Both the position numbers and the translations under genes were made by a program. This document shows, piece after piece, positions 1-64,000 of a stretch of 64,000 nt of DNA. The notes beneath the pieces were generated by a model. That model saw only the letters and a program-made list of their open reading frames with translations. It ran no database searches and was not told where the DNA came from. The stretch's first letter is position 1. Each line of letters starts with the position of its first letter. Source of the stretch: Lama glama (lineage: Eukaryota); assembly GCA_028534125.1 (NCBI GenBank), contig CM052840.1:8060001-8124000 (forward strand), written 5' to 3'.

Positions 1-99
1 TAAGAGAATCTGATTGTCATCTTAGATTATAAAAGAGTTCTCTAAATTTTTTTTTAACTCAGAAGCTACAAAGGAAAGTGTATCTTTGGACTTGATTAT

Positions 100-505
100 A
101 TAAAAATTGTAATCATCTGAACTGCAAAAAGCATTTTAAAAATCAAAAGGAAAAGTAAAAAACTGCCAAATATATGACAAAGGATTAATATTCTTAAATA
201 CAAATATGCTAAAAACCCATAAATTAATAAAATTTGCATATTGGTAACCCTTCTAAAATCAGTAAGATAGGCAAATGCATGCGATTTGCAGGGTTTTGTT
301 TTTTTTTTTTTAAGAGAAAACGGCCAATAAAACATTGGAAATTGGCTCAGTTTCATTTATAACTAATACATGCACATTGAAATAGCTTACTTTTTACTCC
401 CGGGAATGGGAGTATAACCCTCTTTTGAGGTATTGATAAGTGTAAATTGGCAAAACTTTTTCAAGGACAATTTGACAACATTTAAAAACATGGCCATGAC
501 TCAGA
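100..505 (+). mobile_element. Old L1 fragment (L1ME-like, ORF2 3' region); appears to resume at ~1244-1380
   Basis: A-rich, with degenerate L1 motifs (ATATATGACAAAGGATTAATAT; GTGTAAATTGGCAAAACTTTTT...GGACAATTTGACAAC). Confidence 0.55.
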
Positions 506-1243
506 AATCGGTTTTCTCTGCTTCCCTTACTCCCTGGATGCACTCACCCAGTCCCATGTCTTTAAACATGTCCTGTAGGCGGATGACACCCAAAGGAGGC
601 GCCCAAAGGCGGTATCTGGCCCTGACCACTCCCCTGTGCCCCAGGCTCCCTTCTGAAGCCCTCCCCGGGCTGTGTGGTCGACACAGGAGACCTCAGTCCA
701 CACTGGGACCCTTCTTCCCCAAACTTGCCCCTCCTGCCCCTCCTCCCTTCCACCCCTTCTCAGTAAATGGCCCCACCACTTAGCATTTTAGCAAAGTCCC
801 CAAGCCTAGGAGTCCCCTCTGATACTCCTTTCTCTTAACCGTGTCAGAAACATTTCCATCTCGGGGCCTTTGTGCTTGCCGTTCTGGAATGTTCTCTCCC
901 TCACTGTGCTGTGGGAGCTCAGGTGTTCGGCCCAATGTCCAGGTATCCCCTTAGAGAAGCCTTTCCTGACCAGCCGCTCTGAAATAGGAAACTTATCGCT
1001 CTCCACCTCCTCGCTCTGCTTTGTGGTTCTCAGCACACATCACTATCTGACATCATGACTGTATTGGCCTGTTTATTGTCTTTCTATCCACTAGCACATA
1101 CGTACTATTAAAACAGGATCCTTATCTGCCTTCAACACTGTGTTCCTAGTACCTAGAACATTTCCTGCACATAGCACATTCCTGTACATAGAACATTTCT
1201 TGCACATAGCAAGCTCTCAAAAATAGCTGTGGAATAGGTGAAT
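506..1243 (+). mobile_element. L2 LINE 3' portion
   Basis: CTCACCCAGTCCCATGTCTTTAAACA...GATGACACCCAAA and L2 terminus CCTAGTACCTAGAACA...CACATAG...GTGAAT. Confidence 0.75.
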
Positions 1244-2285
1244 CTAGTAATTTACCCTACAGATGTTCATGGCAGATTTTATAATATATATAAATAATAT
1301 ACAATAATATCTAAAATAGTCAATTAAATGCACCTTAATAGGAACTGATTAACAATTGAATGAATTATGATAATTTTTTAAAACATCAATTTCCTCATAT
1401 AGACTACAGAGTGGATAAAAGTACTTGGCTCATGTGGTTTTTGTGAGAATAAAACAAAATGACACCCAGCAGTTGGTACTTAGATACACTCTGTAAAGGC
1501 TAGCTGCTGGTGGCCAGTCACTGCTTAGCAGACATTTACAAAAAATGAGTGAAACCAAATGTCCTGACCTGGAAGATGTCCACAACATATTGTTTAAAAA
1601 AAAAAAACACTGAGATTGTAAAGCAATATGAATACAAATATGACGCTAAAACAAAGCCCAGAAAATATCTGGGAAAACATCCCAAACTGATGATGATTGT
1701 GGCAACCTCCTATGGTGAGTATAGTTCCCAGAGAAAGGGAACTCCTCTTTGTCCTCAGAAGAATGCCCTCCTTTAGCCCTCCTACAGCTGCAGGGCTCCC
1801 AGGGTTAGCCAGGACTCGGGGAAGCCTGGTTATTCACAGAGCATGTGTTTTTTTCCTTCTACAATTAAGTGTATAAAGTGATGGGAACTCAATGACAGTT
1901 TTTAAGTTTGGAAACTTAACCAGTGTCACAAGTGCTTTCTTGAACAACGCAATGGCATGAGAGTTGCCCCAGGACAGCAGTATTGCAGAAGGGTAACGAG
2001 GATGAAATAACACACTTCACAATGTCAGCAGCTTTATTGCACCGCTCATGTGACAGGAATGGCAACTACAAGGGCTCTAAGGAGAAAAGTCCACATTTTT
2101 TGGTGCCAAGTAACCCGTTACCAAAGGAGAGGATACTCCACAAGCAAAATTAAAACTCACATTGCTACAGTCCTGTACGAGAGTCAAGGTTCCATGGACC
2201 CTTCTGGAGCATCACCTACCTGAAGAAGTCCACACACCCCGAGCAGCAGCCAAAGGAGGAGACAAAATGAGGGGAGGGGGAGGAG

Positions 2286-2380
2286 GCGTGAGGGAAATAG
2301 CTCAGCAGCAGAGTGTGTGCTTAGCATGCACGAAGCCCTGGGTTCAATCCTCAGTACCTCCATTAAATTTTTTTTTAAAT
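2286..2380 (+). mobile_element. Vic-1-type camelid SINE (tRNA-Ala-derived)
   Basis: GAGGGAAATAGCTCAGCAGCAGAGTGTGTGCTTAGCATGCACGAAGCCCTGGGTTCAATCCTCAGTACCTCCATTAAA: A box, B box (GGTTCAATCC), AT-rich tail. Confidence 0.85.
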
Positions 2381-3127
2381 GGTGGGGGAGAGTGGAGCAT
2401 ATTGGGATATAATTTCAACATAACCTCCCCAAGCAGCTTCCCTGTTCCAAGCTTGGAGGACTCTCCCTGAAAGAATTCAGTCCGTACAGAAATCCTACAC
2501 ATTTGCAACTGTCTGCTTACATGGGTTTGTTGCGTTGGCCCTCCATCCATTCATTTCACAAAATTTCCTTTGAATCACTGCCATTCCCCTTTTTGAGTCC
2601 TCTCATGGGGAACAATCCAGCACCTGCTCAGAGGGGATGATTCCCAAAGCCATCTGTAGATGTTGGGAATAAAATAAGTGAGCTTGGAAAAAATTTATAT
2701 AGCTTCCTTGAACCACAGAAAACATTCTAGACCTTTGCTCTGTGTTTCCTCCACATTACCTTGTGCTCAAGGAAGGCACTGAACAGAGGACACAGCAACA
2801 GCTAGACTGGCCAGGTCACTAATATTTGTGGAAGGGAACAGGGAAAAATCAAATTAATTGAGACCCACAATCCTGGGAATGGCTTCTAGGACAGGAAGAA
2901 GCTGGTTCTCAGTTGTCCATTTTCGATGACCCTTCAGGACCAACCTAATCCCATCAACTGTTGCTCCTTATGGGGTGTCCTTTCTACCTTTGGTTTAAAC
3001 TAAACCAGATCTCACCAAAAGTTGGTTTTGTTTTAAATCTTCTCTTTCCTTTTTAGGATCTGAGTCTAAGTAATGAGCTAAGTCCATATAAACTCCATGT
3101 AGGAAGTTGCCCCCAAAGACACTGGGT

Positions 3128-3792
3128 AAAACTCAACAATAAGAAAATTAAAACGCCGATTAAAAGTCATACACCCATTTGGTGTATACCTTCACCAAAG
3201 AAGACGTACAGATGGTAAATAAGCATACGAAAAAATATTCCACATCACATGTAGTCAGGGAAATGCAAATCAAAACGAGATACCACTGCACACCTATTAG
3301 AATGGCTAAGATCCAAAACACTGACAACACCAACTGCTAGTAAAGATGTGGAGCAACAGGCACTCTCATTCCTTGCTGGTGGGAACGCAAATTAGTACAG
3401 CCACTTCGGGGGTCAGTTTGACAAGTTTCTTGCAAAACCAGACATACCCTTACCATATGATCAANNNNNNNNNNNNNNNNNNNNNNNNNNNNNNNNNNNN
3501 NNNNNNNNNNNNNNNNNNNNNNNNNNNNNNNNNNNNNNNNNNNNNNNNNNNNNNNNNNNNNNNNNNNNNNNNNNNNNNNNNNNNNNNNNNNNNNNNNNNN
3601 NNNNNNNNNNNNNNNNNNNNNNNNNNNNNNNNNNNNNNNNNNNNNNNNNNNNNNNNNNNNNNNNNNNNNNNNNNNNNNNNNNNNNNGGAAACTTAAACGT
3701 GTATCTCTAAGTAGAAGAAGTCAATCTAAAAAAGCTACATACTGCATGCTTCCAACTATATGACATTCTGGAAAAGGCAAAAACTGTGGTGC
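3128..3792 (+). mobile_element. L1 fragment (L1MB/MC-like ORF2 end and 3'UTR), spanning an assembly gap
   Basis: CACCAAAGAAGACGTACAGATGGTAAATAAGCATACGAAAA...GGGAAATGCAAATCAAAAC...CACACCTATTAGAATGGCTAA; after gap GGAAACTTAAACGT...GACATTCTGGAAAAGGCAAAAACT. Confidence 0.85.
3465..3686. other. Assembly gap
   Basis: Run of N. Confidence 1.
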
Positions 3793-3945
3793 AATATTGT
3801 GATTTACAAGAAAAATATATATTTCGTTGTTCAGATGACCAAAATATATTTCTCATATATGTTTGATCTTTGTCCATGGTTCCTGTCTCATAGCTCCCCA
3901 AACTCTTAGAAAAGTATGCCCAGCTCCCCAGATTCTTTAGAAACA
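3793..3945 (+). mobile_element. MER21-like LTR 5' fragment
   Basis: ATATTGTGATTTACAAGAAAAATATATATTT...TCTTTGTCCATGGTTCCTGTCTCATAGCTCCCCAAACTCTTAGAA resembles the MER21 LTR start. Confidence 0.5.
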
Positions 3946-4859
3946 CTTCAGTTCCTTCCAGATGTCTTGCTTATTACTAATTCTAAAATTAAATGCAGAG
4001 TTTTGGGGGTGAGGATGATATTTCTGTTCATTTTTTTAAAGAAGATATTTGAATATTGCTCTCCCCTATAACCACATATGTTTCAAACTTAAATCTTGAG
4101 TTAAAAGATAAGCTACCCACCATGAGCATTTCAAAGGACTTCCAGGATTTCCATTTAAATTCAGCAATTCCTGCACTTAACCTTTCTTTATTCCTTTGGA
4201 TTTTCCCGACAGGTTTGCACATCTTTTCCGGCCCTACCCTAGCTCCAGTCTCTCCCGGACATCAGTATGTGCCTTAGCAGGCAGTTCTTTCTAAGGGCAG
4301 GTCAGACAGGAAAAAGCTTCCATCAACTCAGCAGGAAACTGGTGGACTCATGTTCTGCCTCCTTCCTTGAACTTCACTTTCCTCCACCCTCACCCTACCC
4401 CACCCCTGGATGGAAAATCCAGCATAGTTGGAGACAGAGAAGGACGAGTGAGCTGTGGAGGGGTACTTCAGGGGAAAGCTATGGGGGGTCGGGGGCACTC
4501 ATATGAACAGGCAGTCAGTCTACAGTCGGGCTTGACTGAACCCTCGGATGGAGTAAGGAGCCAGAGCCAGTCACTCAATGCTGTGATCCTCTCATGCCTT
4601 TGCTGAGGAATGTGGGAAGCAGCAGCATAAATGTACATCCTAAGACTTAAACTTTGCAAGGAGCTTATTTCAGTCAGATTCATTTTACTAACAATTGCTA
4701 AGTATCATTTTAGCAAATGCCCAGTGCTATTACTAAAGTGCTGGCTGTGTAAAGATGGAAAGTTGTTTTTTTTGGGGGGGGGGCCCTAGGAAACAAAGAA
4801 ACCCCAGACTACTGTTCTGAGAGACATTCTCTCCCAGAGGAAATCATCATAGAGACAAT

Positions 4860-5770
4860 TTAGAAAGTTTAGGAAAGTGGAAGAAAACAACCAACACAAG
4901 GCACATCCTAGTAACATTTCATGATACTGGGGAACAAGAGAAGATCCTTAAAGTGTCCAGAGATGGGGAAGAAAAGAGCATGTACTTATTAAAAAGGATG
5001 AGGCATCATTGTGGGACAGCCATGTAATGTTTCAAAGTCCTGAGGGACAAATATTTCCAACGTAGAGTTCTTTACCCAGTTTGAAACTATCAAACAGAGA
5101 GGAGGGTAGATAAGAGACTTATTTAGATATTCAAGATCGCAGCATTTTCCTTCCATGCCCCCTTTCTCAGGAAGCTTCTAGATCAAGGAAAAGGAGGACA
5201 ATGGATCCATGAGGACGGGCATCTATCTAACTCAGGAGGGACACAAAAGGAATCCCCAAAATGCTGGTGAAAGAAAACTCCAGGATGACAGCTCTGCCCC
5301 AGCTCAGAGTGGAGCAGGTCAGAAGGCCCGCAGAGAGCTGTGCCCTAGAAGAAGTGGACAGAATTCCTGGTGTGTTGGAAGGAAAACAGTCATACAAGAA
5401 AAGAAATATAATTATGATGCACTACATGGCTCATGCATGAATACCATTCCTGTACTCGAAATAATGTAACTACTGGGTGTGGCTCTAACCCAAAGTGTGA
5501 CTTAACCACACTGGGAAAGTGAGTGGGAATACCGTCCACAGAATTCTCACCATAGGCGGCATTCCATGGTAAGAATTCACTGGACAATGCCTAACCGGAA
5601 AATTAAGAAGTAAATGAAAATGAGAAAGGAAAAGCCAAACTAGTTGGAAGTGTTTGATGCCAGAGAATGGTAAATAGAGAGAAGTGGGGAAGGCATTGGT
5701 GTTTTTTGTCATAAGCTTTGTAGAACCATTTGACTTTTACATTGTGTGTGTATATCTTTGGTTAAAACAT
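4860..5770 (+). mobile_element. HAL1 (half-L1) element: ORF1 relic plus 3' region
   Basis: Degenerate ORF1 (RHILVTFHDTGEQEKILKVSR...FKVLRDKYFQRRVLYP...PFLRKLL), then HAL1-typical CCAGGATGACAGCT motif and 3' end, with no ORF2. Confidence 0.75.
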
Positions 5771-6868
5771 ATATATATACGTTAGGACCTATTCTCATCT
5801 AGAGAAATTTCCATCTTCAATGGCCTGGAACCACCGCTGTGATTTTAGAAAGACTATATGGAGCAGCACTTAGAGCACGAGCTTTGAGTCTGACGTACCT
5901 GGACCCAAATCCTGGAGCAGAGAAATGACATCAGCTAAGACGCAGCTAAGCATGGACCCAACCTCATTCCAACACTGGCATTCCACACACATCCACCGCT
6001 CTCTTTGGTCCAGACACTTCCTCATCGGGGAGGCAAGTGAAAGGAGAAAGGGATGATGGCCTGGCCTGAGCAGACAATGTGGCCCTTCACCTCTTCAGCT
6101 CTCTCGGTCTCCCAGGTTGATGAGGAGTAAATGAAGTCTGGAGAAAATTCGGCTCTCGGGTTCTCCTCTCGGTAGGAGACCCGCACACGCACGCACCTGC
6201 TCCTGCCGCCCCACCCCTGCTCTCCCTCCTCCTTACCCCTCAGTTCACCTGCCTCCTCCCCCTCCTCCTCCTCCTAAGTTGGGGCAGGAGGCCCAGCTCC
6301 GGGGAGGTGCTGAAGCTGTGTGCCTTTCAGCCCTTTAAGTCTGCCATTTTATCCTCTGTTCCTACGACCAGGGTCTTGGGCTGCTGCTCTCAGTGTGTTG
6401 TCAGGTACCCCTCTGATGCCTGAATTAATACTAATGGGAAGCCCTCTCGCCTGTTTGCTCACTTTCCTTTCTGCTCAGTTTCCCCCCGTTGAATACCCCT
6501 CAGTCTGTGCTGTGCACTCATCTGTCAGCCCTTTCTTGGATCCATTTTAAAAGGAGCCTGAATATCTTACACATGGTTTGTTACTCTAAGGCCTGTAATT
6601 CAGAAGCAGGGTAGGAAAGGAAATTGTACTGAAATCTGCCTGATTAGCCATCTGGACGCCACCCGCTTGGAACCGCAGACCATTGGCTCAGCCTTTTGTT
6701 GTGGGTTGAATGAGTCTGCCCTCCAAACTTGCTAGTGTTTCTTATTAAATGGCTCATCTAGGGGTCAATCCTTGTCATTTGAGGAGCTCACCAAAGGCTC
6801 TTCTGACCCCAAATACTTTCTTTCGTGGACTGATAATGCTCAAAATTTCACCTCTGTAGAAGTCATTC

Positions 6869-6919
6869 TGTTTTGTTTTGTTTTGTTTTGTTTTGTTTTG
6901 TTTTGTTTTGTTTTGTTTT
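6869..6919 (+). repeat. (TTTTG)n microsatellite, about 10 units
   Basis: Directly visible pentanucleotide tandem repeat. Confidence 0.97.
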
Positions 6920-8394
6920 CTCAGATTTGAACCAAAGGAGTGAGCACAAGCAGCTTTGGGAGGGTTTGCATATGAAAGCAATGATTAGCGTCTGGATTGG
7001 AGGACTCTTCACGGTGAGAGCAAGATGGAGAAAGGAGTTGTAAAGTCCTAATGCAAGGATGGGTGGATGGGTGAATGGGTGGACAGGTAGGTGGGGGACC
7101 ATGGGCTACTTCTCAACTTTGCCTGGAAGCAGCTGTGATTTTAAGGCAAAAAAATGTTAGGCACTCCCACTCACCAAGGTCATTTCTCATGGTTTCTTTC
7201 CCTTCCTAAGAAGCCAGTACACAACAAATACTTATTAAAGTCTTAAAGTTCTAGCCAGAGTCCAAAGAGAAAGTACAGAGTGCAACAGGAAGGTAAAAGT
7301 GAGGGTAAATCAGTCACCAATCTTCAATACCTTCTGGGTTCAGAGATACGAGCCACCACTGAACACAAAGATACAGAGCCTGCCTTTAAATTTACACTAG
7401 AGTAGCAGGAGACACAGACACGGGATGGGGAGGGAAAGGCAAATGATATATATGTACACACATACACTCTCTTATAGTGATATGTATTATATATACACTT
7501 CTCCCCATTTGTCTCTTCATATCTTAGACTGCAAGTTTACACACATACATGCACGTAGTGTTCAACACATACAAACAAGTCAACATAATAACCTCTCCAT
7601 CATCACTATCAGACAAAGTCTGAATCCCATGGACTGGAGGAATGGCCCTTCACCCACTGTCTCCTCTTAGACTCCTTTAGCAGCCTCAACTCAGCAAAAC
7701 TGTCTCCTGTCCTTTGTTTTGTTATTGATTCTCCTCCATCTCTTCTATTTTCTCCTTCTACTCCTTAATCACATGTTAACCATCCAGGATCTGTTCTCCA
7801 AGTCTCTTATCTTTTCCCTGAAGAGTGTCTTCTCTTCGCGTTTTTGTTTGTTTGTTTTGGTTGGTTGGCTTTTTTTTCTTGCTGTAAGATTTTTTTCTTC
7901 CACCCGGTCTTCCTAATTATTCATTTGAATCTCAACAGTGTCCGTCCTCTCCTTCCAGTTGTGTACTGAACACTTTAGTTTGCAAATAACAATTTTTAGT
8001 TGGAAATTCTTTTTTGAGCAATCCATGAATTCCCTTAGGTGGTCTTATTTTCTTGATTTAAAGTCAGTCAATATCTTTCAGGCTGCTCCGCTTTGCTCCC
8101 ATTGTTTTATTTCATCTTCACCTATTTGATGGAGGGCTGCCCTTGTCTGTGTTATTTTTCTTTGTCTGCTCTGTGAGACCTCTCCCAGCTGTTGGAATTC
8201 CCTTGGAGACTAAGGTCTTAATTGCTCTGAGCTGCCTGCCAGTCCTGCAGCTGTTTGAATCTGTTCTGATAATTAGGTTTAGAGTTGGGAATGATGGGGA
8301 AGTGGGAGGAAGTCAAGTTGCCATCCACCCTAAATCCCCTAGCTAGCTCTGAGAACTGAGTATTTAGACTGCACTCCACTGTATTTTCAAGAAT

Positions 8395-8560
8395 CCTAAA
8401 CTTAGAGTCAATGACCTGGATTTGAATGCAGTGTTTTCTTCACCATCGGAGTGATCTTGAGCATGTCCTTTAAAACACAATGTTCCCCTTCTTCGTGCAT
8501 AAATTCAAGATTAGCCATATTGCCTTACTTGCCTCGAAGGGTTTGTTATGAGATCAGGTA
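8395..8560 (+). mobile_element. MIR SINE fragment
   Basis: AGAGTCAATGACCTGGATTTGAAT...GTGATCTTGAGCATGTC...GGGTTTGTTATGAGATCA. Confidence 0.6.
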
Positions 8561-10865
8561 AAACAGTAACTCTCAATTTTAAACACTGATATTTCTTTGT
8601 AATTGCTATTATTCCCAATCCTAGCTCTTTGGCTCTCTTTGACTAAAGTAATAGGGATGGAAAAGGAAAGCACTTGAAAAAAATTATGAAATACCTACAG
8701 CTCCTGGAACTCTACAGAGAATTGCCTACAAACAGAAAGATCATTACATGTTTTTCAGAAAACTACTAATTTATCTGTTTAGCACAAGCTGCAAACAAGG
8801 AGAAGGCAGAAGAAAGGCAACTGCAGAAACACACCAACACTCTCCCTCCCTCCCTCCCTCCCTATTAAGCAGGGAGCAGGAGACATAAGAGGAAATGCAG
8901 GAGAGGGGAGGACAGAGATTAAGTACAGTGGTTTGGGGGTCAGAGAGATGGTCTTGCTCACCAGGTACCATTTATGGACGTAGGGCAAGCTGTTTTATCT
9001 CTCAGAACCTATATTCTCATCTGTTAAAAAAAAAAAAAAAGGCAAATAATATGCTAGCATTGCCATGAGGGTTTTGTGAAGATAAAGCCAAATTCCTGAC
9101 ATCATCAATTCTCCATAAATGGGATTAAATGGCATATGTATTTCCTTTTTCAGACTACTCACACAACATGTGTTTGACTTTACAGATTGACATTTCTCCC
9201 TTTTTCTGGCTTAAACCCTTAACTCATTACTTGCTGTTTAAGGTCGGGGGTGGGGAATCCCTTTCTTGAGTTATAAAATGACAACTCTTCTGTGAGGGGC
9301 TTGGATGATGAGTTTTTCCTCCGTCAAGAAGGAAAATAAAGTGAAATTAACATTCCCATTAGCTGAGCACAGGCCGCAGAGAGACTGGCAACTGTCACTA
9401 CGTCATCACGGGGCCACACTGACAAGCAGGGACACGGAGTGCCTGGTGCACCACTGTATGTCTAATTATAGAGTCTTTAATTCCCTGGCCTATTTTGGCA
9501 GGGACGGCCCCCAGCACAGATTTGTGCAGACAAATAAAGCCTCTGCATCTTAACACTCGGCTTGACAGCCAGCAGGGCTTACTGAACACCTGCTTAGTGC
9601 TAAGTACTGAGCATTAGGGGGAATCAAAAGAAATTAAAGAGTGGTCCCTGCTCTTGAAGAGTTTACGGTCTGCACAGTCAAGTTGCTTCCATGCTCTTGC
9701 CTTAAAAAAAATTATATATATTCTTCCATACAATTTGGATTTCTCAGACCCTTTTAGTAAAAGCCTTATACTTTGCGTCATTCAACCCTCTTCATTTCAT
9801 AGTTTGCAGAGTTTGCGTGGCTTGTTTATGCAAAAATTATACTGTTTCAGGGAATAGAATAAGTTAATGACGGTTTCCGAGTACAGATCTAATGGAGTTC
9901 TTAATGACCATTTTCCCTTCCTTTGACTGCTTCAGGCATCCTGAATGGGGCATGTGACCCAGTTTTTAATCACATCTTTGTTTTCCTTTGCACCAACACA
10001 CAGATACAGAAGACTGACCTAAAGGGGAAAAGGGAAGCCTCAGACGAAGTGGACAGTGTGTGAGTTGGCAGCCAGCCCCAATGGTGGGGCGGTGGGGGAT
10101 GTATGGAGCCCTGGGGTCTCAGTCAGCAGCAGCCTGGCATCCCCATCCTTCTGCCCTTGTGCAGGAGCCTCCTGGAATTGCTCCATCTTAGACCCTCTGA
10201 AGAATCGTCCCTGAAAGAGCCGGTAGAGAGCAAGCTCCTGGAAGTGGGGTCTCTCTTAGGAACTTCTCTGGCTGAGACATTAGAAGAAGATAGTGTCAAT
10301 TTTCTTGCCAAAACTCATCCAAAGCCTTCAATAAGTTTTATTTCATTTAATCCAAATGTCCATACCAACGCTAACTCCCAGTCCTCAGAACTCTCCTCAC
10401 CGCCTCTCCCTCGGGCTATAATTAAGCACTCCGAGCGATGAGTGGAGCCTGCAGGAGGGCAGACACCAAAGGTTCCCATCCCCATGTACACAGCGATTGG
10501 TTCTGTGACTAATTGCTTTAGTCTTGTTACTGAACCACTTCCAGGCAATGTTTCCTTGTCTGTAAAGTCAGACTCTCGATACTTCCTTGAGCGTCCCTGC
10601 CTGAAAAGAGGAGACATTCAGGGAATGACAGCTTTTCTTATCTGTTCACCTCTGGGACTGGTTTTTACAGGTGACCGTCCCTGTGGTGACCTCCTTTGAG
10701 AGAGATGTAGGTTCCATTCTTGGCTCCTTAGTAGAAGCCTGCAGAGAAACTCCAGGAAACCTCTGGAGACAAGGGCTGCCGAGTGCTACCTTCTGCTCAG
10801 AATGACAGCCCTGGAGGGGACTTAGCGATCACCTGGGCTTCTCCAGTTGTGGAATCTCGAGTAAG

Positions 10866-11257
10866 TGCTGTAGACTGAGTGTGTGCACCCCCCCACCCCC
10901 CACAAATTCATACGTGGAAACTTAACCTCCAACGTGATGGTTTTTGGAGGTGGGGTCTTTGGGAGGTGCTTAGGTCATGAGGGCTCTGCCTTGTCATGTC
11001 ACATCCCATGTCATGATGGGATTACTGGACTCATAAAAGAGCCCCGTCCCCCCTGCCCCAGAGCTCCCCCACCCCTTCTTCCTTGCAAGGAGACAGTGAG
11101 AAGAAGGCTGTCAGTGAACCAGGAGCGAGCCCTCACCACACATTGGATCTGCTGGTGCCTTGATCTCATACCTCCACCTTCCAGAACTGTGAAAATGAAA
11201 TATTTGTTGTTTAAACCACTCAGTCTATGGTACTTTTGTTATAGCAGCCCAAACAGA
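10866..11257 (+). mobile_element. MLT1A-type MaLR solo LTR
   Basis: TGCTGTAGACTGA...AAATTCATACGTGGAAAC...CCAGAACTGTGA...TTGTTGTTTAAACCACTCAGTCTATGGTACTTTTGTTATAGCAGCCCAAACAGA. Confidence 0.9.
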
Positions 11258-11989
11258 TTCATTAGCTTTCAAGTGGAGATAACACTAGTGAGACCACAAT
11301 CAGGAGGTGATCCCAGGGGTTTAAAGGTGTTCATGTGCACAGTGTCTAGAACAGCGCCAGGAGCAGGGCACTCTCTAGGCAAGCATTTGCTCCGAGGGCC
11401 ATGACTCCAGGCTCACAAAGGGAGCTGGTGGTGGATCTGGTGGTGGATCTGGTGTTGGAGCTACAGCAGACACAGATCTCCTGATCCCTTGCCCAATGTG
11501 CTTCCCCAGATCCTGGGACTTGACTTTCCTAAACTGTGCCTTCCTAGGTCTTTCTTTTGGCTTAGATCTATATTTACTGTTTCATGCAGCAGGATAAATC
11601 TCCAGGTGTAAATTTCCCATTGTTCACAAACCTAGGGTGAAATATTAGCCTAGATTAATCTGAATGATGATTTAATCCAATTATATGCAATCTTTTTCAA
11701 GACATAGTTTTGAAAATATTTAGATAGTAACAAGAATTTAAGCCATACAGTGTGGAAGGGAAAAACTGATGTTGCTCATGTTTGATGCAGGCAGCCAGAA
11801 AGGAATGACAACATCTAAAAACTATAATCCAATCAGTGCCCCGAAGCCTTAAGAGATGGGTTAATCACCATTCACATTAAACTCCCCAAGTCTCATGGAA
11901 GAGATGATCAGGTTCAGCCCAACCTCTCACACCCCAGGTGATGGGCAGCACTACTTTTGCCTTGGCCTTGGTTTAAAGGTACAAGCCAA

Positions 11990-13190
11990 TTTAAAAACAA
12001 ACAGAGGGTCTGAATAGACATTTTTTCAAAGAAGATATACATATGGCCAGCAGGTGCATGAAAAGAGGCTCATCATCCCTAACCATCAGGAGAATGCAAA
12101 TCAAAACCACAAGAGATACCACTTCACACCTGTTAGAATGGCTGTTATCAAAAAGATAAGAGAAATGCTGATGAGGATGTGAAGGAAAGGGAATTCTCAT
12201 GCCACGATAGTTGAAATGTAAAGTGGTATAGCCACTATGGAAAACAGTGTGGTCGTTCCTTAAAAAATTAAAAATAGAACTACTATATGACCCAACAATT
12301 CCATTTCTGATCATTTATCCAAAGAAAACAAAAATACTAACTTGAAAAGCTATATGCACCCTCATGTTCACTGCAGCATTATTTATAACAGCCAAGGTAT
12401 GGAAACAACCTAAGTGTTCATCAGTGAATAAATAGATAAAGAAAATATGGTGTGTGAAATACATATATATATATATATATACATATATAGTGGAATATTA
12501 TTCAGCCACAAAAAAAGATGAAATTTTGCCATTTGTGACAACCTAGGTAGACCTGAGGGCATTATACTAAGTAAAACAAGTCAGATAGAGAAAGACAAAT
12601 ACTATATGATCTCATGTATATGCGAAATCTAAAAAAACAAACAAACAAAAATGAAAAAACAAGCTTATAGATACAGAGAACAAATTGGTGATTACCAGAG
12701 GCAGGTGTTGGTAGGTAGGTGAAATGGGTGAAGGAAGTCAAAAGATACAAAAGTGCAGTTATAAAATAAATAAGTCCTGGGGATGTAATGTACAGCATGG
12801 TGACTATAGTTCAGTAATACTGTACTGTATGTTTGAAAGTTGCCAAGAGAGTAGATCTAAAAAGTTTTCATTACAAGAAAAAAAAGAAAATTCTGTGACT
12901 ATATATGGTGATGGATGCTAACCAGACTTCCTGTAGCAAACATTTTGCAACATGTACAAATACTGAAACATTACGTTGTACACCTGAAACTAAAATCATG
13001 TTCTATGTCAATTTTACCTCAATAAAAAAAGACAAAAAGAAATTGTAACCATGTGATGCAGTGAATGTTATCTAAACTTATAGTGATCTTTATTTTGCAA
13101 CATATATATAATCAAATCATTATATTGTACACCTTAAAGTTGTACAATGTTATATATCAAATACACCTTAATAAAACTGGAAAGGGAAAA
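11990..13190 (+). mobile_element. L1 3' end (L1MA9-like) with tandemly duplicated terminal segment
   Basis: ORF2 C-terminal motifs (TGAATAGACATTTTTTCAAAGAAGATATAC...ATGCAAATCAAAACCACAA) and 3'UTR, with two AATAAA plus A-rich ends at ~13021 and ~13170. Confidence 0.9.
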
Positions 13191-13196
13191 GTTCCC

Positions 13197-13571
13197 TATT
13201 ATGGACTAAATTGTGTACCACTTACCTGCTCAATTCATATGTTGAAGCCCTAACCCCCAATGTGACTGTGTTTGGAAGTAGATCCTTTAATGAGGTGATT
13301 AAAGTTAAGTGAGGTCCTAAGTGTGGGGCCCTAATCCAATAGGATTGCTGTCCTTATAAGAGGAAGAGACACCAGGAGCACATGTACACAGAGGAAAGCA
13401 CATGAGGACACAGCAAGAAGGTGACCGTCTGCAAGGACAGAGGTCTCAGGAGAGAGTAAGCCACCACTTTGATCTTGGACTTCCCGCCTCCAGGACTGTG
13501 AGTAAATAAATACTGTTGTTTTAGCTCCCCATCTATGGTACTTGGTTAAGGCACCTCTAGCTGACTAATGC
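13197..13571 (+). mobile_element. MLT1B-type MaLR solo LTR
   Basis: TATTATGGACTAAATTGTGT...AATTCATATGTTGAAGCCCTAACCCCCAATGTGACTGT...GGGCCCTAATCCAATAGG...GACTAATGC. Confidence 0.9.
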
Positions 13572-14985
13572 TAACCCCAGCTGTGCCCTGAACTCTTTCC
13601 CTTCCCTGATGTTGAGAGTAAAAACACTAACACACATCCACGTAGCATAAAGTGAGAAGCCATGAAAATATTCACTATTTCCAGTGACACAAAGAGTGTT
13701 TAAAGTCATTTACATTAGCAAAAAGAAGGGGAAAAGTACTGCATGGTCTTGCAATTTTTGCGTAAAGAAGGAAGAAGTACGACTGAGTTATCATCTATTT
13801 TTAAAATTCGTTTAAGTGGCAAACGAGAAAGTTCACTTGAACATTCAGGGGTGAACAATAAACTTTTTTTTGGACTATATTTCCTGTTATATTTCCAGTT
13901 AGGATGTAAAATCTTGGGAATAACATTTTGGTTTTCCCAAGTGTTCATTTCATTCAAAGCAAATTAGTCAGAGAATCGCAATCTGTATAAATCCATCATC
14001 ATCGGGGCCCTTGATCTCCGAACACTACTCTGCTGAATCCTGAGATAAATCTTCATGCCAGAAATCCTATTATTTAGAAGTACAACAAAAATAACAATCG
14101 GAGATGACATCAGGGCGGTGAGAACATCACACTCTTCTTCTTTGCGTATCAGAAGAAGCTAACATCCGCTCATCACTGGCCGAAGCGACACACAGGAGCC
14201 TGGGAAATATCTGGTTGGCTCCAACATAAATAATCTTCTGTCCTCTGGGAAAAAACTTTCTTTTTCTCACTCCGTGGCTTCAGAAAGGCCACTGACAGGG
14301 GCACACATCTTCTGGCGATGGCGTGGAAATACCGTTCAGTGAGTTGAGGACAGATAAGGATGTGTGTTTACACTCGTGAAGTGGATACTGCTTGGAGTAT
14401 ACTGAACACTTTTGTCAACATGTCCCTTCTCCATCCTTAGCCTCTGGCTTATTAAAAGGCTTTATGGAGAGTATTGGTTGGGGGTGAGGGAAGTGTGCAG
14501 TTAGGTAGAAGAAATTGGCCAGGGTTCAATACAGATAAAACTGAAGAGATGAGACAAGGCGAGAGGAAACATCTGGAGCACCTGGCAGGGGTGGTTTTAG
14601 GCTCCTCGCCTGAAGTAGCTCATTATTGACTCTTCTTCTTTGTTGGCCTATAATCTAGTTTTTCCTGCTATTGCAGATTTGTCTAAAAACAATAGGATAA
14701 GAGCAAACATTACCATTTGTTTTTGAGATTCACAAGATGTCCTCTTGATTCTCACATGGAGAACCTACTTCAGTCATTCACAGCTCAATGGGGTTTTTAC
14801 TTAAACTGCTCCTCAAAACACCACTTAACTTGGAGAACATGTAACAGGGATACTAGTCAAGATCTCCCTGGGTCACTCATACCTGACCACAGATTGCAGA
14901 GAAATCCCTACAGCTGTGTTCCTTGGGTCCGACTAGGCTGAGACAGGAGACAGCACGTTTATCTGGAATGTTCAAGAAAAAAGTA

Positions 14986-15320
14986 GTTTTTAAATGTATT
15001 ATTTTATTTTATTGTGGTAAGAATAGTTTACCTTTGAACAAATGTTAAGTGTACAATACACACTTGTCGCCTTTAGATACCATGTTGTTGTACAGCAGAG
15101 CTCTAGACCTTACCTACCTTGCTTGCTTGAAATTTTATGCCCATTGATTAGCAACTCTCCAATTTTCCCCTCACTCCAGCCCCTGGCAGCCACCATTCCT
15201 CATTTTGAGTCTATGAATTTGACTGTGTTAGATACTTCATGTAAGTAGAATCACGTAGCATTTATCTATCTGTGACTGGTTTATTCCACTTAACGTAATG
15301 TCCTCTATGTTCACCCATGA
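14986..15320 (-). mobile_element. L1 3' end (L1MA8/9-like)
   Basis: TTTTATTGTGGTAAGAA...TTAAGTGTACAATACA...CAGCCCCTGGCAGCCACCATTC...TTAGATACTTCATGTAAGTAGAATCA. Confidence 0.85.
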
Positions 15321-16469
15321 GACTTGAAATATGGATGCTTAAATCGGTAGAATCGGGTCGATCCACTGGATGCTGAGGTCCTGTGAGCCCAGGTGGACCT
15401 CTCCACGCTCATGTGACAGAGGTTGCTAAGTCTTGCAGGGAGTCAGGCTCTAACGCTGACCCTCGGTTACTGTGGAGCAAGTACGTAGGAGTAAGTTTAG
15501 TTGACACACCACAGAAGTTGCTTTAGAAAAAACAAGTTTCCTATGTCTTTTGACCTCTCTCTCTCTTTTTTTTTAAACTTTCTCAAAAATGAAAAATCTA
15601 GATACTTTTGTGACCCTTACCCCTTCCCTCCAATTCAGTTACCAATTTCTGTGGACATTTCAAACCCAATATGTCAATCCTAATATATATATAAACATGG
15701 CTCTTTGGTGACTGAATTAATTAAGCAGACACCTTATCAAAAGCAAGAATAAGAAAGAAAGAGTTCATGGGGATTTCAGTTTCAACTACACACACACATC
15801 ACATGTAGAGCCAAGATGAAATTTATACCTATACATCTTTTCCCATGTATTTTCAAGGCTTTTCTTACAAAATATTCTCTATACCACAAATAATTGCTAT
15901 TTATAAATTATGGAATCAAATCAGGTCTCAGCAGATTCCCAACTCTCTATGTCACTGACATGTTAGTGTACAAAAAATGTTCTGAAATAAGTGGGCCATT
16001 AGCTTACACGTGAAGATCTGTCTTGGGTATATCACAGACGCTAACTTTAGTTATATTTGTCGTAAGGGATCTTGAGTTGAATTTTTCTTCTGTACAAATA
16101 TCATTTTTATGCAATAGATCATTCTGGAAAAATAGATTTTATTTTTAAATGAAAATTAAATGACGTTAATAAATATGTCAATCTTCCTCTTTAATCAATT
16201 GAAATGCTCATAAACTAGGAAAGTTATTAAATAACTGTTATATTATCTTCTTTCTCTGTCAGTCACATTCAATTTAGAAGACTGACATTTTTAGTAAAAC
16301 AATATTACTTTACTCAGAAATGTGTGGCGATTGTGAAGCTAGAATAGGGCTGGATAGGACCCCATTAAGACTGACAATCTAAGACCATCTGGGTACAAAT
16401 AATCCGTGCTCTACCTCATAATTATGCTAGTGGGCTAGGGCTTCTCAGGCAGGTGCACGAGCCATGTTA

Positions 16470-16660
16470 ATAATAGCTACCAGTAGTAAGTGCTCCCGGA
16501 AAGCATGCAATGGTATTGATGTACATTATTCATTGACTATTAACACCAAACCTATAGGAAGACACTATTATACACATCTTAAGATGAGGAAACTGAATCC
16601 TAGCAAGATTAAGCAACTCGGCCAATTAGTAAGTGATAGAGCCAGAATCTGAACCACAGT
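16470..16660 (-). mobile_element. MIR SINE
   Basis: Core AGATGAGGAAACTGA and GTAAGTGATAGAGCCAGAATCTGAACC. Confidence 0.75.
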
Positions 16661-16662
16661 AA

Positions 16663-16974
16663 CAATGGTTCTCATTATAGCAGTGAGCAAATGCATGACC
16701 AAAACTAATTTCATAATACTAACTTTTTTTTTTATTTTGTCTCATGAGCATACAGTCGAGTTTTCCAGAAGCTACGTGATATTTGTTGACAACAGCACTC
16801 TGACAGCTAATAGAACGTGGGCTTGTATATTCTTTCATTTAAAAATTAATCAGTTTCAATTTGTAACATTCATTCCTAGAAATAACCCACACAAACAAAA
16901 GCTCTCTGGAGTCCTCAATAATTTTTAAGAGCGTGTAAAGCAGTTCTGAGACCAGAAAGTTTGAGAAACAAAGC
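16663..16974. mobile_element. Charlie1-type hAT DNA transposon, internally deleted
   Basis: Ends CAATGGTTCTCA / TTTGAGAAAC; subterminal AACCCACACAAACAAAAGCTCTCTGGAGTCCTCAATAATTTTTAAGAG. Confidence 0.72.
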
Positions 16975-17046
16975 ATTGTGTTATACCACCTTTCAGAGAT
17001 CAAAGATACTCCAACTTCAGATTTCCAGTAGCCCAGTTAAAAAACA

Positions 17047-17160
17047 GGACAGGGTGTAGCTCAGCGGTAGAGTGCATGCCTAGTGTGCATGAGGTCCTGG
17101 GTTCAATCCCTCGTACGTCCATTAAAATAAATAAATAATCCTAATTACTTCTCCTTAAAA
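17047..17160 (+). mobile_element. Vic-1-type camelid SINE
   Basis: AGGGTGTAGCTCAGCGGTAGAGTGCATGCCTAGTGTGCATGAGGTCCTGGGTTCAATCCC followed by (AAAT)n and CCTAATTAC tail. Confidence 0.88.
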
Positions 17161-18361
17161 GGAGGAGGGGGGATCAATCTAAGAAAACCTAATCAATAAG
17201 GTATCACCAAAATAAGCAAACAAACAAAAAACCCCACTAGGGTTTGCACTGTGTTTTGTAGGGCAGGAATTTTTCATTTCAAGGGTGAAGAGAAATGGTG
17301 GGTTGGTTTCTAGGCATAGTTTTATGACAGATTTTCATTGAATCCTAGAGATGCCAAATGAGCTGTCCTCATGAGCCTTGGTACCTGGGCCTCCTCCTTG
17401 ATGTCTAATAGTGAATTGTACTCCTCCGTAGGATGTAAGTATAAAGCTTAAAAGCCTGATTAAGAACCCAGACCCAGACTGCCTGGTTTCAAATTCTGGG
17501 AGACCATAGGCACATTATACTTGTCGTGTCAGCCTATTTCCTCAACTACAACATACAATAACACATATTATTAGAGCCATGATAATTATACCATGAAGTT
17601 ATTGGGAGGGTTAAATGAGATAATGCTTCTCAAAAGTGAACAAAATAAAGATCATTTTAAATGCTTAGCACATAGTAAATAGTCAACACGTTTTAGTTAT
17701 CATTACTGTTATTTTGAGTCAGTTGGTAGCTACACAGACCCCTTGATGTGGTCTTTTTTTTTTTTCTTTCCTAAACTCCACTCAGGCTTCAGAGAACAGT
17801 TGGTTCTTTCCACAGCAAGGAATTAATTCTTCCTCTTCTATCACATTTTTAGCAACAAAGTGACTTACAAAAATCAGGAAAGCTTTCAAGAGGCAACTTA
17901 GCTGGTTGCTTTTCCCTTTTGGAGAACCATCTGTCAAAGATGGTACTTGTGGAGACGACATGAATTACAGACCTCGCATTTAGACCATCTCTGCTGAAAA
18001 CTACAGGCGTGATTTAGAGTAGATCTTGTCCCCCTCTGAGCCTCATTTCTCCTTCTGAAAAGGGAAGGTGTTTCTCTACAAAGTTTATAAAGATCTTTGT
18101 GATCATGTAATTCTATGACTATAAATTTTCAGAGGTAAGCATTATTCCCCCCCTGAAAAATCAACAGAATATCCAGTGTGCTCGTGGCATTATTCTGCGG
18201 CACTATATTTAATAAAATTGAGTAAATTTTGCAAACAAGAATTACAAGTACTACAAAATATCAACATAAATGTATTGTTCTTTACATTCTCCAGGTAATA
18301 CACAGATTTTAATGTGTGCATGCTGTTTTATCCATTTTCTTGAGAATTTCTGATTTATCAT

Positions 18362-18525
18362 NNNNNNNNNNNNNNNNNNNNNNNNNNNNNNNNNNNNNNN
18401 NNNNNNNNNNNNNNNNNNNNNNNNNNNNNNNNNNNNNNNNNNNNNNNNNNNNNNNNNNNNNNNNNNNNNNNNNNNNNNNNNNNNNNNNNNNNNNNNNNNN
18501 NNNNNNNNNNNNNNNNNNNNNNNNN
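18362..18525. other. Assembly gap
   Basis: Run of N. Confidence 1.
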
Positions 18526-19085
18526 AAGAGTAGCTGATAACTTGTGGAAATATTTGAAACAGATTAGTTTTTAGTGATCATGGCTTTCCCACATGGAGAG
18601 CAATATATCTTTAGCTTTGTTTATTCACTCACTTTAATGAGGAAAACAAAAACAAACTTTCCAGTGAGTCATCAAATATTTATTGAGCACTTTCTGTTTT
18701 ATGATGCTGCAATATTAATAGGCTAATTTATTCAATTCAGCTAATTCCGTGAATCTAAATGGTGTAAATCTTCCTTTTCATTTTCTTCCTCCAGACCGTT
18801 GTTATTTACAGAGATTGCATTTAGACTCATTTATTCATAAGCGTTCTTCAGGGCATTTCTATTCCAGCTTTTTGTCAAGCTGTCTCCTATTTACTGTACC
18901 GTTTCCTCACTCCAGTCTCTAATAGGATAATAATGTTCTGCACACTGGAAGAGGAATCACCATCACTGACTTATTGCTGCCATTTTGGATAGTAGGCTAC
19001 CATTGCCAAAGAACTGAACCTAATCTATGACATTTAAAGGGAAGCTCTGTGACACTAGCCAGACTTGATGGGGTAATAAATATTT

Positions 19086-19125
19086 ACCATCATCACCATC
19101 ATCATCATCATCGACATTATCATCA
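19086..19125 (+). repeat. (CAT)n imperfect trinucleotide repeat
   Basis: ACCATCATCACCATCATCATCATCATCGACATTATCATC. Confidence 0.85.
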
Positions 19126-20104
19126 ATCAAGAATAATGATCTGGCAACTCTCTGGGAGGGCTATTCTAAGATTTGGGTCTGTTTTGTTCATTTGTTTTCT
19201 TCTACTCAGGGAAAAGGTAGGGGCAGAAGATCATGGAAGAGAAGACAGTCTCACATCAGACCTCTTCTCCATGGTTTCTAGAAATAGCTTTTAAAGCTTC
19301 TTCAAGAATTGGTAAAAGCCTGGAAGATGTGGAAGATGAGGGGAAAGTGAGCAAACACATAAAGATGCAGAAAAGAAAGCATCTGCAAATCAGAAAGCCG
19401 ATCATTTGAGCACGAGAATTCTGAAAGGACACTGAGAAGGGGGAAAAGAGAAGAGAAGAGGAAGGCATGGAAGCGGATGGATGGAGGCACCAGCCACAAA
19501 AGGTAAGCTTGCAGGCTTCTTCTAGTGCTTCAACGCCAGTGTTGACTGGATTATTCAAAACAAGAATTCTGCAGAGTAGATATAATATCATAACATCAGA
19601 AATCTTCCTTTAGACTGTAACGCTGTCTCATATAGACTTTTAAATGATTTTAAATAGAAACTGAGTCTAGAAGTGTACAAGAAAATGTTCGGAGATTTGG
19701 ACTTGATGCTTGTAAATGAGATAAGCCCCTGTTTCGTTAAGAATTGCTTATGTGGCCAACAGAGCTAATTAGGCAATGACCCTCCCAGCCTAGGTCAGAT
19801 AGCTCCATAGAGCAGGACAGACCATCAAAGCAGACTTTCCCCAGGGTAACAGGAGTCTAAGTCCTTATTTACCCCACAAACATGTAGGATCCCTTTGACC
19901 TTGACAAAGTGCTAAGCTCCCCCCACACCACCCTACAAACCAACTTAACTGTGGTTCTCCAATGAACAGCAGCTTTGATGTCAAGCACCAACCTTAGAGG
20001 CAGCATGGAAAGATGCAATGGTTCTTGGCTGATTATAAACTATGATTGGTCCTACTTTTAATTGGAAATAGGTATCCGAGCATTCTTGTTTCATGCCCTA
20101 AAGC

Positions 20105-20312
20105 ACTAGATCATAAAATGGAGTGTGCACCAGGATTTCCCAGGCTGCTTATTAAAACTGAAGATTGCTTAGAACTCCTTGCCCTCCCCCCAACCCCCCA
20201 CCGCCCCCCAGCTACTGATTCTTCAGATCTGCAGTGGGTCTAGGAATCTGTACTTTCATCAAGCCTTCCAGGTGATTTTGATGCAGATGATCTAAACACT
20301 TGACGAGGTATT
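20105..20312. mobile_element. MER5-type hAT MITE
   Basis: CTTATTAAAACTGAAGATTGCT...CTACTGATTC...CTAGGAATCTGTACTTT...CCAGGTGATTTTGATGCAG. Confidence 0.65.
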
Positions 20313-20462
20313 GCAGACGTAGCCCCAGCATGTATTTTTTAATGTCATGCTGTATCTTAATATTTACCACATTTTAGGTTTTCCAGAACTATAAAAATTA
20401 AACCCTAGGAAATCAAAATCTTTACCGTAGACACTAAAGCCTCATGTCAATTCCAAAGAAAA

Positions 20463-20494
<32 letters not shown>

Positions 20495-20497
20495 CGC
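20463..20497 (+). repeat. (TG)10(CG)4 TGTGCGC alternating purine-pyrimidine tract
   Basis: 35 bp of uninterrupted alternation, seen directly. Confidence 0.95.
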
Positions 20498-23400
20498 TTG
20501 TGCATGTGGAGAGAGAGATTAATGCAGAAGATAAACTATACAGAGTCCCTTCGACTTGGGTTCCACGTGAATTTGTATTTGGACTGTTCTCTGTCTGCCC
20601 CTGGTGTTACGGAAGGAGAAATGCACTTCCCAAAGTGATAATTCTGAATGAAAGAGATTAAAACATTATTGCCCGGGCACAGAACCACATTAGTAATTCA
20701 AAATGAGGTCAAAGGGGAAGGATTATGACTATTTCTATTTCCTGAAGGTAAATAAGCTAATTTACATTAGAAAGGATGACTTTTTCCAAGGACATCCTGA
20801 AAAAAAAGTGTTATCTATAAAAACAATTTGTTGGCATCCCTTCGTCCACTCAGATGCGCTCAGAGGAAGTGTGTGTGCAGGAAGCAGGCTGCAGACATTT
20901 CTTCGGTCCCTGGTTCTGCGGTGGCAGCATGTGTCTCCAGGCTCCCTGAGGTCGAGGCTGAGGACTTACCCGGGAGAAGCTGGTGTTTCTGCCTAGATGA
21001 GAAAGAACAGGGAGCTTGTCCGCTGCTGCCTGTCCAGGGGCACATGATAGGTTCTCAATCTATACTTGTGGAATCAATTAACTCTCTGATACTTTGGTTG
21101 TTAATGTTCTTTTTTAAAGAATTTAAATTTTTAAATCTTTGCATGCACACACATGTACACACATACACACAAAGGAAATAATGAGCTGAAGTCATAGACA
21201 ACACATAAAATAAATGCAAGGAATTACAACAATAGTCAGCTTCCTCTGAAAATGCATGAAACCGTACTGTAAATCAAGCACGGTTTGTTTGTTTGTTTAT
21301 TTTGCTTTACATGATCATTTCAAAGACGCATTCATTATCTGCACTTCTAATAGGTGAAGTCTTGAAAACCCCTCTGTCCTTACTTAGCTATTTGTCAGAG
21401 AGCTAATGATCAATAAACCCTTAAAAATACTAAAGGAGCTTTTGATTTCAGAAAATCTTAAAGATGAGAGAGTCTTCAGAGCTCATCTACTACTGGTTCT
21501 CAAATTGGCTTTGGGTGGACCCACAACTAGAGAGTCTGACTATGTCACCTGGGCTGGAGCCTGGGAGTGTGTTCATTTAAACAGCCCCAGAGTTGTACAG
21601 ATATCCAGCCAAGGTGGCCCAATCTAATCCAAACATCCAATATTTTCACACGAGAAACAGAGAAACTAAATGAATTGTTAATGAGACATTTAAATCTCTT
21701 CAGAAATGAAGTAAACAGTTTTCATTTTTCAACAAAGGTTTATCACGTGCGTACCGCATATGTGCTCTGCTCTACGTCAGGCAGTGACAGTTTGAAGACA
21801 AACAAGACGTGAACTTTGTTCTCATTCATCTTACCTAGTCACAGCAAATAATCCTCCTCTGGTTATTCAGTGAGTCAACACACATTAAGAGTATTTGTAA
21901 ACAATGGATGTTAGGGAGATGTGTAATTATGGATTCTCTGCATTTGGACCCTGGAATTCTATGTAAAGCAGAACCCCTACACTGCTTTTCCTTTCCAGGA
22001 AATTGTGGTAACAGTTTTCATATGTGATGGAGCAACCTAAGGAGTCCATATCACCAATTTGGGAAAACTGATAAATAACCTCTGCGTATCTGCTGAACTA
22101 ACCAGCCAGAAACCACCGTGGTCTTATCCCATTTGCCCTTTGTCAACAGAGGAGGGCAGATGAAGAGACCGGCGTCTCCAGCTTCTCCAGAACTGATCTG
22201 CTGCCCCTCTGCAGAAGACACAGGGCGACAGCAACCCCGGTGTGCATATCCTTTCCAACAGCAAGTCAATGCTTTTGCTCAGGGCTGTCATTTGAACTGC
22301 CCCACTTCTGCTCACTCTGTCTTCTGCCAGTGATCCAGGCTCCACAGTGGAAACTATGCTGCTTTGGGTATTGAACACTTGAGTCACTTTTCCATTTTTA
22401 TGGCTGGTGTGGGTGCCATCACTCCCCAACAGAGTGCTCTAGAAGAGCGGGAAGGGCATTCATTTTCCACCAACTGCACATACACACGGGCGAGCTGCCC
22501 CCGGGGCTCACCGACGCCTCAGATAATTCTGTTGTCCAAGTTTGCTTCTGACTCTTCCGTCTTTTCTTGTGCCATTTGGCACAGTGTCTCAGTCCCGTAG
22601 GAAACTCCCTTTTGGATTTTTCTCATTTATATTTAGATGCTCTTGCTTCCCATTTAGGGCAGGATTTTCCTAATAACATGCTTAAACTCCAGAGCTAAGA
22701 GCGATTTTTCATGGCCAGAAGGAACTCTGACCAACTAGTTATATGAGCAGGTCCTTGACTGGCTTAGGAAAAATTCATTTTATTGTTAAGAACAAATGGT
22801 AGAAGGAAAATTGCATACTGACAGAGCCATAATGCTCAACAAGGCAGCCGTAGGGGTATTATGTTTTGGGGTACCCAGCTAACATTTTGAGAACAGCATT
22901 CTAAAGGATCATGATCACCCTCTTCTACAAATTACCCTTGTGTCCTATTTTCTAAGAAAAATCCCGAGATGAACGGACCATAAATCTCACTGAAAATTGT
23001 GCTTGTTTTTAGGGAGGAATATAGATACAAACATAGGCTCCCCTCCACACACACACGGAGGTGAATTACTGGAGGGTTTATAAGGTTCAGTTATCCTACA
23101 GTTGACTTCGCTCACTTCTTTCCTCATGTCTGTGTCCAGGATGAATTAAACATAAACGAAATTACCCCAGACTAGGATGTGCGGGAAGTTTAGTCTCATA
23201 GCAAGGGGCCCTTTTCTTTTCATAGCATTTTAATCATCCGCTCCCCCCTTGGCGTCGGAGTGTGGAGAGAGATGGTCCTCTTCGGTGACAATTCCTCCAT
23301 CCCGCCGCTCTCTCAGAGCCAAAGTCTTATCTCAGGCTCGCCCTCAAACACCACGTACGAAGCATCCGTGGCCATCTTTCAAGCTCTTTTCCTGTTTATT

Positions 23401-24270
23401 GCCTTAAAGCTGGGAAATGGCTCACCGAACAAAGGCAGTTCCCCAAGGCCAAGCAGTGTGCGACACACTAACGAACACTCAAGCCAATGTCTTTCAAACG
23501 CTATTGTGAGTCATCTTTCCCTCCTTCCTTCCCACGGTTCAGTCATCTTGCTGGCTCCGAGTTCTCACCTTTGTGTCCGGCCTCAGCTGCCTTCAGCTTA
23601 CTGCCTAGGACTGCAATTGTCTTTGTCTCTTTTATCCGCTTCACTGTGTCTTGTTTTCCTAAAGTATCTGGCACTCATTTTTCCACAACATTGTTCCTTT
23701 GTTCCAGGGAAAAAAATAAATTTTGGAGGCAGCAGAAATACAGCTCCAAAGGCCACAGGGTGACATCCTTTCTCATCTGATCTTTATTCATATTTGGGTT
23801 TTAATTGCATTTTTCCCCCCATTTCTCAAGCACCGTACACCTCCCTTCCTCCCTGACAGGAAGGAGCATTTTATTTCTCATTCAAAATGCTCTTCTACTG
23901 ATGTCTATTCTTCAGAAGCTCCTGAGGCCCCTTGTTACCTATTGGTTTTTCTCTTGTTGGTTGATCTGTTGGCCTTGCTGTAGTTTATTCCCTTTTCAAC
24001 CTTTTTTCCCCCCTTTTTCCCAACTTAGGCCAGAACTTACAACCTGCTGTCTTTTCTCATCTTCACTATCATTATCTTCAGACCGAGTCTTCCCAAAATC
24101 GATTTTTTTTTTAACCAACCCCGTGCTCTTTAAAGAAACAAAGAGGAGAATTATGTGATGGTTTCCACCGTCGGGGCGTCTGTGGCTTTGTTTGAGCGAG
24201 AGCTTCAAATCCAAAGCGAAACCTTGACTTAACACACAAACTCAATTGGCGAGAGGAGTACCCGGGTTGA

Positions 24271-24562
24271 NNNNNNNNNNNNNNNNNNNNNNNNNNNNNN
24301 NNNNNNNNNNNNNNNNNNNNNNNNNNNNNNNNNNNNNNNNNNNNNNNNNNNNNNNNNNNNNNNNNNNNNNNNNNNNNNNNNNNNNNNNNNNNNNNNNNNN
24401 NNNNNNNNNNNNNNNNNGTTCGNNNNNNNNNNNNNNNNNNNNNNNNNNNNNNNNNNNNNNNNNNNNNNNNNNNNNNNNNNNNNNNNNNNNNNNNNNNNNN
24501 NNNNNNNNNNNNNNNNNNNNNNNNNNNNNNNNNNNNNNNNNNNNNNNNNNNNNNNNNNNNNN
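24271..24562. other. Assembly gap with a 5-nt island (GTTCG, 24418-24422)
   Basis: Two runs of N separated by 5 called bases. Confidence 1.
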
Positions 24563-27500
24563 AGGGAAGCGGCTCTTTTTTCCCCCCCTTTTCCACCAGT
24601 AATAGGCAGCTGGAACGTTAAAATTGGGCTGAGACTCCAAAACCAAAGTCCCATGAACCACAGAAGCAAAGAGACTTGAAAGACAGGATCTGATCTTCCT
24701 TTCTGTCGCCTTCATCGTGTTCATTGGAAAGACGAGTATGCGCATGTGTGGGTGCATTAAAGAATCTATCCAGGAAACAACGGGATAAAAATCTAGCCCA
24801 AGAAAGACTTTGGTTTCTCAAGCTCAGGAAGGTGATCTGGGTTCTGGAATCTCAGGCTCTGGCCATGCCCAGAAGGGAAAACAAAAAGACAACTGGCTTG
24901 TGGGCCATCAGAAGGCCAGGTAGGGCCCTTGTGAAGGCAGCGTGTCCCAAGTCAGCCCAGCTGGGTTTTAAAGTTGCTCTGTGATTCCTTGCTGCATGTG
25001 GAGCTAGTTTCTTCCTGTAGCCTCCTATCCATGTCAAAGATGTGCGATTCACCAAGACCTGCCGGGGAGAAGATTTTGGTTAAAAGAATTTCCTACCAAA
25101 CAAAGTCTGTCAAAATGTTCTAATCTTTGCTCCCTTGTCCCCGTTCCCATCACTCATATCCCTATTACCTTTTGTCATGAATAATAGAAAACAAAATGAG
25201 ATGGGAGCAAAGGGGAAGAAATCTATTTGTAACTTGTATTTCCCTTGCACTTTCTTACCTTCTGTACTCTAGAAGAACAAGAAAGAGGGGATCTAAAAAT
25301 CTACCCCCAAAAATGTGAGGTTCTGAAATTATACACTATCTTTGGAAAATGGCCACATAGAATGGGTATTGATCTTATGTATAACTGAGGGAAAGCCAAA
25401 GAGGGAAACGAAGTGCTGAAAAGTGGTGGTAACATAATTTATTACCGATTTTTTCGTATGTCATATCCTAAGACTTATGGACCTCTCTGTTCCTCATACT
25501 TTGAGAGATATCGAATAAATAATTCAGTAAAACCTCCTAAAAAGGAAAAAGAATGGAGATGATTAAAATAGACTGTAATGAGTTACTTTCCTTAAAGCAA
25601 TGAGATATTGTCAAAACAAGGAGCCCACGGCATGGTAAGCTCACAGGGCACATCACTGACAGTTTCTTCCCCATGATTCTAGGGTAATTTATGGTAAATT
25701 GGTCATGTCAGAAATGTCTCATTGAAGGGTTTAATTGTTGCATACGGTTTTCAAAAAGTATAGCTTGTAGACAGATTCAGCCAAATATCAGGGGGTGGGG
25801 TTCGGGCACATGAATTTGACAATGAAAATCCTCAGGCTGTTCCAATGTACACCAAAAGGTGAAAACCAGTGACTTGGCCTGCGTACAAAGTAAAGGCTTT
25901 AAATAATGAATCAGGTGTGATTGCTTGAGCACGTGGTTGACATTTCGGGTTCCTTTTCCTAGTAACAGGAATGAATCTGTGTTTTCACCTGGTTGCTCTT
26001 CACGGCGTGGCATTTGCTCAAGGTGGTAGAACTGAGAAAAGGAAAGCTAGTTGTCCTGTAACTGGAGGTCGATGCCCTGCTAGCAGCACAGAGATCATAC
26101 TGCCTGGACTTCCCAAACAAAGCAAGCACCGTATAGCCTGCCTTGTGTTTTAAGGCTTTCTGGATCAGACAGAACTCTTATTATTAGAGGCAATGTTTAT
26201 TACTGTTTTCATGAGATACTGTAACTGAAGTCAGGATATCTTTCTTAGATGGTGTAGTATGTACATCCACTGAGCATTTTTATGTTCCAGTCCGACATCG
26301 TTGTCAGGATAGTTTCTGATTCTTTAATTAACTGAGTATAGATGACTTGTGTTTTCAAGGTGGTTATTCATCTGATTTTGCAAAGTCATCTTCTGCCCTG
26401 GCTGGTGACATCGCAGAGTGCATAAGACAAGCAGTAATCGTTGTGGCAGGATAAAATTCAATGGATTAATGTTTAAAGTAATTAATTTGATTAGACACAA
26501 TATGCCCTGTTCACTCACAGATGGACTGTAATTAGTCAAGAAGCATTTACCTCTAGAAGATCATGCAAGACATACAAGTACAGACAGGATGCAATGTTAA
26601 TTTTGTTCTTTACGTTAAAGAGTTTCGTGTGCTCTTTACCTAGATATTTCCTTGGTCCAGTGACTTAAGTCTGTCCAGTTCTTTCTTATAAGTCCTTATT
26701 TGTCAACCTATTAAATACATTGATATTCAGAGCTTTATTAAAAAGTCTCAATTCATTCATACTGTGATTTAACCTAGTAATAAAGCATTGAAATAAACGC
26801 ATATGCCCAGATTCATACCATACTGTAACTGTTAAGATGCCTTAGAGAGCTTCTACTGTAAACCTTTCCATTAACAAGTGAGAAAACTAAGTTACAGAGA
26901 GGTGAGACACTCAGATGGCTCAGCTTGGATAAGAATCAAGTCTCCTGATTCCTGGTCCAGTGTTTTGCCCACTAAATCATGCTGCCCTAGTAGTTACTAG
27001 TTGACAAGGTTCAGACTAATTAAGAAATGCGAGATACTGACTTTTGCCTCAGAAATCTGATTCACCAGCATATAACCAATCTAAGATGTGAGCAGACGGG
27101 GAAGAACCCACAAAGAGGTAATAAATCACAAGGGATGAAGATTGATCCGCAAACTATATGAAGGAGAAAACTCTAGAGATGGCTAAAAGCCTAGCCAGTC
27201 ATGATTTACTTACATGTAGAGAGGTGGGAATAACTCCAGCTATAAATGCCCTCACTGATAAAATATTTAGACAGAAAGCTTTTCATTTCTACATACTTTG
27301 GATGAGATTGTATCTGAATCAAAATATAAAAATTCACTTTCAGTAGTAACATAGGAGATTTCTGTCTTAGTTCGGTCCAACTCCATAAGAGTACTAGGCC
27401 TACAGTATTATAGGCCTACTGTATACCACAGTATACAGTGTACTTCATACCACATCTAATGCATGATGTCCACCACTAGAAAATTATTCCTGAGATTTTC

Positions 27501-27599
27501 AAAGTGTCAAATAAGATTTACAAACTTCAAAATAGTTTAGTAAGGATGGAAAATTATGTTAGCAATCCTTGTGTTGCCACTGATTTATATCACATTTAA

Positions 27600-30550
27600 A
27601 TTTCATATTTATCAAAGTTATATATACATATAATCTTTCAAATAGTTCAAAGCCTTATTTAAAAAAAAAAGAAAAGTCCCCTGACCCCAGAACTGGTATC
27701 CAGAGGCAGCCTCTCTCAAGTCTTTTAGCTAATATATGTTAATATCATCTTTCAATAACATGTTAACTTGTATGTCATGAATTTTCAAAATTAGGCATAA
27801 ACAATTGTCCTCTTACCATAAAAATTCAGAGTTTAGCTTTTCTTCAACATTGTTGCATCCGTTGCCACCGTACACATCATCATATGTATCGTATATATAC
27901 ATATATATGATGTGTGTATATACATATATATATATATACTTCCTTCCCCTATTCCTCCAGGATAGTTACACCTTAACTTTTGATTAGTTTATATTCAGTG
28001 TTTATAACATTATTACTATGCTTACCCTAATCATAGATGAGCTCCTGTATTATATAATTTTTTTCTCACATTTTAACATCTCTGAAGTCTGGACTTTCAT
28101 ATATGGTTAGCCAGACAGCTGTTGCAATATAGTTGTCATTGCATTTGCACAAGTTTGGTCAAAGCTATTGACACGATAGGCACTACACGTGTTGAGGCTC
28201 ACTGCCATGCAAAACGTCTTCAGAAAGATTACACTGTGAATTGACATTAAAACAAAAGTTATTTTGTACATAGAGGCAAAAAAAAAAAGCCCAGAGTAGT
28301 GGAGCATAAATTTATTATTAGCAAAGCAAATATTTGTCATTAGAGGAGTGACAGAAATTCAATATTTTCTTGCAAAACATAACCAAGTACTTTGTGTAGA
28401 CCTAAGAAAACAGATGCCTACAAGTAGAAACAGCATGTCATACTGGTTAATAAGAATATGAAAAGGCCCCTTATCACAGCAATGCAATTGAAGACAGGAA
28501 AATATATCAATCCCTCCATACAGAAGAAATTTCAAAGCAACAGAGACTAATGTCATTGATTTATACATCACACAGGAGTAACATTAAGTAATTGTATCAT
28601 CATTTGATTGTAGAGATTCTTCTTTCTTAGTGGTCTAAAATACTGGTGCATTTTATAATTGATAGCACCTTAGAATCAACAGAATGTGGAATGTAGTATA
28701 CTAGGATTGTATTTAATTTTTTGAACATTTTGTGTTCTGGGAGTTACTATTCTTTTCATTTGTATTATTTCCTAAATGTTTATCACAAATGCATCCACAA
28801 ATTGTTCTCTAAAAGTATAAATCTCTGAAAGAAGTCAAGATCAGGAATATACCCCGTTTCATCTGATCAGTTCCAATCTGAACTGGGTGCTCTGTATGTC
28901 TACTGCACAGCTGATGTCATATGATCCTCCGTCACTAGCATCCTAGGAAACTTCTTTCTCCTTGTGCATGTGTCCTAGTCACCAAACCATTCCTCTTGAT
29001 TTATTTCCTTTGTTTTGGCACACCACATCCCCTAGTTAGTTCTGGGGAAAGGATTCATAAAAGTGATATTTTTTTGAGACCTTGCATATCAGACAATATC
29101 TTTACTCTGAATGATAGTTTGGCAGGATATAAAATTCCAGGTTGGAAATCATTTATCCTCAGAATTTTTATAACTTTATTTCATTCTCTTTTAACTTCCA
29201 TTGTTGTTATTCATAGTGCAAATGGCATTCTCACGTTCTATGTATGTGACTTGGTCCCCACCTTCCACTCCTTCTGGAAGCTTTATGACTTTCTCTTTAT
29301 CTCCAATGCACTTAAACTCTGTGGTGATCTCTCATAATGTAGCTAGACCTAGTTTCCTCCATGATGCTAGGCTCTTGGTGGGTTCATTTAATTAGTAATA
29401 GTAATGTCATGAGTTGTTTCTCTGCTGATTTCCATTCCTTAAGTCTTGTTTATTTTCTCTTCCTGCAACTCCCATTATTTAAATATAAAAGTTCCTAGAC
29501 TGATATTCTTAATTTTGAAAAAGTTTTTCTATCTCTTATCTTTGTCAAATTGTTCTGCTTTATTGGAACTTCCACTAGTTTGTCTTTCTCCTTTACTTTT
29601 TAATTTCTGTAATCATATTTCTAATTTCAAGGAGTCTTTTATAATTTCTGAATGTTCTTTTTTATAGCATCATGTTCTTGTTTTATGGGTATAATAACGT
29701 CTTATATTTCTGAGGCTAATTTTTCTCCTCACAATTTTCTTCCCTACATCTTGTCTCTATTTCCTCAAAATTTCCTTTTTAGTTATTTGCTCTGTCTTTC
29801 CTGTTAGAGGTTTACCTCAAATGTATAGTAATCTGCTCATATTTTTAAATAGAGAACTAAAAAAAGCTAATTGGAAGTTGTAAGGGAGTGAGGCTTCATG
29901 AATGATGGACTTTAATATAATTTTGTTTGGCCTTTTAATTACTGGATACTTGGCTGCCAGTACTTTTAAGTCTATTTTTTTGGGCTAGTCAGAGTCTTCA
30001 GAGAAGGGACATCCCATCTCCTGACAGGCTTTTGGCATTTTGGAAGCTAGGTGAAAGAATAAAGTCAAGATTCTCCCATTTTTATGATCATTCTAATTAT
30101 CTTGTTTTTAGAGGTTACCCCTACCCTCAGCTGTGCTGGTGTCCTCCAGGCCAGAGATCTCTGGTTCAACTCTTGGGAAAATAACTGTGTTCTCTTTATA
30201 TCATGATGTGGAGAAGTGGGGCAATTGCCAGTGTACGAATGCTGACCTGGGGCTTAACCGATTCTTTCATAGCCTTGCAAACAGTTTTGTTTTCAGCCCC
30301 ACCTACACCTGCACTTTCAAAGATACCTTGTACTGCCAGCTCCCGGGCCTTTTGCTGTTTAGAAATTCAAATCAGCTTGCTTCTGCACATTTTCCACTGC
30401 AGACTTTCAGTTTTCATGGTCCAGTTCTTGTCCATTGCCTTTCCCCCTCCCAACACTGTGTTGTTCTTACCTGCTCTCATGTACTTTTTGTCCTTGACGA
30501 CTTTTGCCTTTATAAACACCTTTACTTTCATTTTAGTATGATTTTATGAA
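27600..30550 (-). mobile_element. HAL1 (half-L1) element, long copy, interrupted by Kanga
   Basis: Reverse complement of ORF1 motifs (GATAGTTTGGCAGGATATAAAATTCCAGGTTGGAAATCATTTATCCTCAGAATTTT) and of the HAL1 segment shared with 5260-5320. Confidence 0.75.
28044..28689 (+). mobile_element. Kanga1/MER104-type Tc2 (TcMar) DNA transposon, internally deleted, with transposase N-terminal relic
   Basis: Left end CACATTTTAACATCTCTGAA; right end TTTCTTAGTGGT...CTTAGAATCAACAGAATGTGG; internal decayed frames SSERLHCELTLKQK / HKFIISKANICH*RSDRNSIFSCK / AMQLKTG / FKAT resemble the paired HTH DNA-binding region of pogo/Tc2 transposases. Confidence 0.75.
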
Positions 30551-31129
30551 CGGGCTGTGGGAATCACATATGTTCAATTCATCAGCTAGTTGAATCCCCC
30601 TCTCGCTCATTAAACTGTGACATAAAGGTGAGGTCTTCCTCCGAATCACCCATGTAATGGAACTTGAAGGCGTTAGAAATGAGCTTCTTTCATAAAAATG
30701 TGTTAAACAACAGCCGTGACAGAGAGGTGCTCATACAGAAATGTTTGTGGTCGTGCTGCTCTATATCTGCTCCAGTAACAGTAAAAAAAAAAGACATTGT
30801 CTACAGATGCAACAGGCCATTAACTGTTTATATCGACTAACAGATGCATAAAAGTAAAGTTTTCCCTCTTGTTTATGTCTCCTGAGTGTCAGTGAAATTT
30901 TTTTGTAACTAGATATAGTTGGTTTTCTGTCACTACCAAATGCAGAAAGGCCCTGAGCGAGGAAGATATAGTCAGAAGGCTCAGAAGCTGAGTCCCATCA
31001 CTAAATCGAAGTGGCATGTCAGCAGAGTCTGGGTGGCTTGGATGATTCGGGCCCGAGGATTTTCTGTGATGACTGTCTCCCCGACAGCAAGCCTCTCCCC
31101 CTCTGCTGTGTAGCAGCCACGTGCTTCGC

Positions 31130-31580
31130 CGGGCACTGGCCCCACTGACATCTCCAAAGGTGTAAGCAAGTCAAGGGAATCCGATCCCTGGGTCACTGAG
31201 TGACCCCAGGCCTTCAGACCGTTTGCACATGGCATTCTACTGACCACAGGATTGGCACAAAGCTCAGGTTACTTGCCTGATAACTGAAGAAGGCGTTCCT
31301 TCTCCTCGGGCATTTTCGAGAAAGCAAATAGTCTGGCTATTTTGGCAGCCTCTCCAGGCCTACAAAGAAAGCCAGCTTTGGGTTGATGACAACACATTGG
31401 ATGGCAGAGCAGAGAGGACAAAAAAAAAAAACCCAAAACAAAAAACCAGCATTAGGTTCTTGATAAACAAGCCCAGAAGCCTGACTACCTCCATATTTTC
31501 TATTATAGATGGGTCAATAAATTCCCTTATTTTTAAAGCTGGGTTAATTTGGGTTTTTCCTTACTGATAAATCTTATCAC
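31130..31580 (+). mobile_element. Old MLT1 (J/K-like) LTR
   Basis: GGATGGCAGAGCAGAGAG...CCAGAAGCCTGACTACCTC...CAATAAATTCCCTTATTTTTAAAGCTGGGTT...TTTTCCTTACT; 5' boundary uncertain. Confidence 0.6.
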
Positions 31581-31805
31581 ATGCCTGTATTTTCTAGATT
31601 GCCTAACCACCATGATACAGTTCATTATGAAAAAAAAAAAGTCCACATTTACCCAATTAACTGTAAAAGAGTGTTAAAATGGTTCTGACATTTAAATTCA
31701 AATCTTGACAAAATGCATTTATGGGATGGGTTTATTTGCAGCTGAGTGAACTCCTTATCTTCATGAATTGTCTTTGTTAGATAAAACAACACATATATTT
31801 ACATT

Positions 31806-31887
31806 CTTTTTTTTAGAGCAGTTTCAGGTTCATAGCAGAATTGAGCAGAAAATACAGAGAGTTTGCACACAGCCCTCCCCACCCACT
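31806..31887 (-). mobile_element. Short L1-type 3' end (L1MC-like tail), copy 1
   Basis: T-run then TAGAGCAGTTTCAGGTTCATAGCAGAATTGAGCAGAAAATACAGAGAGTT; possible decayed TSD ACATATATTTACATT / ACATATCTTTATCTT. Confidence 0.8.
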
Positions 31888-32409
31888 ACATATCTTTATC
31901 TTTGCCTGGAGACAGTGTTTCCTTCTCTCTCTCTCTCGTTCCTTGATTACTAGTAGTTCTGCTTGACCAAAACTTTTCAAAGCCACTCACTCTATCTCCA
32001 AAATGAGAACTGTCAGATCATCAGTGTCAGAAAATAAGGAGACGATAATCATAGCCCAACAAAACGTTTTATTTAAATTCAGAATATAAATCCAGATGAG
32101 GATTATTCTATCTAGAGAATCACTTGAAAGCATTTCTGAATTTTGCTGTCCTAATATTATTGATTAAATAACACCAGGATAAAGCAGCTCAAATGGTAGC
32201 TGCCCTGGTGTCTGAATAATGCAGATATTTATAGAAAATCAAACCAGGTAATTGAGGAAAATTAATATACTTTGCAAATTTAATTATTTGATGGGATATC
32301 TTCAGTAATGTAAGTAACTGTCAATTTTCCCCTTTATGTTACGCAGTAATGATTTTCTAAACAAACCAAGAAAAAGAACAACTATAAACACATTAAACAG
32401 AATAATGCC

Positions 32410-33505
32410 AAGGGCAGTCCTTAATGTTTTTCTCTCCTCTATCCACACTCACTGCCTTGGTGATCCTACCCAGGCTCATGACTTTAAATGCCATCTGTAC
32501 ACCAATTATGACCAGTTTTAAATCTCCACCCCTGACCTCTCTCCAGCCACACAACATCTATCTCCAACTTGCTTTCTGACATCTCCATCTGGACGGCTAA
32601 TAGTTTAAACTCAGTCTGTCCAAGACTCAGACCCGTGCTTTTCCTGCTCAAAAATCTGTTTGACTGAGTCTTCCCTGTCTCAGGGGAAGACAACTTCATT
32701 TTTCCAGTTGCTCAGGAGAGAACATTGAGTCACCCTTGACTCAGCTCTTTCTCTCAAATGCCACATCCAATTTGTCAGTAAATCTTTCCTGTTGGTTCTC
32801 CCATCAAAACATATACAAAATCTGATCACATCTCTCCAACACCAATTCTACTGGTCTCTGATGAGTCACTGTCACCTCTTGCTTGGATCCTTGCAATAGC
32901 CGCCCAACTAGGGGCCCTGCTCCCACCTTTGTCTCCTTAGAAGATAGATCTTTCTGAATGTTAATTCACGTCACGTCACTTCTGTGCTCAAAACCATTCC
33001 ATGGCTTCCTATTTTCCCTCAGCATGGAAACCAGAACCTTCCTAATGACCTCTGTGAACACCCCTTTGTTTCCTCTCTGACTTCACATCCATCTACGCAT
33101 TCCCCCTTGTTCACTCAGCTCCAGCCACACTGGGCTCGCCCTAACCTTAAGGTGACCTTTCTTCCCTGTTCTCTTCCACTTTCCTTACAGATCATCGTGA
33201 GGTCATATTTGAATGACAGCCACCCTGGGGATCCTATTTAAAATCACAAACCCTCTTCTCTGCAACCACCTGTTCCAATTTCCTGCCACACTGTTCTATT
33301 TTTCTACTTTTCCTTGGCCATGATCACTTTCTAACATTCTCTGCACTTTACTTAATGACCACATTTATTGTCTCTCTCTCCTGCCAGAAGATAAGCATCA
33401 TGCATTTAGGGATCTTGGTTTTTCCACTTGTGTATCTCAAACATCTTGATCAGTCCCTGGAACACAGTAAGCATTGAATACATAATTCCTGAACAAATGA
33501 GTAAG
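32410..33505 (+). mobile_element. L2a LINE 3' portion
   Basis: CACTCACTGCCTTGGTGATCCTACCCAGGCTCATGACTTTAAATGCCATCTGTA...CCAGTTGCTCAGG...CTGGAACACAGTAAGCATTGAATACATA terminus. Confidence 0.88.
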
Positions 33506-33874
33506 AAAGCTGGACTACTATACATGCCTTATTTGTTGATGACAAAAGTGGAATAATTCTAAGACTGAAATCAGAGCTTTTTTAGTTTTATAAAGGGCTT
33601 TACAATTTGCTTTATTTATTTTCCATTGGATAGAAACATGAATTTTTTTTGAAAATACATACTGATGCATGTAATACCTAGGACTGATGAGATTCATTGA
33701 TAAATAAGCTTTAACATCTCATACACCCACACATAACACATATCTACAGATTTCAAAGCTTGCCTATGGGTTCCAACCCCAGCATACTTCTCATGTGTCC
33801 TAACTCAAGGCAGTCCAGGCAGATACATTGGTTATACCCTTGGCTGGCTCTTATCTTGAGATGAAGTTTATTTC

Positions 33875-34480
33875 TCTAATTTTTACTCCAAAAATTCTAA
33901 ACCTACAAAAGATGTTTTAAAAATAGTATAATGAACATCACATGCCCCTTTACCTAGAGTTGCCAGTTTCTAACATTTGGCCATATCTGCTTGCTTTCTT
34001 TCTCATGTATATTTTAATTTTTTTCCCTGAATTGTTTGATAGCAATTGGCTGATATCATGACATTTTACTCCTAAATACTTCGTCAAGTATCACTTAAGA
34101 ACAAGGGCATATTCCTATATCGACACAGTAAATTAATCATACTTGAGAAATTTAACACTAATGTAATGTGATTACTCAATATAGTCCATATTGAAGTTTC
34201 CTCGATTTCCCAATAATGTTGTTTGTTGTCTTGTTTTTTATATTTAGGAGGTAATGGTGGACTATGCGTTATATTTAGTTACCATATCTCTAAGATAGTT
34301 CCTCCTCCCTGTTTCCTTCCTCCTCCCCCTCCTTCCCGGCCCCCTCCTCCTCCTCCTCCTTCCCCGCCCCCTCCTCCTCCTCTTCCTCCTTTTTTGTCTG
34401 TCATGTCATTGATATTTTAAAAGTGTCCAGGCCAAACATTTCCTGACTATTAGATTCAGGTTAAAGATTTTTCAGCAAAA
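33875..34480 (-). mobile_element. Old L1 3'UTR (L1MC4/5-like) containing a (CCT)n low-complexity tract at 34301-34390
   Basis: AAACCTACAAAAG...AATAGTATAATGAACA...TACTCCTAAATACTTC...TAAGAACAAGGGCATATTCCTATA. Confidence 0.7.
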
Positions 34481-34529
34481 CCTCTCCCTTAAAATTAGGC
34501 TTTTAATGCCTTCTTTAACAGCTGTAAGA

Positions 34530-34780
34530 GTGGCAGTGTGATGAAGTGCTTACAAGCCTAGTTCACGCAGCCAGGCATACCGGGGTTTACATCCAGCTCT
34601 AGGACGCATGTACTGTGAGACGTATTTAATAGTCTTTTGCCTCAGGTCCTCTCTTTATTAGATGGGGATGATCATACTACTCATCTCACAGGGATGTTAT
34701 GTAGATTAAACAGCTTAGTATACGGGAAGCGCTTAAATAACACCTGGCATTCGGCAGATTCTGTGTTAGCTCTATTTATA
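34530..34780 (+). mobile_element. MIR SINE
   Basis: GGCAGTGTGATGAAGTG...TGCCTCAGGTCCTCT...ATGGGGATGATCATACTAC...GATTAAA...CACCTGGCA. Confidence 0.75.
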
Positions 34781-35020
34781 GTTTTCAAACAACCTTGACT
34801 GATTTCTATCTAGTGGCTGAGGTGGGGGGAACACAGAATAATTACCAAAGCCCTAGCTTAGTTTGAATTAAGTCCCATTATTGTTTCTGGATGTTCAGAG
34901 TGTTTTCATCTCGTCCCCTTTTGACAAATGGCATTTATTGGAGATTCAAAAAGGAGAGTAAGGGTGGCATCTGCGTGCGGTCCACGGGGAAGGGTCAGAG
35001 ATGAGCGGTCTTGATCTGAC

Positions 35021-35039
35021 TCGCCTCTAGAGGGCAGCA
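35021..35039 (+). promoter_or_regulatory. Candidate CTCF binding site
   Basis: TCGCCTCTAGAGGGCAGCA closely matches the CTCF core consensus CCASYAGRKGGCRS; sits in a non-repeat, locally CpG-rich patch. Confidence 0.6.
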
Positions 35040-35657
35040 GAGGCACGAGCGGCTCCTGGCTCCTTGCGCGTGAACCCGGTGAGCGAGTCACTCCGTAAAC
35101 CGGGTGGAAGGTCGGCTTTACTCAGCAGAGTAGAGAGCTGCGTGCGTCTTGGGAGATGAAGCAAATCACAAGTAATACCGGCGTATATTATCGCTTTGGT
35201 AAGTAAGCTAATCTTAGATATAACTGTTTCTGAAAACTAAACATACCGCACTCGTGTGACGTCTCATCCAAACCATGGTAACATGAAACTCGCTAGATCT
35301 GGTTCCAGCAATTTAATTCTTAGCAAGCAGCTGAGTGCTGAGAGTGACTCTGTGATATGACTGCTGCCGGTGCCAGCTCCCCGGGCGAAGGGAATGCCAT
35401 CCTCTCCAAGCAGAACAGAGCGCTCATCCCCGCCGCTGCCACCTCTTCTTACTTTTGCAAACAGGTTACAGGGGTTTTCTACTTCACAGCCTACTTCAAA
35501 GACCTCTGTAAATGTTTCTGACAGAATTCAAGTTTCCTCCTAGAGCTTAGCTGTTACCAAGTGTTGGCATAAAGGTCTAAAAATTTCTTAGCGCGTTCAA
35601 AATCAACTACATGTCATTATCAGCAACATTGTTAGTATATTCGCTACCTTTCAGGTG

Positions 35658-35908
35658 GGCAGTCCGGGGTAACGGGTAAGACCGTGCGATCTGAAAGCAG
35701 AGAACCTGGGCGTGAATCCCAGCTCCTCAACTAGCTCGCTGTGTGGACTTGACCTAGCTCGCTCTCTCTCAGTTTCCTCTTCTGTAAAATGGGGATGGTG
35801 ATAATACCTACTTCATAGGGTTGTTAGGTGAGTTTAAGGAGTTAACTTATGTAAAACTCTTCAAACAGCCCTTGACGTTTAATAAGCACCATAGAAGTGT
35901 TAGCTTTT
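35658..35908 (+). mobile_element. MIR SINE, near full length
   Basis: ACCTGGGCGTGAATCCCAGCTC...CTCAGTTTCCTCTTCTGTAAAATGGGGATGGTGATAATACCTACTTCATAGGGTTGTT. Confidence 0.9.
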
Positions 35909-37089
35909 ATGAGCCAGGGGCTTAGAATCTTTGGCAAGCATTCAAGCCTTCCCCTCCCCTCTCCCCTACCCCGCAATCACGGAGGCACGTCAGAAACTAG
36001 GAGTCAGTGCGTCCACAGAGCGTTACTCAGCACAGCTCCTGCAAAACAGGATTTCTCCCTTCACCCAAAATACACGGCTAGAAAACTGTAAAAGCTCCGC
36101 ATCTCCTAAACCTTCCCCTTTAAGTGCCCTTGATCCAGCTAGTCCCCTTCCATGGCTCTGCGTCATCTTTGGACCAGCGAGGTTCTAGCTGGTTTTCTTG
36201 ACGCAGATTGGGTTACCTCGTTTCTCTCTGGAACACCTGCTTTAGCACAGCCGTTCTCAACCTCTCGAGATTATTTAATTGGTCACCCACTGCTACGGAC
36301 AAGCTTTTCCCCCTCTTTTTACCAAGTGGAAACAGATGAACAAGTATTATATATACTCCCCATTTTAAGACAGAAAAATAGAGTGCATTTAGTAGAAATA
36401 AAATGAATTCCTTCAAAGTTTAAAAAAAGAATTTTAAAATGTTTCAGAAAACAGATGATGTTACACCAAAACCAAAAAAAAAAAAAAGCACCTTAGTGAT
36501 TTGGAGAGGAAAATAAACTTTAAAAAATAGGAGATTAAGAGCATGATGAATGTATAGAAAATCAGATCTGCATTTTAAATTGACACCATCTTATGTAAAA
36601 ACGGGATCTTTGTGAAATACGTCTTGTTAAGAAAGACTTGTGGAATCCCTTTTTACGTAATTCTCTGAGAACTGGGCAGGTCCCACTGGCTAGAGTGGTT
36701 TGGGAGCAGTACGTTTGAAGTATACCAATTGTCTAGTTTTTTTTAGTCCATTCTTTGAGCTTACTTTAGACTTGGGGGCTTGGGTATCTGAAGCTCACTT
36801 TCACAAATTATTGATGCTTGCTCAGAGATACTTCCAGCATTTCCAGAAACCCAAGAAAATCAAAATAGTTTATGCTCTACAGTCCATTGTGAAAACGGTA
36901 GAAAATTTTGATAATACCATAGCACCCTGTAAAGATACGACGTTTCCAGTGTAGCACAGTGGCTTAAACACATGGCATTTGGAATCAGACTGCAGGGTTT
37001 CACATCCCAGCTGTTCCACTTACAAGCTTTGAGCTCTTGGGCAAGACTCAGTGGTCTCCACTGATTGGCCTCATATGGAGATAATAGTA

Positions 37090-37386
37090 CAGACACACCT
37101 TGTTTTATCGTGCTTCACAGATACTGTGTTTTTTTACAAACTGAAGGTTTGTGGCAACCCTTCGTCAAGCAAGTCTACTGGTGCCATTGTCCAACAGCAT
37201 TATATTTTAATTACAGTATGTACAATTTTTTTTTAAGACATAACGCTTTTGCAGCTTTAGGAGACTACAGTATAGCATAAAATATGCACTGGGAGATGAC
37301 AACATTTGTGTGACTCACTTTATTGCTATGTGCGCTCTATTGCGGGGGTCTGGAACCAAACCTGCAACATCCCTGAGGCACGCCTG
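37090..37386 (+). mobile_element. Tigger1-derived internally deleted DNA transposon
   Basis: TIRs CAGACACACCT / AGGCACGCCTG, TA duplication at 37088-89 and 37387-88, Tigger1 subterminal TTTTACAAACTGAAGGTTTGTGGCAACCC. Confidence 0.9.
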
Positions 37387-37394
37387 TACCTACC

Positions 37395-37732
37395 TGTAGC
37401 AGACAGTGTAGGTGTTTTTGACCCATGGCCTTCAGTAAGTGCCTAGTGGTCTTCTTTCATGGACTCCCCCTCCCCCACACTCCTTGCCATTCCTGTTGGT
37501 TATTAACTAATGATTTTAGGGGAGGATGGAAGACAAGCTCCCTTTCCAAGCCCGCACCCCAGAGTTGCCCCTGACGGCTTTGGCCTGAGACGCGTCCCTA
37601 CTTGGCTCAACTCTGTTTCCTGTCCTGCTCCCCCCACCACTCCATGCTGGTGGCTTCTGGGGCCACGTCAGGAGTAAAGCCTTGCATCTGAACCTCATCT
37701 CAGTATCTGCTTCCCGGACCTGGGACCTCACA
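37395..37732 (+). mobile_element. LTR16-like ERVL solo LTR
   Basis: Starts TGTAGCAGACAGTG; ends AGTAAAGCCTTGCATCTGAACCTCATCTCAGTATCTGCTTCCCGG...CA. Confidence 0.6.
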
Positions 37733-39849
37733 TTGAACCCTCGCACAGTTTTGAAAGGATGGATGAGGATAATATACCCAAAGCCCCTAAAACGGTGTCT
37801 GGCATGTAGTAAGTGCTGTAGAAATGTGAGCTATTGTTCTTGTCTGAGGCTGGACCTAGAGTGGCAAGGAGAACCCAGGGAGCTATACAAGGACTTCAAA
37901 CAAATGTAAAGCCACAAACATACAACCTCTTGAGGAACCTTGCGGGGACTGAGTTATCCACATAACTGCTTTCATTTGCATCGCTGGCTGCACCCTTGGC
38001 CTTAATTACAAGGGAATAAGTGCCTCTGGCTGAGTTATAATATAAAGAGCCGGCCGCCGTGTGCTCCCATGAGACCCACCACAGGCATTCAATTTAGTTA
38101 ATAAGTATGGATACTGAAGACTTGAACGTCCTCTCTTCCGTGTGCTACTTTTTTTTTTCTTTATAAGTGAAAAGTCTTTGGTTTGTCCTTGAACTGGGTT
38201 TCCTGGAGTAGCTTCAAGGTTGCTTGTTTGAAGGTGAGCAGCAGGAGTCTTAAGAACTTAATTTTAAGAAATTCAAAGAGCAAAGGATGTACTTTGTTCT
38301 TTGAGTTCCTTAAACTTATATTTCATAGGCTTTCATAATAATTTGTCTTTTATGGATAAAATATACACAAATCACTTAGGAAAAAAGGCATCTGAAATGA
38401 CCTTGGGTGACCAAGTTCTTCTGTTTCTAAATGGCATGCACAGGGCATACATATTATTACATTTTCTATATGGTGGCATTTCTAGCACGGCTCAGAAAGA
38501 GCATTTACCATTTCTTTATTATTCAGTTCAAATATAAGGGCAAAGAAAGTTACTCATAGGATTTCTTTTTTTTTTTTTTTATGGTTTTCATTTATCAGCT
38601 CCTGGAAAAAAAAACTGATATAGGCAAAATCCCAACATGATAAAACCAGAACTAAAGTTAACAGTGGCTGAGGGGGACCTCTAAGTGAATTATTATGATC
38701 CTAGGTCCTAAAAAAAATTATTCTTCTCTGGTTCTCTCATCTGACCCCACTGCAGACTGGCTTTTGTCCACTTCACAGCACTTGCGCCATTAATGATCTC
38801 CTCCAGGACAAATGGAACGTTCTCTCTTCTACCCTGATTCACTTTAATCTATTTGTTGCCTTTGTTCGACTCAACCACTGTCTTCCTCCTCCTCCATAAG
38901 CCTCTCTTCTCCTAATTTTGTCTGATCCTTTAGTATTTCCTTTCTTTTCAATTTTATTATATATTTTAAAAATAAAAATGAAAACGACAATTAGAGATGG
39001 GGGGAGGGGGAAGTACCACAAACCAAACACTGTTATTTCATTGGATTCCTCCCCATTCCCCTAGTTTTTCTTATTGATTTTTCACATATTATGAATAGGA
39101 TTTTGTATCCTTCATTTTCTACGCAATGTTTTATTTTAATTATTTCACGTGTTGCCATAATCTTCATCACCTCCGTCCTTCATTCCTTTGAATAATTTCA
39201 TCTCTCTCTTTGACTCCCTCCTCTCCCCCAGAAAATCTGCTGATGAGCCAGAGACTACTTGGTATCCCACACTCTCCTTTTACATTCAAGTATCCCTTTT
39301 GTTCTAGTGACACAAATACTCTTAAGAAAACAAAATAAAACTCCGTGTCCGCCTTCAATATTCATGCCGAAATACCACTTTACTCTGAAATCTGGCAGTT
39401 TGGATCAAGGATGCATTCTTCTGAAATGTCCAAAACAGATCTTTCCCCTAAATAATTCTCAGGATTTTTTCAGAGCTCCTAGAAAAGTGGCACTTGATTA
39501 GTCATTTTTAACAAGATGCTAGATTAGCATTTTGTAAGTTCTCCTCCAAATATAAAATTAGTAGAAATATTAGTGATGTCCTATTTTAAGTAGGAAAGGG
39601 GTGGGAGAAATTTCCATTATAAAAAAAAGTTGGTAAACCTTAAGTTAAAAAAAAATTAAAAAGGCTTCTTTACTGCAAGAATTTTCAGAGCCTTTAATGA
39701 ATACATCCCAGCAACTAATACAGTTGGTAGGTGTTCAATAAATGTTTGCTTAATACAAAATGTGTATTGTGAATCTCCCAGAAACAATAGTACGTGTAAC
39801 ATTTCCCCTACAAAAAGCAGTTTATTTATTAGACATATTTAAGCAATTT

Positions 39850-40300
39850 TTAAAAGATTGTTTCTTGCAGCATTGTTGAGACTAATTAAAAATTTTAAAC
39901 AATCCTAACGTGCATCAACTAACCAATTGGTTGAATGAATTATGGTGCAATAAAAAGCCTTGTAGCCATTACAAGTTATGACATAAGTTAATATTTACCG
40001 ACACTAAAAGATGTCAGTGGCATATAGGAAAAAGTAGATTTTTTGTATGCTATCTGTCTAAATAGACAGGTAGATATATCACTCATATACATATATATAT
40101 ATACACATACACACACACACATATATATATATAGTGGCAAAGATATATACCAAAACGTTTATAGTAGTAATTTTTGGTTGGTGCAGTTATATGCAATTTT
40201 CACTTTTCATTTGATATTTTTATGATTGCTTATTATTGTTTGTGCAGTAAACATGTCTTATTTAGTCAGAAAAAGCAATAATGCAATTTCAGTATTTAAA
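39850..40300 (+). mobile_element. Old L1 3' fragment (L1ME-like)
   Basis: TTGCAGCATTGTT...AAACAATCCTAACGTGCATCAAC...GGTTGAATGAATTATGGT. Confidence 0.6.
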
Positions 40301-40839
40301 CAGTGAATAACCATAAGCAGCATTGAGCAGAATTACACAGCACTTGGTGTAAAATTGCAGGTAATAAACCAACCTTTTAGAAAGCTTTCCCAAGCCAGAC
40401 CCTTTCATCACAAGATTATTTTTAAATTGTCTATCTTGCTAATAGCAGCAGTAACAAAATTAGTGGTGAAACGTAGACATTAGAATCTAGCTACTTCTTT
40501 GCCTGCCAGTTCTCAGCTGTTACTTGGATTTCTGAAGAACAACTTGAACTTCAGTGAGCATCTTGGGAGGAGAAAACCACACCTGGGGCCAGGATTGGCT
40601 TGGCTCTTTTATTGTTAACTATCCCGGCCATGAACAGGCTATGGAACAATTTTAGCCTCAATTTCCTCAACTCTAGAATAAAGTTTATGGGCTAGATGAA
40701 ATGTAGGATCCGTTGAGCCGAAGTTTGATAATATCATCTGTCTCATCTTAGCAGTAATGAGTTGTTTGGAAGTAAATAAATACTGGGAAGTAAATAATCA
40801 TTGCTGTGCAATGATTTAAAGTATTTTTTCTATTCTCTT

Positions 40840-41350
40840 CACGGATGGCAAACATTATAATAAATAATCAAATAAATATATATATTTTTTCTATCAGTGT
40901 CATGCACTGTATCAAAAATCTTATAAATTTGTAGGTACTTTACCCAGCCATTCTACTTTTAGGATTTACCCTAATGAATTATTAAAGAAGGTATATAAAG
41001 ATTTAACGTCACAAAGATGTTCATTTCAACATTACTATAGGGAAAAAAAGGACATCAACAGTATCCAACAAGAACTAGTTAAATAGATAACTGGACATTA
41101 TCGAATATCACAATAGGAAGTCATTGAAATGATGCAGAAAATCTTTGTCATGGGAAGAGATTTACAACCTACTTGAAGTTTAAAAGGCTATAAAGCAGCA
41201 TTTACAATATGATGCCATATTTGTTGTAAAATATTTATATATTCATAGAGTAAGGCATGGAAGTATCTCCAACAAAAATTCTACCTGGCAATCACTGGAT
41301 TTATGTGTTTTCTAAACCTCATAAAGTTAATACACATTGCTTATAGAGTA
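40840..41350 (+). mobile_element. Old L1 3' fragment (L1ME-like)
   Basis: TTTACCCAGCCATTCTACTTTTAGGATTTACCCTAA...ACAAAGATGTTCATTTCAACATTA. Confidence 0.6.
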
Positions 41351-43487
41351 ATACAATCAGTGGACTTAGACATTTTTCCCCAGTGTGTTTCCCTTAGCAC
41401 TCTGGGTAACACAAATAAATCATTTATGGTAAAAAAAAAAATTCCATAAAACTGTATCAGTAAATGCTTGCTTAAAATGGTCATGTTAATAACACCATCA
41501 TCAAAGATAACTAATCCCTTTTCCAAAAACACTAAAATTGTGGTAAGGACAGAAATGAATGTTTTAAGTGTTTTTAAAGAGATGATAGTTTCAGTTGCAC
41601 ATGGCCTTATATTTCTTGATCCACGGTTGTCTATACATTACATTAAATGGTGCAGACAAGCACCAGTGTCCATGACCATGAACTAAAGGAAATCAAGGCA
41701 TTGTGATTCGGAGTATTTAGCACAAGGTTATTTGAAGACTCACCATTCTGCACTAAGGAATAATTCCAAGTAGTCTCTATAATGACACCATAAAGTGCTT
41801 CATGACTTTCATGGCTCTGAATTTCAGAAAATAGTACAATTTATTTAAAAGGTGATGGGAACCCAGAAAGAAGACTGACAATTTTTATTTTGCCTAGAAT
41901 ATTCTAAAGAATTCCATTTACATCACTCCATCACTTTAAAAGAAAAGATTTTTTAAAACTTAAAAAGGTCCTAATCTCAGATTTTTTTGAAAGTTCTTTG
42001 AGAAAAGTCACTTTAGCTTTATAAATAGAAGCAGCATGGTATTCGTGTCTGTCTCATTTTGCTGCAGACAGGCAAAACCTGTAGCAGGCACTAACGCTGC
42101 TTTTTGAGTCAAGTTATCTAGTAAAGAGATAGGTCCTTGCAAAAAATAAATAAATAACACCCCAGGACAAGCAAACAGTATGTATATTTAGGCGACTGTT
42201 CAGAAAGTTTTTGAGAAACAATTCAGAGAATTTAAGAAAGTGAAACATGTTAAAACATTATCTAGGTCAGGCAAGGACATTTTTAAATTTTTTTGGTTGA
42301 AGTTTATTTCAATAATGAAACAGTGAAACTAAAATGAACATAATCATCTTTCTTTGCCTGTTTCCCAGACATCAATCATGTGTGGTCTTAACAAGTTTTG
42401 TCATATTTGCATAACATCTCTGCTATTATTTATTTGCTATTTTTCCTTTCACTCTCTCTCCTAGGCAGCAACACCTATGAAATCAGAGGCTTGATGTGCT
42501 AGCGTACACATTTAACCGATCTGCTGTCTAAATAGCGCCTATTTGTCCCCACCAACACTCTCCTAACTTCCTCCTCTCACTGAGGAGCAGCGTGCTCAGT
42601 AATGAGCTTTCTACGACATATGTGTTCATGATCTTGCTTGAAGAGGGTGGCAGAGCAGTTGATGGACTGGAGAAACAAGAGCAGCCCAGGAGATTCTGTT
42701 CATGGCCAGGCTGTCTGCTTAAATGTCTGTAAGATACATGTGTCATTTCAAAGATGCTGGAAGGTACCTGTCCCTCCTGTTACCCATTTCAACATTTTTA
42801 TTGGTCTTACATGGCTCTCTACCTTGTATTATCCATTCATCCAACAGATACTTACTGAGTACCCACCCTGGGTCGAGCCGTGTCCGGGCAACAGCAGCGG
42901 ACAGAACAGATAACGTTTCTTACCCTCATGAGGCTAACACTGTAGTAGATTTCTGAAACTAAATATACTTCGTGTTTCTTCTTTTAGATTCTAAACCCCT
43001 GGAGGACAAGATCTGGGTCTAATTTAACTGTGACCCCTCCATAGCACACAGGAGGGGGTTTTGCACTGTCAAATCAGGAAATGATCGAATGTTGAAAGGG
43101 TGCATAGTCCTTCGGCTTTTTTATTCTTTGACCCCGAGAGCCACACTTACTCATCATTTTCCTTTTTCCCAGTTAATCTGTCCTTTTTTTTAGTTTTCAA
43201 TTTCTCTGATTTCAATTTACAAAATCTTGAAGATGAGAAAAGACAGAGAGATGGCTTGTGGTGAAGGAAAACTAGCAAGTGATATAAGCAAAACACGAAA
43301 ATTTCATCTATTGCATTCAAAGTGCTGTATTTCACAAATACAAGTCAGTGAAATAAATGCCTGAATGTTTAAATTCTCATAAATAGTACCCTTCAGAATA
43401 TATATTCAGATAAGAAAAAATTTAGACCTCTGTGTACTTTCCAAAATAGTTCAAAAATGTATTGGGGTCTTAAATTTGCTCTATTTA

Positions 43488-43975
43488 TTTATTTTTTAAA
43501 ATAATTTTTTAATTGAAGTATAGTTGGTTTACAATGTTGTGTTAATTTCTGAAATACAGCATAGTGATTCAGCTATACATATATATATATTCCTTTTCAT
43601 ATTCTTTTTCAGTATAGGCTATTACAAGGTATTGAATATAGTTCCCTGTGCTGTACAATATGACCTTGTTGTTTATCTGTTGTATATATAGTAGTTAGTA
43701 TCTGCAAATCCCAAACTCCCAACTTATCCCTCCACCCTCTACCACTTCCCCCCTCCACTGGTAACCATAAGATTGTTTTCTATGTCTGTGAGTCTGTTTC
43801 TGGTTTGTAAATAAGTTCATTTGTCTCATTTTTTAAAGATTCTACATATAAGTGATATCATATAGTATTTTTCTTTCTCTTTCTGGCATACTTCGCTTAG
43901 TATGACGATCTCCAGGTCTATCCATGTTGCTGCAAATGGCATTATTTTATTCTCTTTGATGGCTGAGTCGTATTG
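43488..43975 (-). mobile_element. Lineage-specific (artiodactyl/camelid) L1 3' end with TSD
   Basis: TTAATTGAAGTATAGTTGGTTTACAATGTTGTGTTAATTTCTG...; TSD AATTTGCT(C/G)TATTTA at 43473-43487 and 43976-43990. Confidence 0.92.
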
Positions 43976-44257
43976 AATTTGCTGTATTTAAAAATATTGT
44001 TGTATAAATTCATTTTTTACCAAGCAAAGTCACAAAGCCGCTTTTTCCAGCTTGAGAAATTATATTATATTTACCTTAAATTTTCATGATTTCCCAAATA
44101 AACATTTAATGTTACTAATTTTTAACCCTTAATAGGAAAGAAAAGTAAGCCAAAGATTTTTTTCCCAAGGTATTGCAAAGGTTTGCAGTTGAGCTGATGA
44201 CAGTCATTTTTATATGGATTCTTCTTCAAGAATTCAATTCACAGCTATTGACTTTTT

Positions 44258-44429
44258 TTTAATTGAAGTATAGTCAATGTACAATGTTGTGCTAATTTCT
44301 GGTGCACAGCATAGTGATTCAGTTATACATGTATATATTCCTTTTCATGTTCTTTTTCGCTATAGGCTATTACAAGTTATCGAATATAGTTCCCTGAGCT
44401 ACACAGTAGGTCCTTGTTTGTCTATGCTT
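44258..44429 (-). mobile_element. Lineage-specific L1 3' end with perfect 13-bp TSD
   Basis: Same family as 43488-43975; TSD CTATTGACTTTTT at 44245-44257 and 44430-44442. Confidence 0.92.
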
Positions 44430-46791
44430 CTATTGACTTTTTCCACCTGTATTTTTCTTCCCTCTTATAAAATAAACTATACTGATATATTCTAATTCTG
44501 TATAAAGATTAAACCTAAAAAGTAGGTAGGCTTGGACTTTAAGGCTTAAATATCATGTCGTATCTCTTCTTTTTGTGGATTTCTTCTGCCCGCACATTAA
44601 TCAGTGGGGATTTTACAGGGAGCAGGAAGCCCTGAAAATCTGGCTCCAGGTGAGTTGCTCAAGGTCATGGGCCTTTAGTAACAAAGTCAAATTCTGTACC
44701 CAGCCCCCCTCCTCCAGCCACTAGTGACACTGTCTCCCTCCAAATAAGAAAGTTGTTAACAGTACTCAGCAAACTATGCAAAACCTCTAAACCTTGTTAC
44801 CTTAAGTACTTTTTATTTTAATGGTGAAAAAAAGGTAGCAAGATTTTGCAGAGATCAAGAAAGCTTACAAGTCTAGATCAGGACTAACTGTGTTAGTTAC
44901 GGGTCTTTTCTGCCTTTTAATTCAATGTTTAGCATCTAGTGAGAATTATTATATTGCCTGCATCATGAGGACAAACTTGGCTTAACCTTTTTCTGTTTCT
45001 TTCTTTGTCTCTTCAGATACAGGAGAACACGGTTGGTAGCTTGAGAGTTGATCAGTCTGACTCTCAAATAGTTATTTATGTAATTTTCTCTGGCTTGCTT
45101 TCTCTTCCCATGGATATAAATAGTTTCTTCTTCTGGGGTAACTCTGCCTCTTAGAGAAAATGCTGCACTGCAGCGTTAGGACTGTAAATTACACATTAGG
45201 AGAGCTCTGCTGTGCTCCAACCTGGAAACAGAGGTTTATTTCTGTTCGAGTCTACACATTGGCTTGCCAGTGAGACAGCAGAGCATTATGTGGGTGCCTC
45301 TGGCTGGCTGGATTGGTAAGCAGTCCAAGCCAACACGTAGAAGGGTTCCAGGTACTCAGAAAACAATTTGAGAATCTAACACATAACAATATTGAGACTA
45401 CAAATAAATATGATATACAGTGTGTTCCTTTAAAGACCCTTTCACATACATGGGGTTAGATATAAAATTGTTGCTTATATGCCAAGAAGGTACACATAGA
45501 CAAGACTTACCGGAGGGAATGGAAATCATTATGGGCAGAAGTGTTTGGACAAGGCTTCTCAGAATAGCTGGTACTTAAGCTAGTCTGACAGTTAGAGGTA
45601 GGGTTTTTAAAGCCAGAGAGAAGAGCTTGTCCTTGGTGAGATACCCAATAAAGAGCAACTGAAGTTCTCCAACAAAAAGTTTTATTATTAAAGCAGTTAC
45701 TTGAAGACAATGTGTTTGACAGCAGTCAATAAGGTACACAGAATAGGGAGAGACCAGAGAGATGGAGCTCATGTATAAATGCACATGTTTCAGGAACTGG
45801 AACAATTTTCACTATGAGCCTTCATATTCCCTGGCTGGTAGGAATGTCAGGTCAGCTTCCTGGGTTGTCCCTCGTGTTTGGGTGGCACTGTGATGCTAAG
45901 GCGTGACGTGTTTGGCAGGGAGCAGAACCCCTGGTCCTTGGTCATCAGTCCAGTCTCTGCTGGGCTGTCCCTTGTTCTCATCCCCAGTGGCTTCTTGGAT
46001 GGCTCACTTGTCTACCTTAGGGCCCCTCTTGGGTGCATGAAAACCTACTCTCCTGCTTCCCGTGGGAGATCGCTGAGAGGTCTCAGTCATTTCTCCTACG
46101 CATCCTTTCCTAGGACACTGCTAATTCTGGGGTCTCCAGGAGACAAGGACATAGGTAATCTCTGCTCTCAATCCTCTCAGACCTGTGGGGGTTTTTGTTG
46201 AGTTGTTCGGCTCCTCCAGGGTTCAGCCTGGAAGGAAACTAAGGTGCATGCTCCTTTCTCAGATAAATACCCCAGCTTCTCTCTGGCTTTCCTTCCAACT
46301 CCCCCTCTTACCCGAGTCCTGAGGGGTCTTCCCTGGGCAGAGGGAGGCCTTGCTCCTGCATCATCGTGGATTTGCTATGACTGGAGCCCTGAGGCTCCCG
46401 AGATCCTAGGCTCCTGAAGCCCAAGGGTCTCCCCACTCCTGCTCTGCGATATCATTTCTTCTCTGGGTCACTGCCACTGACTGAAGGGGAGGTCACGGGA
46501 GGGGTTGAGAGGGGAATGCAGAGCTGTGTGTGATCTTCGGCTGTCACAAAATACTACTGCTATGGTAATAATCCAGAAATGAAGCCAGCAGGGCCAAGCG
46601 GCCTACGGACAGAAATGGAGTGAGGTGGACAAGAAATACAGGGAAGGAAGATATAACAGGATCTTGTTTGTGGAATACTCACAGGACGTAAGTGAACTTG
46701 GATGGGATTGGGCAGAACTGATGTCAGCTGCCAGCAGACCGATTTTTCCATGGCTCACATTTCCCTTTCGTTTTTCCCTTCATGCACAATG

Positions 46792-47435
46792 TTTCTTTCT
46801 TTCTTTATTTTTTCCTAGCAAAGCAAACATTATTGTGGCCCTGAGGTTGGGGCTCTTCCCTCCAGCTCTTGCTGAAATGGAGAGTTGGGGTGAGGGGCTC
46901 TTGTGTGCCCCCAACACGGCCATCACATTCAGACCCAGCACGGTGGTCTCGTGGCCCTCCCTCCTCTCTGTGACCGGGCCACTCCTGGTTTCTTGGATCC
47001 TGGCTTTTTAGGTCTCATTGTGGTTTTGGCCTTTCCCACAGGGCTCCTGTCTTTAAGACTGTATCTCACTGCCTCCTCTTCTTTTTCCACTTTTTTTTCC
47101 TTGGCAATGCTTGTCTGCTTCCCGGGGTGCCGGCCTCTTTATTTGATTGGCAGGGGTCTCCTTCCCTGGGGACACATCGGTATCCTCATTCTCTGCATCA
47201 TCTTACTCCTCCTTCCCCTCCTCCTCCAACTCTTCCTCCTTTACTTCCTCCTCCTCCCAGGGCAGGTCTGAAGTGTCATAGCCTTCCTGGCCACTGAGCC
47301 AGCCTGGAGCTGGAAGGTGACTGGAGGGGAAAGCGCCAATCCGCCAGGTCGACGTGGGGAGGACAGAGGCTCAAAGCGCAGGGTGACGGGCAACCCTCCC
47401 TGTCAGCCCGGCTTGCTGGGGGCAGGATCTCCAGA
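46792..47435 (-). pseudogene. NPM2: NPM2 (nucleoplasmin 2) processed pseudogene, 5'-truncated
   Basis: Minus-strand translation across frameshifts gives LEILPPASRADRE / PVT / ASVLP / GLALSPPVTFQLQAGS / SGQEGYDTSDLPWEEEEVKEEELEEEGKEE*DDAENEDTDVSPGKETPANQIKRPAPR / KQTSIAKEKKVEKEEEAVRYSLKDRSPVGKAKTTMRPKKPGSKK, colinear with the C-terminal ~70% of NPM2. No introns; 3'UTR with degenerate poly(A) signal (AATAAT, 46829-46834) and A-rich tail (46792-46813); premature TAA at 47203-47205. Confidence 0.93.
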
Positions 47436-47879
47436 AGAGACTATCAATTGCCCTGGACTCCTTTATTTCTCTGTCTGTCCTCACTCCCCTATAATTTATC
47501 CTATATCGAGCCATGAAAATGACCTTTCTGAAGCAACAACTGGATCGTGTCAGCCAAATTTCTCCTCTTGCTCCATCGTGCCACACAGTGCATCTAACTC
47601 CTGTGCACACAACCTGATAGAACCCTTCCCACAGGGCCACTCCTGCTGGTCCAGCTTCACCCAAGATCTCTCACCGAGGCCTGTGGCTTGGGCCAAACAG
47701 GAGGGCAGTGTGATGCAGTGTTTCAGAGCACGGACTCATTTCACGTAGCTTGCTTTGAGCCCTCACCCCACTGTTCACTTGGACAAGTTATTTGTGGTGA
47801 TTCAGTGTCTTCATCTATAAAATGTTGTTAGGAGCATTAGGTGAGGAGATATATATATATATATATATATATATGCAAA

Positions 47880-48428
47880 TATGTAATTGAAATATAGTCA
47901 GTTTACAATGTGTCAATTTCTGGTATGCAGCATAATGTTTCAGTCATACATACACATACATATATTCCTTTTCATATTCTTTTTTATTACAGGTTACTAC
48001 AAGATACTGAATATAGTTCCCTGTGCTAGACAGAAGAAACTCAATGTTTATCTGTTTTATACATGGTAGTTAGTATCTGCAAATCTCAAACTCCCAATTT
48101 ATCCCTTCCTACCCTCTTACTCTCCAGTAACCATAAGTTTGTTCTCTATGTCTGTGAGTCTGTTTCTGTTTTGTAAGTTCATTTATGTCTTTTTTTTTTC
48201 GACTCCACATATAAGTGGCATCATATATTTTTCTTTCTCTTTCTGGCTTACTTCACTTAGAATGACGATCTCCAGGTCCATCCATGTTGATGTAAATGGC
48301 ATTATTTTATTCTTTTTATGGCTGAGTAGTATTCCATTATATAAATATACCATATCTTCTTTATCTAGTTATATGTCGATGGACATTCAGGTTGTTTCCA
48401 TGTCTCAGCTATTGTAAACAGTGCTGCA
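47880..48428 (-). mobile_element. Lineage-specific L1 3' end inserted in a MIR (47700-47850, 48430-48475), next to (TA)n at 47849-47874
   Basis: AATTGAAATATAGTCAGTTTACAATGTG...GAATATAGTTCCCTGTGCT...GATCTCCAGGTCCATCCATGTTG; highly similar to 43488-43975. Confidence 0.9.
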
Positions 48429-48679
48429 AAAAGTGTACCTGGTATGTGGTAAAAGCTATGCCACTGTTTGTTAAATAAAAGAAAAATATTTTCCTGGATT
48501 GCCAGGTTTCCTCCTATCCCAGTGAATTTACACCTTCAGGTTCTTAATCCCATTTAGGGGGCCCTTCTTTCACTTGGTCAATCTTTAGTCTTCCTTCTAG
48601 AAGGAACTAAAATGTCAGGTCCTCTGAAGCCTTTCTACTACACTTTGTTCATCCCCCTCTTAAATATTGTGTTACAGTT

Positions 48680-49114
48680 TGTCTTAATTTCCTATGGCTG
48701 CTGTGACAAATTACTGCAATCCGGGGGACTTAAAACAACAGAAATTTATTCTCATTGTTCTGGAGGCTAGAAGTCTGAAATCAGTATCAAAGGGCTGAAA
48801 TCAAGCTGTGAGCAGGGCCACACTCCTTCCGGAGTCTGTGGGGGGAAATCTGTTCCTTGCCTCTTCCAGCTTCTGGTGGCTGCTCCACATTCCCGGGTCT
48901 GTGGTCACCCCTCCAATCTCTGTGTCTGTCTGGAGATGTGTGCGGACTCTTGTGATTGCACTGAGGGCCCATCTGGATAATAAAGGCTACTCACACCATT
49001 CAAGATCCTCAATTTAACACATCTGTAAGACTCTGTTAAATCACTAAAAGTAACATTGACAGGTTTCAGGGATTTGAGGCTATTATCTTTGGGTGCCATT
49101 ACTCAGCTATTGCA
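48680..49114 (-). mobile_element. MLT1C/D-type MaLR solo LTR
   Basis: TGTCTTAATTTCCTATGGCTGCTGTGACAAATTAC...TTAAAACAACAGAAATTTATTCTCA...TTCTGGAGGCTAGAAGTCTGAAATCA is the reverse complement of the MLT1 3' end. Confidence 0.9.
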
Positions 49115-50369
49115 TAACTGTTTGCATGTGTGTTGGTCTTTTCACCTTTGGGTGCCAGTGTCTATCATGGGGTAAGCACAGAATGTGTAATCAAATAAAT
49201 GAAATACATATAGAGGTATAGCAACAGAGGCTGGGAGTCCTCTGTCCATCTTCATTGGTATTCCTTCTTTGCTGAGGCTTTATTTCCCTAGGCCAGAGCT
49301 GTTTCTTTCGTGTGCTAATCTGTGGTTGGAAGGACCTTTTACTTATGAATCAGATCAACATCTAGGTTAGAGAAATTTAAGCAAAGGGGGCCTTCAGCCT
49401 CGCATGGCTGCTTCTGAGCTGCGGTGAAGAAAAGTAACCAAAACCCTCTGTTCAAACCCCATGTCTTCCAAGCCATGGGGTGGAAGGCAGTGGAAGAGGT
49501 GGAGGGGGCCCTGGCAGCTGGAAGGTGACTTTTCACGGAATGTGAGAATGCGGGGTGACAGACTGACAAGCACGAGCTGCATTAAGGGTGCTGTCATCGG
49601 TCGGCCTGGGCTGGTGCACTGCCGTTTCCTGGCAGTGTATTTTAAACATAGTTTTCTTCGTAATTTAAGCTCATAAATTCATGGCTGTTGCTTAGTGGAC
49701 CGTTTCTCCACCTCGAGCCACTTGAGTTCAGTGCAGGCATTTTTCTGAAATGAGGCTGTTTCTTTTCCAGTGTTCCTAAATCACAGTCCCCTTCACCAGG
49801 AAAATAAGCCTGCTTCAGCCACCACTCCCCTGGAAAGACGACCCAGCAGTTAAGATGACTGTTTTGCTCAGCTGTTGGAAACCTTTCTTAATGAAAGAGG
49901 GGAAACTTACTTGCAATGAAAAAGTAAACAAGTAGATGACTTTGCATAGTTAATCCTTGAAACAGTCAATTGTTTACTGTATTAGAATTGCTTATCTAGG
50001 TCTACGTCCGTCTGTACATCTTTGTGCTGGTTAGAGCCCCCAGAAATCAGAAAGTTAAAAAACAAATTTCTCCAAGATTTGTCTAGGTAGGTGTTTATTC
50101 AGAAACTTTTGAGGTTTGAGAAAATTCTTTCATTAACATGTAATATCCATCTGTAATAAGACAGGATGGTCAGAATCAATCTAGGCATTGTGACAGGCTT
50201 AAAGCTCATTTAACATAGTCTGGCATCTGCCGGAGGCTTTTTCGGTCAGAGTAGTTCCTATAGGTTATTCAACGAGAGCTACTTGCCTCCTAAAATAACC
50301 TAGAACAACACTTTCCCTCTAGCCCTGCTCTAGTCACCCTTGCATACAGGTCATACTTCTTCTTATCAG

Positions 50370-52050
50370 TGAAACTTTGCACATGCTGTTCTCTCTGCTT
50401 AGAATGCTTGTCCCCCACTTTAAAAATTGGGGGTGGGAGTAATTAAGTTTATTTATTTATTTATTGTTAATGGCGGTTTTAGGGATTGGACCCAGGACCT
50501 CGTGCATGCTAAGCATGCACTCTACTACTAAGCTATACCGTCCCCGCCTCCCCTTTCTCTTAAGTTCTACTGATCCTTTGGATCTTCGTTCAGGCATGAC
50601 TCTCTGAAAAGCATTGCCAGACCAGGTCATATCCCTTAAGCACTAAGCACTGCCCTAGCACTTGAGACTGTTGACAGTTTGTGTTTATTTACGTGATTAT
50701 CTGATTAATGTCAGCTTCCTCTGCCAGACTGTACAAGGCTCTGTGAGGACGGGATAAGTCAGGTTTCTTTTTTCTCTTTCTTTCTTTTTGGTGTGTGTGT
50801 TACTGTTATATCACCAGCCTTTATCACTGTTGTTGGAACATAGTGAGCATGGAATAAGTATTTAAAAGTTGAATGACTTATGTCATGGACTCTCACACTA
50901 GCTCTGTCACTGGCTTAGTCGGGAAGTTATTTAGCTTCATAGGTCCTCACTTCCCTCATTAGCAAGAAAATGCCTCTTCAATTCCCCAAATTCTAGGATA
51001 TTTATGGTTTCTGTCTTAAGCCTACAAGATTGACCAGCCTAAAGCTAGAAAGCCAGCCCTGTTACCCGCCTGCCGTATATCTCCACATGTGGAGAAGCTG
51101 TATGCCAAGCAAGAAATTAGAACTGCCCTTGACATCTTAACCTTTTTCCCTAATGCCACTGCCCTGATTCCAGCTTTCCTCAACTCTTATTTAAAAGACT
51201 GCAAATTGTGCTCCCTTCACTGGTGGTCCTATGCCTAGTCCTCTCCCCTTCCAGTCTATCTGCAAAGCTGCCAGCAGAACTGTCTAAAACAGGGGAATGA
51301 TCGTGGCTCCCCTTTGTTTACACACCTCCAGCAACTCCCACACCACCTCTGGGACAAAACTCACCTCTTGAGACGATGCCCTTCCACTGCTCCTTCCTCA
51401 CCTCCTGCCCGCACCCTGAGGACTCATGCTCCGCTCAGAACTCCTTACACAGCTGCAACTACACACTGCTCTTTCTTTCATGTAATTCTCGCAGCCCAGA
51501 AAACTATTTCCCCTTCCTGCACTTGCAAAGTCCCTTTCATCTTTTAGGCTCCACTTAAATGTTACTGGAACGTGTCACCTGCCTTGACCAAATTCTCATT
51601 CCCCAGGCTGTTTCTCACTTACCGCCTGTGTTCCCACAGAACACTTTGTACAAACCACCATAATAACACTTATCTCAGAGAGCTATCTATATTTGCAGAA
51701 GGATGTTTGGATAAAGAGCATAGGCCTCAAATTCAGACTGATGGGAGGCTGAAACCAAATTCTGCAATTCAGTGGTGTAGCCCTGGATATGATTCTTTCT
51801 GAATCTTAGTTTCCTAGTTTTGGAAATGGGAGCCGTAACTCCTAACTCATTGGGCAGTTGGAATTACAGATTAAATGGGATAATGTGTTTATGGAGCTTA
51901 GCACAATGCCTGGCCCATAATATTCAGTAACTAATGGTAATTATTATTGCATTGTGAATGTGCAAATGCAAAGGCCCAGGCCTACAGTTTGTCCATCTCT
52001 CTATCCCAGTGACTGGCCATAGTGGGAGCTAGTGAATGCTTCTTAAAATG
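50370..52050 (+). mobile_element. Cluster of L2 fragments with an embedded MIR (~51700-51950)
   Basis: CTTTGCACATGCTGTTCTCTCTGCTTAGAATGC, L2 termini at ~50875 and ~52045; MIR core TAGTTTCCT...GAAATGGG...GCTTAGCACAATGCCTGGC. Confidence 0.7.
50429..50545 (-). mobile_element. Vic-1-type camelid SINE, inserted in an L2
   Basis: Reverse complement reads GGGGACGGTATAGCTTAGTAGTAGAGTGCATGCTTAGCATGCACGAGGTCCTGGGTCCAATCCC...(AAAT)n AACTTAATTAC. Confidence 0.88.
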
Positions 52051-52559
52051 AGAGTATCCACGATGTATTTTTCTTTACTGGAAGGCTAGAGAGGCTTATT
52101 CATTTTAGGAATTTTATTGAAGTGTCAAAAATTCTACTAATCTCATGACATACTCCAAATCACATTCACATTACCCTTGCTGAACGAGTCCTGAGCTTAA
52201 CACATGCAACATATTTTGAGATCAAACTTGAGTTTTAAGTATTAGTGTTTTCCGCTCAGTTCTCTCTCCACACTTTCAGCCCTTAATGCGTGCACATCAA
52301 TTTCAGCCTTTACACAATCCTATGTGGATCAGATTATCCTTTCTCATATGAAAAACTCTAGTTGCATGTAAGTGTATAGGACTTACGTGCTAAGCACTGT
52401 TCTATGAGCTTTACATGTTTAAATCGTCCATGTGACTCATAACCTAATTGACTTTTCTAAGATGACAGAGAGTGGTCAAACCGATTAGAACCACCGTAAA
52501 TTCTAGCCGTGTGTTCTGGCTACAGCACAGCGTTGACTCCAACAAGTCTTAATATCCTG

Positions 52560-53960
52560 GACGGCAAGGTTACCTCCCGCCGCCTCCGCAGCCTCCTTCG
52601 CACCGTTGTTCCCTGTATGCAGAGGCTCTCAGCGAGCATTTCCTTTTCCGTCCACGTAATTAACTTCCACTGAAGGAGCAGGGGGGAGAGTAGGTTCGCA
52701 ACGAATACTTGAAACACTCCCTAGAAGGTTTAAAGCCTCCCAGGGGTTAAAAACCTTTAACCCTGCGGACGCACCCTTTAACCGGCAGCACATCAAACTT
52801 TTCTACAGCAGTTTCGCTTCGGTGTTCCCGGAAGACTCCTTGACAAGGGCATAGGAAGACAAGGCTGAGAAACATCTTGGCCCCCTGCTCGATTAACCAA
52901 GGGCGGGCGGGCGGGCCGGCCATCCTACCGCCCGGCCTGGGGTAGGCGTCGGATACCTGGCCCCTGGGCAACCCCATCCCGCCCACCGGAAAGCGGGCAG
53001 CGTCCCGCGCTCTCCGTGGAGACGCCCGCGGAGGCGCAGACGCCTCCCGCCCTCCTTCCAGGAGCCGCCTGGGCTGCAGCTCCCGGCGGCGGCCACACCG
53101 GAAGCGGCCCCGGGCGCGTGCGGGGCAGCCGCGCAGGGTCCCGCGCGCGGGGCGGGGCCGCCGGGTCTTACCCCGCCTCCCGGGGGCGCGCGAGGGCCAG
53201 GCGGGGCCGCCGTCCCTTCCGGGGAGCGGTGGCCGCCGCCGCCTCCGCGTCCGCCGGGCGGCTCCCCACCCCGCCCCCCGCGGCTGTGGGTGACGCTTCT
53301 CCAATAACAGCTCGCGGGGAGCCGGCGCTCCGGGCTCCGCCAGCCCGGCCCGCTCTGCGCCAGCCCCGCCGCCAGCATGAGGGCCGAGGGCGACGGCGCT
53401 CTGGAGCGCTTCTGCAGCCCGGGCAAGGGCCGGGGGCTGCGGGCCCTGCAGCCCTTCCAGGTGGGGGACTTGCTCTTCTCCTGCCCGGCCTACGCCTACG
53501 TGCTCACGGTCAACGAGCGGGGCAACCACTGCGAGTTCTGCTTCGCCAGGTAGGGCGGCGGGCGGGAGCCGGGGGCGCCGCGGGGGCGGGCGGGCGGGCG
53601 GACCGCGGCGGGAGGAAGTGCGCGCGGCGCGCGGGGTCCTAGCGCCCGGGGCTGGGGGTGGGGTGGGGTGATGGGGCAGGCGGCGCCTTTGAACCCCAGG
53701 CCTGGCTATGCCACGTGCGTTAGGAAAGACGAGCCAAGTTCCCGCTGCACGCCCATCGCCGCACGTTTTCCGAGTTGCCCCGGCAGGATGTGCGATGTGC
53801 AAACCAGTGAGGGCGGGGTTCTGCCCTCAAACGCGGGCTCGGAGCCAGGCTGGCTCCCAGCACGGGCGCTGCCCACGAGGTGCGTTGCCAGCGGGGCCCC
53901 AGGTTCTCGCAGCCAGAGCCGGTCACCTTTAACTTGTGCTTCCTGCGGTGTGTTCTGTGC
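52560..53960 (+). promoter_or_regulatory. SMYD2: CpG island / TATA-less promoter of SMYD2
   Basis: Very high GC and CpG density around exon 1. GC boxes (GGGGCGGGG ~53149, CCCGCCCCC ~53270), ETS core CCGGAAG (~52828, ~53098), CRE half-site TGACG 53291-53295, CCAAT 53301-53305. Confidence 0.92.
53377..53549 (+). CDS. SMYD2: SMYD2 (SET and MYND domain lysine methyltransferase 2), coding part of exon 1
   Basis: ATG at 53377 in context gccgccagcATGa; 173 nt translate to MRAEGDGALERFCSPGKGRGLRALQPFQVGDLLFSCPAYAYVLTVNERGNHCEFCFA(R), near-identical to the mammalian SMYD2 N-terminus (N-terminal SET segment plus first MYND cysteines). Ends at donor CCAG|GTAGGG (phase 2). Not in the ORF track because the open stretch is only 58 codons. 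Confidence 0.98.
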
Positions 53961-54727
53961 CCCACAGCCTGCCTCTGCCGCAGACTTGCCGTGTTTCCTC
54001 CAGGGAACGTAATGACACCTAATATTTCATGTAAATTACGTGGCTCCTCCACTTTCTTCTTACTGTCTGCACTTGGTATTTGGAGAGAAGCCAGAGGGAG
54101 TCTGAGGGGCTGCCCAGGTGGGACGTATCTAGCCCTGATTTGGAATTGGAAGAATATGGTTGCTGGGGGATGAGGCAAAACGTATGGTTGCAACTGGTAT
54201 TTAATTTGTAGCATATCATGTATAGATGTCTGTGTTCGTATATATGCATTTGTATTGCATACACCAAAGCGTAATTAAATCTTCAAGCTTTATGACAGCT
54301 TCAGACCTGAGAGGCACATTTGAAATCATCGATACAACCCTCTTTCCATTTTACAGGCGAGGAAACTAATGCCCAGAGAGAAAGTGTGACTGTGAATATA
54401 TATTCATACCTGTAGTTAGAAAATGAAATCTGGTGCCTTAAGTTATGCCCATTTCTTGCCTTGTTAAGTGCTCAGTGAAATTACTGAGGCAGGAAGTATG
54501 GCATTGGAGTTAAGTTGTACACGGCTTTCCAGGACTCTGCTTTACTTTCTTTGAACCTCAGTTTCTTCATCATTGAAATGGAGATACCTGGGCTAGATTA
54601 AGCCCACCTGAGGTACTGCAGGTACCTTTTGAGTATGAGTTTCAAGCCCAATATACGCTGAAGGACTCAATCTCCGAGATGTATTCGTCTTATTCCATGA
54701 TAAGACAGAGCAAGAGAAGAGACAAAA

Positions 54728-55003
54728 NNNNNNNNNNNNNNNNNNNNNNNNNNNNNNNNNNNNNNNNNNNNNNNNNNNNNNNNNNNNNNNNNNNNNNNNN
54801 NNNNNNNNNNNNNNNNNNNNNNNNNNNNNNNNNNNNNNNNNNNNNNNNNNNNNNNNNNNNNNNNNNNNNNNNNNNNNNNNNNNNNNNNNNNNNNNNNNNN
54901 NNNNNNNNNNNNNNNNNNNNNNNNNNNNNNNNNNNNNNNNNNNNNNNNNNNNNNNNNNNNNNNNNNNNNNNNNNNNNNNNNNNNNNNNNNNNNNNNNNNN
55001 NNN
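54728..55003. other. Assembly gap
   Basis: Run of N. Confidence 1.
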
Positions 55004-58000
55004 TGTGGGTGTCTGGAGTGGCGGGAGCAAAGCAAGGTCACCCAGCACTGAAGGGACCTCCCTCCATCAGGGATCCTGGTGATTTCCGGCGTTCCTTGCG
55101 TGCGAGAAGACTGCGGTACCAGGCACATAGTAGGTACTCAGGTGACAGTTATCAGCCCACTTCTCCAGTGAATTAAAGATCAAATCCATCTGGATTCGGA
55201 GTGGAGAAGCAGAGCTGAGAGATGTTTCTCTTTCGCTATGATCCTCCTAACCGCATTACTACTGCCTCCGCCTTCCCGACATTAGCATAGAACAAGAATA
55301 TACCATCATATGCAACTTCACACAGCGCCCTGCCTTAGTGGCGAAGTTTGCCTTTGTTTGCGCTGTTTCTAAATGACATTGATTAGTGTCCCTAACTGTT
55401 GCCTTAGACCCCTCACCAGGGCTGCCCCTATATTGGGATGGGACCTCCCTCTACTTTTCCCTGTTTGGCTTAGGTGAACTTCTTTTGTTTGTTTGTTTTT
55501 TATTGAAGTAGAGTTGACTTACAATGTTGTTAGTTTCAGGTAATACAGCAAAGTGCCTCTGTTGTGCATATATATGTATCTACACTACAGTTTCTTCTCT
55601 CTCCCCAAGGACTCATTGGAAATCAACTAAAATAATACACAAGAAATAATAACACTATGATACCTGTGAAATTAGAAATACCTTTGTACTCTATGATTTC
55701 TGTTAAGACCAATTAGTTTAGAAGTAGTGGTTAGATCATTTTCACAGATTTAGCACCATCTCCTCTGTCAACTGTTTGTATATGACCAAGGGGAGATTAA
55801 TGTGTCTGACTGTACTAGAGGAACACATGTAGGTTCTCATGGTTTCCTCAGCGGGTAGGAGCAGAGTTCTCAAATGCTGCAGCATACAGCAAAACCCACA
55901 ACTTCCCCTCCCCCTCATAAAAAGAAAACTACTCCTTATTGTTTCTTGTGACAGAAGTTTAAATAATACTGCTTAAAGATAAATGAGCCACTAGAGATTT
56001 TCCCTGTCACATTGTATCAAGGTTTGCCTTATTTTGAAGGAAAATAAGTGATTTTTTTCAGGAATAAGTGTATTCTATAATTTGAAAAATAACGGGAAGT
56101 CTTAGATCACAGCAGCGTGGGATGCATACTGCCAGAGCAATTCAGACAAAGATTTGTTTCTGGGAGTTTTATATTTGTGTCACATTTTCTCAGTTCGGTG
56201 GGTGACACTTGGGGAGATATATATCTTGCCTCACTGCTAGAAGGCAGCTCCTAAGAATATAAATGTCTTCTAGTTGGGAGCTGTCTTTGAGACCTCTCAG
56301 ATGTATTTCATGTACACACAGCACACACACAGCCCTCCCTTGGCCATTGGCCAACTTTTTGTGGCACTTTTTTTTTTTAAATTGTATCTCACTTGGTATT
56401 TGACATATCTCAACACTTGGTATTGTCTCAGAAAGGGCAAAGTCTGTAACCCTGTGTTCCATCTGAATATTCATTCTGTGTGCAGTTCCTCAGGTGGGCA
56501 GATGTAACCTTCTTGATCTTTTATTCTCTTGGCTCATGGGTCACTTAAGAGCAGGAATGTTGTCTTTTTTGTTAGTTTGTTCAGGGTATGGGGGCAAAGT
56601 AGGAAGGCTCACTTGACCTCCTTGGAAGAGGGCTGTTGGAACTTGGTTTCAGGGAATTTATATTCTGTCTGGCTCACTCGGTGTGGTTGATTTAAATATT
56701 ACAATGTTTGCATGAGCAGAACACTGTGATTGAGATGTTCTGTTTCAGCAGTTATGAAGATGTAATGTCCTCCAGACTTTTTCTGTAGCAGTATTCGTCA
56801 CTTTCCTAGTGTGTTACCAGTCGGAGGTAATCTTGAGTTGATTTTAATCAGTTTAAGAGCCCTGACTCTTGATGCTGGGCGTAAGGTTCTCTGAAACAGC
56901 TCTGGCCTGGCCTGGCTGCCAGGGCTGCTCTCGGAAGAGGGTGATGTCAGCAGGGCTGCTGTGACTCTGCGTATTCCAAGAATATTCTCTGAGAAGTGGA
57001 GAGGCTCTAAGGAGAGAAATGGCTTCAGAGAACTCAAATTATCTTGCTTTCTGAGTGGAAAATTGGACACAAGCTTTAATAAAGGATTCTCTCCATCTTT
57101 TTACATGGATTTTTGAGGAAATGAGTAGGAAGATGAAAATATACACACAATAGACTTCCTTTAAAAAATTACATTAAAGAACATGAAGTTCAGCCATCCG
57201 TATATTTGATAATGAGATACTGTGTCGCCACTTTCAACATTCCAATACTTCAACCTTTTCATTTTTTTAGGGACTGCAGAGGAGGGACTTTGGTGCCAGA
57301 ATGACTTGGTTTGAATTCTGGCTTCCTCCTTTCCCGATGGTTTGTCTCGAGCCAAATTATTAACCTCTCCGAACTCCCAGGTTCGTTTATCTGTAAAGTG
57401 TGCACATTAACACCTCCTTGCTGAGCTCTTCCTGAGATAGTGAAGGTCAAGTGCTCAGCACCGCCCTAACTCTTAGGGAGCTGTCAGATTTGGCCTGGTG
57501 TCTCACTGGTACATACTTGTTTTTGAAGAGCTCCGTTGGCTAAATGTTAAAAAGTGTGGTAAAATATTCTGATTTCAGGGACCTTTTTTATGGTGGTGGG
57601 GGAGGACTGGGAAGGAAATAATGGAGCTTGTCGGCCAGTGGAGTCATCATTCAGATGAGCATGTTGACCCAGAGTTAAAAGCAGCAGTTTTCAATCTTGG
57701 GGACCCCAGCATTATGGGTGTCTGGAATCAGTTTTCAGTATGTTTCAAAACCTGATAGAAATGATGTTGGTGAACCTACACAGGTAAAGCTTTTTTTTTT
57801 TTAAAGCGCCTTTTCTAGCTTCGAAGTGTTTAGATAACTTTAACATTCTTTTACCCTGGGATTAAACAAATGTTTGAAAAGAGAAATGGAGGAAAACAGA
57901 ATTTTCCACCTAGCAAATATACCGTGGCTCCTCTGCCCTTTGGTTTTAGTGTGATTCTTTCCTCTGTGGCATCGAGCAATTCTGTAAGACTTCCGATGTG

Positions 58001-59764
58001 CCAAGTGCCTGAATGCACACATTTTTCATATCTGGGAAGCATAATTTCTTTTAGAGCTGATTGGGGCTCAGTGACCAAGCTGCACGGATTTGAGATGAAA
58101 GAGGCAGAAAAGCAGCAGGATATCCTGAAGTGAAATTCAAACCCTGGGGAGTGAAAACCATCATCTAACAGCTTTCCCTCCCAGGAGCAATTGCACAAAA
58201 TCCTCGCAATCAAAAAAAATTTGAAGGGCCCATATAAAATGACATTCCTTTAAGTCATGGTGCTCTCTGCAGCTCACAGAGCGTTTCCAGATACATTCTT
58301 ATTTTTTGATCTTGATTTTTGGCTTGTGTAGAGAGGACCTCAGCCCATTTTAGGTAGGAAGAAACTGAGTATTGGACAGGTCTAGTCATTTTGTTGAGTT
58401 TCGCATTTTTGGGGTCAAGTATTTATTGAGTGCCTTCTAAGGGCCAGCCTCTGTGCCCTTCATGGAGGGAACCACGTCTTTTCTGAGCGTAGTTTTCCTT
58501 CCCTGCCCCTTTTGACCTGAATCACTGGTGTGGTTCACACCTGGACACAGGGGTTAATTCTCTGAGTCCTCCTCGAGAGACTGATTTTTATCACCTGTTT
58601 TCTTTTACTATCCCCTCCCCCAATAGATAATTTAACAGATTAATGCATTGTTTCTGAAAGCTCAACAAATGAATTGATTCAGCTGTCTGGGATCTATATC
58701 TTACGTTGCTATGGGTTCAGAGATGTTTATATAACATGGTGAAATGTAAAAAGAATACAAGGCTTGGGTCCTTTGTGCGTTCGAAATATTTTTAAATATG
58801 TTTGGACTAAGATGCATTTTCCACCTTGGTCTTTACAGCTACATTTAAAGAGTTCGTTTCTGTTCCCTCTGGTAGGGCAGCATGAGAGTATGACCCCTCA
58901 CACACACACACACCTTTTTTTTTTTCTCAGACATGCCCATTCTTCAGAACTCTGTACAAAGTTAAATAGGGGTGGTTTACAAATACAATTTAGGGGGCCC
59001 CTGGATAGTATTCCTGTAGGACAAGCAGATCGTACACTATCTGTTCGAAGATTCTTTAAAAACTGCTTAGAAATGTCTTAAATTTCTTCAGGAAGGTTGA
59101 GGGCTCACGGCTGTAGTTCAGCAGCAGCTGGTCTTCAGGAGAACTCAGAATGGGTGAGAACCCGGGACAGAGAAGTCGTCTGTGATGGAGCTTGAGATAG
59201 AGAATTGCAGAGAAAGTTTCTTCTTGATTTTGGTGTTTGAGACTTACTTCTTTGGCCAGAGATTGACATCCCCTTTCTTATTCTTGTCAATATAAAGAAA
59301 ACACAAATAATTATAATTTTATGCCACTTTATTTGTTTCCCAAGGAGGCAGTGATTAATTATAAATATCCCTGATATAACTGGAGCCATCAGTAGCTAAA
59401 GTCATTGCACCGTGCACACACACACACCCTGTTTTTTGGATGTCTGATGTAGAGTGAAGTAATCATGTTTTTCCTTTCAAGGCATACTTTTATCTGATCT
59501 GTGCAAGGACAATTTGATTGAAAAGAAACTGGTCAGCCTAGTGGCTAGGTGGCTTCTGGAGCATTCTTCTTCCCCCGGAGAGCGGCTAGTTCTGGGACCA
59601 GAGGTCTCCGTCCCCTCTCAAGGGATTTGATTTGCATTCTCAGCCTCTTTCCATCACCATCGCTTTCCCACTGGCATCCCCGACCCTCACATCTCTGGAC
59701 TTCTAGCACATCTCTGGTAGTTTAGGGGTGCAGTCCTCCAGCAGGGAATTGACTGAAGTAACTG

Positions 59765-59823
59765 CCTTTTCAGGGGCTGAACCCGTGACCTTGGCCTCAT
59801 TAGCACGGGCGCTCTAACCAGTC
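59765..59823 (-). repeat. Degenerate tRNA-Ile(AAT)-derived fragment (old SINE head or tRNA pseudogene; possibly MamSINE1-type)
   Basis: Reverse complement CTGGTTAGAGCGCCCGTGCTAATGAGGCCAAGGTCACGGGTTCAGCCCC resembles the D-arm to T-arm of tRNA-Ile(AAT); acceptor stem missing. Confidence 0.6.
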
Positions 59824-61035
59824 ACAAAGCCACACACCTCACTCTGTATAACTTCTGCTGACTCTGTTCCTACCACCCTCGGAGGCCTCCTTTTCAATTG
59901 CAAAGGCGTTCACACCAACACAATAGAACAGAAGGAAATCAGATCTCTTCAAGACTTCTCTGAAGGACAGAGATATGCAATGCAGCAGAAAAATAATACC
60001 CCAAAGTCTTGACGGTTCAGGAAACAACTTATCTTTCTAGTCCATGCATTTGCTGAGCATCCAGCTGTGTGTCTCAGATTTTTCTTCAATCAGAAATGTA
60101 AAGATAGTCTGGAAGTCCTCGTGCCAATTTATTAATGTAAAATCTGGTGACAAAGTGGAAGGTTTCAGATGACCGAGTGAAAATATTGCATGTATATTAC
60201 TAAAATGGATTGGGTTAGCTTTTTAAAGGAGGAGTAGCTCTGAAAATCGGCAAGTGCTTATCTTTGGCAAGTGGATAGTCCCTGGAAGGCAGGCTGAATG
60301 CTTGCTGTGATCAGTGAGACGCCAGTGTGTATCAGCAAGTGTGCCGTGATGCACACGGCGGGTCAGTGCCCAGGGGATCTGGAGTCACCACGGAGGAGAG
60401 AAAAAATAAGGCCGACTCCCCGAGAAGTGAATTTCACACCAGGGCTGGGAGTCATGGTCGCAGCCTAGGGGAGGGAGGTGGAGAGGAAATCTGGCTGACC
60501 AACAAGACATGGTTTTTTATCCAAGCCAAATGAAAAATCTCAAGGATTTTGTGTCCTGGCACTTGAAGAGAGCTATGTCGCCATCTGCGACGAAATGAAA
60601 AGATCTCAGACAGGATCTTTTCAGTCTGTGAGCACCAGGAAAGACTCGTCAGGGCAGGTGGGTCCTGGCCTCGTATTTTGTTGATTTTTCTCACCTGGTG
60701 ATGTTTGTACAGGAAACCCTTACCCATGTGCCACCTGAGAAATCTCTTACCTGTCAGTTACATAAGTCGGTAGCCAAGTGACAATTGCTATTCACAGCGA
60801 AAGCCTCACATGTTCTTCAAACCTCAGCAGTTAAGAGGTATTTAGTTATGAGCAGATGCGAGCCTCCCTGAGAGCAGGGATTCTGTTTTTAATGTATTCA
60901 GCAGATACTTATATTGCTGGAGCACTCGCCAGGTTCTGAATTCCTAGGGAAACCGCTGTGCAGAAAAGGGACAAAAATCCCACCCTCCACGGGGCTTATA
61001 TTCTAGTAGGTTTTATTCATCTTTGTTTTACCCAC

Positions 61036-61501
61036 TGTTGGCTGGGGTGAAAAAAAGCACAACGAGAGAGCTGCACGTTAAGTTTTATTAGCGGCAAGAT
61101 GAGGCCTGTAGCCTGGGAAACAGCATCTCAGATACTCTGAGGAACTGCTCCGAAGAGGCGGGGGTAGGGGGAGGTCAGTGTACGTGTGATTTCGGTGAAG
61201 GGGGACACGTGCAATCAAGCACACGTTTCGCTAGAAGGTTGTTGCTAGTCACGAGGGGCAGAAGTCTCTATTAGTGATCTTAGTGCTTTTCTAGATAATC
61301 AAAAGGTACAAGAAGCTGGGCTGGGAAAATCCTCTGAAAATATGCAACTACCTGAAGGCCAGTTTTTCCCAGAGCACAGAGTGCCTCGTTCCCCATCTTC
61401 ACCCTGAACACCTTTCAGGGTGTGTTGAAGGTCAACGACTGCAGTGGCTTGTGACTTCAACCTTGCAGAGGCAGATGGCAAGCGACAGTTTTTAGTTGAC
61501 A
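61036..61501 (-). mobile_element. MER41-like ERV1 solo LTR in SMYD2 intron 1
   Basis: TG...CA ends; 4-bp TSD CCAC/CCGC; CAGCATCTCAGATACTCTGAGGAACTGCTCCGAAGAGG motif typical of laurasiatherian MER41-like LTRs; TTTATT (reverse poly(A) signal) near left end. Confidence 0.8.
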
Positions 61502-61761
61502 CCGCAGTACCTTGAACTTTGTCATTTCAGCAGATTTTTTTGTTGAAGGCAGTAAGGTTTTGGGTTGAGCATTTTCTTTTTCTTTTATTTCTTTGAAACA
61601 CTGATAATCCACGTGTGACATAAAACTATGTTGATTGAGAAATTTAGTCACACATCCTCGTCCATGACTTAACACTAAACTCAGGAAGAACTTTGATCGG
61701 ATAATACTTAGGTGAAGGACATGGTAACATCCCTACGTTGTGTTAAAACAGCAGCACTTTG

Positions 61762-61933
61762 CCATGTTGGTTCGATTGTACCAAATACGCCATGTTTACG
61801 AGGGATGTTGAGGGAAGGGGAGTATATGTGTGTGGGTGGGGAGGGCTGTGTGTGAACTCTCTGCATTTTCTGCTCACTTCTGCTGTGAACCTGAAACTGC
61901 TCTAAAAGCATAAAGTCTGTTAAAAAGAAAAAA
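61762..61933 (+). mobile_element. Short L1-type 3' end (L1MC-like tail), copy 2, with perfect 12-bp TSD
   Basis: GAACTCTCTGCATTTTCTGCTCACTTCTGCTGTGAACCTGAAACTGCTCTAAAA plus A tail; TSD AGCAGCACTTTG at 61750-61761 and 61934-61945. Confidence 0.88.
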
Positions 61934-62649
61934 AGCAGCACTTTGGGTAGACATTTTTTGAAAGTTAATAAAATTTAGTCTGTTCATGCACGAGTAAATA
62001 TTTCTAAATATCACTTTTTTAAAAAAAAATCTAAAAAGCTTTCAGGCTCACAAAGAGTAGAGATTTTGAAAATCTGCTTATTTCACTCAGTATTTAATTG
62101 ATTTCGGCACATGTTCAGGCCTTCCAAGACACCTAGCTACTAAACATTTCCCACGTGCAGAGAAGGGGGGAAAATGGCCCGCCCCCACCTTTCTGTGGCT
62201 GGTAGGAGAATGGCCCCAGTGGGGCCCCACTGCAGGTCAGGGCTGGGCAGCAGGAGTGGTGTTTGGGTTGCTTTCCCTGCGATGTTAGCTTCACTCCAGC
62301 AGTCCCAGTACATGCACACACGCATGCACGCATATGTGAGTGTCTTTGCACCCACAGCACCTCGTGCATAATTCCCTTGTCATACGTGCTCCTTGAGTGC
62401 AGGAACCAGGCCTTGCTCGACTCCGTAGCTCCAGCCCGTAGCCTGAGACCCAGCACTCCATTACCTTGTGAATACTTATTAAATGAATAGTTTCACTCCT
62501 GCAACTTGTTTTACCAGCGGCTCTTTGGACAGGCCTTGTCACCTGTTTCTATAAATAACGCTACTCAGTTTTGGAAATGAATCCTTACGAATACCCGCAG
62601 AGCCCTTCATCAACCCCTGTTTTCGTCAGGACAGGATCTTGACTGCTCA

Positions 62650-63275
62650 GATTCTCCATGTTCAGTCCCCTTCCCACCCCGTTGGGTGTTACCCTTGCTA
62701 CTTAAACCCTAAACACAACCTGAGTGGTCTTTCCAGCCCCCCACAAAGGTGCTTGTCATTCTTCATCCTTCCCTGTGTCCACCTTTGAGCTCCTTCTGTA
62801 CCCTCTGCCTCCTTCCCAGAGAAGGCCTTTTCCCCTAAGTCTATTCATCCTCCAGAGACATCCAGCTCAAATTGCATCTCTTTTTATGCAGCTTCCTCTT
62901 AAGTAGTTCAGCCCACAGATCTCTTTGTTTTATTTAGCTACTTCTTTATTTTACAAGAGTTTATTATTTACATTTATTGAGCATCCTACCAGTCCTGGGG
63001 ATTCAGAGGTAAGACTGTATCCTCTAAAAGTGTCCCTAACTTCCGTGTCTTCAAAGAGCTCAGTCTGAGGAGTACCTTCTTGCTCTCTATTCAGCGTCAT
63101 CTGGCCATTTGGATGCTGAATCATTTTGCCTGAGATTTGTGTTTATTGCCCATATGAAGGGCTTATTTCCCCAGATAGCTTGTTTTTGGGGTTTGTTTTG
63201 TTTTACAAAAAAATATATTCCCCGAGCCTAGCGCAGAACTTTGCACAGAGAAAATAATCCTTTTTGAATAGATAA
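62650..63275 (+). mobile_element. L2 fragments
   Basis: CTATTCATCCTCCAGAGACATCCAGCTCAAATTGCATCTC and terminus CCCGAGCCTAGCGCAG...TTTTTGAATAGAT. Confidence 0.6.
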
Positions 63276-64000
63276 GACTTGGCTAAGGTAGATTAACATA
63301 CTTCTTTCCTCCCTCAAGTTCAAGGTTTTATAGTATAAAAACCGTTCTTTGTTTAGAAATAGGAACGAAATCAATAAATATTGGAAGAATCTGTTCAAGT
63401 GATATCTGATAAGTTTGAGTTATCAAGTCCGAAGTTGGGATAACTCACCTAAAAAAGTAAGTTGGCACTTTGATTTTTGATTATTTGTCTACAGGAAAAT
63501 AAAACCAAGAGGATGAGAGAGTGTCATCTCTTAAAATTCTTCTGTAACCAATTAAGGTGCATTTTCTTCTAAGATTTAGAACAGGTCACATGTTTCTTGG
63601 GCAAGGAGTTAATAATACTCATGTTTGGCTGCAGAGGCCTGACTATATTCTAGAACTCATACCATTAGGTTATAAAGATGTCTTTACGTGGTTTGTTGCC
63701 TGAATGTTGACGTGAGGAGTATTAGGAACATTCTGAGTTTTCAGATCATTGAATTTATATGACTTTGATTCCGTCCTTTTCCTTGCTGTTTAATCACCTG
63801 GGTGCTGTGGAAGCTGGGGCAACAGCAGTCACCGGGGACTCTAATACGATTGGTGTTCATTACAAAGCACCGGCGGTAACATCTGTCGTCTATTGTACGT
63901 TGGAAGTAATGGTGGTGTTACTTTTTCTCAGTTCTTTATGAGAGAACGGAGTTAAAAACGTGCCCCTTGTTTCTTTCCTTTGGACTTCCCAATCAGTAGG

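Follow-up and report, generated by a model that had tools for sequence, protein, structure and literature searches.

Processed pseudogenes made by the L1 machinery are a familiar class in mammalian genomes, many copies of NPM1 among them, and a heritable insertion of this kind requires germ cells or the pre-gastrulation embryo. In vertebrates, NPM2 is expressed mainly in the ovary and oocyte (PMC6233590), and one study reports heritable L1 events in the early embryo and the primordial germline (PMC5538555). A search of published papers found none on an NPM2 retrocopy or on a mammalian NPM2 pseudogene. Here we analysed a 64-kb stretch of DNA, referred to as the window throughout, whose minus strand carries, with a probability that we put at roughly 0.88, an old NPM2 retrocopy that arose by reverse transcription of spliced, polyadenylated mRNA and has been decaying neutrally since. 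The features that make up the locus and its neighbourhood, numbered from the first base of the window, are as follows.

46989 to 47440, minus strand: coding-derived body, contiguous and intronless; NPM2 codons 60-217, from the C-terminal part of the core through the acidic tract to the bipartite basic tail
47343 to 47375, minus strand: two shifts of frame, with small deletions, over the part matching ..LASLRASVLPMVVL.. (alignment, three-frame translation)
47373 to 47371, minus strand: TGA where artiodactyl NPM2 has Arg (alignment, translation)
47287 to 47300, minus strand: conserved GPVFL codons and one further base missing (~16 nt), which shifts the frame between ..QAGS and SGQEGYD.. (alignment)
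47203 to 47205, minus strand: premature TAA within the acidic tract (translation, alignment)
47119 to 47123, minus strand: one-base frameshift between ..KRPAPR and KQTSIAK.. (alignment)
46929 to 46988, minus strand: site at which the parental stop has been lost; the frame runs on for 19 codons to a TGA at 46931-46929
46814 to 46988, minus strand: presumed NPM2 3'UTR, ~175 nt, assigned by position only (between the coding homology and the signal and tail)
46829 to 46834, minus strand: AATAAT, a poly(A) signal that differs from AATAAA at one base; the A-rich tail follows 15 nt later
46792 to 46813, minus strand: decayed poly(A) tail (AAAAAATAAAGAAAGAAAGAAA), 22 nt, 82% A
53377 to 53553, plus strand: SMYD2 exon 1, 58 codons from the ATG (open reading frame; E 1e-33 to solved SMYD2 structures)

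The coding-derived body was delimited with our own frameshift-aware protein-to-DNA alignment, using the Vicugna, Camelus and 25 other NPM2 proteins as queries. A full-length NPM2 query had retrieved 120 mammalian NPM2 proteins, that of Camelus ferus among them, and the C. bactrianus and Vicugna pacos sequences were obtained by cluster look-up. The alignment placed NPM2 residues 60-217 on 47440 to 46989 of the minus strand, and the score over the whole copy was 403, against 75±9 (maximum 94) for shuffled protein. When Camelus ferus NPM2 was compared with the window by tblastn, the tail piece gave 39 identities over 46 residues with an E value of 1e-20, i.e., the tail is ~85% identical to camel NPM2. 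Translation of 47440-46989 on the minus strand yields, across three alternating frames and in NPM2 order, SLLEILPPASRADREGCP, ASVLP, GGLALSPPVTFQLQAGS, SGQEGYDTSDLPWEEEEVKEEELEEEGKEE followed by a stop, DDAENEDTDVSPGKETPANQIKRPAPR and KQTSIAKEKKVEKEEEAVRYSLKDRSPVGKAKTTMRPKKPGSKK.

An exhaustive HMMER search of 1.84 billion representative proteins with the 69-residue tail piece returned six matches, each aligned up to its own C-terminus (query residue 50); three are named NPM2 by their source, and three, which are unnamed or hypothetical models, have the sequence of NPM2 fragments. NPM1 and NPM3 proteins were absent from these matches and from those to solved structures. The single-frame pieces are too short for family and structure searches to be decisive: the best solved-structure match of the short core piece was the human NPM2 core (3t30) with an E value of 0.07, and Pfam PF03066 (Nucleoplasmin) matched the copy over an 18-residue remnant only (E 0.062; 14.3 bits versus a cut-off of 25.8), as against 1.9e-38 for intact Vicugna NPM2, in which the core spans residues 18-121. 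The remaining single-frame pieces gave nothing relevant in these family and structure searches, and a metagenome scan with the tail piece found no confirmed relative. Altogether, the tail identities, the alignment score and the six NPM2-like protein matches identify NPM2 as the source of the copy. The first-pass annotation of this DNA had proposed the same source from a handful of peptides and had suggested a tBLASTn check with NPM2 protein; the peptides that it quoted (EILPPA, LSPPVTFQLQAGS and SGQEGYDTSDLPWEEEE, with KKPGSKK closing the tail) were all located on the minus strand in three frames, and the check recovered the tail with Camelus NPM2.

We then considered the lesions. The first 59 NPM2 codons, including the start codon, are missing, and the N-terminal 62 residues aligned with the 660 nt upstream of the copy scored 40-42, no better than shuffled sequence (38-40±6). 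Because the truncation falls within the Pfam core, the start codon and a complete core were never part of the copy. The remaining body contains at least four frame changes, near 47371, 47343-47346, 47293-47296 and 47121. The TGA at 47373-47371 would have arisen from CGA by a CpG transition. The GPVFL motif, which is present in 17 of 17 living NPM2 proteins aligned, is missing from the copy. We also noted an identical TCAG at both edges of this ~16-nt loss, which could represent a microhomology deletion or the use of an alternative 3' splice site in the template mRNA. All NPM2 proteins end at ..KK, corresponding to 46989 in the copy, the point at which its own frame continues. The CpG observed/expected ratio of the copy is 0.28, like that of the surrounding bulk (methylated) DNA. 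The copy was dead on arrival, non-functional from insertion onward, because it had no start codon, no promoter and only a partial core domain.

At the insertion site, no target-site duplication above chance was found; the best match between the flanks was the 8-mer AAATAAAG, equalled by 25% of shuffles. The loss of such a duplication is expected because the copy is so old, but one hallmark of retrotransposition is thereby absent. Within the window we found no second copy of the flanking DNA (empty site), and no further NPM2 exon-like match by tblastn. The copy thus lies away from its parental gene, with SMYD2 as its neighbour and no other NPM2 exon in the 64 kb. SMYD2 exon 1 sits within a CpG island (GC 0.76, CpG observed/expected 0.89), and the 5' end of the copy is 5.9 kb from it, on the opposite strand, in a head-to-head arrangement. 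On the plus strand, the open reading frames overlying the copy are Leu/Phe/Ser-rich antisense translations of the acidic tract; those at 46903-47271 and 46625-47011 matched no Pfam family and were ruled out as real genes. In these respects the first-pass annotation was largely borne out: it had described a frameshifted copy of the C-terminal half of the NPM2 core, the acidic tract and the basic tail (residues 60-217 with at least four frameshifts in our alignment), ending in a decayed poly(A) signal and an A-rich tail (46834-46829 and 46813-46792), with no recognisable target-site duplication, about 6 kb upstream of SMYD2 and visible among the open reading frames only as an antisense shadow.

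Several other sequences in the window were recorded in passing. A GC-rich block at 45800-46790 (GC 0.52-0.56, CpG observed/expected ~0.2) adjoins the 3' end of the copy; it has no similarity to NPM2 and no second copy within the window, and it might be an old LTR or other repeat. Upstream of the copy, the minus strand at 47700-47830 carries what we take to be a MIR core (..ttatagatgaagacactga..cttgtccaag..), beside which lies an (AT)n microsatellite at 47850-47880. Farther away, at 34299-34400 on the minus strand, the NPM2 acidic tract had low-complexity tblastn matches to a repetitive, Glu-rich stretch (..KEEEEEEGAGKEEEEEGAGKEGEEEG..), which is probably no gene but a simple repeat rich in purines.

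The age of the copy was approached through its relationship to living NPM2 proteins. Overall, it is 64-67% identical to camelid NPM2 and 65-68% identical to the NPM2 of whale, hippo, bear and horse. We built a maximum-likelihood tree of the copy and 40 mammalian proteins, all of them NPM2; the input was ~150 aligned residues, the copy being represented by its conceptual translation with X at each break. The copy fell among the artiodactyl NPM2 proteins (clade support 99/93). The basal artiodactyl nodes are unresolved, and the copy joins pig and the camelids at one of them. The camelid clade itself (100/100) excludes the copy and has a stem branch of 0.11. The tip branch leading to the copy measures 0.43, ~3.5 times the camelid NPM2 path over equal time, and this length fits a copy that never functioned and has decayed neutrally. 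In AU tests, joining the copy to the camelids cost 0.00 lnL (p 0.46) and moving it outside all living artiodactyl NPM2 cost 1.8 lnL (p 0.20); a position outside Laurasiatheria cost 12.8 lnL and was rejected (p=0.007).

Individual residues refine this placement. Of 11 columns with a camelid-derived state, the copy is ancestral at 6, and the camelid states that it does share number three, all of which also occur in non-camelid species. The TS of YDTSD is retained in the copy and lost from camelid NPM2, and the ancestral PPAS, TFQL and KETP of the copy correspond to PPGS, TFHL and KETR, with G, H and R as the changed residues, in living camelid NPM2. The artiodactyl-derived states K179 (..KET..), R220 (..KDRSP..) and T228 (..AKTT..) are present. 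These comparisons of sequence place the copy at the base of Artiodactyla, on a branch that left before almost all of the substitutions specific to camelid NPM2 had occurred. Because artiodactyl states are present and camelid states almost absent, the template mRNA was in essence that of NPM2 as it stood in the artiodactyl ancestor or at the very start of the camelid stem. The copy is probably more than 50 My old, a rough estimate taken from general-knowledge divergence dates and not computed, and it may be common to all camelids and perhaps to other artiodactyls. No human orthologue is expected because the placement outside Laurasiatheria was rejected. The suggestion in the first-pass annotation that the copy is lineage-restricted therefore stands in part, in that its origin falls within Laurasiatheria; a recent, narrowly restricted insertion, which that wording might imply, is not supported, given the basal artiodactyl position of the copy, its equal distance from camelid and other NPM2 proteins, its exclusion by the camelid stem and its ancestral residues.

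We further sampled words from 46700-47600 and looked for them in sequencing runs. DNA runs with four organism labels contained 99 of the 99 words, and no other run contained more than 16% of them. Six runs share 8-16% of the words; RNA is on record for two of these and is a guess for four. The labels at this level include tick metagenome, 'reproductive system metagenome' and a fifth organism. Shares of this size could arise if the stretch is transcribed in part, if DNA was carried over, or if a relative, e.g., an Old World camel, has an orthologue that is ~95% identical.

Transcription would matter if the old copy had later been co-opted, either as a regulatory element or within a divergent non-coding transcript that starts at the CpG-island promoter of SMYD2, of which it would form an exon or another part and which would read it in the sense orientation. 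Both the head-to-head position, 5.9 kb from the CpG island, and the six RNA or guessed-RNA runs are compatible with such a role. However, word shares this small may come from DNA carry-over, from the orthologue of a relative or from the flanks, the copy has a CpG ratio like that of bulk DNA, no open reading frame survives, and the decay looks neutral, with a tip branch 3.5 times the camelid NPM2 path. We consider co-option very improbable.

A young retrocopy, present in South American camelids alone or acquired by camelids once most of their stem had passed, is less probable still, although the full set of words was confined to DNA runs under the four labels and the tail is 85% identical to camel NPM2. 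The low word share elsewhere is what ~5% divergence would produce and is not evidence of absence. The camelid proteins are no nearer to the copy than those of whale, hippo or bear, and the tree puts the copy outside the camelid clade, before the 0.11 stem, where its own tip branch measures 0.43. The 6 ancestral residues among the 11 columns with camelid-derived states argue in the same direction, as do the non-camelid occurrences of all three shared states, the frameshifts (at least four), the lack of a detectable target-site duplication and the decayed CpG content.

Exon junctions were inferred from predicted camelid NPM2 splice isoforms and not read from gene DNA; the clues were an 18-residue insertion after residue 90, skipping of residues 122-158, an alternative ending after 180 and a partial model ending at 192. 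Each of the resulting junctions (90|91, 121|122, 158|159, 180|181 and ~192|193) maps to adjacent bases in the copy, and the largest insert in the alignment to NPM2 is one codon, so that the earlier description of the copy as intronless agrees with what these predicted isoforms imply. Because the inferred junctions are contiguous and a poly(A) signal and tail are present, the sequence is a processed, mRNA-derived copy and not a segmental duplicate. The idea of a DNA-level segmental duplicate of part of NPM2, or of a copy of NPM1 or NPM3, draws only on the shared nucleoplasmin fold and the Pfam match to the general Nucleoplasmin/nucleophosmin domain, and it is effectively refuted by contiguity over at least 4-5 inferred exon junctions, by the poly(A) signal and tail, by the nesting of the copy within artiodactyl NPM2 (in a tree of NPM2 proteins) and by a protein search that gave NPM2-like sequences only, three of them named NPM2.

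We propose that a spliced, polyadenylated NPM2 mRNA would have been reverse-transcribed and then inserted upstream of SMYD2. The machinery was most likely the L1 endonuclease and reverse transcriptase, acting by target-primed reverse transcription. Reverse transcription would have ended early, leaving a copy that starts at codon 60, and neutral decay would have proceeded ever since insertion. Judging from the ovary-predominant expression of NPM2, it is plausible that the insertion took place in an oocyte, an early embryo or the primordial germline, and the first-pass annotation's proposal of the female germline or early embryo is therefore reasonable. The heritable retrocopying of a mainly ovarian mRNA is unsurprising and fits the known activity of L1 in the germline and early embryo.

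The copy is a commonplace fossil of the genome, and nothing about it suggests a function; it has neither an open frame nor CpG retention. It is tempting to speculate that the insertion is older than the split between camelids and other artiodactyls and survives upstream of SMYD2 in pigs, ruminants and whales, or that the copy forms part of a divergent SMYD2-promoter transcript; we regard this as rather unlikely, yet not far-fetched. If the copy is common to other artiodactyls, it would be a rare-genomic-change marker of use where the order of the basal artiodactyl branches is disputed. The copy preserves NPM2 sequence near that of the artiodactyl ancestor and thereby documents changes in the camelid NPM2 lineage; its worth as a dated fossil is modest and lies in PPAS, TFQL, the TS of YDTSD and KETP, all lost from living camelid NPM2. 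For annotation, the interval should be masked as an NPM2 pseudogene, lest the shadow open reading frames and NPM2-like peptides be called genes. Beyond annotation the copy matters little, being a further case of a well-known class, the processed pseudogene.

Compared with functional NPM2, as represented by the core structure 3t30, the copy still shows recognisable remnants of the last core strands (LSPPVTFQLQAGS), of the acidic tract and of the bipartite basic tail (KRPAP..KEKK..KKPGSKK), whereas it lacks residues 1-59 and GPVFL, carries at least four frame breaks and a premature stop, and is unable to make the pentameric core. With the L1-mediated processed pseudogenes of mammals, such as the many derived from NPM1, it shares an intronless, 5'-truncated structure that ends in a poly(A) signal and an A-rich tail, as well as insertion at an unrelated locus and frameshifts and stops accrued neutrally. 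It differs from members of this class in that target-site duplications are no longer recognisable around it, and from the NPM1-type pseudogenes in that its parent is expressed predominantly in the ovary and oocyte and is not ubiquitous (PMC6233590).
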